Sequence record: MZ443769.1
Direction: 5' to 3' (one strand)
Length of the DNA: 64,000 nucleotides
The notes beneath the pieces are model-generated. The model made no database searches. It was given only the letters and a program-made list of their open reading frames with translations, and was not told the DNA's origin. The first letter of the stretch is position 1. Every line of letters starts with the position of its first letter. Positions 1 to 64,000 of this stretch are shown here, in pieces. The position numbers and the translations under genes were made by a program.

Positions 1-622
1 CGATCTTACGAGCGGCATCGTTCGGGCTTGAAGGCGCTGCCAGATTGGTAACAGTGTTACCGTCTGCATTCAGGTCACCAGTCAGTGTGCCGTTAGCAGC
101 ATTCAGCTTAGAAGCAACCTCAGTACCCAGGTCAGACACATCACCACTGATAGTGGTCAGCTGGGTCTGGATGCCAGAAGTAACACCAGACAGATAGCCG
201 AGTTCAGCAGCAGTGACAGTTGAAGTTTGCAGGGCATTATCAGCACCCGCAATAACAACGCCGTTCTGAGTCAGACCAGTGATTTTGTCTTGCTTGGTAC
301 CGACAACGGTTTCTACGTGTTTCTTAGAAACAGCAGCGTTGTCAGCAGAAGCAGACTGGTCATCACCAGACAGTTCGAGGTCAGCAGTCATTGCCACGGT
401 ACCGTCAGCCAGAATAACTCCGTCTAACGATGCTCCGCCTTCGCCCAGTGCCTTGATTGCAGTGCCATCGAAGTATTTGTATTTACCTTCGGTGGTGTTG
501 AACCACAGGCGGCCAGTTTGTGCTGCAACCAAATCACCTACGACCGGATCTGTATCAAGATTTTCCGGACGGAAGTTCTTAATTGCTGCACCTAACATTA
601 AATCAAGATTACCAGTACGCAT
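1..622 (-). CDS. Virion fibre-like structural protein, 3' end runs off the window (partial)
   Basis: Absent from the ORF track because it has no stop in the window. Read by hand: ATG at 622 with AGGAG RBS at 628-632, open to base 1. MRTGNLDLMLGAAIKNFRPENLDTDP...GRLWFNTTEGKYKYFDG...GNTVTNLAAPSSPNDAARK. The VTNLAAP..NDAARK motif is typical of trimeric phage fibres and adhesin stalks. Confidence 0.75.
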   Translation of the reverse strand, partial: MRTGNLDLMLGAAIKNFRPENLDTDPVVGDLVAAQTGRLWFNTTEGKYKYFDGTAIKALGEGGASLDGVILADGTVAMTADLELSGDDQSASADNAAVSKKHVETVVGTKQDKITGLTQNGVVIAGADNALQTSTVTAAELGYLSGVTSGIQTQLTTISGDVSDLGTEVASKLNAANGTLTGDLNADGNTVTNLAAPSSPNDAARKI

Positions 623-645
623 TGTATTCTCCTAGTGCGCGGGAT

Positions 646-1389
646 TTAGAAAAACTGACTGTCACACTCACCTAAACTACAACGTAGTCTTTGGTATGCA
701 GCAACACGTTCTTCAATGAGATTAATATACTTGTCGTCGATGCTGAACTTCGCTCGTAACGGCGCTTCATAGTCATCGAGTAAGTGATGCCTCTTGTACA
801 CGTCGGCACGAAGAAGCGGTGTGCTAACCCCAGTACATTCCATAATACTAAGATCAATTTTGTCGGCATAAATGAAAGGCCGCTCCCGTTTACACAGGAT
901 ATAATCTATCTCATGTAAATTAAAGAGTGTGAAATTCATATAGCCAATAATGAACTCTGCGATAAGCCTGAACGATTCAGACATATCTTGCCTGAGCTGT
1001 TGTGTGAGTATCTGACCAATCAGCGGAGTTATTTCTTGTCGCAGATCAGTCCAAGTCTCATACAGCGGCACGGGAAAATCTTCAGGATGTGCTTCCATAA
1101 TAGCAAGCACATTACGTTCCATATCAGCGAACGATGTTAGAACGTCAGCAGCGTCAACTTCCGTGACGACACCACTGCCTGTTAGAATGAATCTGCATTC
1201 AACGTCTCTTAACCACGATTCAGATGCAGATAAGTATTGGAGTAAAATTTCTCTGGCTCCAGCAGTGAAATCATGCCGTTCGGAGTCAAGAACCTCACTG
1301 AGCATGAAAGCCTTTGCCTTGTAGAAATCAATATAACGTTCGGCAGTAAATCGTCGAAACGCTATGTTATTTCTCAAGTAGCCTGTCAT
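646..1389 (-). CDS. Hypothetical protein, 247 aa, predicted helical and soluble
   Basis: Long ORF; its start overlaps the stop of the upstream membrane-protein gene (ATGA at 1386-1389). No family recognised. Confidence 0.75.
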   Translation of the reverse strand: MTGYLRNNIAFRRFTAERYIDFYKAKAFMLSEVLDSERHDFTAGAREILLQYLSASESWLRDVECRFILTGSGVVTEVDAADVLTSFADMERNVLAIMEAHPEDFPVPLYETWTDLRQEITPLIGQILTQQLRQDMSESFRLIAEFIIGYMNFTLFNLHEIDYILCKRERPFIYADKIDLSIMECTGVSTPLLRADVYKRHHLLDDYEAPLRAKFSIDDKYINLIEERVAAYQRLRCSLGECDSQFF

Positions 1390-1901
1390 CGCAACGCCCT
1401 CAGATCATTTACGCCCGAACCACCAGGTGCATTCGGGGACGTATACAAGGAACTCGACAAGCTGTGCAGTCTGAGACTGAGCGAGCCAAGTTCTTGTCGC
1501 AGATCGCTTATACCATCGAGCACTTCACGCATTAAGTCGGAAGAGGATTGATGATCACGCGATTGTTGGGAGATGATTCGCTCGAAGCGTTGAATAGCTC
1601 TGAGCACTGAATTCAAACCCTCTTTCATATCTAAATTATCGACTGGTGCAGACTCGGAAAATGCCTGAACAGCTTTCTTAATCTCTTCCAGTTCAGCAGA
1701 CACAGTAACTGAATCGTACTGGCCTGTTGGGTCTTCGTCTATTTCTGCTAACCTTGCTTTCGCTTGCTCCAGCTCTTCCATCATGGGAATGACTTTCAAC
1801 CAATAAAAGCCTCCCCCTAGAATGAGCGCAATAACTGAAAGAGCAGTTGCATACTCGGACGCAAGCAGTTGCCCTAAGATATCCGTCCACATTCTATTCA
1901 A
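1386..1901 (-). CDS. Single-pass membrane protein with coiled-coil C-terminus (holin- or spanin-like candidate)
   Basis: Hydrophobic ALSVIALILGGGFYWL at about residues 20-35, then heptad-like helices. ATGA coupling on both sides. Function is inference. Confidence 0.6.
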   Translation of the reverse strand: MNRMWTDILGQLLASEYATALSVIALILGGGFYWLKVIPMMEELEQAKARLAEIDEDPTGQYDSVTVSAELEEIKKAVQAFSESAPVDNLDMKEGLNSVLRAIQRFERIISQQSRDHQSSSDLMREVLDGISDLRQELGSLSLRLHSLSSSLYTSPNAPGGSGVNDLRALR

Positions 1902-2182
1902 CCCTTACAGGTGTTCTCATTAAGTTCGATGATAACCCTCTGAGCACCTGGTTCGTTTACGTCAGTGGTTTTATACGTGTGCGCCATCCGAGGCTTGAAC
2001 TCTAAGCAGCTTTGGCCATACCGTCCATCGTTAATGCAGACAGCAGACAAGCAACTAACATCTTCCTTGAGAATAATGTTTTCAGGAGATTGATTGACAC
2101 TCCTAACAGCGGTGATTATGAAACTAACCATCGCAAGAGAGATGACAACCAATATAGCGATTCTTATTCGCTTGGCGTTCAT
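1898..2182 (-). CDS. Small exported or membrane-anchored protein with four cysteines
   Basis: MNAKRIR followed by IAILVVISLAMVSFIITAV and a C-terminal domain with 4 Cys. AAGG RBS and CTAATTT motif upstream. Confidence 0.65.
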   Translation of the reverse strand: MNAKRIRIAILVVISLAMVSFIITAVRSVNQSPENIILKEDVSCLSAVCINDGRYGQSCLEFKPRMAHTYKTTDVNEPGAQRVIIELNENTCKG

Positions 2183-2215
2183 TTCGGTTGTTACCTTAAT
2201 CTCTTTTGGTGATAG

Positions 2216-2222
2216 AAATTAG
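2216..2222 (-). promoter_or_regulatory. CTAATTT motif (putative late promoter)
   Basis: Intergenic GCTAATTTCT about 35 nt upstream of the ATG at 2182. The same 7-mer recurs upstream of several other genes. Confidence 0.45.
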
Positions 2223-2245
2223 CGAAGCTTGTGTTTCTACGAGGA

Positions 2246-3271
2246 CTATTTGTCCAACACGCCACCAATCTCCTGAAACATATTCTTGTACACAAGGCTA
2301 GCACCCAAGTTATCAAGACGTTGAGGTGAGACATACAGGTGCGGAGTAGTGCGTATGTCTGACCACACTTTCTCGTTCGCGTCTATGCCACCAACAGTAG
2401 GCACAATGACTAAGCTCAAGTTAGACTGAGCGCGAACAAACCCCACGTCGATATGTCTCTTATTGATTTTAATAATGAGTCGGTTGATTGCGTCCAAACC
2501 AACAGGCACATTATATTCAGTATCACTCACCGTATTGATTAGGCTTATGAGGAAACCCTTGGGCTTACTGGAAATATCGAACAGATTGGTCTTGAGTTCA
2601 GCCAGCGTGTTAGCTTGATACTGATCTACATCATGACCAAGTTCTTTCAAACAGGCTCCGAGTGCTCTTGCTGATTCATTGTGTGCTGAGTTATCGTCAC
2701 GCAAGATATAGATAGGCGCATCCGGTTGGTATGTCCGTTTTGCTATCCTGTCGATAAGCTCACAAGAAGGTCGGCCGACTGTAGCAAGACCCTTGTTAAC
2801 GATAACGAACTTCGTCTTATACTGTTCATAAACAGATGGCGTCATGTACTTCATGTAATCGTCATCGAGACTCAAAATCAAACGAGGCTTAATGAGTTGA
2901 ATCACAAGTTGCACAGAACGCAATGCTGATTTGTATTCAGTGTCAGACAGCACACGGTTGATTGGAAGATACTGTACGAATACAAATCTTTCATCAACTG
3001 AATCCACTACAGAGCGTATCAGCGTACTGCCTATAGTAGGGCCCGCCGAAAATTGAGTGACAATCATCAAACTACCTTCGGCTACCCCATTCGAACTACG
3101 AGTTATTGTTGTGTCTGTGGAAGCAGAAGTAACATCCCACGTTATGCCGGGCCCGTCTCGTTCGGGATCTGCATATACATCAACTGAGCTACACCAGAGA
3201 CAGGCTCCAAGAAAGTAAGCAGCAAGATGTTTTCGGGATCTACTTCTGCCGGATTTATTGTCTCCGGACAT
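2246..3271 (-). CDS. Periplasmic-binding-protein-like (ABC_sub_bind-type) exported protein
   Basis: Signal-like N-terminus (KHLAAYFLGACLWCSSVDVYA/D). Segments LMIVTQFS...FVQYL...IKPRLILSLDDDYMKY and IYILRDDNSAHNES match, by eye, the periplasmic sensor domain of ABC-type binding proteins and sensor kinases. Start uncertain because of a 130-nt overlap with the upstream gene. Confidence 0.55.
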   Translation of the reverse strand: MSGDNKSGRSRSRKHLAAYFLGACLWCSSVDVYADPERDGPGITWDVTSASTDTTITRSSNGVAEGSLMIVTQFSAGPTIGSTLIRSVVDSVDERFVFVQYLPINRVLSDTEYKSALRSVQLVIQLIKPRLILSLDDDYMKYMTPSVYEQYKTKFVIVNKGLATVGRPSCELIDRIAKRTYQPDAPIYILRDDNSAHNESARALGACLKELGHDVDQYQANTLAELKTNLFDISSKPKGFLISLINTVSDTEYNVPVGLDAINRLIIKINKRHIDVGFVRAQSNLSLVIVPTVGGIDANEKVWSDIRTTPHLYVSPQRLDNLGASLVYKNMFQEIGGVLDK

Positions 3272-3969
3272 AAGACTTCTCCTTTCTCGTCTGTGACGAA
3301 AGGAATGCCTGCTCCCTTACCCAGATCGTGGCGCAAGGCCCAAACTGTGTCAGCATTCTCTTGTACGAAAACAAGACCCTTAATCTGCCCTTCACCACCA
3401 GCTTGCTCAAGAGCCGAGATACGACTATCGAGTAACGGTACGTCTTGTTGCAGAGCACGAATCGCAGTTAAGTTCGAGTTAACGCGGGAGTTCATGTTGT
3501 TGAACATCGTGAAGAACGAGTTGTTCATCGCGGTACGAACACCATCCGTATAGGACTTCGGAGCAAGTTCGTCTGTATCAAACGCAGTAACACCCGTGCG
3601 CACTAAAACCTTTCCGGTCAAGCGTCCGCCACTAGCACTGATAATCTGAGGAGCAGGCAAATCTGCTTCATCCCAGCGTTGAACAGTATTCATGACAGTA
3701 GCGTAATCGGTTTCTTCTTGCCACGTATTTTTATACGGAGCAGTTGCTGTCTTTGATACGCGACGCAGAACTTTCTTGTACCCTGCAGCGGAGCCATCAG
3801 CGATAAGCCAAAGACCGTTCAGCGGGAATACATGCGTTGTTGGTTCTACAAACGAAAGAATCATAGTCACATCAGGTTTGAGTTGATATGCAATGTCATT
3901 CGATGCAGAAAGTCCCTGCTGCGTAGCAAGAGACACAAGCGTGTCCACGTAGTTAGTCAGTTGGCTCAT
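3142..3969 (-). CDS. Virion structural or fibre-associated protein
   Basis: 275-aa ORF with central coiled coil. C-terminal FVQENADTVWALRHDLG...LLTFLEPVSGVAQL matches the small beta-module common in phage virion proteins (QxxxxxxWxIxHNLG...FxxPxSGxA). Confidence 0.7.
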   Translation of the reverse strand: MSQLTNYVDTLVSLATQQGLSASNDIAYQLKPDVTMILSFVEPTTHVFPLNGLWLIADGSAAGYKKVLRRVSKTATAPYKNTWQEETDYATVMNTVQRWDEADLPAPQIISASGGRLTGKVLVRTGVTAFDTDELAPKSYTDGVRTAMNNSFFTMFNNMNSRVNSNLTAIRALQQDVPLLDSRISALEQAGGEGQIKGLVFVQENADTVWALRHDLGKGAGIPFVTDEKGEVLCPETINPAEVDPENILLLTFLEPVSGVAQLMYMQIPNETGPA

Positions 3970-4429
3970 CCGAAACTCCTAGCGTCTTTAGAATAGAAGA
4001 ACTTTTATCGGACAAGGCAATTGCAATCAGTTTAGCTGCGGCCTCGTCCACGGTTAAAGTGCTGATTTTTCCTTTGGTGTTACATACGATTGTCTGAGGA
4101 GCAAACGTAGCACAAGCCAAAGCAAATAGCAGATGATTGCCGAGGTCACCAGAGATAGATACTTCTACACCCAAGTCAGGCACGTAGATGTTCTGGTTTA
4201 TTTCAGCAACAAACTGCGCCAGCACCACCGGGTCATGTTCGGCAGGCGCTGTATCATAATCCTCTGCAAGATCAATCTGACCTGTCAGAGGATAGTATTG
4301 GAATGCAGACATATCACTGAGGATTCTACCGAACAGTTCAGGAGAAACCTCGATGCAATACTTGTCTGTCTTCTCTCGGACTCGACCCAGCAGCTTATTA
4401 GATACTGGGTCAACGCGAATAAACGGCAT
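3953..4429 (-). CDS. Hypothetical protein, 158 aa (possible fibre assembly factor)
   Basis: ORF directly downstream of a collagen fibre gene, 2-nt gap. No family recognised. Confidence 0.65.
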   Translation of the reverse strand: MPFIRVDPVSNKLLGRVREKTDKYCIEVSPELFGRILSDMSAFQYYPLTGQIDLAEDYDTAPAEHDPVVLAQFVAEINQNIYVPDLGVEVSISGDLGNHLLFALACATFAPQTIVCNTKGKISTLTVDEAAAKLIAIALSDKSSSILKTLGVSDEPTD

Positions 4430-4431
4430 AG

Positions 4432-5250
4432 TTAATCACCACTCGCAGTATAGAAGAAGTCCCAGCCAGTAACGTTCGTGCCTGTAGACTTAATCGTGAA
4501 CCCGCCCAACAAGGCATTCTCATTGACAGCACTTGTACCGTCAAGATTGTAGAGTTGCCAAGTACGAGCTTGGTTGAGGGCAGCATTCAAGAATGTAACC
4601 TGAATGCTTAGACAACGGTTGAGGAACGGTTGGTTGAAGATAACGTGAATTGTATCTGTTGTTGAAGCGTTAACGATACGACCCATGTTCTCTGTGTAAC
4701 CAGTGTTCATATCACGGTTGCTACCGATCCATGCGTTAGGAATGATAGCGCCAGTGATAGGGTCAAGTGCTTGAGACGTCAGATACTCGTCAAGCGCACT
4801 ATCACGCCCAGGAGAACCGGTAGGTCCAGTCGGCCCCGTAGGACCAACAGCACCAGTGTTACCAGTAGCGCCGTTAGGTCCTGTGTTGCCAGTAGGCCCA
4901 TTACGGCCACGAGGACCACGAGGCCCCGGACAACCTTCACCGCCGTCTACGCCGTCACGACCGTCAGAGCCGGGTAGCCCGCGTAAACCATCTTTACCTT
5001 GTTTACCCTCACGACCAGACTTTAACTGATCTGCTGTTGGTAAACCTGTTGTAGATGATTGACTACCGTCTTGCCATACAACTGTGAGAGTACCAGTGAC
5101 AGGGTCGAACTGTACACCCTGCGCACCGGGAATCTTATCTGCTTCTTGCGGGTCTATGAAAGCAACCGTAGTAGCAGTCTGTTTGCCCAACACTCTACCA
5201 ATAGCAGCATCGCCGCCACTGATTAACTGTGGGCTGATCTTTGTTAACAT
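4432..5250 (-). CDS. Collagen-like fibre protein with C-terminal beta-sandwich tip
   Basis: About 70 residues of continuous Gly-X-Y (GREGKQGKDG...GPTGSPG). C-terminal IHVIFNQPFLNRCLSIQVT resembles the gp53-like/H-lectin-like tip domain of tail fibres. Confidence 0.85.
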   Translation of the reverse strand: MLTKISPQLISGGDAAIGRVLGKQTATTVAFIDPQEADKIPGAQGVQFDPVTGTLTVVWQDGSQSSTTGLPTADQLKSGREGKQGKDGLRGLPGSDGRDGVDGGEGCPGPRGPRGRNGPTGNTGPNGATGNTGAVGPTGPTGPTGSPGRDSALDEYLTSQALDPITGAIIPNAWIGSNRDMNTGYTENMGRIVNASTTDTIHVIFNQPFLNRCLSIQVTFLNAALNQARTWQLYNLDGTSAVNENALLGGFTIKSTGTNVTGWDFFYTASGD

Positions 5251-5260
5251 GGGCTAACTC

Positions 5261-5464
5261 CTAACCAGTCAGTGTTGTCCAATCTGGCTGACCCGCTTGA
5301 CCCGCTTCGGGATTCTTTACTTTCGTGTTGTTGATAGTCATACGAATCCAACGAACATTTCCAGCTCCGTCATCCCAGCGAATCTTCGTGCCACCGTATG
5401 CTAAATTAGCTACCCATCTGTCTGTGCTCGGATCTTTGAAAGCTAAACGTGCATAAGCAGGCAT
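5261..5464 (-). CDS. Small virion adaptor-like protein, 67 aa
   Basis: GAGGAG RBS. Repeated Trp-containing beta motifs similar to the N-terminus of the 8403-10421 protein. Confidence 0.7.
   Translation of the reverse strand: MPAYARLAFKDPSTDRWVANLAYGGTKIRWDDGAGNVRWIRMTINNTKVKNPEAGQAGQPDWTTLTG
5403..5409 (-). promoter_or_regulatory. CTAATTT motif (intragenic copy)
   Basis: GCTAATTTAG inside the 67-aa gene, about 150 nt upstream of the collagen gene start. The only intragenic exact copy I noticed. Confidence 0.25.
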
Positions 5465-5481
5465 AGGTTACTCCTCTTAAA

Positions 5482-8358
5482 TCATTCTACTTCGCTAGGT
5501 TCCCAGCACAGTATAGGTCTACGCCACACTTGGAATACGCCGATAGGTGAACCAAGCCCTGAACTGACTTTACAGTCCATTGTAAGTCCGCCTGAGTTGC
5601 CACTACGCATTAAGATGTTCAGGTCTTGCTGCCATGAAGCACGTCCGCAAGAGTCAGCTTCGAACAAACCTTCCCACACCATATCAAATGCACCATTCCA
5701 TGCGTTGAAGTGATGTGAAGAATAAGCACCGTCACCAACAGGACAAAGAACCATGTACTGGTAATCTTTGACGCAAGGAATGCCGTAGTTGTTACCACGC
5801 GGTATAGCTGTACCGTTGTTGTTGAAGATACATTCCCAACCTGTGCGATCTGCTGATCCTGTTGTAAGGAACAGAGGACGACGAATGATCATCATTATAC
5901 CATTCTCTGCGCCATTGTCGTCATTAGTCTCGCAGTACGCATTACAACGAAGTGAACGGTCTACAGTGAACGTTGTAGAGTTCGAGAAGTCACGGCAGTA
6001 GAAGTTTGCACCCCACTTAGGCAGGTACTCAGTTGGTGGAACAAAGAAATGACGTTCAGCAAGTTCGACAGAACCATAACGGTCATACGCAAACACGATG
6101 TATTCGTAGCCTGCATCAATCGGAATGTTATGCCCTTGAGAACCAACACCATTCCATTTCCAATGCACCTGCCAGTCATTCGAATCGCGCGTAGCTTCTT
6201 CCGTGATAAGCTGATACTTACGTTCGTAGATATGCCAGACTTTACCTTCTTGGGTTGTGTTGATATACAACGAATTAGGGTCATTGATATTTCCGTTATC
6301 CGTACCGCAATAAACTTTATGACTTGCACCAGCAGAGTTATAGATAGTGCCAGACCCGATAGAACCGAACATATCAAAGTTCATCATCAAGTGAGAAGTA
6401 CACATCTCATTCTGACCAGCGCCATCTGATGTTGTGAGCAGATATTCATTCAGGTCTTTGAACGGATACTTAACCAAGTTCGAGTTAGCTCTGTTCACCA
6501 CATGCACCCAGTCATGCGATTGAATCTTAGGCACAGGGAAGCAAGGGTTAGTGACGGACACGACAAAGTTCTTCGTCTCATACATAGGCAGTTTCTTGAA
6601 GCGGTTATCACGAATAGTTACCGTGTGCTTCATGCCGTATGTCTTAGCACCATCAATACCGCCGAGAACTTTGTAGTAGTCGATGTGAGCGCTCTTAGTG
6701 TTATCAAACACATTCGAGATGCTCATGGCCAGAGAGTTGTTTCTGTCTGTACCTGTCGTGTATGCAACACCGCCGTTATCGAACGCATAACCAACTGAGT
6801 AATAACTATCAGGGTCACTTGAGTTCGGTCCCCAATACATTTCGTTGACTGCGTTACCTTCACCGAGGCCAGGACTACCGAAGCAGTTGTACGCACCACG
6901 ATATTGATAACTACCACTTTCATATACAAGACGACTTGCACCGATACGATACATAGCAGCAGGCAGTCCGCCTTGAACACGGTTGATGTTCGCAGTATCA
7001 TACGACACAACAAACACGTAGTAGTCACTGCTAAGGCTGTTAAGGAACTGAGCCATCTGTGCTGCATACGTTGAACCTGGCGCTACGCCTTCCGCAGAAA
7101 TATGAATGTCATACGAACGACGATCAACAAGTACACGGTCGGACTTACGAATCACATACACGTTGAAACCGCGTGTGTCTGTGTAGTACGTGCCGTTATA
7201 AATTGTATAACCTGAATCACCCGTGTCTAAGTGACGTTGATAACCAACAACGTGCGAGAACAAGGTGCTTCGTTGCTGTAGGCTGAGTGCGTTATCGTTC
7301 GACCAACTAACAGACACATCACCAGCAGCCATACGTGCAGCCCAATCATCAGGCTTGTATGGATAAGTTGTTACGTCAAACGATGCGCTGAATCCGCTTC
7401 CGATTTCCACACAGCACGGGTCACGATAGATGATCGCTGGATCGAGAACGATATCATCAGGGATATCAACTTGACCACAGTAGAACTGCAACCACGTTCC
7501 GGGCTGACCACCTAATGAACCTGGGCCTGGAGGTGTCGCAACAGAAAAGTCATAGATAGCACTTAGTCTGTATGTCTGCTGGTTATGCAGTGCAGGAATG
7601 TTAGTCCATGCTACGTGATTACCGAACACATTGATTGAACGGTTACGCGCTGTTTCCGTAGCAGCAATGTATGCAGCACCGTTAGAACGAATGCCTAAAG
7701 GGCTGTAGATAGCGTTAAAATTGACGTTACCTTCATACGGACCTTTTTGCAGTACGATTATGCTTGTTCCGTTTCGGTGTGCCTCACGGAGCGCTGTACA
7801 CATAGCAGCAGGCAGTGTTTGAGCACCAGCGGACAGTAATAAAACGACACAAGACCATTGCTGAAACGACTTATACGTACCGTCATAGCCGTATGCACCC
7901 GCGTTAATCTCTTGCCAGCTATGAGCAACCATATCGAGTGGCATACGCTTCATATAGCTGACAAGCATTCCCCAAGACTCCATACTGTTTTCATCTGAGA
8001 CAGAGGCTTGGTCGGACATAACTAGCATTGTGCTGCCAGCAGTCAGGTTAGAGTTGTATCCGCGTTCAATCAGGAACTGACGCAGTACACCCATGTTGTT
8101 GATGCTTTTGTTTCTGTACGTGCCCAGCCAACCGTAACTACCATTGACCATAGGACTATCGTCACGAATGAAAGCACCGTTCATATAGACAGAACCGTAA
8201 CCGCACACGTAAGCGAGAGAGTGTCCATCTACGACGAAAGAGGTGAAACGAGAACTATCGACCGCCATTGCATCAACAGCAGCAGCAGAGCCATCGCCAG
8301 GACTGCCCGAGAATACTGGTGTCATGCCTCGCGCATACAAGCAACTTTGTTGCAGCAT
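5482..8358 (-). CDS. Large multidomain virion or adhesin protein with ILEI/GG-type lectin-like domain
   Basis: 958 aa, AAGGA RBS. RGFNVYVIRK...YDI...MAQFLNSLSSDYYVFVVSYD...MYRIGAS...YRGAYNCFGSPG matches the ILEI/PANDER (GG) domain pattern. Aromatic-rich beta repeats at the C-terminus. Confidence 0.7.
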   Translation of the reverse strand: MLQQSCLYARGMTPVFSGSPGDGSAAAVDAMAVDSSRFTSFVVDGHSLAYVCGYGSVYMNGAFIRDDSPMVNGSYGWLGTYRNKSINNMGVLRQFLIERGYNSNLTAGSTMLVMSDQASVSDENSMESWGMLVSYMKRMPLDMVAHSWQEINAGAYGYDGTYKSFQQWSCVVLLLSAGAQTLPAAMCTALREAHRNGTSIIVLQKGPYEGNVNFNAIYSPLGIRSNGAAYIAATETARNRSINVFGNHVAWTNIPALHNQQTYRLSAIYDFSVATPPGPGSLGGQPGTWLQFYCGQVDIPDDIVLDPAIIYRDPCCVEIGSGFSASFDVTTYPYKPDDWAARMAAGDVSVSWSNDNALSLQQRSTLFSHVVGYQRHLDTGDSGYTIYNGTYYTDTRGFNVYVIRKSDRVLVDRRSYDIHISAEGVAPGSTYAAQMAQFLNSLSSDYYVFVVSYDTANINRVQGGLPAAMYRIGASRLVYESGSYQYRGAYNCFGSPGLGEGNAVNEMYWGPNSSDPDSYYSVGYAFDNGGVAYTTGTDRNNSLAMSISNVFDNTKSAHIDYYKVLGGIDGAKTYGMKHTVTIRDNRFKKLPMYETKNFVVSVTNPCFPVPKIQSHDWVHVVNRANSNLVKYPFKDLNEYLLTTSDGAGQNEMCTSHLMMNFDMFGSIGSGTIYNSAGASHKVYCGTDNGNINDPNSLYINTTQEGKVWHIYERKYQLITEEATRDSNDWQVHWKWNGVGSQGHNIPIDAGYEYIVFAYDRYGSVELAERHFFVPPTEYLPKWGANFYCRDFSNSTTFTVDRSLRCNAYCETNDDNGAENGIMMIIRRPLFLTTGSADRTGWECIFNNNGTAIPRGNNYGIPCVKDYQYMVLCPVGDGAYSSHHFNAWNGAFDMVWEGLFEADSCGRASWQQDLNILMRSGNSGGLTMDCKVSSGLGSPIGVFQVWRRPILCWEPSEVE

Positions 8359-8376
8359 GGTATGTCCTTAAGATCG

Positions 8377-8396
8377 AGAAGAGGGGCCGAAGCCCC
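8377..8396 (-). terminator. Intrinsic terminator hairpin, possibly bidirectional
   Basis: Minus strand GGGGC-UUCG-GCCCC-UCUUCU just after the stop at 8403. The plus-strand tail TTTGTTTT is also terminator-like. Confidence 0.55.
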
Positions 8397-8402
8397 TTTG
8401 TT

Positions 8403-10421
8403 TTACCCAAACACGATATTCGTGACAGCAAGATACGTCACATCATTCGAGTCGCCTCGGTCACCTGAGCCATAAGCCATAAGCCAGATTTCTTCGCCTG
8501 CTGGGATGTTTGTATCAAACGTTATGGTCTGCATCTGCGTGTTAGAATAAACACGTTGCGCAGCACCAGCTCCAGCGTATCTCTCATAGATGGACATGTC
8601 ATGCCAGCTACCATTGTTACCGTCGAATGCCCAGTTAAATGTTATGCTCACAATGCGTTTAGTGAAGAAGTTATTGAACTTGAACCAACCGTTAGACCCA
8701 CCCCAGAAGTTCATGTAACTACCATCTTGAACTTTCAGGTTCTCAATACCGCCACTGACTGAACGCCCACCCGTCTGCGTAAACGCATAGCAATACCACG
8801 GGAATGGATCAGAGTCAGGCGGCTGGTCATTACCACCAGCGATTGTTACGCAGCGATAAGGAACAGTGAAGTCACTCACATTGATATGTGGCGGTTGAAT
8901 CGGACAGTAGACATAATACGACCAGTCACAACCGATTGGTGCAGTAACACGCACGTCGATATCAGAACGATAAATATGCTCTGGATATTTCCAGTATTCA
9001 AGCGTTCCTGTCTGACCTGCTGCAACGATAGTAGAATCAAGCAGCGTCATCTGTCTGTCAAACACTTCGAACTTGGTATCGAATGAATTCGCAACGCACA
9101 CAATAAGCTCTGCGCGTATATCTGTCTGAGTGCCTAACGAGAAATTATCTTCTGTGGTTGGGTGACCGGCAGAAGACACGCTATAACTCTGACAAGGATG
9201 ACGGAACTCACGAGCACCACGTTCACCTGGGCAGTACATGCTGTAGAACACAGACGACAACGAACCTGCGTTACCGAAGTCTTTGCTGACAACACGCACC
9301 ATCAGATCACATGCAACGCCCTTCGGGTCGAAGTAGAAGTACAGGAAGTTCTCACCTGTCTTCGCGTCTAACGTGGTAGCGATACGACGTCCTGACTGAT
9401 ACACTTCGATGAAGTCGAATGTTTCCCACGATGTGAAGTCGAGATACATCCAACCTGCTGACCAGCCTACAAAGTGATAGTATTCAAAAGCGTTAGCATT
9501 CTGAATACGTTCCGTGATTGGCCAGACAGAAGCGTGACACGGTGCTGGGAAGATAGGCGTACCGATGTAATCAGGATGAATAACATCAGGGAAGTTAATC
9601 ACGTCATACGCGGCTTGACTATCGAGAGCTAAGCCACCACGGTCAGAAGGTGCAGAGAGACGAGGTGGGAATACCATCAAGCTCCAGCCTGTTGACTGTG
9701 TTGTACGCACACGAATCATGAGACGCATATCAGCAGCATCAGGGTCGAACTGGAATTTGATACGCGAACGTCCAGTAAGTTTGCCACAGGATGAAGCTAC
9801 GCGAACGCCCATGTGATACACATCGACACTCATACCTGCAGGTGCATACGAAGCAAAGATAATCTCTACATAACCTTCAACAGCAGGCATTGCATAGACT
9901 GTCTCTGTAATCGTTGCACCACGTCCGTGAACAGACGCATACGGTAAGTTAGGGTTAGCGTATGTACCTAAGCCTGTACGAGACGCTACACCCACTGGGT
10001 CATACGTCTCAATAGCTTTAATTCCCGGACGGTTTATTGAACGACCAGTCGGAGGTGCAGATGATGTAATGAGACCGAAGCCAGTACGACCAGCATCAGG
10101 TAAGTCGAAGCCCGCAGGATAGCCTTTCAGAATCTCATACTTCTCACGACCACCAGAGCCTATGCCGTTACCGGAGCCTTTAGTTGTTGACGTTGGTCCG
10201 CCGCCACATGCACCGCCATCGAGATTCGAACACGGGTCATCATATGTAGGGTCAAACGAGTCATCAATATCATGCCAGCGTTTACCGTACAAGTTACGCA
10301 CACTGAACTTCTCAGGAGTTAGAGGAGTCCAGTCACCTTCCTTGGTGCGTATGAACATGGGCGTATCGACGCAATCAAGCCAACCGTTATTCGCTGCATT
10401 ACGAATGCGAAAACGAGACAT
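8403..10421 (-). CDS. Multidomain virion or fibre-tip protein with three internal beta-sandwich repeats
   Basis: 672 aa. Three related segments (YVEIIFASY..VDVYHMG, WMYLDFTSW..IEVYQSG, ELIVCVANS..FEVFD), each ending in VRV...W/YSxxxYCP-like motifs. Confidence 0.75.
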   Translation of the reverse strand: MSRFRIRNAANNGWLDCVDTPMFIRTKEGDWTPLTPEKFSVRNLYGKRWHDIDDSFDPTYDDPCSNLDGGACGGGPTSTTKGSGNGIGSGGREKYEILKGYPAGFDLPDAGRTGFGLITSSAPPTGRSINRPGIKAIETYDPVGVASRTGLGTYANPNLPYASVHGRGATITETVYAMPAVEGYVEIIFASYAPAGMSVDVYHMGVRVASSCGKLTGRSRIKFQFDPDAADMRLMIRVRTTQSTGWSLMVFPPRLSAPSDRGGLALDSQAAYDVINFPDVIHPDYIGTPIFPAPCHASVWPITERIQNANAFEYYHFVGWSAGWMYLDFTSWETFDFIEVYQSGRRIATTLDAKTGENFLYFYFDPKGVACDLMVRVVSKDFGNAGSLSSVFYSMYCPGERGAREFRHPCQSYSVSSAGHPTTEDNFSLGTQTDIRAELIVCVANSFDTKFEVFDRQMTLLDSTIVAAGQTGTLEYWKYPEHIYRSDIDVRVTAPIGCDWSYYVYCPIQPPHINVSDFTVPYRCVTIAGGNDQPPDSDPFPWYCYAFTQTGGRSVSGGIENLKVQDGSYMNFWGGSNGWFKFNNFFTKRIVSITFNWAFDGNNGSWHDMSIYERYAGAGAAQRVYSNTQMQTITFDTNIPAGEEIWLMAYGSGDRGDSNDVTYLAVTNIVFG

Positions 10422-10432
10422 GCGTTAGCTCC

Positions 10433-10924
10433 TTATGGCCTCACCCAAATACCGCCAGGTGGAACCTCATTGTCGATAGACGGATCCGTATCTTGAATAT
10501 AGATTGCTACTACACCGGGATTACCCGCAGCGCCAGTAGAACCGGTTGGGCCTGTAGGACCTGCTGGACCACGTAGACCAACATAGCCTTGCTTGCCCGG
10601 CAGACCGTCACCGCCACGAGGGCCGGGACAACCGTCAGTACCACGCTTACCGTTAGTACCCATCAGACCGTCAATACCATCACGACCAGCGCCGCCGTCA
10701 GGACCTACAGGACCATAGCCGATGCTGTGAATAGTAGGCAGTCCACTGATTTGCAACTTGCCGATGGTCGGAATGTTTATTGCGAGTACGCCCGTCTGCT
10801 GATCGAAAGCACCATTAAGCGTACTATCATCTTCGGCTGTGTTTACAGACACACCGCCTTGAGTAGCTACTACAGGACCAGAAGCATTTGTCTTGAGTAG
10901 CGTTATATCAACCTTTTCAACCAC
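10433..10924 (-). CDS. Collagen-like fibre protein
   Basis: About 60 residues of Gly-X-Y. Shared N-domain FDQQTGVL...GLPT and C-terminal IYIQDTDP...GGIWVRP. Confidence 0.85.
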   Translation of the reverse strand: MVEKVDITLLKTNASGPVVATQGGVSVNTAEDDSTLNGAFDQQTGVLAINIPTIGKLQISGLPTIHSIGYGPVGPDGGAGRDGIDGLMGTNGKRGTDGCPGPRGGDGLPGKQGYVGLRGPAGPTGPTGSTGAAGNPGVVAIYIQDTDPSIDNEVPPGGIWVRP

Positions 10925-10933
10925 GTTAACTCC

Positions 10934-11566
10934 TTACGGCCACGTAATGCCTTGGTCTTTAGTAGGGTCGACCCAAAGCGTGCCTGCTGCCACCGCTCCA
11001 GGTTGTGTAGCACTCACGATAATAGCGAGACGACCAGATGGTCCAGCAGGGCCTGTTGCACCAGTAGCACCAGTACCACCAGTTGCGCCGGTAGGGCCTG
11101 TACCGCCACGAGGTCCAGTAGGGCCTGTTGGTCCCATTGGGCCCGGGCCACCTTGAGGGCCTGTAGGTCCGACGTTACCATCACGACCATCACGACCATC
11201 TGGGCCCGGCAAGCCTTGTTCACCATCTGGACCTACAGGACCTGTACAGCCTTCTGAGCCGACGTTACCATCACGACCATCACGACCATCTTTACCGTCA
11301 GCGCCTGTCTCACCGCGTGTGCCGGGACGACCTTCTGGAATATCAGATGATGTAGGGAAGCCTGTAACTTTCACGCTCTGCCCATTAGCGAAACGCAGTG
11401 TCAGTATACCCGACGTAGCATCATACGAAGAATCCGTTGTTACCTCAGAAGGAACATCAGACTCATCCGCACCTACAACGAGCGTACCACCGGAAGCGCG
11501 AACAGGCGTCGGCGTTGAAGTCAATCCCGTTTGAATCAGGGTTGATTTGACTTTAAGCAATGCCAT
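10934..11566 (-). CDS. Collagen-like fibre protein
   Basis: About 100 residues of Gly-X-Y. N-domain YDATSGIL...GFPT and C-terminal IIVSATQP...GTLWVDP. Confidence 0.85.
11169..11291. repeat. 33-nt exact direct repeat (11169-11201 and 11259-11291) built on a 9-nt GRD-coding unit
   Basis: CCGACGTTACCATCACGACCATCACGACCATCT occurs twice, 90 nt apart. It encodes [11 protein letters not shown] inside the collagen. Confidence 0.85.
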
Positions 11567-13003
11567 TTAAAGTTTCTCCGCTTTAGCAACGATATCCGTA
11601 TTATGCACGAGTACATCACCAACGAAATAGCAATCGAAAGGCTCAACATCAATGTCCACTGTATCGACAGCTTTGTCTACACGATAGCACTCTGATACTG
11701 AGATAGGTCCTTTGCGCCCGAGAACAGTTTGACCGAGCAGTACATCACGCGCAGGCACATAACGCCATGTCGTATCATACACAAGGACTGGATGCTCATG
11801 CGTAAACTTCTGTCCGTTAATCACATAGTAATGATCTTCACGACCATAACGTAATGCAAGCACAGACGCATAAACTGTTCGGCCTTTCATCGCAGTAACA
11901 GACCAGCCTCTGAAATCTTTAGGCTGATTAGAGTGTGCGAGAATGCTATCGCCAACAGACAGGTCTTTCACATCAACAGGACCGATGACAGTATCGACAG
12001 TTGAGCCGAATACAATACAGCCTGTAGTAGAAGTGTTGACAGGGTTACGTGCAACAACGGTCAGCGCAGAACGAACTGTAGCTGTCGGTCGAGACGTTTG
12101 CCCCATGTCTGTAACGACGCAGGTGATAGTGCCTTTGATTGTTCTATCAGCACCGAGACCCAGACGCAGATAAAAGTTAACGACGCAGGTGGAAGTTTCA
12201 GTGTCTTGAATCGTCACGCCTTCTGTAGTAGTGACAGTCCACTTATACTTATAAGGGCCGACACCACCACGAGCATTGACAGGCAGATACGAAAGCGCTG
12301 TGAATACATCAGAGCCTTGAACAGTACGTGTACCTACCATATAGAGACTAGACACAGATGCAGCAAGCGGTGTTATGATTGGGAGAGGTGGCGCTGGTGT
12401 AACGTTAGCAGTAGGGTACAACCAAGCGAACACACGACCGTCAGTAGGCTGAGTATTCGATTGCACTGCAACAGTCAGAGGCGCTGGGCCTTGAGCACCA
12501 GTAGCGCCACGCACACAGTCGGGGCCAGTATTTCCACGAGGCCCGATAGGACCTGTAGGACCGTCTGGACCAATTGGCCCCGTAGGACCGTCTGGACCAA
12601 CAGGGCCTGTATCGCCATCGGGACCAGTATTACCGTCTCGACCAGCATCCCCTACAGTACCTGTTTGGCCTTTAGACCCAGGCTCACCTTCACAACCATC
12701 TTTACCAGTTTCACCATCACGACCATCACGACCATCACGACCCGTGGATCCGGGAGTGCCTCTCTTGCCAGCCTTCCCTTCACCAAACATCGCAACAGTC
12801 GGCAGTCCGGCGACATTAATCACTTCGCCATTCTGCTTGATGAATACGAGTACACCGTTCTTACTGTCAAACTTCACGCTGGCAAGTTGCGTCATTGTCA
12901 ACGCATCGGACGATTCAAAAGAGAATTGACCATCCTTGCCTACCGCACTTTTGCCTTCATCGTTGGCAGTAGTTTCGATTTGCGAGAGTTTTAACATTGT
13001 CAT
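11567..13003 (-). CDS. Collagen-like fibre protein with Ig-like domain and C-terminal Hint domain
   Basis: N-domain FDSKNGVL...GLPT, about 95 residues of Gly-X-Y, an Ig-like segment ([10 protein letters not shown]...ITCVVTD), then a Hint domain. Confidence 0.88.
11600..12019 (-). other. Hint (intein-like/BIL) domain, 140 aa, no endonuclease
   Basis: Residues 329-468: block A C-IVFGSTV, block B KFTHEHPV (TxxH), block [16 protein letters not shown], block G VLVHN, followed by Thr at +1 and a 10-aa tail. Confidence 0.88.
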
Positions 13004-15327
13004 TTTGGTTCAACCTTAATGCACAAGTTACCAATCAGATTAGAGCCGTAGCTTGTAATCTGTGCGTCAGCGATACGGACTTTCGCAACGATATCAATGA
13101 AGCCTTGTGGCTGGTTTTCTGCGAGGATAACAAACATCTGTGTTGCAGAGACATTTGAATATGCAATCACACCTGTATCAGAACCAGATAACGCATTGAA
13201 ACCAGCAACGCCTGTGCCTTTAAGACCACGACCGTATTCAGCTTCCGACGTGCCTGGAGTTTTGAAACTCAAGACATACTCGATACGTTCTTTACCGCTA
13301 GTTGCAGCAAAGCCCGGACCGAGTTGACACTGGAAGTCTACGGTACACGTCATCATAACACCGTTCTTAAACTCGATGCGTTGCGTGATCGTAAGCTCTT
13401 CCGTGTCAGCCTCTTTACGCTGAATGTTATAGACGTTAGTCGGGTCTGCGTCTTCTTTGAGTGCTGCATCGCTACTGATTTTAATCTCAGGCCATGAGCC
13501 AGTGATCGATATACCTTCACCAGCGATAATCTCAGGCTTAGCGATAGGCACATCAATAGGAGGCAGACCTTGACGCTTGAACATGTATCCTGTTGGCGTA
13601 GGCACAACGTCGATGATAACACCATCAACTGAACTGTCTTTCGAACCAACAGCTTTAATGTTCTCGAAGATTGTCACTTCAACCAGCGTATCAGCAGGTA
13701 CGACAGACGTTTTCTTCAACACGTTGCCAGCGACTGTGAACTCTGAACCGTGAATAGTCAGACCGCCCATGTTCACTACGCAATACGCTTTACCCAGAGG
13801 ACTTGTAGGCAGAATGAAAGTATCTGCATCATAAGGGAAGTTGTATTGAGCAACACGAACGCGAGTAGACCAACCAGCACGTTCTTCATAACGAGCAACG
13901 TAGAAAGTAAACTTCTGACCAGACGGAATAGCCTGAGTCATTGTCACTTTGTTTCCGTTAGCAAGCTTGTAGCTTGTGGACGGCTGCCATGTGTTACCGA
14001 CGACACAGAAGATCATGTCTGCGCTATCGACTGTCTGGTTGCCTAACGTGTAAGTAACGGTCTGGCCATCACCAACACCTTCGACAAGTTCAAACAGAAC
14101 AACGTGGCCTTGAGACGGTTCGATACGGAACTGTCTGAGGTCAAGCGTCAATTGCTGTTCAAGATAAGACGACAGCAGAAGCTGGTCTTCTTGCACGGAA
14201 TAAGCTGTGCGCGGCTGCAAGACGCCACTTGTACCGAGGAACAAATCGGTAGAGCTATCAAGAATCTCTGTGAGCTGATAACGCAGCGTACTCGGCAGAC
14301 CTGTTGTAACAACAGAACTAAACAGCAACTTGCCTGGAGGTACAAACAGACTTGCAGTAGTCTGGCGCGACTGACCGACAGGGCCCCAATAAGGCTTCGT
14401 GTTCTTGCCTCGGAACAATGCCCATGTATCTGGAACATCATTGTTATCAGGCCAAGGCAGACCAGCAGAGGCAACAGTTGGGTTCGTGATTCTGCGCCAC
14501 ACAGCAATAGTGGTCTGTGCGCTAATGAATGGAATGACTGCATCCATATTCACTAACTGACCTGCTGTGTATTTGAAGTGACGACAAGCGCCAGCACCAG
14601 GACCAGCGATAGTTTGAATGATTACTACTTCACCCTCGCTAAGAGAAGTGATAGAGGCAATCTTAAACGTATTCGCGTTGATGAACCCGCTACTGACAGC
14701 GCCGCTGAAAATACGGTCGTGCTCACTGAAAGACCAGTAGTAAGAACCGGCACCGTAACGAGATGCTAGGCCGGGCGACTTACTACCATCAGAGTTGATG
14801 TGCAGGTCTAACACGGACACAGCATTGAATACGTTATCTTTCAATGAAGGTAAATTCGCAAGCGTCGGGATGCTCGGAATAGATGTGTAGTCAGCCATCT
14901 TAACAGCAAGAATCTTTTGAATGTCCTGCTGAATATGGACGAGCAAACTTACACGGCTGATAGAATTCGGTACTGCGATAATCGGTTCAGCGAGAACAAC
15001 GTGACCAAATGGTTGGTTGTCTTCAAGCAGAATCAACAGTTCACCGACACGCTTCAATGACTCACCAGCAGCGTATGGGATCTTAATGTCGAAGATGAAG
15101 CGAGCGCTATTCTCAGTAAGAACCTGCACGTAAGACAATGCGCCGGATGCAAGCTCGTTGCCAAGTAACTGCTCAGGAACCTCAGACGGATTTGAACCGA
15201 CGAAGTCACCTGCTTTGAATGCCACTGGGGTTATTGCAATCCCACCAGCATTAGCGTTAGCAACGGCCTGTTCTCCCTGAGGCGTCAAACGCAGAGCGTC
15301 AACGTAAATGGATTCAGTGGTGGCCAT
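13000..15327 (-). CDS. Baseplate-attached tail fibre or wedge protein (tail-collar fibre-type N-terminus)
   Basis: ATG at 15327 with AAGGAG RBS. N-terminal [12 protein letters not shown]...[10 protein letters not shown]...LLGNE matches the P2 gpH/DUF3751-like baseplate-anchoring domain. Repeated GDGQTVTY-type beta modules follow. Confidence 0.7.
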
Positions 15328-15357
15328 CAAAAAACTCCTTGGGGTTTTAACGCTTAT

Positions 15358-15364
15358 AAATTAG
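15358..15364 (-). promoter_or_regulatory. CTAATTT motif (putative late promoter)
   Basis: ACTAATTTAT immediately downstream of a terminator and about 30 nt upstream of the ATG at 15327. Confidence 0.5.
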
Positions 15365-15372
15365 TGAAAGTC

Positions 15373-15410
15373 AAAAGGGAGCCAGGAACATCTAGCTCCA
15401 AGCTCCCTTT
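15373..15410 (-). terminator. Intrinsic terminator
   Basis: AAAGGGAGC...GCUCCCUUUU stem with inner GGAGC/GUUCC pairing, directly after the stop at 15414. Confidence 0.7.
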
Positions 15411-15413
15411 ATT

Positions 15414-18400
15414 TTATTGATAGCGAACAGTGATAACAGCAGAGCCGAAAGCACGAGCATTGGTTCGATAGATCAAGACGTTTTCTGTCAGGTTATCATA
15501 AACCATTTTGCTGACGATAGGTCCTTTCTTACCATTGTCTCCAGTCACAGGCCATTGAGCACCATCGAATGCAAGCCACCCTTTGTTCACGTTACCCTGA
15601 CTATCAGATGCAGCAGCAAACACCGCAGTACCGAAGGACTGTCTGACAACGAAATATCCGTATTCATCAGTCTTAGTCGAGAGAACAAAAGTACCACCAA
15701 CGTTAGAACGTAAACGACTAGGCAGTTGAGCAAGTGCAGCGCTTATCGTAGTCAGACCGAACGGTGCAATACCGAATCGTGGGTATGACGAGAAGGCTTT
15801 CATGAAGTGTGTCTGCGTGAGTCTTTGCTGACCTTCAATATAGAGAACCTTAACACCAAAGTCTGTATCGTTAAGCAACAAACTTATAGCGAGACGTCCA
15901 GTAGAGGAGTTAATCGAGATGCCTTGAACATCTACAACGTCACCCTTACTATTGGTTATCTGCCACAAGCATTTAGCACTCACATCTTCTTTTACGAAGG
16001 TGCCTGTACGACCGAGCATTGCAGCCATTTGCATCGAGCTATCATCACGGACATTTGTGAATCCACCGACTGTTAAGTCCTGTGGGAAACCAATTCCCGG
16101 ACACGTAATCTCTTGAGTCAAGCTGATCGACGTGCGTTGTTCTGTGATGATACATTCTACCTGAACTGACTGTGGGTCTTTCGCTGCTTGGAAACGGAAG
16201 GAACCGTCTTGAGACAGAGAGAAGCCACTGACAGACTTGATTACGTTCCACTGGAATTTAACCGAGTTAGCATCAGGCAGTACGCTCGTACCTTTCTGAC
16301 CAGAACGTCGCGCATAGTTCGCAACAAACTTATAGTCAGTGTTAGGTTCGATATTAGATGCAGGGTTTTCGATGAAGCCGCTGAGAATGGTGTTCTGTGT
16401 ATTCAACTCAACCGTGCGTGATGCAATGATCGTTTCGTCTGCAAGGCTCTGCGGATTCTGTTTAGTGAACACCGCTCTTAGTCCAATAAGACCATCAGAC
16501 AGTTGAGACTGACTAATGAACAGATGACCGTTGAGAGGATCTACTGAAACACCATCGACGTTTGTCTCGTCACCGATAGACCAGATAGCATCGGTAGTAA
16601 CGAGTTCATCATCGGGGTCAATGATAACACGCAACTGGAATGGCACGTACCAGCGACCATTCTCATAACCAATCTCTGGGTTTCTATCAGACACATCCCA
16701 CACAATATCAGGACCGATGATACCGATTGAACGCAGATACGTGTTAGCCTGTACGAGATAGACGAGCAAAGTCTTTTCAATCTGGTACTGGTCACACGTA
16801 AAGCGAGCACGAATCTCGACAGCACCATCAACGTTCTGACTTGGCGTTAGTGTTCCACTCGCATCAATCTCCGCAACACTGTCAGAAGTAGGTACAAGCA
16901 TCTGACTTCCGTTCGGACCTGCTTTCACGTAGTAGTTATTGATGACAGCCCACTCTGAATCCACTTCAAGTTCGAATTGAGTCTTCGGAGTTTCTACATA
17001 ACTTCCATCGAGCGTTTTCGCTACACCACCTGTCTCATACATATTAACCAGTGTATAAGATTCGGAGAGTACATCAGCGCTTATCTGCGTTGCACCCTCA
17101 ATGCGACTATTGATTATGTTGTTCACACTTTCTTTAGGCTGAGGTGTAACGATAAGATCCATCTTGTTGCTGATACGGAAGAAACGCGCTTGCACCTGAG
17201 TGTATGTCACTTCATTGCACTTGCCTGTTTGCAGGATAGCACCATCAAAGTAACTGTTCTCAAGTTGAGTCAGATCACCAATGCTGTTAAACATAGGCAA
17301 GCGTGAGATTTCCATTGCACGGAAGTCTTTGTAGCTGTCAGGTGTACGGCCCTCGACAATCTCAACGATAGCTGTACCGCTATATCGACCAGGAGAGAAC
17401 TGTAGAACCTTGTACTCGTCTGTGTCTTTATCAGCCCAAATACCAGACCACTGTGCAGCAGTCACATACTCCTGAGTACCGTCAACATAAGTTGCAAGCA
17501 GTCGGCAGAACGTGCGCTTCCTGTCAAACATCTCGGTCGGACACTCAATCGTTATTGAATCAACAAGTGAGCGTGAAGGTGTCAGTTGCAGATCACGGTA
17601 GTTCGTTATCGTCGTGCCGTCATAGTCATACGTCATTGAGATACGCGCAGAGCCGTGCAAATCACCTTGGAAATACAGAACGTACTCTTTGAACTTACGT
17701 GCTAACACAGGGTCATACACTTCGTTCGTTGATACGGTTACGTTCAGCGTTACCCAACGAGCGTAGTCAGGATTATCAGGGTCGAACTGCAACGGGTCTT
17801 CACCAGCTTGAACAGCATCTTGCTGGAGTTGAATCGTTCGCGCTCTTGCTTCTTCTTTCGCAGACTGTGAGGGCAGATACTCGACAGTTACAGCAGCCGC
17901 AGCAGCGTACACAAGTCCGTTATTCCACAGACAAGTTGTAGGCAGCATCAGCGTACTGGCGCTACTGATAGAAGGTGCAGAACGCAGATCAACAGAACGA
18001 GGTATCATGATGATATCATCAATCAGGAAGTTCTTGCTGAACGTTTTAGTCTCGGCAACGTCGATATACGCGAAATGCAGAGAGTATAGCACTGCATCAC
18101 CATCCACTAAAGGTGCCGTGAACTGGCCCGTAGATTGCTCAACGGAGGGCAGGGAATGCACATCGTTAGCGTCATCTTGGCTACTAAACCAAATGCCAGA
18201 TACTTCTGTATAAGCGACAATGATCGATGGATCACGCGCTGCAATCTGTGCATCAGTAGCAGAAGCGAGAACATACAGAGCCATTGCTTTAGGTCGAATG
18301 ATATCGCGCTCAACAATGGTGCTTGGGATAACGATATCGACTGTGGCGAGATTGATAGCAGGTGCTTTCATTGTCACTTGCTTCACAGCCTGAACAGGTT

Positions 18401-19940
18401 CACCTTCACCGAACTCGACATAGATACTGGTCATGTAGTCCTGACGCAGAATGTCTGACTTCAACACGTCTTCAACAACGGACGTATGTTCGGATGTGGA
18501 GCGAGCTTGAGCAACCACCAGCTTGGACGTTGTGTCGTTGTACGTGACAGAACACTTGATTGGTATGTCGATGCCCTGATCAAGTTCATCATCCATAATC
18601 AGTGCAATCGAAACAGGTACGAGGTCACGCACGGAGCGATTAACAGCGAACTCCTGTGTCTTGCTCAAGTTGAATTGGCCTTGATATAGCACACTGATAT
18701 CAAGTGTGGTATCAGCATCAACAGAAGGAAGAATAAGAGTTGAACCGTCGATAGTTCCGAGTGTTGTACTCAGTCGAACCATTCCGCTATCAGTCAGCTC
18801 GCGTGTCAGACCTGTACCGTATTTACCATACACACGGACTTTCGCGCTTGCGTTTCCGTAGAGTGTAGGGCATTCGATAGACAGAGAATCCGGGTCTGGC
18901 TCAACACCTAACGGGAAGATACGCAGTTCCATGTCTGTCTTCGTTCCGTTATAAGACAATGTGAGTGTCATAACAGAAATCGCAAGAGGTTCATTGAACT
19001 TCACACTCTCACCGTCACGCTCTGCAATCCATACGTTGTCTTCAACGTGAGCTACCACAGTTTCTTCTGTGTTGTCGCTATACTTAACGATTGCACCGAA
19101 CTGTAAGAACTCACCGCCATGAACGTATTCAGGCTGAATGAAGTTGATGGCGCTTGCTAGAGGTGCACCGACCATGAAGCGTCTGACAGGTTCAACTACC
19201 GTGTGTGCTGTCATATACACAGCAGCCGCGATATTCACAGTAGCATAAACACCTTCGAGGATTTCTTCGATTGGTGCCCACTGATAGAACAGGTCAGCGA
19301 TACGTTTCTGGAACATAACAGATCGAGCTGTGTATTGCTCAATGTCATTGTTCACAGGGTCGAAGCCGATATGATTGTTGAACCAGTCTTCGGCTTCTTG
19401 TTGCTCCATTCCCACGAGTTGCAGCGCGTTAACGATCAGAGTTTCAGCATCTTTCGTAATCGTCAGGTCGAGGCCACTATTGATAAGATGTGCATCGACC
19501 TCAAGGCTTGCGTGAGTTGTCTTGTACCAGTTGCCACCATCTTGAATCAAAGTACCAAGAGGCGTAGGCAAGAACGTTTGATAGTCTGCGGTGTACAGGC
19601 GAGTAGTATCGAACTGACCACCAAGCAGCATACCAACAAACTTATTCCACTGCGTTGTACCAGAGACTTGCTGCCAGTCTGGCAAGCAGTCAATGACGCG
19701 CTTCAATGAAGGTAAGCGATAAGAAAGCATATCGCGTGTAACGTTGATGCCGAGCTGGCGAATAGCTTCTTCGGCCAGCACGTCATTCGTATCCCCATTG
19801 ATACGACGGATATCCAAAAGCTCCTGAATAGTTGTCAGGTTCGCTTCGTCGTTATGCTCGTCAATAATCTGGAACAACTCAGCCCACGCGGGATTGTCTT
19901 CAATGAAGTCGATCAGGAAGGCTTGAGCGTTTGATTTCAC
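15414..19940 (-). CDS. Large baseplate wedge protein (gp7/P2 gpI-like N-terminus) with tandem Ig-like domains
   Basis: 1508 aa. GTGA overlap with the baseplate-J-like gene. N-terminus EAIRQLGINV...WQQVSGT fits tail protein I/gp7. Many Ig-like repeats (e.g. SITIECP, WSIG..GVSVDP.NG.L). Confidence 0.7.
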   Translation of the reverse strand: MKSNAQAFLIDFIEDNPAWAELFQIIDEHNDEANLTTIQELLDIRRINGDTNDVLAEEAIRQLGINVTRDMLSYRLPSLKRVIDCLPDWQQVSGTTQWNKFVGMLLGGQFDTTRLYTADYQTFLPTPLGTLIQDGGNWYKTTHASLEVDAHLINSGLDLTITKDAETLIVNALQLVGMEQQEAEDWFNNHIGFDPVNNDIEQYTARSVMFQKRIADLFYQWAPIEEILEGVYATVNIAAAVYMTAHTVVEPVRRFMVGAPLASAINFIQPEYVHGGEFLQFGAIVKYSDNTEETVVAHVEDNVWIAERDGESVKFNEPLAISVMTLTLSYNGTKTDMELRIFPLGVEPDPDSLSIECPTLYGNASAKVRVYGKYGTGLTRELTDSGMVRLSTTLGTIDGSTLILPSVDADTTLDISVLYQGQFNLSKTQEFAVNRSVRDLVPVSIALIMDDELDQGIDIPIKCSVTYNDTTSKLVVAQARSTSEHTSVVEDVLKSDILRQDYMTSIYVEFGEGEPVQAVKQVTMKAPAINLATVDIVIPSTIVERDIIRPKAMALYVLASATDAQIAARDPSIIVAYTEVSGIWFSSQDDANDVHSLPSVEQSTGQFTAPLVDGDAVLYSLHFAYIDVAETKTFSKNFLIDDIIMIPRSVDLRSAPSISSASTLMLPTTCLWNNGLVYAAAAAVTVEYLPSQSAKEEARARTIQLQQDAVQAGEDPLQFDPDNPDYARWVTLNVTVSTNEVYDPVLARKFKEYVLYFQGDLHGSARISMTYDYDGTTITNYRDLQLTPSRSLVDSITIECPTEMFDRKRTFCRLLATYVDGTQEYVTAAQWSGIWADKDTDEYKVLQFSPGRYSGTAIVEIVEGRTPDSYKDFRAMEISRLPMFNSIGDLTQLENSYFDGAILQTGKCNEVTYTQVQARFFRISNKMDLIVTPQPKESVNNIINSRIEGATQISADVLSESYTLVNMYETGGVAKTLDGSYVETPKTQFELEVDSEWAVINNYYVKAGPNGSQMLVPTSDSVAEIDASGTLTPSQNVDGAVEIRARFTCDQYQIEKTLLVYLVQANTYLRSIGIIGPDIVWDVSDRNPEIGYENGRWYVPFQLRVIIDPDDELVTTDAIWSIGDETNVDGVSVDPLNGHLFISQSQLSDGLIGLRAVFTKQNPQSLADETIIASRTVELNTQNTILSGFIENPASNIEPNTDYKFVANYARRSGQKGTSVLPDANSVKFQWNVIKSVSGFSLSQDGSFRFQAAKDPQSVQVECIITEQRTSISLTQEITCPGIGFPQDLTVGGFTNVRDDSSMQMAAMLGRTGTFVKEDVSAKCLWQITNSKGDVVDVQGISINSSTGRLAISLLLNDTDFGVKVLYIEGQQRLTQTHFMKAFSSYPRFGIAPFGLTTISAALAQLPSRLRSNVGGTFVLSTKTDEYGYFVVRQSFGTAVFAAASDSQGNVNKGWLAFDGAQWPVTGDNGKKGPIVSKMVYDNLTENVLIYRTNARAFGSAVITVRYQ

Positions 19941-21403
19941 GACATTTTCCTTTCGCTATACGTGATGTTCACACGCAGATTGCGCAGCGCCACGTATTCG
20001 AGTACAGAGTTAGGGATAACATCTTGCACAGGGCTTGGGATGTTGCAGTAGTCCACTTCTTTACGGCGAACAGGTCTGTCTACGTCCGTGTAATCATACA
20101 GCACACGGTCCATGATATCAGACACAGCGAGACGTTTGCCGAGAAGTCCAGGACGACGTTCAAACAGTTTGAGGATAGCTTCTTCAAGAACCGTTTGGTT
20201 AGAATCGCGTGTGCCTGGCGCATCAGCATACAAAGCGACTTCTACAACACAGTCAATCTGCAACTTGTCCGGGTTCCACGATTGAACATCAAGAGGACTG
20301 TGATACTGAACAAGCCAGTTGAGGAACTTAGTCCACTGTGCAGAAGTAGGGTTAGGATTCACTCCGCCCCACGTACTTGTATTCTTCGGCAGAACGCACA
20401 CACGCACGATGCCCATCCACTCTTTATCGTTCGGTGCGATCTCAGCTTGACCCTGAACAACAACGTCGGCAACATCAGGATAGAGCGCACATGCTGCTTT
20501 CCACTCGTCACGACGAATCAGTTTCTTTCTGCTACGACCAACGATAGGTGCATAGTTGCGATAGTATTCGACAGGCGTTTCATCAGCACCACCGAGAATC
20601 GCAGTAACAGTCTTACCTTGAAGCTGAGGGTTAGACAGGCACTGAACACGAAGACCAAGTGAATCAGAGTTACCGCTTGCGCCTAATGCTCTGACTGCCT
20701 GCACACGCATCGTATAACCATTCGGAGGTTGTACACCCCACTGCTCACCACCGAACAGTAGTTGAACATCACCGCTATCAGTAGTCATATCGAGGAAGAT
20801 TTGTTGTCCAGCATAGGCTTCAAACAAACACTTATCGAAACGCTGATACTCAATCGTGCTGCCTGTAGGATGTTCGAACCACACACGGATATCAGAAGTA
20901 AGCTGGAAGTCTTCTGAACCAAGAGTGATTGACATGTAATCAGTAGGGTTAGTCACGATTTGGCTGAACGTGAAGATATCACCGACAATGAAGTCTACGT
21001 TCTTCACTTCACCTGCTGCCCATTGAGTAACCTCAGACAGCAACACATTCATATCACCTACAGTGAATGGAGTGTACTTGTCGAACGAAACTTTCTGCGA
21101 ACTTAGGTTAGCAACGGAAGCAGTAACGGTCGAAACAGATTTGCGTCCGATATCAACACCGAGATAACGAGCATTCTGTAGGATTGAAGTGTCACGACGA
21201 GCCAGACGACTGAATGCTTCACGCGCGGCAATCAATGCGGCGTAGCTGTTAGTAACACCGATATCACCGAGAGCATCTGAGATCAAGGAAGTCATCGAGC
21301 TGACTTGTGCATCAGTCCAATAAGAGGATGCGTTGATACGCGCAAGGAAGTCTTTCGCAAACTCCTCGTGCGTTAAATATGTACTGAGAATGCTGGTGCT
21401 CAT
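19937..21403 (-). CDS. Baseplate wedge protein, gp6/baseplate J-like
   Basis: Start moved to the ATG at 21403 (TAATG overlap with gp25 stop). AREAFSRLARRDTSILQNARYLG, GDVQLLFG, ILGGADETPVEYYR and LIRRDEW are typical of gp6/J. Confidence 0.85.
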   Translation of the reverse strand: MSTSILSTYLTHEEFAKDFLARINASSYWTDAQVSSMTSLISDALGDIGVTNSYAALIAAREAFSRLARRDTSILQNARYLGVDIGRKSVSTVTASVANLSSQKVSFDKYTPFTVGDMNVLLSEVTQWAAGEVKNVDFIVGDIFTFSQIVTNPTDYMSITLGSEDFQLTSDIRVWFEHPTGSTIEYQRFDKCLFEAYAGQQIFLDMTTDSGDVQLLFGGEQWGVQPPNGYTMRVQAVRALGASGNSDSLGLRVQCLSNPQLQGKTVTAILGGADETPVEYYRNYAPIVGRSRKKLIRRDEWKAACALYPDVADVVVQGQAEIAPNDKEWMGIVRVCVLPKNTSTWGGVNPNPTSAQWTKFLNWLVQYHSPLDVQSWNPDKLQIDCVVEVALYADAPGTRDSNQTVLEEAILKLFERRPGLLGKRLAVSDIMDRVLYDYTDVDRPVRRKEVDYCNIPSPVQDVIPNSVLEYVALRNLRVNITYSERKMS

Positions 21404-21822
21404 TACTGCGCCCTCATAGCAAATGTTACGGACTGCGTTGCTTCCAATTTCGGACAGCGCCATGAAATGATACAGGTGTACGTTTGTTCGTATAGTGAGC
21501 TGGCTGTACACGCTGTCTTCACATCAACAACGTCGGCTGTTATGCCATTCGCAGGGTCTTCAAGTGCGATGCGCATGTAGGTTGCAATCCAATCGGCAGT
21601 TGTCTGATCGAATGGTTCGAATAGATACTGATACACATCACAACCGAATGACTCACGCCACTTACGGGACTTCTTGCGTGTACCAACGATCATTAGAATC
21701 TTCTGGACAATGCTGTCCATGTTCTGCACGTTATCACGAGGCTCAAGTTGAATCCACGCATTCAGATCACAATAGACGCGCTCGCTAACAGGAACATTTA
21801 TCAGTTTGACGTAAATTCCCAT
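21403..21822 (-). CDS. gp25-like baseplate wedge/sheath initiator
   Basis: Start moved to the ATG at 21822 (ATGA overlap with PAAR). ILMIVGTRKKSRKWRESFGCDVYQYLFEP matches the GPW_gp25 pattern. Confidence 0.85.
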   Translation of the reverse strand: MGIYVKLINVPVSERVYCDLNAWIQLEPRDNVQNMDSIVQKILMIVGTRKKSRKWRESFGCDVYQYLFEPFDQTTADWIATYMRIALEDPANGITADVVDVKTACTASSLYEQTYTCIISWRCPKLEATQSVTFAMRAQ

Positions 21823-22112
21823 CAGCCGAATCTCACGTTTGAGCTTCCACCAGAAGCGGTATCGCCACACGAATTGCCGTCACCAGCACGTTGAGCAGGC
21901 TTACCGTTAACTCTGACAGAAGATGATGAAGTCGCTGTGCCTGTATGTGGAGGGCTATCTTTCTTCCAGTGGGGTTGATATGAATCTCCAACACGCACTG
22001 AGCCTTTGCCATTAACAAACACATTACCAGAAGCAGAAACAGGCACTACAGGGAAATAGCCATTATGGCCTGTAGAACGGTCTGTGCCTAAGCGAATCGC
22101 TTTTTGTCCCAT
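21822..22112 (-). CDS. PAAR-repeat spike tip protein (gp5.4-like)
   Basis: STGH, VFVNGK..VRVGD...H, VRVNGKPAQRAGD..SCG, GSSNV. AAGGAG RBS. Confidence 0.93.
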   Translation of the reverse strand: MGQKAIRLGTDRSTGHNGYFPVVPVSASGNVFVNGKGSVRVGDSYQPHWKKDSPPHTGTATSSSSVRVNGKPAQRAGDGNSCGDTASGGSSNVRFG

Positions 22113-22134
22113 GATAATCTCCTTTGTTAAGCAT

Positions 22135-22141
22135 AAATTAG
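22135..22141 (-). promoter_or_regulatory. CTAATTT motif (putative late promoter)
   Basis: GCTAATTTAT between a terminator and the PAAR RBS. Confidence 0.5.
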
Positions 22142-22156
22142 CTTGTTACGTGCGAG

Positions 22157-22187
22157 AAACAAAAACGGGCAGCCTAATGGCCACCCG
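22157..22187 (-). terminator. Intrinsic terminator
   Basis: CGGGUGGCC-AUUA-GGCUGCCCG-UUUUUGUUU on the minus strand, with G-U pairs that work on that strand. A T-tract also follows on the plus strand. Confidence 0.75.
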
Positions 22188-22219
22188 ATTTTTGCGCTTG
22201 GAATTTTGTCGTTGTCCCC

Positions 22220-22444
22220 TCACACCCGAAGCGAGTGCATTGTAGCGTGAGCTACGCAGCCGGGACGAATTTCAGAACTAGCCTCTTGACAGACTGGTTC
22301 CGTTCTCGATAGCAATCGACCAAGCAATGCGATTACTATCAACGACATAAAGAACAGGAAGAACATGAGTGCCCCTATGCCGTTACTACATTTCTTTGCA
22401 AAGAACTTTTTTGACTCAGAATTTTTGGTACGCTCGCGACCCAA
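22220..22444 (-). CDS. Possible small membrane peptide
   Basis: TTG start, or an internal ATG giving MFFLFFMSLIVIALLGRLL. One hydrophobic segment, weak RBS. Confidence 0.35.
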   Translation of the reverse strand: MGRERTKNSESKKFFAKKCSNGIGALMFFLFFMSLIVIALLGRLLSRTEPVCQEASSEIRPGCVAHATMHSLRV

Positions 22445-22519
22445 CTGTCACAAGTCTCGTACTTTCGATTCTGTTAACCGCCCGTGCCAGGAATTGCTCT
22501 TTGTCTAATCAAATAAGTT

Positions 22520-23350
22520 AAGGGGGAACCTATCCGACTCGAAGAAGAGTTGAGAGCACATCGGCATCTGCGGTGGTTGATACACTCTTTAACGATCATC
22601 TTAATACTACCTCTGTGCAAGAACCTGATCGACCGCTAACGATTCAAGCACAGATGCCACGAACAAGAAGGACGATATGCAGTTGGCACTGAACACACCC
22701 CGCTATGCACTCGGACATTAGTACATAGAAGGCTGAACACAGCTTATGGCAAAGCATTGAGTCCCCGTATCCCATCTGAAACAGGTCTAACTCAAACTCG
22801 ACTACATCCTAAACAAGGGCTAAGGGTTCCTTGCTCATATGTGCCTGCGGATGTTACTCACTATTTAACGATTCATTGTCACCTTGAGAAAACCTTTGCA
22901 GACTTGAATCGTCCGCTTTAGAATCTGCATCAGTTCCTCTCGCTGTAGTGGAAGCGTTCTCTCGGTGGGAATATATGACGAAGCGCACCCTGTTCAGGCT
23001 ACTTCCCAATGCGCACTAAGGTGAAAGTCAGAGTACGCATCAGGCAGCAGTCGCCGCAGTACAGCTATACCTAAAAGACTGGCCACAACACGGAGTTTCG
23101 CGCTCCACCAGTCTACGTGCCTAGAGGCCGGGTCCGTGCTCAGATAGTCCGTTGGGCTTGGTTTGCGTCAACAGCAGAGAACCGGTCTATCACGTGGGTG
23201 CAGGAGTTATTCCTCACTATTACAATGCCGGAGCATATCCTGCTGGAGGCCGATACAAATCAACGAGACTAAGTATCGGTAGTATGTCGCTATGACGTGT
23301 AACGAAAAACATGCAAACGTTACGCGCATACAGATATTACTATCTGCAAT
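22520..23350. ncRNA. Candidate large structured non-coding RNA (family not recognised)
   Basis: No ORF of 60 aa or more on either strand between 22445 and 23291 in an otherwise gap-free genome. More than ten nested inverted repeats found by eye, e.g. GGCATCTG/CAGATGCC 22563/22651, ACATCC/GGATGT 22804/22849, ACGATTCA/TGAATCGT 22868/22905, TGGGAA/TTCCCA 22966/23003, AGACTGG/CCAGTCT 23076/23108, CCGATAC/GTATCGG 23250/23273. Confidence 0.5.
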
Positions 23351-23381
23351 TCTTATTTACAGATTTTCTGCAAAATGGCCG

Positions 23382-25142
23382 TTAGAAATTCTTTCTTTCT
23401 ACGTTCGTGTACAGAGTATCGTACGGATCAGAGTACAGCTCGGAACTACGCTGCGCTCGGACAGTCACATAACCTGTGTGACGGTTGAACGCAATGATTT
23501 CAATCGTAGGCTGCTTCGGCTTAATCGTCGCATAGATAGGCGCGTTAAGCATAGGCTCGTCTGCAAGCAGTTTATCAACAGCAGGCAGTTGGGCAGCAGA
23601 CAGCTTAGGCAGATTGAAACGAATCTCTGCGCGAGTACGACCGAACGCCAGACGAATAGAACCTTTAGTCAGTTCACCACCGTTGTTGCGCAGATAGTTC
23701 ATGATACGACGCGCAACACCTTCCACTTGACCCCGAGCAGCAGGGTCCATAAGACCGTCGAAGCTGATAGCGCCATTAGGCTGGTTGATTGACAGATGCA
23801 GACCAGTGTTGAAGTAACCTTCAGCTAACAGGCGATACACTTCACGCGCAATCTCTGCGTTGTTCGTTGAGATGATTGGCGTTCTGATCTCAGGTGGATT
23901 CTCTTTCTGCGGCTCTGTGTACTCAACAGCACCAGAAGAATAGCCCATGCTAATCTTTTTCGCTTTAGCATATTTCGCTTGCAGCAGGCCACTTGCGCGA
24001 ATGATCACTGAACCATTCTTAGACAGGTCATACAACTCGTCTGTACTGAATGTACTGAACAAGAAGTAGTCCTGAGGAATAGCCATACGTGATACTGCTT
24101 CGAGTGCTTTCTTCTGCGCGTCTTTAATCGTTTCACCAAACACGATACGACTGCGATTCGGCTGAGCAGGACTGACAGGGAAGAACGCGCCGTACACAAC
24201 ACGACTATCTTTCTTAATCGGTTGTTCGGATTTAACCTTCTTGCCACCAGCAAGAGGAGGTAGCTTAACACCAACGAGCTTGCCTTTGGTGATAGCTTTG
24301 TTCGCAACAACAGGCTTCAATGCGTTGAGCAGTTTCGACAGGTCAGCAGCATCAAGCACCTTCTCCAGAGGAACAGCTAAGTTCTGCGGGAGATAGTGTT
24401 TCTTGCGGAACATGTAGATGACCGTGTCTTTCTTCAACTGAATCGGTGTTGCCATGTTACGGCCAACGACACCAACAGGTGAGAACGTATTTACTTTATC
24501 AGCAGCAACAGAACCGAACTCTTTATCGAACACGGACTGGCCAATGATGTTAGCAACACGCAGATGACCACGAAGCGTAAACACAATCTTCGGTTCATCT
24601 TTCAGACGCAGTTCATAACGATCGCGGTTGAGATACACAAGGCTGTATTTATCACCCTTCTCAAGTTCGAGATCGTATTCATCGGACGCATCATCGAAGT
24701 GTACTTTCTTACCTTGATAGGTAGCATACACACGAGGACCAGCAGACTCAGAAGCAATCTGCATTGCTTTACCGCTATTCGAAAGCGCTACAGCAAAGTC
24801 CGTTACAGCGTTTTGCATCTCCAGTGTAGAAGATACATGACGCTCAGGCTGAGGTGACCCGATTTCCAAATGCACAGCGCTTGAGCTGGACATGAACACG
24901 CTTTTGCCTGTTGGATTAACGCCAGCGAAGTGCATATCGCTGATACGTTCAATCTCATTAGCATTAACGTGTGGCATCGAGATAGATACGCCAGCAGCAA
25001 AGTCAAAGATTTCACCTTGACGCCAAGCATATCCGATGTTGTTTGAACTAAGTCCGATAAACGCATCGCCCACTAAGCGAACGGATGTCGGCACGATACC
25101 CAAGTCACGAATGACGGGGTTCAGCTTTGGTGAGATAATCAT
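23382..25142 (-). CDS. Hypothetical head-associated protein carrying the phage paralogue domain
   Basis: 586 aa. ATYQGKK...LEKGDKYSL...YELRLKDEPKIVFTL module and an IASES motif. Confidence 0.75.
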   Translation of the reverse strand: MIISPKLNPVIRDLGIVPTSVRLVGDAFIGLSSNNIGYAWRQGEIFDFAAGVSISMPHVNANEIERISDMHFAGVNPTGKSVFMSSSSAVHLEIGSPQPERHVSSTLEMQNAVTDFAVALSNSGKAMQIASESAGPRVYATYQGKKVHFDDASDEYDLELEKGDKYSLVYLNRDRYELRLKDEPKIVFTLRGHLRVANIIGQSVFDKEFGSVAADKVNTFSPVGVVGRNMATPIQLKKDTVIYMFRKKHYLPQNLAVPLEKVLDAADLSKLLNALKPVVANKAITKGKLVGVKLPPLAGGKKVKSEQPIKKDSRVVYGAFFPVSPAQPNRSRIVFGETIKDAQKKALEAVSRMAIPQDYFLFSTFSTDELYDLSKNGSVIIRASGLLQAKYAKAKKISMGYSSGAVEYTEPQKENPPEIRTPIISTNNAEIAREVYRLLAEGYFNTGLHLSINQPNGAISFDGLMDPAARGQVEGVARRIMNYLRNNGGELTKGSIRLAFGRTRAEIRFNLPKLSAAQLPAVDKLLADEPMLNAPIYATIKPKQPTIEIIAFNRHTGYVTVRAQRSSELYSDPYDTLYTNVERKNF

Positions 25143-25150
25143 ATTAATCC

Positions 25151-25585
25151 CTAATACGAAACAAGGCGGAAAGCATTCTGTTTCAGCAGGTTGAGATTAC
25201 CCAACATCAAGCTGTATGACAGAGTGCCATGCTGATTGATCAGACTATCAGGTACGATAGACCCGAAGTAAATTGCTCGGGGAACGAGATCATTAATCTC
25301 AACACCGACTGACTTCATCGCATTAGGAACAATGAAGCACCACGGTTCAGCGATATACTTACCTTTCTGAAACTGAACTCTATACCCAACCGCGATTGGC
25401 TGGTGGGTAGGCGGGCTGTATGAGAAGACGTCCACGTTCTGCTTCATTGCGCGGCGCACAGAGAACATGGCCATAGTGCGAAAGCGTTGTTCGAACTGCG
25501 GAATAAAAGCGTTGTCCTCACAAATCTTCTTCAATACAGCCTCTTGCCGTTCTCTCGTCAGAGATGGGAACAGCGACAGGTTCAT
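25151..25585 (-). CDS. Hypothetical protein, 144 aa
   Basis: ATGA overlap with the tmk stop. No family recognised. Confidence 0.7.
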   Translation of the reverse strand: MNLSLFPSLTRERQEAVLKKICEDNAFIPQFEQRFRTMAMFSVRRAMKQNVDVFSYSPPTHQPIAVGYRVQFQKGKYIAEPWCFIVPNAMKSVGVEINDLVPRAIYFGSIVPDSLINQHGTLSYSLMLGNLNLLKQNAFRLVSY

Positions 25586-26196
25586 GAAAGTCTGGCGAGT
25601 ATCTGTCGAACCACGTCTGACACAGAGTTAGTTTCGGTATCAATAACCAAATCGAAGCCGCCAGGTACTTCAAGATAGCGCTGATTGTATTGCTCATACA
25701 CTTCTTTGGTCTGACGCTTTTCGATACGGTCTTCACCACCGATACGAATCTTGCGGCGCTCGATAGACGTTTCATAGCTACACGTCAACAGCACAGTCAG
25801 GCGGCGTTCAGGTGCGAGCGCTTCCCACGTATGCTGATAGATGTGTGCGTTAACATCTGACTCACCCGCTTGATACACGTAGGTGGAGGGGTAACCGCGA
25901 TCAGCAATGATGATCGTATCAGGCTCATTATCCAGAATGCGCTCATAAGCATTCATCGTCGAGGAACGTGCTGCAAGGAAGAGCAACAGTTCTGTGCGTG
26001 AGTCCATATCTTCATTAAGAGGGTTGGAGTTGGACAGCAGAACGTCACGGATGTGTTCAGCCAGAGGTGTACCGCCAGGCTCACGCAAGCGCAGAGTTTT
26101 TGCGCCACGTTGTGTCAGTATCTCAGACAGTGCATTACACACTGTAGATTTGCCTCCACCTTCGCCGCCTTCGATTAAGATATAAGTTGAGTTCAT
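25582..26196 (-). CDS. tmk: Thymidylate kinase (dTMP kinase)
   Basis: P-loop IEGGEGGGKST, LREPGGT, ELLLFLAAR, DRGYPSTYVYQ. Start moved to the ATG at 26196 with AAGGA RBS. Confidence 0.93.
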   Translation of the reverse strand: MNSTYILIEGGEGGGKSTVCNALSEILTQRGAKTLRLREPGGTPLAEHIRDVLLSNSNPLNEDMDSRTELLLFLAARSSTMNAYERILDNEPDTIIIADRGYPSTYVYQAGESDVNAHIYQHTWEALAPERRLTVLLTCSYETSIERRKIRIGGEDRIEKRQTKEVYEQYNQRYLEVPGGFDLVIDTETNSVSDVVRQILARLS

Positions 26197-26207
26197 AGAG
26201 TTATTCC

Positions 26208-26699
26208 TTAGGCAAATCGCCCGCCACGCCATGCGGCTTTAATGAGCAATTTAGCCACGATTTCGTTCTTCATTGTCTTCCGCTTTGCGTTGCTTCTGAC
26301 AAATGCAGAGCCGAACTTATCCACGACGATTAATCCACAACCAAGTTCTTTGATGCGGATAATGATTCTATCACCGTGTGATTCAAACAGTCGTTCATCA
26401 ATGATGAAGTACATGCGCATACAGTAAGGCAAATACTTGTGCCACTTCTTATCGGTATTGAAGTCTGCCCAGCAACTCTTCACCTCAGTGATTATCATAT
26501 CACACTTGGTGTTCAGGCAAAACACGTCTGCCCGTAAGTTACCGTGCTTAATCAGACCGAGTTCGATGTGGCATGAATAGCGTTTGTCAATCCAGTAGCG
26601 CTGTGCTGCTTCGGTAAGAAAGGCCGTCTTATCAGGACGGCTCATTGATTTGAATACGGCAGTTTGAATAGGTTCAGCTTTGCGCCGCTTATAAGCCAT
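26208..26699 (-). CDS. MmcB-like PD-(D/E)XK nuclease-fold protein
   Basis: LRADVFCL...ITEVKSCWADFNTDKKWHKYLPYC matches the MmcB/DUF2161 motif. Start placed at the ATG at 26699. Confidence 0.8.
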   Translation of the reverse strand: MAYKRRKAEPIQTAVFKSMSRPDKTAFLTEAAQRYWIDKRYSCHIELGLIKHGNLRADVFCLNTKCDMIITEVKSCWADFNTDKKWHKYLPYCMRMYFIIDERLFESHGDRIIIRIKELGCGLIVVDKFGSAFVRSNAKRKTMKNEIVAKLLIKAAWRGGRFA

Positions 26700-27147
26700 A
26701 TGAGTCGATGATATCCAGGGCTTGCTCAACGATAGGTCGAAGTTTCTTATCAACCTTGTTAAGCGCTTTCTCTGCCTTGAACCACTTACGCTCACGGGTC
26801 AGGACTTCATCGTAGTCGGTCAACATTGTCTTGACCTTCATGACGAACCATTCAACGTGTTGCTCGCGGCCAGTCTTTCCTTTGACATACTTCATGATAT
26901 CAACGAAGTCTTTCGGCTTGCCCAGAACACCAGCTTCTTCCATTGCTTCTTTAAGCGCAGAATCGAGTGGTGTCATTCCTTTCTCTACGCCGCCTTTGGG
27001 TAAACCCCAATTGCCTGCGTGAGTAGTACGAATGAGAAGAACTTCAATCGTACCGTCTTTCTTTTTACGGTATGGGATTACTCCGGACTGCTGTCGAGGC
27101 TTTTTCTCAAAAGGCATCTTAGCAGAGAGGGACACATTGAGCATCAT
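26689..27147 (-). CDS. NUDIX hydrolase (Ap4A/diphosphoinositol-polyphosphate-like type)
   Basis: Nudix box GGVEKGMTPLDSALKEAMEEAG preceded by SGVIPYR...EVLLI...WGLPK. Confidence 0.92.
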   Translation of the reverse strand: MMLNVSLSAKMPFEKKPRQQSGVIPYRKKKDGTIEVLLIRTTHAGNWGLPKGGVEKGMTPLDSALKEAMEEAGVLGKPKDFVDIMKYVKGKTGREQHVEWFVMKVKTMLTDYDEVLTRERKWFKAEKALNKVDKKLRPIVEQALDIIDSYGL

Positions 27148-27656
27148 AGATAGTCAGTGCCTCGTGGCATGTCTTTATCCCAAGACCAAGCGTTTGTCTT
27201 CCAAAGACCAGCTTGCTGCAATTCGCTGTAAGCTTCTTGGTAAGAGATAGAGTGCAGGACGCTAACTTCCATAGGCAATGCAGGTCCGTTGTAACTGCAT
27301 GACATACCTGGGAAGTACGAAGCGCGGCACGTTGCATACGTGTCAAACACAATGCAACCTTCTGCATCAGTTACGACAGCATGAGACGCTACTCCGCCAT
27401 TAACACCGCTCTGCCCTAATACGACAATGCGATAGTCCGGATGGAGGTTATATGAACGCTGAACAAATGCGGCGGCTTCTGCGAAAGGCAGTGCAATAGA
27501 TGCAGCACGATTGCAGTTCTGTTGGAACGCAGACTCAGAAAGAGAGCGAGCTCCTGTCAGATTCATAGCCGATGCAAAAATCATTGTTGTCAGATCTTTT
27601 GGTGCGACAGCAGTGGGGAAAAACTTAGTGCCCCACGCTTCTGATAATGAAAGCAT
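27144..27656 (-). CDS. Putative papain-fold enzyme (Cys-His-Asp)
   Basis: QNCNRAA ... SHAVV ... VFDT gives the triad order of papain-like and transglutaminase-like folds. The second ATG is best spaced from AAGGAG. Confidence 0.5.
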   Translation of the reverse strand: MLSLSEAWGTKFFPTAVAPKDLTTMIFASAMNLTGARSLSESAFQQNCNRAASIALPFAEAAAFVQRSYNLHPDYRIVVLGQSGVNGGVASHAVVTDAEGCIVFDTYATCRASYFPGMSCSYNGPALPMEVSVLHSISYQEAYSELQQAGLWKTNAWSWDKDMPRGTDYL

Positions 27657-27685
27657 GGACATCTCCTTATACGATAGTCTCAGCT

Positions 27686-27692
27686 AAATTAG
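27686..27692 (-). promoter_or_regulatory. CTAATTT motif (putative late promoter)
   Basis: GCTAATTTAG in a 36-nt intergenic gap, upstream of AAGGAG. Confidence 0.5.
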
Positions 27693-27698
27693 CGTCAT

Positions 27699-27983
27699 TT
27701 AGTTCGGACAGACTAACACACGCTTGCGACCTTTGTAAAAAGAATCTGGTGCTTCGCCTATGACGATAGCGTAGCGCAACATGAAGCCAGGCTTCTTTAC
27801 AGCTACGTTACAGCCACCGTGAGAAAGAGCTGATAGCGCTTGACTGCGAAAGGGACCAGTCAGACAGAGGTTATGAGCGAAGAAGGGTTTGCTCACCTTC
27901 TTCATTGTCCTGCTCATGAGTGCCCGAATAGCTTCGCATTGGTCGGCAGTAGGTTCAGTACCGCAGTAAACATCAAAGTGCAT
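27699..27983 (-). CDS. Hypothetical protein, 94 aa
   Basis: In-operon ORF, 2-nt gap from the upstream gene. Confidence 0.6.
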   Translation of the reverse strand: MHFDVYCGTEPTADQCEAIRALMSRTMKKVSKPFFAHNLCLTGPFRSQALSALSHGGCNVAVKKPGFMLRYAIVIGEAPDSFYKGRKRVLVCPN

Positions 27984-27985
27984 AA

Positions 27986-28681
27986 TCAGACCTTACTCGT
28001 CATCACGCCGTCGTAGATGCCCATGTTATCAGTGAAACGAGCGAGCGCTTGGTGCACATCATCGTTTTCAAATTCAACAAGACGCACGTTAGCATTCGTT
28101 GCTGTTACGTTCTTCGTACCCTTCTCTTGAACAAAGAAGGTGGTACCATCATACTTACTGTTATCAGTAAAGAAGACACCATACGATGCCCAAGATTTTG
28201 TACCAGCTTCGAGAACGAATACGGACGCTTCGAAGAACATGGTGTTCAGGTCAGCACGGTTGTCTTCGATGAATTGTGCATCTTCGTTATCAGACAGAAC
28301 AACGTCCAGCGTGATAAGTTCGACAGAAGCGGGACTCGACTTTAGCCAGACGCGCATCAAACGATCAAAGTATTCTGCAAGTGCGCAGCAGATACAGCTA
28401 CGGTTATCAGGGTCTTTGGCTGCACGAGGGATTGCTGTGATCGCACGGTCAGTCATCTTCCAAGAAACGAAATCCGTCTCAAAAGAGCCTGCGTGGTAAT
28501 CATACTCTTCATCGTTAATGACAAAGAGGTTGGTGCGCTGAAACGCAATAGACGACAGTACATGCTTTGCGCGAGTCATCAGATCAGCAGGGAATTGAAT
28601 CATGACACGGGCAGTAAGAACGCGAGGAACGCCCTTTTCAATGTATGCAAAGTTCATCTTGCGATGTAAGAGCTGGCGCAT
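27986..28681 (-). CDS. Hypothetical protein, 231 aa
   Basis: AAGGA RBS, directly downstream of the spike gene. No family recognised. Confidence 0.7.
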   Translation of the reverse strand: MRQLLHRKMNFAYIEKGVPRVLTARVMIQFPADLMTRAKHVLSSIAFQRTNLFVINDEEYDYHAGSFETDFVSWKMTDRAITAIPRAAKDPDNRSCICCALAEYFDRLMRVWLKSSPASVELITLDVVLSDNEDAQFIEDNRADLNTMFFEASVFVLEAGTKSWASYGVFFTDNSKYDGTTFFVQEKGTKNVTATNANVRLVEFENDDVHQALARFTDNMGIYDGVMTSKV

Positions 28682-28690
28682 CGTAGTTCC

Positions 28691-29479
28691 TTAGTTTAAA
28701 TTGATCGTCTGGCCATTTACAGTAACTTCCTGACCGGCTTCGATACCGACAGTACCTTTGACTTCGAGCTTATCGTTGCCTTTGATTTTGGTCACACGAT
28801 TACCATCAATCTCTACTGTTTGATTGCCTGTTATCTTCGTGTACTGATTCCCAGCATCACCTTTAGCTGTACCCTTAAACTTGATACGCTTCTTCGGGTC
28901 AGGCTTCAACGACTTCGGAGTCATTGTCGGGTCATTGAGAATGTAATCAGGAATATCGTTCTTAGCGCCAGTGATGATAAGCTGTTGGTTGCCAACGATA
29001 GTCTGATTCACATCACCCATGATTGTCATATTGAAATCACCAGAGGTCACGAGGAAGTGCTCGTTAGTCATGCGATCAATAATGAGCTGGGTACCAGTAG
29101 ACAGACGAACACCGATACGATGCGGATAGTTAACGAGAAACTCAGGCAGCATGTCAGCTTGAGTCATACGCACAGCAGTATTGTACATACCCTCATGCAA
29201 CTGGCCTGTAGGGAATTTCACATTCACTTTAGCACCGCGAGTCGGTATGAATGATGCACCGAACACTACACCCTGTGAACCACCTTTAAGACCTTCGAGA
29301 TGACCGACAGCAGGACGAATCCACGGAATATCTTCATCTGCTATATCATCGGTCAGTCCCATAATACGCGCACGTATCTGGCCTATCTGACGTGGGTCAT
29401 TGTTGTCGATAACGATTGCCTCATAGTCCATCAGAGGGTCGATACCTTTCTTTGAGTTAACACTGTTCAGAGGAATCAT
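28691..29479 (-). CDS. Baseplate central spike (gp5/gpV/VgrG-like OB-fold plus beta-helix), no lysozyme domain
   Basis: YEAIVIDNNDPRQIGQIRARI...IPWIRP...P.RGAKVNVKF..G OB domain, then VNQTIVGNQ and ITGNQTVEIDGNRVTKIKGND beta-helix repeats. Confidence 0.88.
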   Translation of the reverse strand: MIPLNSVNSKKGIDPLMDYEAIVIDNNDPRQIGQIRARIMGLTDDIADEDIPWIRPAVGHLEGLKGGSQGVVFGASFIPTRGAKVNVKFPTGQLHEGMYNTAVRMTQADMLPEFLVNYPHRIGVRLSTGTQLIIDRMTNEHFLVTSGDFNMTIMGDVNQTIVGNQQLIITGAKNDIPDYILNDPTMTPKSLKPDPKKRIKFKGTAKGDAGNQYTKITGNQTVEIDGNRVTKIKGNDKLEVKGTVGIEAGQEVTVNGQTINLN

Positions 29480-31371
29480 TTATTCACCCGAGGCATATAC
29501 ATTTCAAGTTTCTCACCGTCTGGTGTTCCGTTCTTGCTTGAACCATCAACAGTACCGTCACCCAGCGAGCACAAGAAGTTACGCAGGTTCTCTTCTTGCT
29601 GTCTGATCATCTGTGCCAGATTCGTACTCGGACCAAGCAGTTTGCTGATAGAGAACGCATCGAGACACTTATCAGGCAGAGCATCATCAGCCATACGCTG
29701 CAAGTCATCCAACTTGTTAGAGACGCAACGTTGGTTTATCTGAGGCCCATCAAGATATTCAGAAGGGATATCACCGTTTGCAATCAGACCGTTCACGTCT
29801 TGCGTGAAACCACCGAGCATGTTTTCCATACTGTCTATGCGATTGGCAAGACCATCAAGAATACCGCCTTTGTAGTTGATAGCAAGATTGACACTCAGCT
29901 TTTCAAGTTTCGACAGAGCGTTACAAATACCTGTGAGGTACTTCGCCATGTTGAATTCTTGCATCAGACTGTTAAGGTAGTCAGCACCCTCACCGTACTT
30001 CGCAGCAAGCTCAGGGAATTTGAACATCTCACTATCAGTCTGGAACTGGTCGAGCATAACATCAAGCTGTAGGCTGTGCGTCTGTGCAATCCAATCGAGT
30101 GGGTTAGAGCCGTCGAGAGCCTGTTTGATGCTAGAGTTAATCTGGAATGGACGCAGCACGTTAGCAACTGTGTCGAGTGGAGTTTGAATGATGTTCGCAC
30201 CGCCACCTACATTCGATGTACCTTCAACAGGTGTGAAGTTACGAGACAACAGGAATGCTTCGCTATACATACCACTGGCAAACGTGCGAGTACGACCAAT
30301 GACGATCCACTTACCTGAAAGCTTATCATCGATCTTCACTTCACGCGATGCACTAATGATACCAGCAGATACATCGACGATATCGAACAGGTCTACTTCT
30401 GGACAGCCACCTAAGATAAGACAGCGAGCAGTTTCGGTGTACGTCATTGACTGACGCTTGTTCGAGTAGTACGCCTGCATGTACTTGTCGTGGATGTTGA
30501 TATCATTCGTCGGACGGGCATACGCTTTACGTGCGCCAGCAATATCACCGCGAGTGTCGCTGTTAATGTTCAGCGGGTCACGGCCTTTGACTGTCACGGT
30601 AGAAAGTTCGTTTGTCTTACCGTCGGAAGAAGACCACAGCAATTTATCACCGTAGTTCGACATACCATTGAAGATACCGCTCAACGACTTTGGCTTGAAC
30701 TCATGCAAGTTATAGACAGGTCGTTTGTCAGCAGGCTTATGGTTGAACAGCCAGTATGCTTTGGGTTCTTTGTCGAACAAGGCATTGAGATCACGAACGA
30801 CCATGCGCTTATCAGCAGTGACGAACATCTTAGGAAGAGCTTCTTCCGATATCCACATATGCTGTGCAATGTCGTTAGCGAATTTCTTAGGGGAACATGT
30901 TGCAGATACCCATGACATGATATCAGAAGTCTGTAGTCCACCACCGTCGAACGTAAGGCCACTGAACTTAGCGACTTTAGCCAGAGCATCGAGTGATGTA
31001 CCACGAATACTGAAACTGCGAGTATCGAACAAGAAGACAGGCGCATCCAACGCACACACAACACGCAGCATGTGAACACCACCCTCGTCATACTCACGAA
31101 CAGCGAACACACTGAACGTAAGCGTAGAGGCTGATTCTGCATCAGGGCCTAACACGAGGGTTATCTTGGTGCCATCGACGATAGCATGAGAGGAGCGTAG
31201 AATGTTTGTGTGGTCTGCAAAGATAATCAGAGCGCACGGAATAGCGAATGTGTTTTCGAATACGTGGACGGAGCGCACAAGGTTCGGGGTTGACGGCGGT
31301 GCTTTGCCGTCAAGTAATAGTCCGAAGAAGCCTTGGTCTTTAACGCCGCCAGCAGATACTTGCTCGGCCAT
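29476..31371 (-). CDS. Baseplate hub protein (gp27/gpD-like) with helical C-terminal extension
   Basis: Immediately upstream of the spike (ATGA overlap). RSVHVFEN..IPCALIIF, LFDIVDV, LSGKWIVIGRTRTF patterns fit a hub fold. Confidence 0.65.
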   Translation of the reverse strand: MAEQVSAGGVKDQGFFGLLLDGKAPPSTPNLVRSVHVFENTFAIPCALIIFADHTNILRSSHAIVDGTKITLVLGPDAESASTLTFSVFAVREYDEGGVHMLRVVCALDAPVFLFDTRSFSIRGTSLDALAKVAKFSGLTFDGGGLQTSDIMSWVSATCSPKKFANDIAQHMWISEEALPKMFVTADKRMVVRDLNALFDKEPKAYWLFNHKPADKRPVYNLHEFKPKSLSGIFNGMSNYGDKLLWSSSDGKTNELSTVTVKGRDPLNINSDTRGDIAGARKAYARPTNDINIHDKYMQAYYSNKRQSMTYTETARCLILGGCPEVDLFDIVDVSAGIISASREVKIDDKLSGKWIVIGRTRTFASGMYSEAFLLSRNFTPVEGTSNVGGGANIIQTPLDTVANVLRPFQINSSIKQALDGSNPLDWIAQTHSLQLDVMLDQFQTDSEMFKFPELAAKYGEGADYLNSLMQEFNMAKYLTGICNALSKLEKLSVNLAINYKGGILDGLANRIDSMENMLGGFTQDVNGLIANGDIPSEYLDGPQINQRCVSNKLDDLQRMADDALPDKCLDAFSISKLLGPSTNLAQMIRQQEENLRNFLCSLGDGTVDGSSKNGTPDGEKLEMYMPRVNK

Positions 31372-31373
31372 GA

Positions 31374-31808
31374 TTATTCCTTAGCATCAATCTCACGCGC
31401 AAGGTTCTTCAACTGCACTGACAGAATCTTTAACTCAGCAGAATCAGCAGGCATGTTGAAGCCACCACGTGCCGGTTTGATCTCAGCATCTTTTTTGGTG
31501 TTGTACCATTTACGGAACGCAACGACAGGTGAACCTTTATCGTCAGTAGAAAGCTCAACAGACAACCAGCCGTGCTCACCAGTTTTGATACGGAAAGGCA
31601 CAGGCTCAGATGTTTCTTTGCGTGTAACTTTCTTCTCTTTACTAGGCTTCTCTTTCGATACAGCAGGCTTCTCAGCTTTTACTTTCTTTTTCTTAGGCTT
31701 TTTGATTTCAGTGTCATCAGAAGCTTTCTCAACAGGCTTATCACGCTTCAAAGTCTTCTTGATCTTCTTCGCCTTAGAACCAACAATTTTACCGTTCACC
31801 ATAGCCAT
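31374..31808 (-). CDS. PC4/YdbC-like ssDNA-binding protein with Lys-rich N-terminus
   Basis: WLSVELST...VVAFRKWYNT...IKPARGGFNMP matches the PC4 fold motif. Confidence 0.7.
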   Translation of the reverse strand: MAMVNGKIVGSKAKKIKKTLKRDKPVEKASDDTEIKKPKKKKVKAEKPAVSKEKPSKEKKVTRKETSEPVPFRIKTGEHGWLSVELSTDDKGSPVVAFRKWYNTKKDAEIKPARGGFNMPADSAELKILSVQLKNLAREIDAKE

Positions 31809-32098
31809 TATATCTGCGTCCTCTTTATTTGTTTTATTGCGGCACTTGGTGCTTTGCGAGGCAGAGCTACCATCATACCAGCAACTAACTCAGACGGATG
31901 AACAAGACCGTTCGCAATCAGAATCAGATGCCAGTATGCGTTAGTGCCATATTGGTTATAAGACAGCAACTGTGGATTGCCCTCCATCGAAGCATCAATG
32001 CGTATTGAATCGAATAGTGCGGAGTCAACATCACTGAATGCTTTCATCGTTAGAGGGTCAATTCCCCATGCGTCAATCACTGCGATAGTTTCAGCCAT
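31808..32098 (-). CDS. LysM-like baseplate protein (gp53/gpX-like)
   Basis: LLSYNQYGTNAYWHLILIANGLVHPSELVAGMMVALP. Confidence 0.82.
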   Translation of the reverse strand: MAETIAVIDAWGIDPLTMKAFSDVDSALFDSIRIDASMEGNPQLLSYNQYGTNAYWHLILIANGLVHPSELVAGMMVALPRKAPSAAIKQIKRTQI

Positions 32099-32889
32099 TT
32101 GCGTAGGTCCTGTCGAGTCACAGCAAAGTAACTTGATACTTGAAGGATGAAGTCAACGCTGATAGGGTTACCAGTACCATCTTCCCATACGTTGTCGAAG
32201 TTAGCACTCACGCTATCAACAACACACGGACTCATTGAGAAGAAATTACCGATATCAACAAAGAAGGCTTCATTGTCTTCAAGTACATTGCCTAGTGCCG
32301 CATTCGCTGCGTCAGCACCTCCACCACTAGCAGCCAACGTGAGTGTTTCCATACTGACTGACTTCAATGGACTTGGGCCTGGAGGTACAAGCAGACCGCC
32401 GACTTCTGACGGTGCACACAGGGAAAGCAGGCTGACTGTTGTCTCAACTACTTCACTGCGTGTATCTGAATAAGCATCAACGAATATAGGAAGGTTGAGC
32501 GACATATAGCTCGGACCTCCCCATACACGCGCACTAGCTAACTTGTGCATCGAACTAGCACCAGCGAACTTGAGAGCTTTATCAGCACGACCTGCGTTAG
32601 CAGCAACGAAGTCACCGGCAGCACCAATCTTTCCGCCTACACCACCGAGAGCGCCACCGAGATTACCAGCAACGTCTGCGATTGATGTATCAGCGAAAGG
32701 TGCTGTCCATGAACTTGACAAGTCGAACGCGAAGTCAGGTGGCACAAACCCGCTGAACTTGATTGTACCGCTTTTGTTATAGATGCGAACCCGATACATG
32801 TTATCGACTGTCATGATATCTTCACGCGTTCGCGTAGCGCCAACAGCGGTTGGTGTACCGCCATCGGCTGGCATTAAGTAGTTAGCCAC
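32077..32889 (-). CDS. Putative tail tube initiator or baseplate protein (gp48/gp54-like)
   Basis: Lies between the tape-measure-like gene and LysM. Beta-rich, ending in CVVDSVSANFD...ISVDFILQV. Confidence 0.5.
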   Translation of the reverse strand: MANYLMPADGGTPTAVGATRTREDIMTVDNMYRVRIYNKSGTIKFSGFVPPDFAFDLSSSWTAPFADTSIADVAGNLGGALGGVGGKIGAAGDFVAANAGRADKALKFAGASSMHKLASARVWGGPSYMSLNLPIFVDAYSDTRSEVVETTVSLLSLCAPSEVGGLLVPPGPSPLKSVSMETLTLAASGGGADAANAALGNVLEDNEAFFVDIGNFFSMSPCVVDSVSANFDNVWEDGTGNPISVDFILQVSSYFAVTRQDLRKWLKLSQ

Positions 32890-32899
32890 AGAGACTCCT

Positions 32900-35578
32900 T
32901 TACATGTAGCCCATCGTAATCATATTCAGCATCGGGTCATCCAAGAACACTGGAATTGAATCGAGTGAGTGAGCACTACCTGGACTTTGCCCAGCTTTGT
33001 TCGAAGAACTAGGGCGTGATGTTGCGCCACCCGAAGGTGCAGGTGCAGCAGCTTGTTGAACTACTTGCGCAGGCTCAGGAGCTTCACGTCGAGCTACGTC
33101 ACCCTCAGTAACTAAAGGTTCACGCTCAACTGTCTCTGTAGGTTTCTGAACAGGTGTTATAGTTGATTCAGAACGCGGTACAAGATCTTGCAGGTGTTTC
33201 GCATACTGCTCAGGTGTCTCTTTTGGCAGAGAAGGTCCTTTCGCAGTCAGATCAGGTACAGGCTGTGCATCAACACTTGTATTCGACTTATCTAAACTGC
33301 CGTCACCCTTAGGTAAATCAGGGAATTTAGCAGCGATCTTCGCATCAAGTTCTTCGTCACCTGTCTTAGTCTTATTTACAGAGTTTTTCTTCTGGTCCGC
33401 ATCAGCAACCTTGAGCAACACGTCCTTCTCGTTCTTCGCTCGCATCGCTACGGATTGCTGCGTCTGAGCATCAGAGGACTTGAAATACTTGTCAGTCGTA
33501 GCGGCCTTGTAGTCCTGAATAGCGCTGATAAGTTCTGGGTCAGACATTGCATTAACGTCTTTCCCCTCAAGCGCTTTCGACACAACAGAAGTACCTGAAC
33601 CGTACTGAACAGCAGTCGAGTAAAGCAGTTCTTTAACGCCAGCACCACGAGAAGACAGGTCAACACCCACATCGTTCTGCGTCTTAGCAACAAGAGGTGC
33701 GTAGTGAGTACGAGTGATATAGTCGGACTGTGCTTTATCCAGTTCAGCACCCTGTGTATTAGCAACGTCCTTATAGACAGAGTTGAACTGTTCAGTACCA
33801 GGAGCAAGACCACCAAAGCGTTGCAAGAACGGTTGGCCTTCTTTCGAGTTCAAGAAGTTCATCATGCTGCCGTTGTTCGTAGCGAGCTGGTGCTTACCGT
33901 AAGACACACCGCCGTAATCGCCTCTACCAGTTGATACTGTGCCTACGCCTTTGCCGCCAGATTCAAACTGTTCTGATACTGCACCTAATCCACCCTCAGC
34001 AATAGCTTTCTGGGCAATGTCAGTTACTTGCTTGCTGTCGAGACGTTGAGCAGGACGCGCACGTTGAGGCCCGCCATAAGTACCACCGCCACCGCCCGGC
34101 ATCATCATTGGCATTGCAGCGCCACCTAAAGCAAAAGGCATCATCACAGGAGCAGGGAATTTCGCTTTGTTCTGATTCTCAGCAGTGGTGTCGTTATACT
34201 CGTCCATCTTTTCTTTACGGTCTTTCTCACCCTCTGCGAGCATGTCATCGGATTCGTCAGTTACTTTATCAGCAACGTACTCACCAACTTTACTGCCTAT
34301 CGCATCACCCAACATGCCACCAAGAGTAGCACCGAGTGCAGCACCAGCAATAGTACCTGGGCCAGGAATGATTGAACCGAGAATGCCGCCAATCCAGCCA
34401 CCAGCGATAGCACCGACTGAACCACCAGTTGCTCCGCCAACAGCACCACCAGCAGTTGTCTTATACGCTTTCTCTTTCTCAGCTTCTGTCATCGTGTCAT
34501 CGGCTTTGATGTGCTGCATATCGTTAGCAGCCATGAGGCCGTTACCTAGTACAGCGCCGACAACAGGGATACGTTTACTCGCAGCCATTAACGCAAGTGA
34601 CGCGCCAGAAACAGCTAGGTCTTGAGCTTCTGACGGTTCTTTCGTCTTAGACTCTGCTGGCTTAGCTTCTGGTTCATCCGTCTTAGGCTTAGCAGCATTG
34701 ACAGGTGCTTGATCAACAGGCTTAGGCTGTATCTGGTCGGGAGTACCAGCACCGCCATTCTCTGCGTTGTCTTCTACGAACTCTTCCTGTGAGTTTTCTT
34801 TCAGCTTGTTACCAGCATAAAGAGCAGCACCAGCAACAGCACCGATAGCGAGAGCAGCACCAAGCTTGCCTTTGAACATACGCTTCCAGCCGCCACCACG
34901 AGGTAAGCGACGACCAGGACCACGTCTGTTTCCACGGCCACGGCCATAACGACGTCCGCGTTTCTTACGTCTACGTCGTTCATCACCGCCATTATCTTCT
35001 AAGCCACCACCATTGTCGTCGTCGTTGCTATCATCATTAGCAGGATCGTTTACAGGACGTGGACCACCTGCACCCGGTTGTTGACCAAGTGGGTCTGACT
35101 TAGCTTTGTTCTTCTCTTTGAATGCCTCACTCTTCTCCCAGCGTAACCAGTCTTCAAGCGCTTTCTGTGTCTTAGCACTTACAGCGTTACCGTCACGAAT
35201 AGCATGGACGATATCTTCACCCGAACGTTCACCAGCAATGAATAGTTCTTCGATTGCGGATTCAACTTGACGTGGGTTAGGTGGCTGTTGATTGACAGCA
35301 CGAGGCTGTGGAGATTGAGTGACTGTTATGTCAATCTGTCGGGCTTTCTCTTTCTCAGCACGACGTTGACGCGCTTCCTTGTTCTTTGCGCGGGAGCCAG
35401 GACCTACATAATACTCTTGGTCGTCGTCTTCGGTCTCGCCTAAGTTATCGAATGAGAAATCAGGCTTTGACGATTTACGTTTATTACGAGGCATACCAGC
35501 GACAGAAGAACTCATACTGTCTGCATGTTCGATCATCAGTTCGAGTGCAGTCAGTTCCTTCTTATTAGCCTGAGCCAT
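32900..35578 (-). CDS. Tape-measure-position protein with VgrG3-like peptidoglycan hydrolase domain
   Basis: Gly/Ala-rich hydrophobic repeats (GAVGGATGGSVGAIAGG). GAVSEQFESGG...STGRGDYGGVSYGKHQL matches the T6SS VgrG3-like C-terminal muramidase motif. Confidence 0.75.
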   Translation of the reverse strand: MAQANKKELTALELMIEHADSMSSSVAGMPRNKRKSSKPDFSFDNLGETEDDDQEYYVGPGSRAKNKEARQRRAEKEKARQIDITVTQSPQPRAVNQQPPNPRQVESAIEELFIAGERSGEDIVHAIRDGNAVSAKTQKALEDWLRWEKSEAFKEKNKAKSDPLGQQPGAGGPRPVNDPANDDSNDDDNGGGLEDNGGDERRRRKKRGRRYGRGRGNRRGPGRRLPRGGGWKRMFKGKLGAALAIGAVAGAALYAGNKLKENSQEEFVEDNAENGGAGTPDQIQPKPVDQAPVNAAKPKTDEPEAKPAESKTKEPSEAQDLAVSGASLALMAASKRIPVVGAVLGNGLMAANDMQHIKADDTMTEAEKEKAYKTTAGGAVGGATGGSVGAIAGGWIGGILGSIIPGPGTIAGAALGATLGGMLGDAIGSKVGEYVADKVTDESDDMLAEGEKDRKEKMDEYNDTTAENQNKAKFPAPVMMPFALGGAAMPMMMPGGGGGTYGGPQRARPAQRLDSKQVTDIAQKAIAEGGLGAVSEQFESGGKGVGTVSTGRGDYGGVSYGKHQLATNNGSMMNFLNSKEGQPFLQRFGGLAPGTEQFNSVYKDVANTQGAELDKAQSDYITRTHYAPLVAKTQNDVGVDLSSRGAGVKELLYSTAVQYGSGTSVVSKALEGKDVNAMSDPELISAIQDYKAATTDKYFKSSDAQTQQSVAMRAKNEKDVLLKVADADQKKNSVNKTKTGDEELDAKIAAKFPDLPKGDGSLDKSNTSVDAQPVPDLTAKGPSLPKETPEQYAKHLQDLVPRSESTITPVQKPTETVEREPLVTEGDVARREAPEPAQVVQQAAAPAPSGGATSRPSSSNKAGQSPGSAHSLDSIPVFLDDPMLNMITMGYM

Positions 35579-36429
35579 TAACCACCTCGTCCGCCTCTAC
35601 CTCTACCAGCAGCCTTAGCCAATGCTCGCGCTTCTTCTGCGCGTTGCTTGTCTTGAACGTATGCGCTGTGCCAGTAAAGCAGTTTGTTTATCGTGATATC
35701 ATCAGGCACGTAGATGTTTTTCGCAGACGCAAGGTCGAGCGTCATGTTCATCATAGACGTGTCGGAGTAAACACGGAAGAAGCCAAGAATATTAATCGCA
35801 TTCTTGTACTTGTATGTACGGAAGCAACGGTTGCACTTGTGCGTTGTCTCAAGCTCACAACTGATATACACGTACTGTCCTGCATTGATTAGTTCGCTAG
35901 GATTCACGTAGTCAATCGTTCGGTCGAGACTCAGATCGCTATCAATGTACATCGCGTTGGTCACTATCGTTCTGTCCATTGTTTCAGACAGCAACTCAGC
36001 TTCAATCCAACGACCAACTGTTGGGTGTCGAAGTCCTTCTGGCAGGTCACGCCATTTGTGCTCTATCACTTTATGACGCATAACGTCTTCGGTGTTAAGC
36101 AACTTACAAGGAACTTCAACGTACTTACGACCATGCGGCCTTTCGTAATGAGTCATACCTTGCATGTCTACAAAGTAGTTCATCGAGCAGCGCCACTCAA
36201 ACATACGGTGCGACTGCGGCCAGCTATTTTTGTCGAACATAGCAATCATATAACGGAAGTCTTCCAGATACATCTCACGGAGATTAACGTTAGTGAAGCG
36301 CTGCAACGTATCGACAAAGAGGTCGGGCAGTTTATACTTCTGTGCGTTGTACAAGCTGGACATTGCATCTGCCGTGACTTGATGAATACGCACATCTGAC
36401 CGACCGGAAGGTAGGTATATCTCTAACAT
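35578..36429 (-). CDS. Baseplate hub assembly chaperone (gp26/gp51-like)
   Basis: MLEIYLPSG start, C-terminal CNRC knuckle, adjacent to the tape-measure gene. Confidence 0.55.
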   Translation of the reverse strand: MLEIYLPSGRSDVRIHQVTADAMSSLYNAQKYKLPDLFVDTLQRFTNVNLREMYLEDFRYMIAMFDKNSWPQSHRMFEWRCSMNYFVDMQGMTHYERPHGRKYVEVPCKLLNTEDVMRHKVIEHKWRDLPEGLRHPTVGRWIEAELLSETMDRTIVTNAMYIDSDLSLDRTIDYVNPSELINAGQYVYISCELETTHKCNRCFRTYKYKNAINILGFFRVYSDTSMMNMTLDLASAKNIYVPDDITINKLLYWHSAYVQDKQRAEEARALAKAAGRGRGGRGG

Positions 36430-37112
36430 TAGCTAATGAAGATCGCAGGAGTCATTTCCCACTGACGATCAGAAGCACGTTGACAGCTCGGACAGGTCAA
36501 TTCGATCTCAGTGCGTACACCGTGAACAGAAGCACGAACCCACTCAGACAACTCAGTCCATAGAGTCAAGTCGGTTTGTTCTTCAAGACGTGCTACGTTC
36601 CGGTCGAAGTTCGGTCCCATGTGAGCGGCGTGCCAGTTGAACATATCGACAACCGCTTTATCATAGTGACGCATACGCGCAAGGTCGAACGTGTCATGCT
36701 CTGCAACGAGACGAGAAATAGTCATGGAAGATTCATCAATCACACCGACGTTGTTCGCAGCACACGGGAAGGTATTGATAGCACCACCTTCAGGTCGAAT
36801 GTGCTTTGAAAGTCCATCGGAGTATTCAAACAGTGGTTTACTGCAACGCCAGTAAGTGCGAAGCGGTGCAACGGAATTCATGAACATACGCTGTTGAAAT
36901 ACGAGAGCGTGTGCATCCTGAATAGTAAACTCTTCAAGCGGTACGCTAAGACAAGGCGAGAGGGCATCAATAAGGATGTGACGCAACTCTTTTGTCTCAA
37001 CTGCTTTAGAAATGAAACGCATCTCAGAACCGCCGAACATGCGCATCTCAAAAACAGCAGGTATTTGTGACTTGTACCCACCAGAAGGTAAACTAGCTGT
37101 TTGAATTTCCAT
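36429..37112 (-). CDS. Baseplate hub assembly chaperone (gp26-like), paralogue of the adjacent gene
   Basis: LPSGG start, YWRC and LTCPSC motifs shared with 35578-36429. Confidence 0.6.
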   Translation of the reverse strand: MEIQTASLPSGGYKSQIPAVFEMRMFGGSEMRFISKAVETKELRHILIDALSPCLSVPLEEFTIQDAHALVFQQRMFMNSVAPLRTYWRCSKPLFEYSDGLSKHIRPEGGAINTFPCAANNVGVIDESSMTISRLVAEHDTFDLARMRHYDKAVVDMFNWHAAHMGPNFDRNVARLEEQTDLTLWTELSEWVRASVHGVRTEIELTCPSCQRASDRQWEMTPAIFIS

Positions 37113-37121
37113 AACGTATTC

Positions 37122-37634
37122 TCATATAACAGGACGTGAAACATCAATAGCCATTTGCATAGACCAAACAGCACGACCACCAGTACCATTAAGCTGTAAG
37201 CCCTGCCCGCCAATAGGCCAGCAGTTACGAAGCTCTTGATAACCAATCATCGTACCTTGTCCATCATACAGCTCGACGATAATGTTTTTCTTATACACAG
37301 AGGGCAAACGGAAACCGCCTGTATACGGGTTTTGAATTAAGCTCTGCCAAGCATTGAAGTATTTCATGGCAGCCAGCTTCTGGTCCAAGCCGAACATCAA
37401 ACTGAATCCATCGACGCTTGAACTCTGAGGTGTATGAATAGCGACTGACGCTACCTCTTTGGACTTCATCTGATAGACAGAGAATGGCAGTTCGACTTCT
37501 TCACACGCGAATGGGCTTAACGAGAATCCCCCGATAGCAGGGAATGAACGTACACGCCACTTATCTTGCATGAATGGATCATCAAGGCCGGGAGCAGAGC
37601 TATCTTGCAAGTCAGCAAGCGTCGGCAGTGGCAT
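37122..37634 (-). CDS. Tail tube-like protein (gp19/gp54 family paralogue)
   Basis: DPFMQDKW, YKKNIIVELYD, LRNCWP resemble the adjacent tube protein. Confidence 0.72.
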   Translation of the reverse strand: MPLPTLADLQDSSAPGLDDPFMQDKWRVRSFPAIGGFSLSPFACEEVELPFSVYQMKSKEVASVAIHTPQSSSVDGFSLMFGLDQKLAAMKYFNAWQSLIQNPYTGGFRLPSVYKKNIIVELYDGQGTMIGYQELRNCWPIGGQGLQLNGTGGRAVWSMQMAIDVSRPVI

Positions 37635-37638
37635 GGGT

Positions 37639-38310
37639 TTAACCCTCTACGACAATGAGCACAGGACGAACAGCTTCATCCAGCTTGAGGAACGTTGCGC
37701 CTACGAGATAACCACCCTTCTCTACTTGCTTAACGACTGCTTTCTCAAGGTCTGTTTCCCACTTGTCACGCTGATTTGATTTGTAGGGTTCAAACGTTTC
37801 GGAAGCATCGTAGTAGTTATACGTTTCACCAGTAGGGAATGGGATACGCGCTAAGAATTGCAGACGATTGCAGTTCTTCATCGGTGTCTTGCGCAGTTCT
37901 TTCGTCAGCTTAACGTCTTCAGGCTTAGAGCCGGGCACAGCTTTGAATGGCAACTTCGGTTGTGCTTCTTTCGGAGCAGCAGGCAGTTTCTCACGCGCTG
38001 GCGTATTCTTATCAGTAGCTTTCTTAACACGAATGCCACTAACAGTTCCAGTGAATGGACGACTGCGACCTAACAGAGAACGAGCACCAGCAGCATCAAC
38101 TTGAAACACGACAGAGGGATCATCACGGTGCAGAACATAGAACACATTACGTTTTGCAGCTTTGATTCCGAACACATCTTTGTCGTCGATATCCGCTTCA
38201 TAGTCTTTGTTCTCGAGGGCGACTTTGCGTTTACCTTCGAAGCGATACCAATCGCAGTCGAGAATTGCTACTTGCGGCTTGCGGGCACTTTCGCTAAGAA
38301 AAATAAGCAT
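37639..38310 (-). CDS. Hypothetical head-associated protein carrying the phage paralogue domain
   Basis: Start moved to the ATG at 38310 (GGAG RBS, downstream of a terminator): MLIFLSESAR...WYRFEGKRK...DKDVFGI...DDPSVVFQVD. Confidence 0.72.
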   Translation of the reverse strand: MLIFLSESARKPQVAILDCDWYRFEGKRKVALENKDYEADIDDKDVFGIKAAKRNVFYVLHRDDPSVVFQVDAAGARSLLGRSRPFTGTVSGIRVKKATDKNTPAREKLPAAPKEAQPKLPFKAVPGSKPEDVKLTKELRKTPMKNCNRLQFLARIPFPTGETYNYYDASETFEPYKSNQRDKWETDLEKAVVKQVEKGGYLVGATFLKLDEAVRPVLIVVEG

Positions 38311-38325
38311 AGTGTCTCCAGAAAC

Positions 38326-38352
38326 GAAAAAGGGCCAAAACATCTGGCCCTT
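38326..38352 (-). terminator. Intrinsic terminator after the tail tube gene
   Basis: AAGGGCCA-GAUGUUU-UGGCCCUU-UUU. Confidence 0.72.
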
Positions 38353-38356
38353 GTGC

Positions 38357-38866
38357 TTATGCTTCTTCGGCGTAGTCGAAGGACCATTCGATTGATACCG
38401 GAACAGCCTGAGCAGCACCAGAGAACTGCAAGTCTGGAACTACTTTCGGCCACACACCGAAGATGTTGTACTCTTTAACAACAGAGCCATCCATATCGAA
38501 GATACGGAAGATTGCTTTGACAGCGTACTCTGCTTTCTTCGCACCGAGCTGGGTCTGCGTAGCACGTACAAGAGTATGCCACGCTTCCAGAGCGGAATAG
38601 ACTTCCATCTCGGAGTTTTCGTTGTATTCAGTTGAGAGAGCATGAGAGAAGATCTTACGACCAGCATAGTTGAGCTGATGGCCGAACGCTTCTTTCAATA
38701 CTTCTTCCAGTGTAGAACCTGGCTTAACACCAGTCTTACACATCAGGCGAAGAGTACGCGCATACTCAGTACCACCAACTGGCGGGTTAGGAATCAGGAA
38801 CTCGAAGTTGTCATCGAGTAACGGATCCTTCGTAGACGAGAACTCGTCAAGAGTTACCTTAGGCAT
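38357..38866 (-). CDS. Tail tube protein (gp19-like)
   Basis: Directly follows the sheath. DPLLDDNFEF, YAGRKIFS, YNIFGVWP, SIEWSFDY. Confidence 0.88.
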   Translation of the reverse strand: MPKVTLDEFSSTKDPLLDDNFEFLIPNPPVGGTEYARTLRLMCKTGVKPGSTLEEVLKEAFGHQLNYAGRKIFSHALSTEYNENSEMEVYSALEAWHTLVRATQTQLGAKKAEYAVKAIFRIFDMDGSVVKEYNIFGVWPKVVPDLQFSGAAQAVPVSIEWSFDYAEEA

Positions 38867-38876
38867 CTAAAGCTCC

Positions 38877-40562
38877 TTAGAGTGAACCGGATTGGATAAG
38901 TTGCAGCGCGTACTGAATATCACCAACAGGTGGTACGATAGCAGTTACGTGAATGCGTTTGGTGTAGCGAGTCGGGTCAAGGAAGATATCAATGATCAGA
39001 TCGCCGCGAGCTTCGTCTTCTGCCGTGTTGTTGGTATAGTCACAAGTGACAGCATACCAGCGCAGACCACGACCGAGTTTGATTGGCTCAAGAATTGCTT
39101 CCATCGCATCTTTCTGACGTTGCTTCAACAGGTCATCGTTCGGTTCGAATACAGCGCTAAGGTTGTTAGCACGAACAGAAGCATGAAGCATTGCGAGCAG
39201 ACGACGAATGCCGATATCTTGCAGTGGGCTTTTCGTAGTGTAAGTGGTATCAGCACCCCACACGAAGATACCTTCACCGTCAAAGACAGCAATCGGGTTA
39301 ATCTGGTTATCGACCAGAATGTCACGATCGCCCACTTTAAAGCGATAACGCACATCAGTAGCGAAGTCCAGCTTACCGCGATTCAGACCACCAGGTGCTA
39401 ACCATGATGCTACTTGGTCAGCAGTCAACATGCAGTACGCCATACACACAGACGCAGGCACGTAGTAGTCACGGGCGTTGTCGTTGTCACGCGCTTTAAC
39501 ATCACTGTTAGTCAACGCAGACCACGAACCGGTACCAGAGAACTCTGCTTCTTTGTACGGCTTGTTGCCACGACGATAAGCAACAGCAGCATCACGTTCC
39601 TGATAAACAGTAGGGATACCGTTCGTTGCGATACAGTCCATGCGCGATTCAGCGAGTGAGTCAATCTTGTTAGCAATAACAGGATGCTCAAGGCCGCCGG
39701 AGCACAGGATGCCCGCTTGAATGTCTTCCCAATCGCGATAGTTATCCCAACCAGAAAGCACAGCAGCAAGGCTTGTATTCGCAATGGTAGCGTCTGAGTG
39801 ATCGATATCAATCACAGAGCCGTCTGAACCACCAGTGAACTGACCGTTAGGTGCAGTCGGATTCGTTGGGTCAGCAGGCCCGCCGCCTACAGAGTTGATC
39901 ACAACAAAGTCTGGGTCTTCCAGAAGCTTGTAGTGATTTTCGTTGAGCTTGAAGCGGACGTACTTCGAGTTAACGTTGATCACGTCTTCAATGAAGAACT
40001 GATTGCCTGCTTCGTCTTTGTAGTAACGAGTAGTCACCACATGAGTTTCCAACGCAGTCAGGAAACCTGTTTGATACACTTTGATGATGGACTTAATGCC
40101 CATTGCATCAGTCACGTCAGGTTCGAACGTGATGTACAGGTCGTTTGCCTTAGCGTACTGAGACAGAGCGTAGAGCAGACCAATATCGCGATCAGTGAAA
40201 GCAATTTGTTCTGGGTCTTCGAGTCCGCCGTCACCAAGCGGTCGGCATGTAGCAAAGTTATTATACGTTGTTAAGTACACACCTGCATACTTCACAGCGA
40301 TAGCGACACGAGTAATGTTCAGCTTTGTTGCTTTGGTCATCAGAATCTTGGCGATCTGAACGTTGTTAGCGTAAGGACCTGTTGCTGGACCGAACAGTGT
40401 GTCGATTTCAGTTGTTGAAGTAACAGTGGTATTCTCACCAACGACGCCACGAGGGAATGGCAGAACCAAAGTACACATGCCGAACTGGACAAGTGCTGCT
40501 TGATTCGAGCGGTCATTCTCCTGTGAGTATACCCCAGGAGAGGGGTGATTAGGTTGTAACAT
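38877..40562 (-). CDS. Tail sheath protein
   Basis: PSPGVYSQEND, FTGGSDG, SWLAPGGLNRG, NQINPI, WGADT, IRRLL, VFEPND. Confidence 0.95.
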   Translation of the reverse strand: MLQPNHPSPGVYSQENDRSNQAALVQFGMCTLVLPFPRGVVGENTTVTSTTEIDTLFGPATGPYANNVQIAKILMTKATKLNITRVAIAVKYAGVYLTTYNNFATCRPLGDGGLEDPEQIAFTDRDIGLLYALSQYAKANDLYITFEPDVTDAMGIKSIIKVYQTGFLTALETHVVTTRYYKDEAGNQFFIEDVINVNSKYVRFKLNENHYKLLEDPDFVVINSVGGGPADPTNPTAPNGQFTGGSDGSVIDIDHSDATIANTSLAAVLSGWDNYRDWEDIQAGILCSGGLEHPVIANKIDSLAESRMDCIATNGIPTVYQERDAAVAYRRGNKPYKEAEFSGTGSWSALTNSDVKARDNDNARDYYVPASVCMAYCMLTADQVASWLAPGGLNRGKLDFATDVRYRFKVGDRDILVDNQINPIAVFDGEGIFVWGADTTYTTKSPLQDIGIRRLLAMLHASVRANNLSAVFEPNDDLLKQRQKDAMEAILEPIKLGRGLRWYAVTCDYTNNTAEDEARGDLIIDIFLDPTRYTKRIHVTAIVPPVGDIQYALQLIQSGSL

Positions 40563-40604
40563 CGTGAATCTCCATGAGAATGGGCATCGTGAAACGACTG
40601 TATC

Positions 40605-40611
40605 AAATTAG
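40605..40611 (-). promoter_or_regulatory. CTAATTT motif (putative late promoter)
   Basis: GCTAATTTGA intergenic, about 45 nt upstream of the sheath ATG. Confidence 0.5.
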
Positions 40612-40618
40612 CGTTTTG

Positions 40619-40963
40619 TTAATAGCAAATCACATTAACACGCTGTTCGACGTCACTTACTAATACGGATTGCGCCATCTTACCAGTCAGGGTGAACTGA
40701 CCTTCAATGATCAACTGACCACCAGCGTATTGCAGAATGATTGGTTCAGCAGTGTCGATGTACAGAAGACCTACAATCTCAGGCAGAGCATATCCTTTTG
40801 GACCTACGATAACACTCTGCATTGAGTATGCGCCATCGAGAGGAATGCCAACAGGATGTGACTGGCGCTTGAGCACTTCGTTTTGATTCGAACTAACAGA
40901 ACGCACACGGCTGTCAATGACAAGTGTACGGTCTAGCTTACGATACTTCTCGCGTGTGTACAT
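40619..40963 (-). CDS. Hypothetical virion protein, 114 aa
   Basis: TAATG overlap with the upstream gene, in the head-tail cluster. Confidence 0.65.
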   Translation of the reverse strand: MYTREKYRKLDRTLVIDSRVRSVSSNQNEVLKRQSHPVGIPLDGAYSMQSVIVGPKGYALPEIVGLLYIDTAEPIILQYAGGQLIIEGQFTLTGKMAQSVLVSDVEQRVNVICY

Positions 40964-41637
40964 TACGCATCCCCTTCAGGTTCTTTAGCTGTGTCAACGT
41001 CCATATCAATCTCAAAGGACTCGGTGACTTCGCCGTAGTTGTTAATCTTAGCTTGTTCAAGGTTGAAACCAATCTTACTTTTGATAAGAATAGGAATCTC
41101 AAGCTCGAAGCTTCCTGGAGTTGAGCCATCATCAAGGTCTTCGATGGTAGGCATAGGGATACTATCACCTTCAACAGAAACACGCACAGTCCATTTAGCT
41201 GTAGGCATTTCAATAGAGAAGCTGAGTAAGTCAGATATGGATGCAACCAGCAATTGCTGTACGAACAGCAGCGCCTGATCAACATTCATAAACTTGACGA
41301 ATAACGTCCCACTCATATTGACAGGGAAGTAATAGTTGGTGACTACGATAGCATTCGTATCACTACCGCCAACAGCCCAACCTGAGCCATGACGTGCAAC
41401 TGTCTTCGGATTAGATAACGTCTCACGGTCAAACGCTATCGTAGGCAATTTGAACCAGCCGTACGGATAATCAGTGCTATAGTTGTTCGTAGCACGAATA
41501 CCCTGCTTTGGGTTGTTATGCACAGACCAGACGAATCGCTTTAGCCCGAAGCCTTGTCGAAACTGGCGCTGAAACCCAAAGATGGTAGCACGTAACGATG
41601 TGCTGTTGCGTAGCATACCTGTAAGATTTGCACTCAT
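40963..41637 (-). CDS. Putative neck or tail terminator protein
   Basis: Between capsid and sheath genes, beta-rich with an acidic end. Function by position only. Confidence 0.45.
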   Translation of the reverse strand: MSANLTGMLRNSTSLRATIFGFQRQFRQGFGLKRFVWSVHNNPKQGIRATNNYSTDYPYGWFKLPTIAFDRETLSNPKTVARHGSGWAVGGSDTNAIVVTNYYFPVNMSGTLFVKFMNVDQALLFVQQLLVASISDLLSFSIEMPTAKWTVRVSVEGDSIPMPTIEDLDDGSTPGSFELEIPILIKSKIGFNLEQAKINNYGEVTESFEIDMDVDTAKEPEGDA

Positions 41638-41655
41638 TTGCGGCGCTCCAGATAC

Positions 41656-41683
41656 AAAAAAGGGCAGCCGAAGCCACCCTTTT
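41656..41683 (-). terminator. Intrinsic terminator ending the capsid operon
   Basis: GGGUGGC-UUCG-GCUGCCC-UUUUUU. Confidence 0.82.
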
Positions 41684-41703
41684 GGTTACCCGAAATCGGG
41701 TGC

Positions 41704-42117
41704 TTAGTCGAGACGTATGCGAATTAACGTGGAAGACTCTGAATCAATGAACTCGTCATTTTCATCATCGGCCTCTTCGTCATCTTCACCAAAGTCGAAG
41801 TCATCATCAGATGCTTCTTCATCAGTGTTAATGTCGTCCACTTCGTCGTCGCCGTACATTGACTCGGAACGTTCTTCCTCGGCGTCAAGTTCTAAGGCAG
41901 AAGAGAGAGCCGTAACAGCAGTTGTCATTCCGCTCGCGCTACTGAAAGAATCAACTAAGCACTGTGCTTCGTAGTTCTCGGTCAGTTGGCACTCAAGGAA
42001 TTGATCTGAATCTGGCGCACAAGCAGCTTGCGCAGCAAGTCGAGCAGCGTCAGCCCAGTTACCATCACGAATCGCAATTAATGCCAATGCAGCTAAGGAA
42101 CCAGATAAGGTCTTCAT
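41704..42117 (-). CDS. Small acidic head-associated protein
   Basis: 137 aa right after the major capsid gene. D/E-rich with RSES and DSES motifs. Confidence 0.7.
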   Translation of the reverse strand: MKTLSGSLAALALIAIRDGNWADAARLAAQAACAPDSDQFLECQLTENYEAQCLVDSFSSASGMTTAVTALSSALELDAEEERSESMYGDDEVDDINTDEEASDDDFDFGEDDEEADDENDEFIDSESSTLIRIRLD

Positions 42118-42130
42118 GTATGGTCCTCAG

Positions 42131-42137
42131 AAATTAG
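42131..42137 (-). promoter_or_regulatory. CTAATTT motif (putative late promoter)
   Basis: CCTAATTTCT intergenic, just upstream of GAGGA and the ATG at 42117. Confidence 0.4.
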
Positions 42138-42172
42138 GGCAACGTTATGCTGCCCTTTGCATTAGAACTCGC

Positions 42173-43273
42173 TTAGCCACGAACCGCTTTAGCCACGGAA
42201 CGAACGTTAGCCAGGGTGAAGCTGAAGGTGCTAGACAGCAACCAGCCGCGGTCAGTGTTACCCTGGTTAGCGCCAGACGTTGGAGTAGACTGGGTGCCGC
42301 CACGAGTGGTGTACATCGCGTGGTAGTCCTGGTCAGCAATAACGTACAGCTCGCCCTGTTTCAGAACGATATGCTCTGGTGCGCGCATACCATCGGTCAG
42401 CAGTTCCATACCCAGCAGGGTACCCAGGCGGCCGGTGATCAGCAAGTCATACTTAGACACTGGGTCCAGAGCAGAACTGAACTGGTCGTTACCGACGATA
42501 TCGTTCCAGTAGTCATACGCCATCACAGCGGTTGATACCGGCAGCGGCCAGGAGGCAACAGAATTTTTCAGAGTAGACAGCAGACGCGGAGTCAGGTCAC
42601 CGTGAACATAAGTTACCGGGTTCTGAATACCAACAGCTTGGTCACACGCACGTTTCCACAGACGGTCTTCTGCAACCATGATGGAAGTCAGACCATCCTG
42701 TTGAGCGCGGTCCAGCAGATCGCCGTTGATCTGGTCCAGGTCCATTTTGCTGACGCGAATGTTGGATTTCAGTTCAAACTCAGCAGGCGTGTAAACACGA
42801 CCGCGGAATTGGTAGTAACCCATGTCAGTAGGACCAGTAGCGATGATTGCTTCTGATTGGTGAGTTTTCAGTTCGATACGAGCAACGTCGCCTTGACGAA
42901 CAGTTGCGCCTTTACAAACTTTACGCAGAAGACCAGCACGTTCAGCACGGTCTTCGATGGAGCCAACGATTGAAGCACCCAGTGAAGCCCACTTAGCGCC
43001 AGACTGATCTGCAACAGCTTCTGCCAGCAGTTCAGTTTTCTCTTCGTTGGTCAAGCCGTTAGAAGCAGCAGACTGGCTATGAACCAGTTCACCGTTCTGG
43101 AAAGCCTGCATCATGCGAGTGATGTTAGACACCAGGTCTTTCTGCGAGTAAGCATTCAGCTCACCGGTAGACTCAGACAGTGCGAGTTCGCCTTTGCCGC
43201 CGAAACGCAGTTGTTCAATCGGGTCGCCGTTACGCAGAGTTACTTTCGCGCCGCGCATTAAGGAATTTGACAT
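42173..43273 (-). CDS. Major capsid protein (HK97 fold, RSL1/Y3-type)
   Basis: 366 aa, CAGGAG RBS, strongly biased codons. Order is scaffold, decoration, this gene. Motifs PAEFELKSNIRVS, AEDRLW, GRLGTLLGMELLTD. Confidence 0.85.
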   Translation of the reverse strand: MSNSLMRGAKVTLRNGDPIEQLRFGGKGELALSESTGELNAYSQKDLVSNITRMMQAFQNGELVHSQSAASNGLTNEEKTELLAEAVADQSGAKWASLGASIVGSIEDRAERAGLLRKVCKGATVRQGDVARIELKTHQSEAIIATGPTDMGYYQFRGRVYTPAEFELKSNIRVSKMDLDQINGDLLDRAQQDGLTSIMVAEDRLWKRACDQAVGIQNPVTYVHGDLTPRLLSTLKNSVASWPLPVSTAVMAYDYWNDIVGNDQFSSALDPVSKYDLLITGRLGTLLGMELLTDGMRAPEHIVLKQGELYVIADQDYHAMYTTRGGTQSTPTSGANQGNTDRGWLLSSTFSFTLANVRSVAKAVRG

Positions 43274-43333
43274 TGTTTGCTCCTGAGAATTTTATCTCGT
43301 AGTTTCAGTTCAATCAGTCACGGTGCGCGACGA

Positions 43334-44041
43334 TTAAGCGCCGTAAGAAGAGGTGGTTTCGACGATCAGGTAACCGCGATCAGAGGTTGGTGCCTGCTTG
43401 ATGATCAAGCCTTTCAGCTCAGTACCAGCGCCACCGATGGTCAGTTTACCGTTCGGGCCCAGTGAAGGGTGCAGAACGTTATCAGCAGACCAGTCAGCAT
43501 TGGCATCAAACATAGAGGTAGCAACGTTACCCAGTTTGATGTAACCAACGCGGCCTTCGATGTTGGATGGCAGACCACCGATTGGTGCGTCAGCAGTGTA
43601 AGAACGCGCTTCGGTCACAGTCAGCTCGTAAGCATACTGGATGAAGACTTTCTTACCGATGTCAGATGCGTGGAAATACAGATCAGCACCCTGAACACCG
43701 ACTTTGCCAGCAGCAGTAGGAGCAGCGTTAGCTTCCTGTTCTGCTTTGACGCCGTCAACTTTAACCAGCAACTGGCCGGCTTCTGGCAGACGAGACGCGG
43801 TGAATTTTTTGGTGGCATCAACAACGAATTCTTCGACGCGGTTCTGGAACGCTGGTGGCATGTTACGTGCCAGAGCAAAACCTGCGAATACTTCGTCAGC
43901 AGCACCGGTAGACAGACGCACGAAGGATTTACCACCTTCACGAGCCCAAACCAGAGCAACACCTTCTTCGTGGATTACTTCGCCCGGCAGCAGATCAGCT
44001 TCCTGGGTCTGTACGATAGCAGTAGCGTTTTGAAACAACAT
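43334..44041 (-). CDS. Putative capsid decoration or minor capsid protein
   Basis: 235 aa, beta-rich, highly biased codons, between scaffold and major capsid genes. Confidence 0.55.
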   Translation of the reverse strand: MLFQNATAIVQTQEADLLPGEVIHEEGVALVWAREGGKSFVRLSTGAADEVFAGFALARNMPPAFQNRVEEFVVDATKKFTASRLPEAGQLLVKVDGVKAEQEANAAPTAAGKVGVQGADLYFHASDIGKKVFIQYAYELTVTEARSYTADAPIGGLPSNIEGRVGYIKLGNVATSMFDANADWSADNVLHPSLGPNGKLTIGGAGTELKGLIIKQAPTSDRGYLIVETTSSYGA

Positions 44042-44094
44042 AATTAAATTCTCCGATAAGAGAGGATTAAAGTCAACTGATTGCTACGCGACGA

Positions 44095-46149
44095 TTAGCC
44101 GCGCAGACGTTTCAGTTTATCTTCGAATGAGCCAGTGGAAGCTGAACTCTGAGATTGAACATTAACAGGAGCATGTTCCTGATTCAGCAGATCGTTTGCA
44201 GAGTTGTTAATCGGTTGAGCGACAACAGCCTGCTGAACTACAGTCTTCGCAGCAGTAGCAGCGGTAAGAGTACCGGCCGCAGCATTAATGCTTTCGGAGA
44301 TTTCGTTCTGAGCTACTTCGGATTTCGACATCAGGTCCATAGCTTTAGACAACGCTACTGCCAGATAGTCTTTACCGTGAGCGATGAACGCACGTTCAAT
44401 CAATGCGCGTGGCTCTTTCAATCCGGCGGATTGCAGTGTGCTGCACAGTGACTCAACGATTGGGTTGCGAGCATCACCCCAGAAGTTTTTAACGATACCC
44501 AACTGAGCAGCAGACAACGCAGAGATAAGGCGCTCTTTGTTTGCGTCAACAGCTTCGGTGATGGTGGCGTTAACGGTTTCAGTCGTTTCGCTGATACGAG
44601 CGTCGGACTGAGCGACCAGCAGTTTGTCAACCGGCATTTCGATTGTGAATGGCATGAAGCCAAACGAATTGCAAGTTTCAGAAACACCGTTCTGATTCAG
44701 AGACACGCTGATTGCACGAATGAAATTATCAGTTGCGAAGTTTTTCGCAGCGGATTCTTCACTGATTGCGTTTGATACAGACGCGAACGTTGCGCGAGCG
44801 ATCGGCATACCGTCGTAGTTCATAAACACTGAATCTACTTTACCGCCGGTAGCGCGAGACAGGCTAACCAGAGCAGGGTCCAGATTGCCGTGTTGCGCTT
44901 GTGCTGCGCTGAGACTGTCGAAGGTGCAGGATACGGCGCCGCTTTCAGATTCGATATCTTCGTCGTCGTCGAGGTCCAGATCATCTTCATCCAGGTCTTC
45001 GTCTTCGTCAAAGTCGAGGTCTTCATCGTCTTCGTCTTCCAGATCGTCTTCGTCATCGCCGGAGCCGCTTTCAGAATCAATGTCTTCGTCGTCGAGGTCT
45101 TCTTCATCGAAGTCCTCGTCGTCCAGATCATCTTCATCGTCAATGTCGTCTTCGTCGAAGTCTTCATCGTCTTCGTCGTCAGAACCAGATTCGGAATCAA
45201 TGTCCTCATCTTCGTCTTCATCGGCGTCGAAGTCTTCGTCATCCAGATCGTCTTCATCCAGATCGTCTTCATCGAAGTCTTCTTCGTCGTCATCAGAAGA
45301 TTCGGAATCAACGTCGTCGTCTTCTTCAACGTCGTCGCTATCCAGATCTTCGTCGTCCAGAATGTCGATATCGCTATCGTCATCGCCGCTTTCGGATTCG
45401 ATATCCAGCAGGCCGCCTGAACAGTGAGCGCAGAATACAGGCTCTTCATCAGAGCTTACAGTGAATGGCTGTTCGCAGTTAGCGGAGCAGCTATACATGT
45501 GCGCTTCAACTTCATCACCTTCAACGCTTGAAGACAGGGCTTCAACGTTTTCTTTCGGCTCGTTGCTAGTGACTTTAGCACCAGTGTACGGGTCGAAGTT
45601 TGCGTGAGTAGCAGCGTTGAAAGAACCACTACCAGACAGCGCGGTGAATGCGTGTGCGTTGCTCAGAGCCTGCACGAAGTTGCGTTGAGCTTCTTCGGCG
45701 GTAGCACCTGTTGCAACTAAACCTTCGTGCTCGACAGTCTGGCTGGCGGAAGCGGATTCAGCTAAGAAGCTTTGAACGCGCTCGTCAGTGATTTCAGACA
45801 AGTCCGCAGAGCACGACGGGCAGCAACCCTGGATGTTCGCAGAGCTATCGCTGATAACGTGGCTACCACAACCATCCAGACAGATGGTGTAATAAGCTTT
45901 GACGTCAGCAGAGCTAGACTCTGACTGGAACTCGGCTTTTGCAACCAAATCAGGGCGTTCCACCAGCAGTTCAGAACCGCCGTTAGGATTGTAGAGGTCA
46001 ACAGAGCTATTGGAAGCGAATGCTACGCCATCTTTCGATGCGTAAAACATTGTGTTCTTACCGACAGCAGTTTGACGAAAGTTCTCTACAGCCTGATTAT
46101 GGTTTTGACCGACACACAGGATACCCGCAAGACGGGAAATCTTTGGCAT
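44095..46149 (-). CDS. Prohead scaffold/core protein with Cys-rich knuckles and a long D/E tract
   Basis: 684 aa, upstream of the capsid genes and near the protease. CLDGCGSH, CCPSC, CSANC and CAHC motifs. About 150-residue acidic tract. C-terminal SFEDKLKRLRG. Confidence 0.65.
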   Translation of the reverse strand: MPKISRLAGILCVGQNHNQAVENFRQTAVGKNTMFYASKDGVAFASNSSVDLYNPNGGSELLVERPDLVAKAEFQSESSSADVKAYYTICLDGCGSHVISDSSANIQGCCPSCSADLSEITDERVQSFLAESASASQTVEHEGLVATGATAEEAQRNFVQALSNAHAFTALSGSGSFNAATHANFDPYTGAKVTSNEPKENVEALSSSVEGDEVEAHMYSCSANCEQPFTVSSDEEPVFCAHCSGGLLDIESESGDDDSDIDILDDEDLDSDDVEEDDDVDSESSDDDEEDFDEDDLDEDDLDDEDFDADEDEDEDIDSESGSDDEDDEDFDEDDIDDEDDLDDEDFDEEDLDDEDIDSESGSGDDEDDLEDEDDEDLDFDEDEDLDEDDLDLDDDEDIESESGAVSCTFDSLSAAQAQHGNLDPALVSLSRATGGKVDSVFMNYDGMPIARATFASVSNAISEESAAKNFATDNFIRAISVSLNQNGVSETCNSFGFMPFTIEMPVDKLLVAQSDARISETTETVNATITEAVDANKERLISALSAAQLGIVKNFWGDARNPIVESLCSTLQSAGLKEPRALIERAFIAHGKDYLAVALSKAMDLMSKSEVAQNEISESINAAAGTLTAATAAKTVVQQAVVAQPINNSANDLLNQEHAPVNVQSQSSASTGSFEDKLKRLRG
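44940..45400 (-). repeat. Low-complexity Asp/Glu coding tract punctuated by five (I/V)(D/E)SES(G/S) motifs
   Basis: Read directly from the translation: IESESG, VDSESS, IDSESG, IDSESG, IESESG. Confidence 0.9.
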
Positions 46150-46226
46150 GGTAAAACCCTCATTGATAGAAGTCGTTGTTTTCGACGTATTAAAATTAAT
46201 GTATGCAGAAAAAATAGAGGTATTTT

Positions 46227-47339
46227 CTATACTTTCCTGCTCTCAATATCTTTCTGCGGAACGTAGCGATTTTCGAAGTATTTCGCTACTACATCAAACC
46301 CATTTAACGTATAAACGTTACGCAGGCTAGCACCCCACACCATTAACTCAGCCAGTGTTGCGAAATGCTCAGTCGGTACTGATCGCACTTGCCGCGTGAG
46401 AGAATCTGGGTGTATCTTCTTACCGCGAATTGCCTGTTCGAATCGCATACGCTCTACGTTACGCAGCATCGTATGGTCAACAAAGTGGGCTAATTCGTGG
46501 GTGATAACGTGAGCCACTGACAGGCTATTGAAGCCACCGAAATACTTAATAAGCTGTTTCGGGTCAATGGTTATCGCGCCGTACATAAAGCCATGCACTG
46601 GATAGGTAACGATGTGACTACCGATATCCGAGTTCTCTTTCGACAGGCCGACGTATAGACGCTTGAATGGCAGAGGGAAGTTAAGACCAATGCCGGGCAT
46701 CACGTTTTCCTGTATGTCTTTCAACACGTAATCAGGAGGACTCACGCCATACTTCTCAAGCTTAGCGCGTGGCACTTGCAAATCATCCAGACCAAATACT
46801 TCTAAATGCACTTTACCGCACTTAGGTACCTGCTTAACTGCATAGTTATTAGCAGAGCCACCAGAGTAAATAGCAGGAGCATATACAAGCGGCTTTAAGT
46901 TGCCGAAGTCAGGCATATCATCAGCGCGAATACGTTTGGCACGGGCTGTAGCATCATCGTCTTCCTCATAGGAGGTATCTGATACTGGCTCAGGTGCGGG
47001 CGCAGAAGGCTCAGGCTTTTTAGTCAAGACAACAGGTTTGGGCTTGGGTTTCTGCACAGCTTCGGGCGCTTGTTCTGCAACTTCTGATGGTGTGAAATTA
47101 AAATTTGCAGAAAATAAAGCGTTAGGAGCAGCAGTAAATTTACGACTATTTGCTATGATCATTTCGCCCGAATCACCACTGATTGCAACAGCTCCAGGGT
47201 ACTTAGGGTGAGCGATATAGAAGAGAGAATCGTTAGCTTGAATCAGACCAACAACCTCACGGGGCTCCATGTGAACCCCGTTTGAGATTAGCTGACCTTT
47301 CCCCAAATAACGATAGAAGGAATAATCAGATATGTCCAT
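46227..47339 (-). CDS. Putative zinc metallopeptidase (HExxH) with N-terminal paralogue domain
   Basis: VITHELAHFVDH at about 46485-46499 and downstream PTEHFATLAE as the third-ligand region. A Pro-rich linker separates the domains. Confidence 0.68.
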   Translation of the reverse strand: MDISDYSFYRYLGKGQLISNGVHMEPREVVGLIQANDSLFYIAHPKYPGAVAISGDSGEMIIANSRKFTAAPNALFSANFNFTPSEVAEQAPEAVQKPKPKPVVLTKKPEPSAPAPEPVSDTSYEEDDDATARAKRIRADDMPDFGNLKPLVYAPAIYSGGSANNYAVKQVPKCGKVHLEVFGLDDLQVPRAKLEKYGVSPPDYVLKDIQENVMPGIGLNFPLPFKRLYVGLSKENSDIGSHIVTYPVHGFMYGAITIDPKQLIKYFGGFNSLSVAHVITHELAHFVDHTMLRNVERMRFEQAIRGKKIHPDSLTRQVRSVPTEHFATLAELMVWGASLRNVYTLNGFDVVAKYFENRYVPQKDIESRKV

Positions 47340-47340
47340 A

Positions 47341-48123
47341 TTAACCCATTCTCATTAAGTGCTCTTTGTAAGTAGCAGCACAGGCGAAGGCTGGGTCATC
47401 AACAGAACTACACTCGAAGCCTGTAAGAACCTTACAGTCACGATAAGCAAGACGACCAGTGCGAGCGTCGAGATGCGTAGGCTTGTTGAAGGATGTATGC
47501 GAGCAGAAGTTTCTGGCGCGTGGTGTAACGAGTTCACCGCAGATAGAACATTTATAAGCACGGTAGGTAGTACCCTTGCTGTACGTGTTCAGGTCACCGC
47601 TAAGAATTCGGTCACAGCGTTCTGGACAACGAGTTCTGTCAAACGCCAGCAGCAGAGTCAGACGAGCATGATTGCCACGGAAGTTTTTCAGCTTAGACAT
47701 ATCGCTATCGAAGATAATGCCCATAGCCTGACGAATATCTTTGTTGTTGTGCTCAATGAACGTCGGCTTACCGATAAACGTTTTATACGCCAATCGGCCT
47801 TGGTCTGGGTTGAATGAAAGCCATTCTTGCAGACTGAATGCGTCACCGTTAGTGTTCGGCAGTTCAGTGATATTCACAGGAACAGGTACTACGATGTAGT
47901 CACGAATATCGCGTGAGGTGTTGTAGATCTCAGCGGCTTTCGGCAACCACACGTTAACGTCGAGATTGAAGGAGCCTGTCTGGATTCCGAAGCGAGAGGC
48001 ATCAACACGAATCGACTTAGCTGTTTTGCTAACGTCTTCTTTGTGCATATCAATCGCGTTCATCCCTACAAGACCCACATCCGATACGTCAAACGACTCG
48101 GAACGAACGGGCTTGCCCATCAT
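47341..48123 (-). CDS. Prohead maturation protease (assemblin/HK97-type) with Zn ribbon
   Basis: PNTNGDAF...YKTFIGKPTFIEHN...MGIIFD...YSKG...CSICG...CSH...FECSSVDDPAF, located upstream of scaffold and capsid genes. Confidence 0.72.
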   Translation of the reverse strand: MMGKPVRSESFDVSDVGLVGMNAIDMHKEDVSKTAKSIRVDASRFGIQTGSFNLDVNVWLPKAAEIYNTSRDIRDYIVVPVPVNITELPNTNGDAFSLQEWLSFNPDQGRLAYKTFIGKPTFIEHNNKDIRQAMGIIFDSDMSKLKNFRGNHARLTLLLAFDRTRCPERCDRILSGDLNTYSKGTTYRAYKCSICGELVTPRARNFCSHTSFNKPTHLDARTGRLAYRDCKVLTGFECSSVDDPAFACAATYKEHLMRMG

Positions 48124-48130
48124 GTTCTCC

Positions 48131-48547
48131 CTATTGGAATTTGTTGATGTTATCTTGGCTCTGGTTTGCTAAACGCACACAGGCTTCTTCAACTTGGAAC
48201 GAATTAACGCCGTCAAGTTCAGTCAGCCAATAGCGCAAGCGACCATTTGAAATTACTGCGCTATCAACATATGCAGGGATTTCAACACCAATATCTTTGA
48301 GACGCACCATAACTTCAACGCCTGGGTAAAACACATCAAATGACTTCGTACTGAAAATCGGTTTGACGATTTGTTCTTCCTTCACAGGGTGCTGCGCATA
48401 GCGGCTGGTAACCATATACACAGCTTCATCGGCAACAATGAGAATCGAGTTGATAGTACCACGAAGAATGCAAGGACTGCACTGTTCAGATGGTACTTCG
48501 TATGAAATGATATCCCCGATGTTATACGCAAACGAGAACTGTGGCAT
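48131..48547 (-). CDS. Hypothetical protein with two small SH3-like modules
   Basis: YNIGDIISY...GTINSILI...YMV and FYPGVEVMV...AYVDSAVI...YWL. Confidence 0.62.
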   Translation of the reverse strand: MPQFSFAYNIGDIISYEVPSEQCSPCILRGTINSILIVADEAVYMVTSRYAQHPVKEEQIVKPIFSTKSFDVFYPGVEVMVRLKDIGVEIPAYVDSAVISNGRLRYWLTELDGVNSFQVEEACVRLANQSQDNINKFQ

Positions 48548-48549
48548 GA

Positions 48550-49407
48550 TTAACCTCTCAATGCACTACGCGCCCATGACTTAGCAAACGCAAGAGTCAT
48601 ACGGCTTGGGTTCTGCAATTTAACTTCACCCTTATGCACGGCAGTGAACGGTTCATTCGGGTTCGTACCACGACCAGAACGATACGCTGCTTCATTGAAT
48701 CCATCAAACAAGGTAACTACCCAGCCTGTAGATTTGTCAGAGCATTCACCACATGCAGGATCCCAGCTTACTTTACCACAAGGCTTTCCACCAGATGATA
48801 CAACGTAACTCAAACGATCAGAATCGCTGTACACGTTTTTGCTTTTGTTCGCTTTGAACGTGATACGGGATGCTGATTCAGAACGAGGCATCATCTTTTG
48901 TTTCAGCGCTTCGACGTCGATCGAGGACCAGTACGATTCAAACAGAGTTACCAGCTTCTGTTCAATAGGCAGGTCCACTGCATTCATCTGCACGATAGTG
49001 GAGGATGCGTCATCGATCACACGGTTAACGAAGTATGCACCAAGCACGATTGGAAGTTGCACACCTTGAGAACCTGCTGTCAGACCAGAGCGCTTGCAGT
49101 AGATATCAGCAAGACCAATAGAAAGACGCACAAGAACTTTGAACGTCTCTTTTTCAGTTGTTCCAGACAGCTCCGTAAGAATGCGTGAGGCAATCGCAGG
49201 CACTACTGTGCGTTTTGCAACGCTGGTGATATCTTCGGGTTTGAAACTTGTGCCGAGTCGCTTACGCGCTGCGAGTTCAAAAGCATTCGTCAGACTAGCT
49301 TTGTTCGCTGTCGTCAGTGCTTCGCTCAACTTCTCCAACGTGCGCTCCGTCCCGTTGATGATCGACACTGGCTTCTGAGCCATTTTCCGTTTCGCTACTT
49401 TCGCCAT
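48550..49407 (-). CDS. Hypothetical head-associated protein, 285 aa
   Basis: AGGAG RBS inside the upstream gene. Contains PRSESAS. Confidence 0.7.
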   Translation of the reverse strand: MAKVAKRKMAQKPVSIINGTERTLEKLSEALTTANKASLTNAFELAARKRLGTSFKPEDITSVAKRTVVPAIASRILTELSGTTEKETFKVLVRLSIGLADIYCKRSGLTAGSQGVQLPIVLGAYFVNRVIDDASSTIVQMNAVDLPIEQKLVTLFESYWSSIDVEALKQKMMPRSESASRITFKANKSKNVYSDSDRLSYVVSSGGKPCGKVSWDPACGECSDKSTGWVVTLFDGFNEAAYRSGRGTNPNEPFTAVHKGEVKLQNPSRMTLAFAKSWARSALRG

Positions 49408-50512
49408 TGGAGACTGTCTCCTGTTGTTGCGGCTGTTGCAGTAAAGCTAACAAGCCAGAGTTCGTGATTGCAGCAGTCACGTCTTCATTTCGGTGAAGAC
49501 TCAATTGCGCAAGGTAGTTAAGAGCTTGTTCAACAAGACCCAGATTGCGACAACCCCAATAAGCGAGATCGTAACATAGGTCTAAATTAATAGAAGTCTG
49601 GTCAAACAAGAAACTTTTTGGATTCTGTTGTACAGTGCTGATCCCTTGAATAGCGAAAGAAACTGCACTGACATTATCACCACGACGATAGAAGATATCG
49701 CCAAGCATCGCATAACATTCAACGCGGTCAGGTCTGTATGCAATAGCTTTATAGCAGGCGTCGATTGATTCCTGAGTGAAGCCTTGCATGAACAGAGCTT
49801 TAGACAGTTCAAGGTTAGCAATCGAAACGTAATCGTTCCAGCGAGCAATGCCTTGTAGACGAGCTACTTCGCGGCGAGCATCATCAAGCAAGTCTGCCTG
49901 TCCGCCTTGCACTGCATAACACAGTTCACGCGCATAGTAGAAACTGCAACGGTCTTCATGAGGCCAATCACCGACGTCACGCGCAAGCTCCATGAGATAA
50001 CCACGAGGCTTACTGTAATCAGGGAAGTGGTCAGTTGCAAACTCGGCACGTACTGTAGCAATGCGTTGAGGATTCTTGCTCAACAGGACTTCATGCGCAC
50101 GATAGCGCCAGCCATACGAACGACGACGATACGCCTTCATTTGATCGTAGTGACTATCACCGTTACGCATCAGAATCCAAACAGCTTCGGCTTGATCAAT
50201 ATCTTTGATATCTCGAAGCGATTCAACCCAATCAGGATCGTCAAATCGCTCGTCGATATCAAGCCAGACAACAAGGTCATCTTCTGAGAAAGGTGTAGCG
50301 GCCAGTTCACGACTTGCAGCGAGATTGCGTTCTTCCGACACGTCAAACATGTGGTAGATATTGCTGTGTGCGAATCGTGAAATAATGTCGGTAGTTGAGT
50401 CCGTACTGCCTGTATCAACAATGCTGATAGCATCGGCTTTCGATACATGCTGCAAGAATTCAGCCATGTTCTTTTCTTCATTACGGCAGATAGCCGCTAC
50501 ACAAATTCTCAT
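49295..50512 (-). CDS. Family 2 glycosyltransferase with TPR repeats
   Basis: ICVAAICRNEEKN, IVDTGSTDST, DxD in WLDIDE, AHE, followed by FYYARE and TPR-like helices (CYKAIAYRPDRVECYAMLGDIF). Confidence 0.9.
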   Translation of the reverse strand: MRICVAAICRNEEKNMAEFLQHVSKADAISIVDTGSTDSTTDIISRFAHSNIYHMFDVSEERNLAASRELAATPFSEDDLVVWLDIDERFDDPDWVESLRDIKDIDQAEAVWILMRNGDSHYDQMKAYRRRSYGWRYRAHEVLLSKNPQRIATVRAEFATDHFPDYSKPRGYLMELARDVGDWPHEDRCSFYYARELCYAVQGGQADLLDDARREVARLQGIARWNDYVSIANLELSKALFMQGFTQESIDACYKAIAYRPDRVECYAMLGDIFYRRGDNVSAVSFAIQGISTVQQNPKSFLFDQTSINLDLCYDLAYWGCRNLGLVEQALNYLAQLSLHRNEDVTAAITNSGLLALLQQPQQQETVSNGESSETENGSEASVDHQRDGAHVGEVERSTDDSEQS

Positions 50513-50525
50513 ACATGCCTCTTAA

Positions 50526-51443
50526 TTAAACAAGAATGTTTCCGCTGTCCCACCACTTCTTGCCGTAGATATCAGACACTCGGTAGGTAAGCACAGTTGG
50601 TTGGTCGAGATCGACTTGAGTTATATAGCGGCCTAAGGCTGCACTCCATACTGTTTTCTCCTCAGTATAAAGTTTAATGTCGATTTCGATATCACCTTGA
50701 GATCGTTTAGGCAGGAAGGGATGTGAGAAGTCAGCATCAAAACCTTCGCCGATAGTATCATCAAAGTATGTGTACGCTTGAATCTCACTCGCAGTATTGT
50801 AGACAGTAGGCGCATACACCATACGGTTATAGTACGATGTGTAATCCGCATACGTGCTCTGCATTAAAATTCTGCGCTTGTAGATTCGCTTAACGCCTTT
50901 GCTGTCTGTCTCTGCACGGTACTGATTGTAGAACCAGCTAATCTCCGTGAACTTGACAGGCTTCAACTGCGCTTGTCCTGCTGCATAACGATAGAACGGA
51001 TATGCAGTGAATCTGTGATATGTCTTCTCCGCATTCTTACGATAAAGCAAGACACGGAAAGTATACCACTGGTACACGTCAAGCGTAATCGTACCGCTAT
51101 CTGATTGCTGCGTACCGTTAGTCAGGACGTAATCGAAACAGTCACCACCAACGTAACCACTTCGAGGGCTGTAGATAAACGCATCGTTAAATGTATTGAG
51201 GCGCACAGTACCTAACAGCGGGTCATTTATTTTAATCGCGTTAAGACGCCAACCACGCTGGGCGGGCACCTTATCGAGAACTCCCTCTGTCGGGCTGTGC
51301 TTTGTCAATTCATCACGAGCGCCCTGTATGATTTGCTCAAGCGTGATCTCCGTATCAGTGGAGTTACGCACTTGAACAGTAATGTTCGGAGCTACTGGTT
51401 TATAGTTGCGCCAATAGTCGAACGTACAAGGCTTCGCAAGCAT
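50526..51443 (-). CDS. Virion protein with Big_9/cadherin-like Ig domain
   Basis: FIYSPRSGYVGGDCFDYVLTNG...SGTITLDV. Confidence 0.72.
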   Translation of the reverse strand: MLAKPCTFDYWRNYKPVAPNITVQVRNSTDTEITLEQIIQGARDELTKHSPTEGVLDKVPAQRGWRLNAIKINDPLLGTVRLNTFNDAFIYSPRSGYVGGDCFDYVLTNGTQQSDSGTITLDVYQWYTFRVLLYRKNAEKTYHRFTAYPFYRYAAGQAQLKPVKFTEISWFYNQYRAETDSKGVKRIYKRRILMQSTYADYTSYYNRMVYAPTVYNTASEIQAYTYFDDTIGEGFDADFSHPFLPKRSQGDIEIDIKLYTEEKTVWSAALGRYITQVDLDQPTVLTYRVSDIYGKKWWDSGNILV

Positions 51444-51445
51444 AG

Positions 51446-53392
51446 TTACTCCAGTTTGTATTTGCTCTTGAACTCCGCCAGGCCCATAACAGGAATGCCT
51501 TTATCCATAGCTTTCTGGAGTTTAGCACTACCAGAACCTGGGTCTTTGGCGATAAGAATCGAAGTATCTGCTTTCATGCTGTCGGACGCTGTGCCACCAA
51601 GCTCAACAATACGCTGCATCAGTTCACGATCACGAATACCAGTGAACGCTACGTTGACGCCTTTGAGCTTGGAGCTTGTCACTTTGATCTTCTTCGGAGC
51701 AACTAACGTCACACCGATTTCAACCGCAAGCAGATAAGACTTAACAGCAGCCTCTGCAATCTGAGGTGCAAGCTTATCGACACCGTGCATACTGTTGATC
51801 TTAATCGCCAGTTCAGCAGTCTTTCCTTTCTTGAGGTACTGCTCAAGGTTCGGAATGGCATCAACAACTTTGTCAAACGTGGTGTTAGCGCCGCGCATAA
51901 AGAATGATGCAGTAGCTTTCAACCACGTATTCATCGGCACACCAGCTTTCAGCGTCTTGAGATCTTTAGCAAGCTGACGACCACGAGAGTCACCAACAAT
52001 CTCACGCAGAGAAACCATAGGCGTCATGAATAACTGTTGCGGTGTTTTGATGCCAGAAGCGACAAGCTGTTTGCATGTGCCTGGGCCTGTGTTCGCAACA
52101 TCAAGTCCTTTCAAGAACGAACCCAGCAGACGGGAATCACCAGCACTTGTCTTCTCTTTCGCAACATACTCAACGCCGTTAACTTTATACTGAACGCTAG
52201 GCAGTTTGGGCTTAGAAGCAGGCTTGATGATTTCCATTATCCACGGGATTACTTTGCCGCTACGAATCAACTTAACTTTAGCACCAGGACCGAGTGGACG
52301 TTTCTTGCCGAGCACTGCACCTTTCTTCTTAGGCTTGAGATAGCCATGCTCAACATAAAAACCGTTGTGCGCAGAAGCACGTTCGACAGTAACACCGCCA
52401 GGCATGATAGTTGGCGGGAAGATTGCAACAGGAGCAAGCACACCGTACTTAGACTCCTGATAGATGATATCTTTCACTGTTACGATCACAGTGTCCGACT
52501 CAACATTCATCTTAAACTTGAACGCATGTTTCGGGTTTGATGCAGTAGACTTAGGCGAAGGTACATCACGGGTCAGCACGATACCGTCGAGTTCATACTT
52601 GGCTTTTGCCAGTCGTTTCTCCAGCCACTCAACAAGTTCTTGAGGGTCAGAGAAACGAAGAGGACCGAAGTTACGAACAACCTCGAATCCCCAACGCTCA
52701 AGCATAGCGAATTGTTTCGACTGCTTATCAGTAGCACCTTTACCGCCAATGATTCCGAAGCACACCATATGGACGTACTTGAATTCTTTGGCAGTCTCGA
52801 AGTTACGCACAAGACCGGACGCAGCATTACGCGCTGCTTTAAAGCGACCACCATTCGATTCGTGCATCTTAGACATGAACGTTTTGAATGGGATAAGCGC
52901 TTCACAGCGAATAATGACCTGACCCTTCTGCGGTATCTTTTGAGGGATACGCATAGAAGGGATGTGGTGCGATACGTCCTTACCATGAGTAGCATCACCG
53001 CGAGTGTATGCAGCAACAGGTACTCCGTTCTCATAAACAAGTTCAATGCTCAGACCATCAAGCTTATCAGTCAGCACCCACTCCACATCTTCTGCGAGAG
53101 CTTTGGCTATCTGTTTCCCTTCAAGCGTATACTGGTCAAGGCTGGCCATTGGTACAGGCAGCTTAACATCTTCGTCCGAGCGAGCACCCACTTTGAGTGC
53201 AAGCTTAGACTTAGGCCAGCGATTGGTTATGTAATTCCTGATTGCATCGTAGACAGCATCGGACACAAGGCCCTCAGAGTCAGTGTGAAACGCATCATCC
53301 AGATGCGCCACTAACTTGGTTGCCTGCGTCAGATTGAGCGTGTCGAGAATCTTTTGAGGATTCTTCTCTAAGCGCTTCAATGATAGTTGCAT
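51446..53392 (-). CDS. ligA: NAD+-dependent DNA ligase
   Basis: Domain Ia (LVSDAVYD), motif I DKLDG, TRGD..G.DV, ELDGIV, AFKF, OB domain, C-terminal BRCT (GVNVAFTG...LIAKD...KLQKA). Start moved to the ATG at 53392 with GGAG RBS. Confidence 0.95.
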   Translation of the reverse strand: MQLSLKRLEKNPQKILDTLNLTQATKLVAHLDDAFHTDSEGLVSDAVYDAIRNYITNRWPKSKLALKVGARSDEDVKLPVPMASLDQYTLEGKQIAKALAEDVEWVLTDKLDGLSIELVYENGVPVAAYTRGDATHGKDVSHHIPSMRIPQKIPQKGQVIIRCEALIPFKTFMSKMHESNGGRFKAARNAASGLVRNFETAKEFKYVHMVCFGIIGGKGATDKQSKQFAMLERWGFEVVRNFGPLRFSDPQELVEWLEKRLAKAKYELDGIVLTRDVPSPKSTASNPKHAFKFKMNVESDTVIVTVKDIIYQESKYGVLAPVAIFPPTIMPGGVTVERASAHNGFYVEHGYLKPKKKGAVLGKKRPLGPGAKVKLIRSGKVIPWIMEIIKPASKPKLPSVQYKVNGVEYVAKEKTSAGDSRLLGSFLKGLDVANTGPGTCKQLVASGIKTPQQLFMTPMVSLREIVGDSRGRQLAKDLKTLKAGVPMNTWLKATASFFMRGANTTFDKVVDAIPNLEQYLKKGKTAELAIKINSMHGVDKLAPQIAEAAVKSYLLAVEIGVTLVAPKKIKVTSSKLKGVNVAFTGIRDRELMQRIVELGGTASDSMKADTSILIAKDPGSGSAKLQKAMDKGIPVMGLAEFKSKYKLE

Positions 53393-53433
53393 GAGTATCT
53401 CCACGTATCGTCGTAACACTGTTATTTACAGCA

Positions 53434-55314
53434 TTAGCTGGCGATAGGGTCTTTATTCACAGGGTAATCTTCCACAATATCGTAGACTTTATTGAACAGC
53501 TTCGGAGCCATGTCTTTGACATGTTCTGCGTAGTCGAACAGGTTCTGTTTACGAGCGCGGTTGATACGCACCTGACGAACTTCGTCTGGGCTGTTCGTGA
53601 TATCGTACACGGTGTACGTCACGATGTTATCAGACTTCTCGTGGGTACTCACTTTGACGATCAGCCAATCACGATTCAGTTTAACGTCAGCACGGAATTT
53701 AACTACGTCACCTTCCTCTGGTTCTTCTGCACGTTGAGACGGCGTGGATTTGTTTTCGGCGGCAATCTTCTTCGCAGTCTCGGCAGCTTCTTTCTCTGCT
53801 GCGGCCACATCGGAATCACCATCTTCATCAGCTCCTGTTTCGTCTACGGCGTCAGAGGCATCGGCGTCTTCGCTATCTTCATCTGCTGAATCATCTCCTG
53901 CGTCGTCGTCCTCGCTATCATCCAAGGATTCGTCTCCGGAATCGTCATCAGATTCAGCGTCGGATTCTTCGTCATCAGCATTATCGACGTCGGGATCACT
54001 ATCGCTAGTATCTTCTTCTTCATCGTCAGACTCCTCTTCCTCAGGTTCTTCCTCTTCTGCGTCATGTTCAACGGCAGCAGGCTTAGCTTTCTTCGAACGC
54101 ACTTTAGACGGTGGAGGTGTTTCTTCTTCATCGTCTTCAGGTTCATCCATGTCAGACAAGTCGAACTCAGGATCAACTTCATCATGAGTGTCATCACCGC
54201 CAAACAGAGAGCCGATAGTGTCTTCGATGTTATGCGTGTCACCAGCAAAAGGACTTCTGCCAATGATATCACCCATGCGCTGTTCGTTCTCGTCAATCTC
54301 AACATCAAGGTCAATATCGTGATCGAAGTCTTCGTCCAGGTCATGTTCCAAATCTTCTTCCTCTTCGAGCGCTTCATGCTCGATGATTCGGGAGTTACGA
54401 CGACGCTTATCCAGTTCAGGTGAATCCTGATAGATGGTATTAACGTCACGCTTAGGTGCTTCGATTTCACCGCTACGAATCTTGCGGCGCATCTCTTTCA
54501 GTTCAGCTTCTTCGGCTGCATTAGCATTACGCTGTGCCGTCGAAATTTCTTTCTGCTGCTGCTTACGTTCAAGAATACGCGCACGATCTGCAAGGCGAAT
54601 TGCTTCGCGCTCTTCCGCTTCGGAACGACGACGATTCTTTTTAGCGGACTTGCGATATGCAATCACAGCCTCAGCATCAACAGAACCTTCTGGCCATTCT
54701 TGATACGGAATGATGTTCGTGTCTGCAACGAATTTATCGAACTCGTCATCAGGCACAAGCAGATACAGACCATCAGTATTTACAAGCACACCGCCTTTAC
54801 CCTGACGTTTGAAGCGAACGCCAATCATATCATTGCGATGAAACTTGACGATACCTTTAGAAGTCTTCACAGTGTAATCATTCGTTGGTACCATGCGCCA
54901 TTGATAGCTCGCAAAGTTGATACCATTGACTGACTCGTTAGGAACCTTCTTCGGTTGGAATCGTGCCTGATCGAAGTTAGTGCGATTGATAAGACGTGAA
55001 AGTGTTTTAGCACCAGCAGTCTTCACACGACCTTCGTTCTTAACGATCTCAGGAGTCTTGCGCATCTTCGAACTACGATCCATCAAGAACTTACCTGTCT
55101 GCATATCAAGAGGGAAATCAATATGCGGGATATCTGGGAAAATCAAAGTATAGCGGCTGCCGTTACGCAGAGGCAGTATGCCGAAGATATCGCCCTCACG
55201 AATCATTCGCTTATGAGTGCGCTGCGATACTTCTTTGCCACGGGACCCTGTGAACTTGAGCCACGCGTACTTCGATACTGCATCATCATAAGATGCGGAT
55301 TCGGAGAGTACCAT
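53434..55314 (-). CDS. Acidic head-associated protein with two copies of the paralogue domain
   Basis: Starts MVLSESAS. WLKFTG...EGDIFGI...YTLIFPDIP module, a second copy at WRMVPT, a coiled coil, a long D/E tract and an SH3-like C-terminus. Confidence 0.75.
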   Translation of the reverse strand: MVLSESASYDDAVSKYAWLKFTGSRGKEVSQRTHKRMIREGDIFGILPLRNGSRYTLIFPDIPHIDFPLDMQTGKFLMDRSSKMRKTPEIVKNEGRVKTAGAKTLSRLINRTNFDQARFQPKKVPNESVNGINFASYQWRMVPTNDYTVKTSKGIVKFHRNDMIGVRFKRQGKGGVLVNTDGLYLLVPDDEFDKFVADTNIIPYQEWPEGSVDAEAVIAYRKSAKKNRRRSEAEEREAIRLADRARILERKQQQKEISTAQRNANAAEEAELKEMRRKIRSGEIEAPKRDVNTIYQDSPELDKRRRNSRIIEHEALEEEEDLEHDLDEDFDHDIDLDVEIDENEQRMGDIIGRSPFAGDTHNIEDTIGSLFGGDDTHDEVDPEFDLSDMDEPEDDEEETPPPSKVRSKKAKPAAVEHDAEEEEPEEEESDDEEEDTSDSDPDVDNADDEESDAESDDDSGDESLDDSEDDDAGDDSADEDSEDADASDAVDETGADEDGDSDVAAAEKEAAETAKKIAAENKSTPSQRAEEPEEGDVVKFRADVKLNRDWLIVKVSTHEKSDNIVTYTVYDITNSPDEVRQVRINRARKQNLFDYAEHVKDMAPKLFNKVYDIVEDYPVNKDPIAS

Positions 55315-55348
55315 GTTATTGTCTCTTTAGTTGTACGAACACTCATTG

Positions 55349-55355
55349 AAATTAG
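55349..55355 (-). promoter_or_regulatory. CTAATTT motif (putative late promoter)
   Basis: TCTAATTTCA directly downstream of a terminator and about 35 nt upstream of the ATG at 55314. Confidence 0.5.
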
Positions 55356-55362
55356 ATATACC

Positions 55363-55393
55363 GAAAAGGAAAAGCGGGATTTAACCCCCGCTC
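55363..55393 (-). terminator. Intrinsic terminator
   Basis: AGCGGG-GGUUAAAU-CCCGCU-UUUCCUUUU, with the stop codon of the upstream gene in the loop. Confidence 0.72.
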
Positions 55394-58300
55394 AGATATC
55401 CTCGGGCAGCACAAGACATAGAACCACAAGAAGCATCACACACGGTGATTTGTGCCCACGTCCAGTAACCATTGACCTGTTGAATAGCATACACCATCGA
55501 CGGGTCAAAGCCCCACACAGAAGTTGCGTTCTGCAACGCTGCGAGTTCAGTTGCGAAATAACCTTCTTTCAGCGGTTCATCAATATATCCGTGATCAGGC
55601 TCGACAGTCCACGCTTCAAGCACAGGTCTTTCTAATCCGTATACTTTCGTCTTAGTGACTCGCGCTTGTTTCACGTCAGCCCTGATAACAGGACGAGCTG
55701 TTATTCTCGGTGCAGAAACATTAATAGGATTCGACTTAGGTGCAGACACCTGAATCGCCTTAGACGTATCTGCTTTATTGACGGACTTGAGGCTTACGTG
55801 GCGTTGGTTGTTGTGATCGATTTTGTTGACCACATCTGCAACACGGAACGATGGCGTCTGTGTCTCAACAGAAGCAGCAACAAATCGTTCTTGACTGAAC
55901 GTACCTTCTGCAGGCGCTACAGGGTACTGTACAGGAGCTACAGCCTGTCGTGAAGGAGAAGCACCGACGTAGTAATGCGTCTCGCTACTATTCCAACGAA
56001 CAAACGGAATCTCAGGCAAGAAGATAACGGCTGGATGATACAGAGGATCTACATAGCGACCGGTCATTGTTTTGACACGATATACCATCTGACCCGGAAT
56101 CCATCTCACGTTACCGTTATCGACACCGTACACCGCATTGCTTCCAACACTCAACTTAGCAGTAGAGGCAGCGATTTGGTATGTAGCGCCATTATCAACC
56201 TTAACAGCTTCTGCGGACTGTTGGCGATGAACTATCTCGTCAATGAGTCTAGCGTCAGCAATCGGAATTTGCCCGCCAGCAGGGTCTCTAATGACACGTA
56301 CGGTCGCATTAGGGACGTGTGTAGGCTCCTGCTCGAGGTACTTTTTAGGAAGCAGAGCATCTGCACGACCTTTTGAGTATGTCTGATATCGAGGCTCCGC
56401 AATGTCGAAATACTGCGGTTTATCGAGAAGCATCTCAACGAATGTATTGCTGAACGTGTCTGCAATAAACTCTCGGTCTGTGAAGAACTGTTGGTCAAAC
56501 TCAGACTCAACAAACTCTCTGTCCGTAAAGAAGTGTGGCCAGAACGTATCAGAACGAACAGTCTCGCCAAGCATTGCCTCAAACAGAGGATACGTGGTGA
56601 TTGTGTCTTTACGTCCAGTGAAAAATGCAGGCAGAGGCATTGTTGTGCCAACTACATCTTTACCACTAACCATCTCGAACAAGTCGAATCCATCAGCACG
56701 AATGTCCGTAACGGTATCGAATTCAAACAGGTCGAACTTGTCTGACTTGATATCCGTAACAGCGTCGAAGTCCAGTGACGCATAAGGTGCGATGAAATCT
56801 TTCTGCCCAACGATAAACGTAGGAAGAACGATATCCTGACGCTGCGTTGGTGACTGTGTGACTATTGAAATATCCGCGCTCGTATTCGCATGAGTCTGCG
56901 CTTGCTCGAACTCGAACCAAGAGTCACTGATTGTTACTGCGCGATCAACAGCATTGAGGAACGCATGAGAAGCAACTACAGATACGCTCTCAGTAACACG
57001 ATCATCAAACGCAATACCAACCATTTGTTTTGACGACTCAGGTTGATACTCATACGTCGGGTCAGTGGTCATATCATACAACCACGGAAGAGGCGCATTG
57101 CCTAGCATCAACGTGTGAGGCTGATCGTGTGACGGAAGTCCATGTATCTTGAGCATCGTCTCAGAACATTCGAATGGTCCGATTACTAGTCCTTGATCTC
57201 GATACACACCACGACTGTCAAGCTCTTGAACGACACGCACACCATCAACATCAAGCAGCATACCAGCAGGGATTTTGATATACGTCCAGAAGTTATCCGG
57301 TATATTGCCGAACAGAATGTCGTCGCTCTCGCCCATGACATAACGTTCAGCACGTTCAGTAGGAGGCACTACACCCAGCCATACTTTGTCTGCCCACACA
57401 GACCACACGTAACTGTATTGGTCTGAATTGAACTTGACGCTGTATTGTTTGTTCTCACTCGGAGTAAACTTCAAGTAAGTTGTAGCGTTTGGTGCAAGCG
57501 TTACCGTCTGACCGCCTTGACTGAATTGTGCATCAGTCTCCGTGATTGTAAGCACAAGCGGAATAGTGCCTGTGTTAGTCATCACGTCAGAGCGTACTTC
57601 AACTCCGATAGGTGCATATGCCCAGTTACGTCCTACGACAAGCTGGCCTTCAACAATCGTGTACACACCGAAGTGAGAACTACCTTGACCTACGTTAACG
57701 TCAACGCGGGTTGTGTTGTTCTCATGTTGAATCTCAAAGCCTAACGTTTGATTGTTGCGAACATAAGCAGGCATCGGAGTTTCAATGCCGTTCACAAAAA
57801 TCTTAACACGCGAGTAATCTTCAACACCATCGACAAGCACAGACACAGGAACAGAAACGTTAATGCCTGTGATTGCAACGTCAGCAGTACGGTTCCACGT
57901 ATCGTTATCAACACCGAGAATATTATCCCACGCATATGCGTTCGGTGTGTCGTCAGCTTTCATCTCAAAGACATGGACTGTACGACCGATAGAGATAGGG
58001 AATGTGCTGCTTGTGATATACTCGTGGGCAAGAGTGACTTCAATCTCCTGTCCATCGTACACCTTAGTTACTGGCTTGCGTGTCACTGTCTCAACATCAT
58101 CGTCATCGACAGTGCGCGTAACAAGTTGCAGAGAAACAGTAACGCCATCAGGCGCTGTTACAGGCAGTCCGATATCAGGGTCACCTGCGTCTACGTTAAC
58201 AGTGAATGTCACGGTCGGACCAAGTTCAACATCAGCAAGCGCAGGCAGTACAGTTTGATAGTTACGAATAGCAACGTGTTTCAAGTTGTTCGTAGGACGT

Positions 58301-59571
58301 GCTGCGTAATAGAACAGGCGATCATACGAACCAGCTAACGTATACGGTGCAGTAAGCAACTCAACGTAAGACCAACCAGCACGGGTTTGAACAGGCGTCT
58401 CACTATCTGCAAAACTGAACAGAGCATCAGAGCCATTCGAATCCATACCAGCAACTAACTTACCACCAGTCTCAGTCCATGCAGCGGTCGTGTTAAACAC
58501 AACACAATCATTTGCGACTAACGCACGAGGAGGTACATACTCTTTGTTGTCACGAATGTTGAACTGGTGGATGTTGCCTTGAGCATCATAACCGAGTACG
58601 AGGAAAGAACTTGGAACGAATTGATACCAGAATACTCCTTCAGGAAGCGTAAGCCCCATTGCAGTAATCTGACCATCAAGCGTTGACAGAACATCGTAGC
58701 TGTCTGAGGCGTTGACATAGAACTTATCAAAGATCGATTTGGTCTGAACGAACGTAGCACTAAGGAAATGCGCAACGCCGTCTTTGTCGAGTACCACGTA
58801 ACTGTCTACGGTGTTAGAGCCTACACCAGCGCGTCTGCAAACAACACGGTTAACTTCGTACGGAAGCTGTGTGCTGCCTGTCTTGAACATCGCCTCGTCA
58901 AAGGTTTCAATCAAACCACTTGTGTGGAATACTACGGCTGAACGTTTATTCTGTGCGTCATAGCTGATCTTGTACGCAGCGAGATCAACGTTATTCATTG
59001 CGCCGTAGATTTTGGTGTTCTCTATCGAATCGGCATTGCTAATCCAATAAAGAGTTTGGTTCGGTCTATCGTAAACGAATGAAACAGGCTTCGTTAAATC
59101 GAATACGGCAGATTCAAGTTGAGAGAACGGAATCACAGCACTTGACTGCATTGCATCAGTTGTCGGGATGCGAACGCCACCACCAAGCACAAGACCATTA
59201 TACGTTGGGTTGACTACAGAACCTAAAGGAAGAGCATCGAAGCCTTTAGTGACTAAGCGATAGTCCAGCTCTTTCGTCTGAGGCAGCATGAAGATGCGAG
59301 ACGCGCTATTAACGAGTACCCACAAATCGCCGTCTTGATAATAGACGAGAACAGGTTGTGTAGCAGAAGCATTGACTGTGATAGTCGCCTTCAAACTCAG
59401 TGCGTATGAGGCACCAGTAGGCGAGATATTCTTTTCAGTCGTGTCATCATCGAACGTACCGCCTGAGACACGGAACTTGAGTTGCTCTGTATGACCTTGA
59501 ATGGTAGCAGCATCAGTCCAAGTCTGTTGGCCAGTAGACTCAACGACAGTGATTAATTCAGCCATGTTCAC
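55381..59571 (-). CDS. Very large virion structural protein, 1396 aa
   Basis: GAGG RBS. Beta-rich N-terminal half with Ig-like modules (DDTPNAYAW..I.GV), extended low-order C-terminal half, Cys-rich end. Confidence 0.75.
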   Translation of the reverse strand: MNMAELITVVESTGQQTWTDAATIQGHTEQLKFRVSGGTFDDDTTEKNISPTGASYALSLKATITVNASATQPVLVYYQDGDLWVLVNSASRIFMLPQTKELDYRLVTKGFDALPLGSVVNPTYNGLVLGGGVRIPTTDAMQSSAVIPFSQLESAVFDLTKPVSFVYDRPNQTLYWISNADSIENTKIYGAMNNVDLAAYKISYDAQNKRSAVVFHTSGLIETFDEAMFKTGSTQLPYEVNRVVCRRAGVGSNTVDSYVVLDKDGVAHFLSATFVQTKSIFDKFYVNASDSYDVLSTLDGQITAMGLTLPEGVFWYQFVPSSFLVLGYDAQGNIHQFNIRDNKEYVPPRALVANDCVVFNTTAAWTETGGKLVAGMDSNGSDALFSFADSETPVQTRAGWSYVELLTAPYTLAGSYDRLFYYAARPTNNLKHVAIRNYQTVLPALADVELGPTVTFTVNVDAGDPDIGLPVTAPDGVTVSLQLVTRTVDDDDVETVTRKPVTKVYDGQEIEVTLAHEYITSSTFPISIGRTVHVFEMKADDTPNAYAWDNILGVDNDTWNRTADVAITGINVSVPVSVLVDGVEDYSRVKIFVNGIETPMPAYVRNNQTLGFEIQHENNTTRVDVNVGQGSSHFGVYTIVEGQLVVGRNWAYAPIGVEVRSDVMTNTGTIPLVLTITETDAQFSQGGQTVTLAPNATTYLKFTPSENKQYSVKFNSDQYSYVWSVWADKVWLGVVPPTERAERYVMGESDDILFGNIPDNFWTYIKIPAGMLLDVDGVRVVQELDSRGVYRDQGLVIGPFECSETMLKIHGLPSHDQPHTLMLGNAPLPWLYDMTTDPTYEYQPESSKQMVGIAFDDRVTESVSVVASHAFLNAVDRAVTISDSWFEFEQAQTHANTSADISIVTQSPTQRQDIVLPTFIVGQKDFIAPYASLDFDAVTDIKSDKFDLFEFDTVTDIRADGFDLFEMVSGKDVVGTTMPLPAFFTGRKDTITTYPLFEAMLGETVRSDTFWPHFFTDREFVESEFDQQFFTDREFIADTFSNTFVEMLLDKPQYFDIAEPRYQTYSKGRADALLPKKYLEQEPTHVPNATVRVIRDPAGGQIPIADARLIDEIVHRQQSAEAVKVDNGATYQIAASTAKLSVGSNAVYGVDNGNVRWIPGQMVYRVKTMTGRYVDPLYHPAVIFLPEIPFVRWNSSETHYYVGASPSRQAVAPVQYPVAPAEGTFSQERFVAASVETQTPSFRVADVVNKIDHNNQRHVSLKSVNKADTSKAIQVSAPKSNPINVSAPRITARPVIRADVKQARVTKTKVYGLERPVLEAWTVEPDHGYIDEPLKEGYFATELAALQNATSVWGFDPSMVYAIQQVNGYWTWAQITVCDASCGSMSCAARGYLSGG

Positions 59572-59586
59572 CTCACGATGCAGAAA

Positions 59587-59613
59587 CTAAAATGGGCGCC
59601 CGAAGGCACCCAG
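59587..59613 (-). terminator. Intrinsic terminator
   Basis: UGGGUGCC-UUCG-GGCGCCCA-UUUU. Confidence 0.8.
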
Positions 59614-59624
59614 TGAGGATTGCA

Positions 59625-60794
59625 TTAGGCGCCTGATTTTTTATCGTCAGCCAAGAAGAAGATACGCATACCGGTGTTGTTCGGACTGTTAGCAGTCAGA
59701 GCTTTGTACTGGCGTTTCAGCGGCTCACCTTCTGGGAGTCCATCAACAGTTTCGTTGTAGACCTGTACGTCGATGGTTGTGCCGTTAGAGATAACGTCAG
59801 AAGACGCATAACCAACAACATCCATTTCGTACGGGTAGCTATAACGCTGCGTGTTGAAGCCCTGCGGCAGACGGAAATCGAAGTGGTTATCTTCGGAGAA
59901 TGGAACCATCTGATAAGGGTTGATAACAGCAGAGGCATCAGCACTGTGCAAGTGCGCCAGCACAGGTAAAGTCGGCGCATTCACATCAGACTCACGCACG
60001 GTGAAACGCATGATCTGGTATGAGCCTGGGCTATTCGGCACAGAACGCACTTCGGTGTTGTTATCGCTTGAACCACCGCCGTTGGTAGAGAACATGCAGA
60101 ACAGAGGTGCTTTACCGTCTTCAACAACAGTACCATCAGAGTTGATAGCACGTTGCACAACAAACCACGCAGCACGACAACCATCAGAGTCACGGCCTTC
60201 CACTTGAATGTGGATAGCAAAGCCATGATCAGTGATTGCCAGATGATACGTGAACGGAGTTGCTTCAGGGTCAGCGAAGATCAGACTGTCTGGGTTCGTT
60301 TGCGCAGTGGCGCTGGTAGTAGCATTCGGTGGGAATGCCATAGAGCCGCCGTAGAACACAGTGGTGTTTGCGTTCTGAATACCGCGATGATAGAAAGCAA
60401 CTTCGTTATCACCAGCAGCACCGGAAGTACCAGTGTAGCGAGCGCCAATCTGACCAGCGTACTCAGGAACAGCAGTACCTGCGATAGTCAGAGCACCAGT
60501 CTTAGCGATAGTACCAGTGTCAGAGATCTGCTCAGGTGCTGCAACGTAAAGCTGAGTGCGTTTCTCATTCAGCTTACACGCTACACGCCAGCGCTGTGCG
60601 CCAGTTCCTGCAAGCGGGTCAATAGCGGAAGTTGCTTCAACAACGAATGCGGTCAAGTCAGTTGACGGCAGCGTCGAAGCAATCGTGTTGTTGTAGCTTA
60701 CCAGAGAGAAGCCGTTGGCAATCAAATCGGTGAGGATTGATTTCCACATCTTAACGTTGCTGGTGAAGCCTGATTTTACAATCAATTTGCTCAT
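59625..60794 (-). CDS. Virion structural protein, paralogue 1 (389 aa)
   Basis: Shares TYxLxxTDHGxAxH, WFVVQR, PLFCxFSxxGG and IINPxQ with the adjacent gene. Biased codons. Confidence 0.78.
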   Translation of the reverse strand: MSKLIVKSGFTSNVKMWKSILTDLIANGFSLVSYNNTIASTLPSTDLTAFVVEATSAIDPLAGTGAQRWRVACKLNEKRTQLYVAAPEQISDTGTIAKTGALTIAGTAVPEYAGQIGARYTGTSGAAGDNEVAFYHRGIQNANTTVFYGGSMAFPPNATTSATAQTNPDSLIFADPEATPFTYHLAITDHGFAIHIQVEGRDSDGCRAAWFVVQRAINSDGTVVEDGKAPLFCMFSTNGGGSSDNNTEVRSVPNSPGSYQIMRFTVRESDVNAPTLPVLAHLHSADASAVINPYQMVPFSEDNHFDFRLPQGFNTQRYSYPYEMDVVGYASSDVISNGTTIDVQVYNETVDGLPEGEPLKRQYKALTANSPNNTGMRIFFLADDKKSGA

Positions 60795-60814
60795 GAGATG
60801 AAATCCCTCTTAGA

Positions 60815-61792
60815 TTAAGCAGATGCCACGGCGATAGGAAGAAGCAGACGCATACCACGGTTGTCTTTACCGTTAGCGTTCATACCGCGATACGTTGTCT
60901 TGAGAGCGGCAGCAGTCGGATTCAAATCTACTTCTGAACCAGCAGACAGGACGTCAGCAGACGTATAGCCCAGCATGTCGAGTGTAGCGAAGTACACGTA
61001 ACGCTGAGTGTTGATCAGTTGAGGGAACAGCACGACAGCGCGGTTACCTTCTGCGATCATTACCTGCTGCATCGGGTTGATGATTGGGCAACCGTCTGGC
61101 GTAGGTGCTACAGCAGAAATAGGAACAGTAGCTGAGTAGATACCATCTTCAACAACAGTGAAGCGCTGAATCGAGGTAACAACCGCAGTATCTGGATCGC
61201 CATTCTGACCGCCACCGCAAGAGAACACACAGAACAGAGGACTGTGATCACCTGGAGTAGTATCACCAGTCTGAACGCCGCGCTGAACAACGAACCAGCT
61301 AAACGCAGTACCAGTGTTATCGAAGCCCTCAGCATTCACATGCAGAGCAACACCATGATCAGTTGTAACCAGATCATAGGTCAGTGGGTATGCAGCAGTG
61401 TCTGCGCTACCGTCCATCTTCCAGTCTGCAACGAGGTCAATGAAGAAGCTTGTTGCAAGGCCAGTCTTAGACAGACGCCCGATTTCTACAGTAGCAGAAC
61501 GCATCGCTGCGCCGTAGTCAGTGGTGCTCACCTGATTATCGGGCAGAACGTTCACAGCCAGTTGTTTGTTCGCGTCAGACGCTTCCAGAATAATGCCCCA
61601 CTTCTGATTCGCATACAGCGGATCGATAGTGGCAGAGGCGAGCAGGTAGAAGCTCTTTGCAGTTGGTGTTACAGTCGTAGCGGCGGCACCATCGACAGCT
61701 ACGAGCGTGAAGCCCGCAGTAATCAAGTCAGCGACCAGTTTGCGAGTCATTGTTTCCAGACCCACAAGTTTGTTTGCAGTCAAATGTTGCAT
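60815..61792 (-). CDS. Virion structural protein, paralogue 2 (325 aa)
   Basis: ATG at 61792 with GGAG RBS. Full-length similarity to 59625-60794. Confidence 0.78.
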   Translation of the reverse strand: MQHLTANKLVGLETMTRKLVADLITAGFTLVAVDGAAATTVTPTAKSFYLLASATIDPLYANQKWGIILEASDANKQLAVNVLPDNQVSTTDYGAAMRSATVEIGRLSKTGLATSFFIDLVADWKMDGSADTAAYPLTYDLVTTDHGVALHVNAEGFDNTGTAFSWFVVQRGVQTGDTTPGDHSPLFCVFSCGGGQNGDPDTAVVTSIQRFTVVEDGIYSATVPISAVAPTPDGCPIINPMQQVMIAEGNRAVVLFPQLINTQRYVYFATLDMLGYTSADVLSAGSEVDLNPTAAALKTTYRGMNANGKDNRGMRLLLPIAVASA

Positions 61793-61794
61793 AA

Positions 61795-62580
61795 TCACTC
61801 CAATACCAGATAGGTGACAGTGAGTTTAGGTTTAGCAGGTGATGTGCCAATATTTTTCCAGCGCCACGAGATAGTTGGTGTATTATCTCTGTTTGACAAG
61901 AAGCTATATCGACGAAGCTTTCTGATCACAGGATTGCCTTCGCTATCCTCTTCATAGAACACGCCATCATCTGAAAGGAAATTAGCAGTAGAGCGGAATA
62001 AATACGGGTTTCTGTCTGTTCGTTCCGAAGATTCGAAAGCGGACAGTTCGATATCAAACGCATTGAGTTCCACTCGCTGCAACATCAGTGTACGGTTCAT
62101 CTGTAGATCGAAGTCAACAGAAGCACCAGGCTGAATGTACGCACCTGCTTCATACTCAACAGTCTTGCGAACGCCCATGTTCTCGCTACCGCTCATGTCT
62201 ACCCAGAACATCGTACCGTTTGCGCCTGATACAAGCGTCATGCCTGCGTATTCAGGTTCAGGTACTTGCGAACTTGGGTCAAGACCTACGACAGTTAAAC
62301 CTGTTTCATCCACAGCAGTGACGAACGGTGACTCAAACTTATAAGCAGAGCCTCCGAACTTCGCATCCTTCCAAGTCACGTTGTCTACGTCCAACTGATA
62401 CATCTTGTTGGTCTCGGTGACGTAACACAATGTCCCAGGCTTTTTATTACCAGCAGACATTGCATCACGATCAGCAAGAGTAGCCAGACAACGCATACCC
62501 CCACGAAGGTACTTGTCTTCGAGGAGGTATGGAAGTGCTGTAGATGCAGGCAACAAGAACGAAGTCATGTTAACCGGCAT
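61795..62580 (-). CDS. Virion structural protein
   Basis: AAGGAG RBS. LLEDKYLRGG...DRDAM...GTLCYV...YQL..W is a common phage virion module. Confidence 0.72.
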   Translation of the reverse strand: MPVNMTSFLLPASTALPYLLEDKYLRGGMRCLATLADRDAMSAGNKKPGTLCYVTETNKMYQLDVDNVTWKDAKFGGSAYKFESPFVTAVDETGLTVVGLDPSSQVPEPEYAGMTLVSGANGTMFWVDMSGSENMGVRKTVEYEAGAYIQPGASVDFDLQMNRTLMLQRVELNAFDIELSAFESSERTDRNPYLFRSTANFLSDDGVFYEEDSEGNPVIRKLRRYSFLSNRDNTPTISWRWKNIGTSPAKPKLTVTYLVLE

Positions 62581-62591
62581 CTTATTTCTCC

Positions 62592-64000
62592 TTACGCGAT
62601 ACCTGAACCAGGGTTCGTAGAACCGTAGGTCAGTTTAAACGTATAGGCCAGACTATCGAATGGGAAGTCGTTACGATAGATAACGTAATCGACACCGTTG
62701 ATCTGCACTTCTGCTGGACCAGCAAAGTTGAAGTCATCAAACTCCAACGCACCATCCCAAGAACCTGCAAAGCCCTGCGCGGATTCGACGAAGTAACCAT
62801 AGCCGAGAGACTTAGGCCAAGCTACATAGAAGAACACGTTGTTCGATGCGGTACTTGTATTCGCTGGACAGTTCAGCAACTGTTGACCAGTAGTCGTCAA
62901 CTGCGTAGCCAGAGACTGTACGAACTGAGCATCATAACCAGATACGGCTTTCACTTTCGCATGAGAACCGAAGCGAGCGCCCAAGTCAGATACCTGCTCT
63001 TTCTTCACAGTAACGTCTTTGGTTGCTGTCACAGTCTTACCGTTCTGAGTATAAGAAACAGTAATCGTCACAACAGCATCAGCAGTCACAGCACCAGTTA
63101 CCAGAGAACCACCAACAACGGTCAGTGGACTTACTGTACCAGACTTAACAGCTACAGACCATGAGGCAGTAGTCGTCACATCAGGTGTTGTACCGTCAGA
63201 CAGAGTTGCAGTAGCAGTGTACGCAGTAGTAACGCCACCGATAACGCTCGTAGGTCCGTTGATAGTAACAGAGTCAGGAGTTGCAGGTGCTGGCGTGTTT
63301 GTCACAGTCAGGGTTGCTGTCTGCGCTACACCGCCATACGATGCAGTACCTGTGATGATAGCGGTCTGAACAGTGCTCACAGTATTACCTGTGATAGTGT
63401 TGTTTCCGTTGAACGTGAACGCTGTAGTAGAACCAGAGCTACGTGTAATCACAGGAGTCAGGTCAGACGTTGTACCGCTTGAGAATGTCAGGCGAAGAAT
63501 GTAAGTACCAGTCTCACCTTTGTTCACAGCAGTCGGACCAATCAGCTCGCGCTTCGTGATCGTTTCAGCCTGATTGATAATCTGAATCGTTTTCTCAGGT
63601 GTGTACGTTGTACCCTCGATCGTCACAGCAGCAGCACGTAACGTAGCGGTCTGATTCTGCGTGATGGAGTTTGCAGGCACAGTCACTTTGATACGAGATG
63701 GCAGAGTACCGACAGACAGTTGAGCGTATGCACCACCCTGAGGTAATGACCACGATGGAGTTGATGCAACGTATTCAAACGTTGTACCTGACAGACGTGT
63801 AGCACGAACGAGATACTCACCAGCAACGCTACCCTCAGTCACAGTATCTGGACCGATGATTTCAACTGTGCTTACTGTATCAGTAGGACCAGTAACGGTG
63901 AACGACACGCTACCTGTCTTAGACACAGCACCAACAGTCGCAGCAACAGAGAGCTGGAATGTCAGAGTACCGTAGAAGCCGGTCAGTGCTTTCTTAACGC
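62592..64000 (-). CDS. Ig-repeat (Big_2-like) virion protein, 5' end outside the window (partial)
   Basis: The frame stays open from 63926 to the window edge (VKKALTGFYGTLTF...). Thr/Val-rich repeats (VTINGPTSV...YTATATLSDG). C-terminal domain shared with the 1508-aa wedge protein. Confidence 0.85.
   Translation of the reverse strand, partial: VKKALTGFYGTLTFQLSVAATVGAVSKTGSVSFTVTGPTDTVSTVEIIGPDTVTEGSVAGEYLVRATRLSGTTFEYVASTPSWSLPQGGAYAQLSVGTLPSRIKVTVPANSITQNQTATLRAAAVTIEGTTYTPEKTIQIINQAETITKRELIGPTAVNKGETGTYILRLTFSSGTTSDLTPVITRSSGSTTAFTFNGNNTITGNTVSTVQTAIITGTASYGGVAQTATLTVTNTPAPATPDSVTINGPTSVIGGVTTAYTATATLSDGTTPDVTTTASWSVAVKSGTVSPLTVVGGSLVTGAVTADAVVTITVSYTQNGKTVTATKDVTVKKEQVSDLGARFGSHAKVKAVSGYDAQFVQSLATQLTTTGQQLLNCPANTSTASNNVFFYVAWPKSLGYGYFVESAQGFAGSWDGALEFDDFNFAGPAEVQINGVDYVIYRNDFPFDSLAYTFKLTYGSTNPGSGIA

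Follow-up and report, generated by a model that had tools for sequence, protein, structure and literature searches.

Comparative evidence for a large three-module structured RNA gene shared by related jumbo phages of Erwinia and Dickeya

What occupies the largest gap in a stretch of jumbo phage DNA whose annotated head, tail and baseplate genes all lie on the minus strand? The stretch (hereafter the window: 64,000 nucleotides of record MZ443769.1, window position being record position minus 62000) stems from Erwinia phage pEp_SNUABM_52 (Sasquatchvirus Y3), with an identity of 100% over the interval and of 98.4% to phage Y3. The gap separates a nucleotide-metabolism cluster from the baseplate operon and is left blank in GenBank (22113-23381). 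Its neighbours are a hypothetical gene of 586 aa (23382-25142) and the gene of the tail-spike tip, PAAR (21822-22112). From the letters alone, the original prediction had seen here an ORF-free interval at 22445-23381, neither AT-rich nor equipped with iterons, and had read it as a candidate for a large, structured phage ncRNA not described before, a proposal that is supported in what follows, every runnable test named with it having come out favourably.

The gap itself is real and it is the largest, the other sizeable one (window 1902-2245) containing an unannotated 94-aa ORF. Its assigned edge at 22445, however, has to be given up in favour of the wider GenBank gap: that edge rests on a 74-aa ORF with a TTG start, of which no more than a 48-aa ORF with an ATG start (22366..22220) is conserved. 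Within 22445-23381 no ORF exceeds 54 aa, none is conserved among the relatives and the longest stop-free frames vary between phages. GC content (0.46-0.48) matches the flanks with no AT-rich stretch, tandem repeats, iterons and a skew change were sought in the gap and not found, and ARAGORN reports no tRNA or tmRNA gene in the window.

An unannotated gap of 1.3-1.45 kb is found at the same site, between the 586-aa gene and PAAR, in Sasquatch-, Alexandra- and Snuviruses, its synteny and size holding across these 3 genera and 46 records; the few small CDSs that have been annotated within it are inconsistent in place and strand between records. Dickeya phage AD1 is among the Alexandraviruses. Between genera, identity of the gap DNA (54-60%) falls below that of the neighbouring gene (67-69%), yet the gap nevertheless includes blocks of 80-90% identity. 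More distant homologues of the 586-aa protein (40-51% identity) occur in Yoloswagvirus, Rivsvirus, Salmondvirus, Yersinia phage fHe-Yen9-02 and environmental contigs; annotated records of these distant genera leave 620-1000 nt blank directly 3' of the homologous gene, and extra small genes often intervene between this blank and PAAR.

It is the way in which the gap varies that speaks for an RNA. For MAFFT alignments of 14-15 phages, the region was cut into three chunks, and pairs were scored in which both sides had changed with pairing kept (sense positions are 23382 minus the window coordinate, on the minus strand). Such changes occur in 33 of 75 pairs of chunk 1 (sense 100-450; shuffles 15.7 ± 2.3, slid controls 6-14), in 31 of 51 pairs of chunk 2 (sense 445-705; shuffles 18.7 ± 2.1, slid controls 9-14) and in 32 of 69 pairs of chunk 3 (sense 700-1000; shuffles 20.1 ± 2.0, slid controls 6-11); paired cells amount to 95.7%, 92.7% and 96.7%, respectively, cell counts being inflated by shared descent because the sequences stem from ~8 related lineages. 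Adding pseudoknot helices raises chunk 2 to 32/52 and chunk 3 to 39/79, so that 104 of 206 tested pairs have both-side changes in total. In none of the three chunks did any of 500 shuffles reach the observed count, and slid controls span 6-18 overall. Since the alignments tested had also supplied the consensus structures, a flanking-gene control was run, in which the identical pipeline found 33-40 compensatory pairs in two 1-kb pieces of the flanking gene vs 132 for the gap. Codon periodicity of substitutions is absent from the gap (p=0.6) and very strong in the neighbouring gene (p=1e-104), which excludes that a gene is concealed here or has decayed of late. The interval thus combines what is generally expected of structured ncRNAs, compensatory pairs beyond controls and no coding signal, and comparison of genomes, the basis on which we speak of an RNA here, shows it to be a predicted gene for a large structured RNA. 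In PAAR-adjacent intervals of related jumbo phages, the covariation test named with the original prediction thus meets abundant compensatory changes, and its caveat of a decayed gene falls with the missing periodicity.

As for the strand, which had been left unresolved with G-U pairs leaning towards plus, our data point to minus, the strand shared with the genes. The alignment folds at -459 kcal/mol on the minus strand vs -385 on the plus strand; the single sequence folds better than dinucleotide shuffles on minus (z -3.47 with 20 shuffles and -2.61 with 120, 2/120 reaching it) and not on plus (z -0.73 and -0.26), so the expected advantage over shuffles is there on one strand. Moreover, several G-U pairs are invariant on the minus strand, where the other strand would give A-C mismatches. 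Taken together with a minus-strand intrinsic terminator downstream (22187-22166), G-U pairs, alignment-fold energy and shuffle z fix the strand. Among the helices originally read by eye, CCGATAC/GTATCGG, AGACTGG/CCAGTCT, ACGATTCA/TGAATCGT and CGATCA/TGATCG are kept with compensatory changes in relatives, and where CGTGTAACG/CGTTACGCG had been noted relatives keep a hairpin at the same place. The long-range GGAACC/GGTTCC pairing is not conserved; neither are GGCATCTG/CAGATGCC and ACATCC/GGATGT, both of which clash with helices that covariation supports.

Signals at either end suggest that the RNA is made as its own minus-strand transcription unit of ~1.2 kb (22156..23350), in which the structured RNA is followed by a small ORF and a terminator, and which would stop just before the promoter of the PAAR operon. 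Its 5' end is inferred from a promoter-like motif, AATCTGTAAATAAGAATTGCAGATAGTAATATC (23333..23365, minus strand), that abuts the stop of the 586-aa gene and is nearly invariant in all core relatives; its 3' end is the T-run of the terminator. We read AATCTGTAAATAAGAATTGCAGATAGTAATATC as a promoter because an intrinsic terminator precedes it in three phages (Yoloswag, SNUABM_5 and environmental L030) and because in Yoloswag the motif recurs 55 nt ahead of the small ORF. It is no general phage promoter, since it occurs a single time in the window; TGTAAATA occurs 4 times only, with at least one copy inside a gene. The recurrent motif of the block is (G)CTAATTT, found upstream of PAAR and several other genes including the tail sheath and, the 5' motif being unique, the TSS accordingly remains inferred. 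The intrinsic terminator (CGGGUGGCC-AUUA-GGCUGCCCG followed by UUUUUGUUU; 22156..22187, minus strand) has 9 pairs, is 100% paired in 14 phages and is kept in JA11 and JA29 too. Beyond it, and outside the RNA, lies a boundary element (22113..22145, minus strand) with the promoter-like CAAGCUAAUUU and the Shine-Dalgarno of the PAAR/baseplate operon.

Between these ends, covariation shows a predicted fold of ~960 nt with some 35 helices, many of them with compensatory changes, and at its core are three modules. Module A (23196..23249, minus strand) has a closing helix GCAGG/CCUGC, a plain inner hairpin and the conserved loop GUAAUAGUGAGGAAUAAC; it is a simpler version, with A2 helices 1-2 paired to 98-100% and carrying compensatory changes. 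Module B (22843..22937, minus strand) consists of a closing helix GCGGA/UCCGC (100% paired), an inner helix GAUUC/GAAUC (96%) and the loop UUAAAUAGUGAGUAAC, while module C (22566..22657, minus strand; loop UUAAAGAGUGUAUCAAC) is its end-to-end homologue with a closing helix paired to 100% and compensatory changes in 5 and 7 sequences. We regard B and C as pseudoknotted because in each a 10-bp helix joins sequence upstream of the closing helix to the loop of the inner helix, and this crossing helix covaries at 10/10 pairs in B and at 7/10 in C.

All three modules are, on this comparison, shown to be homologous in predicted design: a G+C-rich closing helix (GCNGG/CCNGC), an inner helix and a conserved one-sided loop. 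The latter, (U)UAA..GUGA..AAC, measures 15-18 nt and sits on the 3' side between closing and inner helix; its motif is present at 23222, 22867 and 22591, i.e. 3 times in the RNA vs 0.15 expected, and the direct repeats D2 and D3 reported by a repeat finder are copies of it. In all phages the alignment of module B with module C spans the whole of both. Since their MAFFT registers differ by one column, model R1 was built from module B alone, and it finds module C at 22566-22657 with E 0.016 (covariance-model E-values are rough), weaker matches being confined to the homologous gap of distant phages. A conserved ..GUGAU.. element follows 3' of each module and lies within a hairpin after B and C; tertiary pairings between module loop and downstream GUGAU, sought by eye, have no usable covariation. 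The loop of the GUGAU hairpin after B and C, CUCAGUUGGGAGAC in relatives, looks like a tRNA D-loop, a resemblance only.

The sequence around the modules is structured as well. Two 5' hairpins of variable sequence (23250..23330, minus strand; sense 55-85 and 103-132) precede module A, the first recurring at the same place in relatives with unrelated sequence and the second with compensatory changes in 9/10 pairs. After module A comes a domain (23006..23195, minus strand) with a three-helix nested arm (sense 187-267), a helix at sense 268-306 and the hairpin CUGAUGCG..CGCAUUGG (sense 339-376, minus strand), where A2 helices 5, 6, 7 and 9 have 12, 4, 7 and 5 both-side pairs and there are U-G and G-U pairs that never vary. 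The hairpins that lead from module B to module C (22700..22842, minus strand), including the D-loop-like one and another at sense 651-682, covary at 7/7 pairs in A3 helix 5 and at 8/17 in helix 8. Finally, a multi-helix domain after module C (22413..22568, minus strand; sense 814-969) is where the D-loop-like hairpin recurs, with 2, 8, 7, 5 and 2 both-side pairs in A4 helices 7, 8, 9, 11 and 12.

How far does the RNA reach among phages? R2, a covariance model of the module A domain whose E-values are likewise rough, picks up an independent copy in a contig that had been binned as 'Raoultibacter sp.' (E 1e-21), surely a mis-binned phage, as well as matches in environmental L048 (E 1e-5) and in Dickeya phages JA11 and JA29 (E 0.03). 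All of them are full length, on the gene strand and 66-70 nt past the stop of the 586-aa gene, and every one has a compensated closing helix. With filters off, the module A model gave nothing significant on Yoloswag, SNUABM_5, L030 and Yen9-02; in Yoloswag-type phages and the Yersinia phage the likeness is at the level of motifs only. An apparent permutation of domains in Yoloswag-type phages probably reflects cross-matching among repeated modules. Homologous position and covariation together show a candidate structured-RNA gene that a clade of jumbo phages infecting Erwinia and Dickeya has conserved.

What might such an RNA do? It is likely, in our opinion, that we are dealing with a new giant (~1 kb) ornate phage RNA, specific to a clade of Enterobacterales jumbo phages (Sasquatch-, Alexandra-, Snu- and Salmondvirus, to which Yoloswag-, Rivsvirus and a Yersinia phage probably belong as well), which arose by triplication of a pseudoknotted module and which may serve as a ribozyme, an RNA-only assembly or a multivalent RNP scaffold, possibly linked to the membrane via a co-transcribed peptide. 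Pressed for one explanation, we lean somewhat towards a conserved minus-strand structured RNA with a three-module fold that acts as a multivalent scaffold. We do so because conservation is highest in unpaired loops, which covarying helices display, because the unit is triplicated and because the RNA stays when the peptide gene moves away. The RNA would then act as RNA, a compact tertiary-folded scaffold with three equivalent copies of one surface that would thus engage one partner in several copies; the putative partner during infection may be a phage or host protein or the RNA's own docking loops, and the role would exceed that of a mere leader for the peptide gene. By analogy, phi29 pRNA, the structural RNA of a packaging motor, is a phage RNA that acts as RNA and is multivalent, there by oligomerising and here perhaps via internal triplication. 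pRNA is, however, ~120-174 nt long, sits at the genome end and has a known role, and no similarity of it to the present RNA was detected in the Rfam search.

The main rival, unlikely to our minds albeit to be taken seriously, sees in the RNA a cis-acting leader, i.e. an extremely long, folded 5' UTR by which the 48-aa membrane peptide would be controlled, be it in its translation or in its stability, in a hok-like manner. Type I toxin mRNAs of this kind are heavily folded, their ribosome-binding site being sequestered until the RNA is processed. The small ORF in question (22220..22366, minus strand; 48 aa, MFFLFFMSLIVIALLGRLLS..., mostly unannotated) encodes an N-terminal hydrophobic helix, is open at 47-53 codons in 14/14 core phages, which lies within the hok-like limit of <=60 aa for a hydrophobic ORF, and is recognisable in Yoloswag (gp109), SNUABM_5, JA11 and environmental contigs. 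Its second codon position is least variable in the hydrophobic part. The 3' two-thirds of the ORF form covarying hairpins too (A8: 26/67 pairs compensatory), and the peptide C-terminus varies whereas the underlying RNA hairpin is kept. That RNA and ORF are contiguous with no intervening terminator, in pEp_SNUABM_52 and all core relatives alike, favours a leader and suggests that in pEp_SNUABM_52 the RNA and this putative membrane-peptide ORF share one transcript. So does the short hydrophobic peptide's conservation across all genera, as do an invariant UGUCG/CGACA pairing that closes the ORF domain and a predicted hairpin (22344..22381, minus strand; helix sense 1001-1012/1026-1038) that would enclose Shine-Dalgarno and AUG, 12 pairs being canonical to 94.6% with 2 compensatory only and 4 one-sided. 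With its short hydrophobic ORF, possibly enclosed ribosome-binding site, long-range closing helix and terminator, the likeness to hok-like mRNAs covers the 3' 250 nt only and leaves the upstream 960 nt unexplained; these, with their three elaborate modules, go far beyond any known leader. Furthermore, several genes separate RNA from ORF in Yoloswag, SNUABM_5 and L030, the ORF of Yoloswag is served by a separate copy of the promoter-like motif, and neither Pfam, Hok/Gef included, nor PHROG has a family that the peptide matches, be it of toxins or of other proteins.

Apart from multivalent scaffolding, a catalytic or self-assembling RNA may be envisaged, whose modules would be self-cleaving or processing units or parts of an RNA-only multimer like those of GOLLD and ROOL. 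Invariant A5 columns cluster in unpaired loops beside pseudoknots, as they do in ribozyme cores, GUGA (GNRA-type) sequences recur in loops, and size and ornateness are comparable to GOLLD and ROOL, which are reported to form homo-oligomers (PMC12286853). We nonetheless hold this option to be doubtful, as the RNA matches no known ribozyme or large-RNA model even at E<=10 and a cleavage-site signature was not recognised. Against Rfam, cmscan with gathering thresholds returned 0 matches for the whole window, and at E<=10 the region 22050-23450 has one unrelated 18.5-bit sRNA match only, so that Rfam holds no family for the interval, as predicted; nor did the literature searched contain a published description of this RNA.

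Membership in GOLLD or ROOL was rejected, both Rfam covariance models being unmatched. The likeness to these classes is one of several hundred nt to ~0.8 kb, many covarying helices, pseudoknots, association with phages and own transcription units. The present RNA, in contrast, is larger (~960 nt), has three tandem homologous modules, occurs in Enterobacterales jumbo phages rather than in Lactobacillales or rumen organisms, and lies in a structural gene block beside PAAR, unlike GOLLD and ROOL, which are typically found near tRNA genes. OLE was rejected as well, its covariance model being unmatched and the 48-aa peptide not being OapA. Only an analogy links it to the present case, that of a large structured RNA directly 5' of a small membrane-protein gene in the same orientation, and it differs in that other genes separate RNA and small ORF in our distant relatives; OLE is reported to form a membrane-bound ribonucleoprotein (PMC10898510). 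Introns were also discarded. For group II, no domain V/VI or D1-D4 model in Rfam is matched, the junction reads TAA-AATCTGTAAATA and not 5' GUGYG, and no relative has an incomplete gene on either flank; for group I, there is no covariance-model match and no split gene, the flanks being complete. We file the RNA as a candidate new class alongside the large ornate RNAs GOLLD, ROOL and OLE.

Whether the gap may work as DNA, be it a replication origin, a pac/terminus region or a promoter/operator cluster, can be judged from the same data, and we find it highly improbable. Its place at the junction of the nucleotide-metabolism cluster and the baseplate operon would fit, as would promoter-like motifs on both flanks and the linear record ends of fHe-Yen9-02, which fall within the homologous gap. 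Yet pairing is conserved, not sequence, 104 pairs staying complementary through double changes, and the invariant G-U pairs are A-C mismatches on the other strand; with a strand-specific signal of pair covariation rather than sequence conservation, and no iterons, AT-rich stretch or skew change, a DNA-level origin or pac site is hard to reconcile. Scarcely credible, finally, is a decayed or unrecognised protein gene (pseudogene, recoded or intron-containing), to which the scattered small CDS annotations in relatives' gaps might hint: these CDSs agree between phages in neither place nor strand, 3-nt periodicity is lacking (see above), every relative has complete genes on both sides of the gap, group I and II intron models are unmatched, and the main text of a group II intron scan of 29,015 phage genomes mentions neither Erwinia nor Dickeya (PMC12350094).

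Apart from rRNA, RNase P, tmRNA and introns, large highly structured ncRNAs are a rarity, and OLE, GOLLD, ROOL and raiA have each opened a long functional puzzle and, recently, surprising RNA-only architectures. The present RNA is bigger than all four, and its triplicated modular design offers clear mutational handles. Since the phages are lytic and culturable and their hosts (Erwinia amylovora, Dickeya solani) tractable, its function is directly testable. What has been deposited in ~50 jumbo-phage genomes as a 'gap', left blank or filled spuriously with small CDSs, would be a gene, to which a conserved small membrane peptide is to be added that most annotations of those genomes have missed. 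The 586-aa protein, always adjacent to the RNA, was followed up as a functional lead and yielded none: Pfam gives KMPT-N only and PHROG unknown function, PDB holds no sequence relative, and the AlphaFold2 model is mediocre (pLDDT 66.6) with no Foldseek match in PDB below E 0.07.

The RNA was also sought with a 19-base pattern of module C. Among 185,579 bacterial species genomes this pattern has 28 matches, 27 of which are chance hits that lack the adjoining loop, the sole real one being the 'Raoultibacter sp.' contig. In IMG/VR, 16 of 18 matches are real and all of these fall within the same phage clade.

Directly 3' of module C (22566-22657, minus strand), one of the three homologous units of the RNA, GAUCACC is followed by unpaired ACCUCCUUCGC in 13 of the 15 phages in our alignment of the third RNA chunk (columns 152-176), as for example in Dickeya phage AD1 (locus L010, ~2960-3000). 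The two exceptions are Y3 and the window phage, the latter carrying CUCUUCUUC there. In the relatives, GAUCACC together with ACCUCCUUCGC is similar to the anti-Shine-Dalgarno sequence at the 16S rRNA 3' terminus. Two hairpins that follow modules B and C (window 22752-22799 and 22427-22463, respectively; both minus strand) have loops resembling the D-loop of tRNA, plainer in relatives (..CUCAGUUGGGAGAC.. in SNUABM_5). ARAGORN found no tRNA.

Several RefSeq records of related phages annotate small CDSs inside the gap (L004, 3349-3913; L005, 3726-3869; L006, 3171-3332; L009, 3330-3479). Their place and strand vary between records, they overlie covarying helices, and they are probably spurious gene calls. 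Small CDSs 001c-003c of Yersinia phage fHe-Yen9-02, annotated at the record ends in the gap, likewise overlie the RNA. Both ends of this linear record (OR620964.1, 1-5909 and 245200-248678) lie inside the homologous gap, 663 nt past the stop of the 586-aa gene; the genome may truly end at this point, or the sequence may have been opened there arbitrarily. The phage RNA is also present in a 34.7-kb contig (JAVWLC010000001.1) that was assigned to an actinobacterial MAG ('Raoultibacter sp.'); the RNA matches the covariance model of the module A domain (E 1e-21), has the module C loop as well, and the contig is evidently that of a jumbo phage in the wrong bin.

Always 5' of the RNA lies the 586-aa protein gene (window 23385-25142, minus strand), whose product matches Pfam KMPT-N over residues 138-200 (E 1.7e-18); no other domain was recognised in it and a search for structural relatives found none. 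On the PAAR side, (G)CTAATTT (window 22135-22142, minus strand) recurs 25-45 nt 5' of the start codons of PAAR, tail sheath and several more genes of the block (L050 intergenic list), and is a candidate phage promoter of the clade. Between this promoter-like motif and PAAR, an extra 40-42-aa ORF is inserted 5' of PAAR in AD1 (L010, 2377-2510), 2910A, SNUABM_33 and SNUABM_3 (L011-L013, 2369-2497); the window phage lacks it. Elsewhere in the window, a 344-nt 'gap' left blank in GenBank holds a 94-aa ORF (MNAKRIRIAILVVISLAMVSFIITAV...; 1898-2182, minus strand) with an N-terminal membrane helix, probably a gene missed by annotation.
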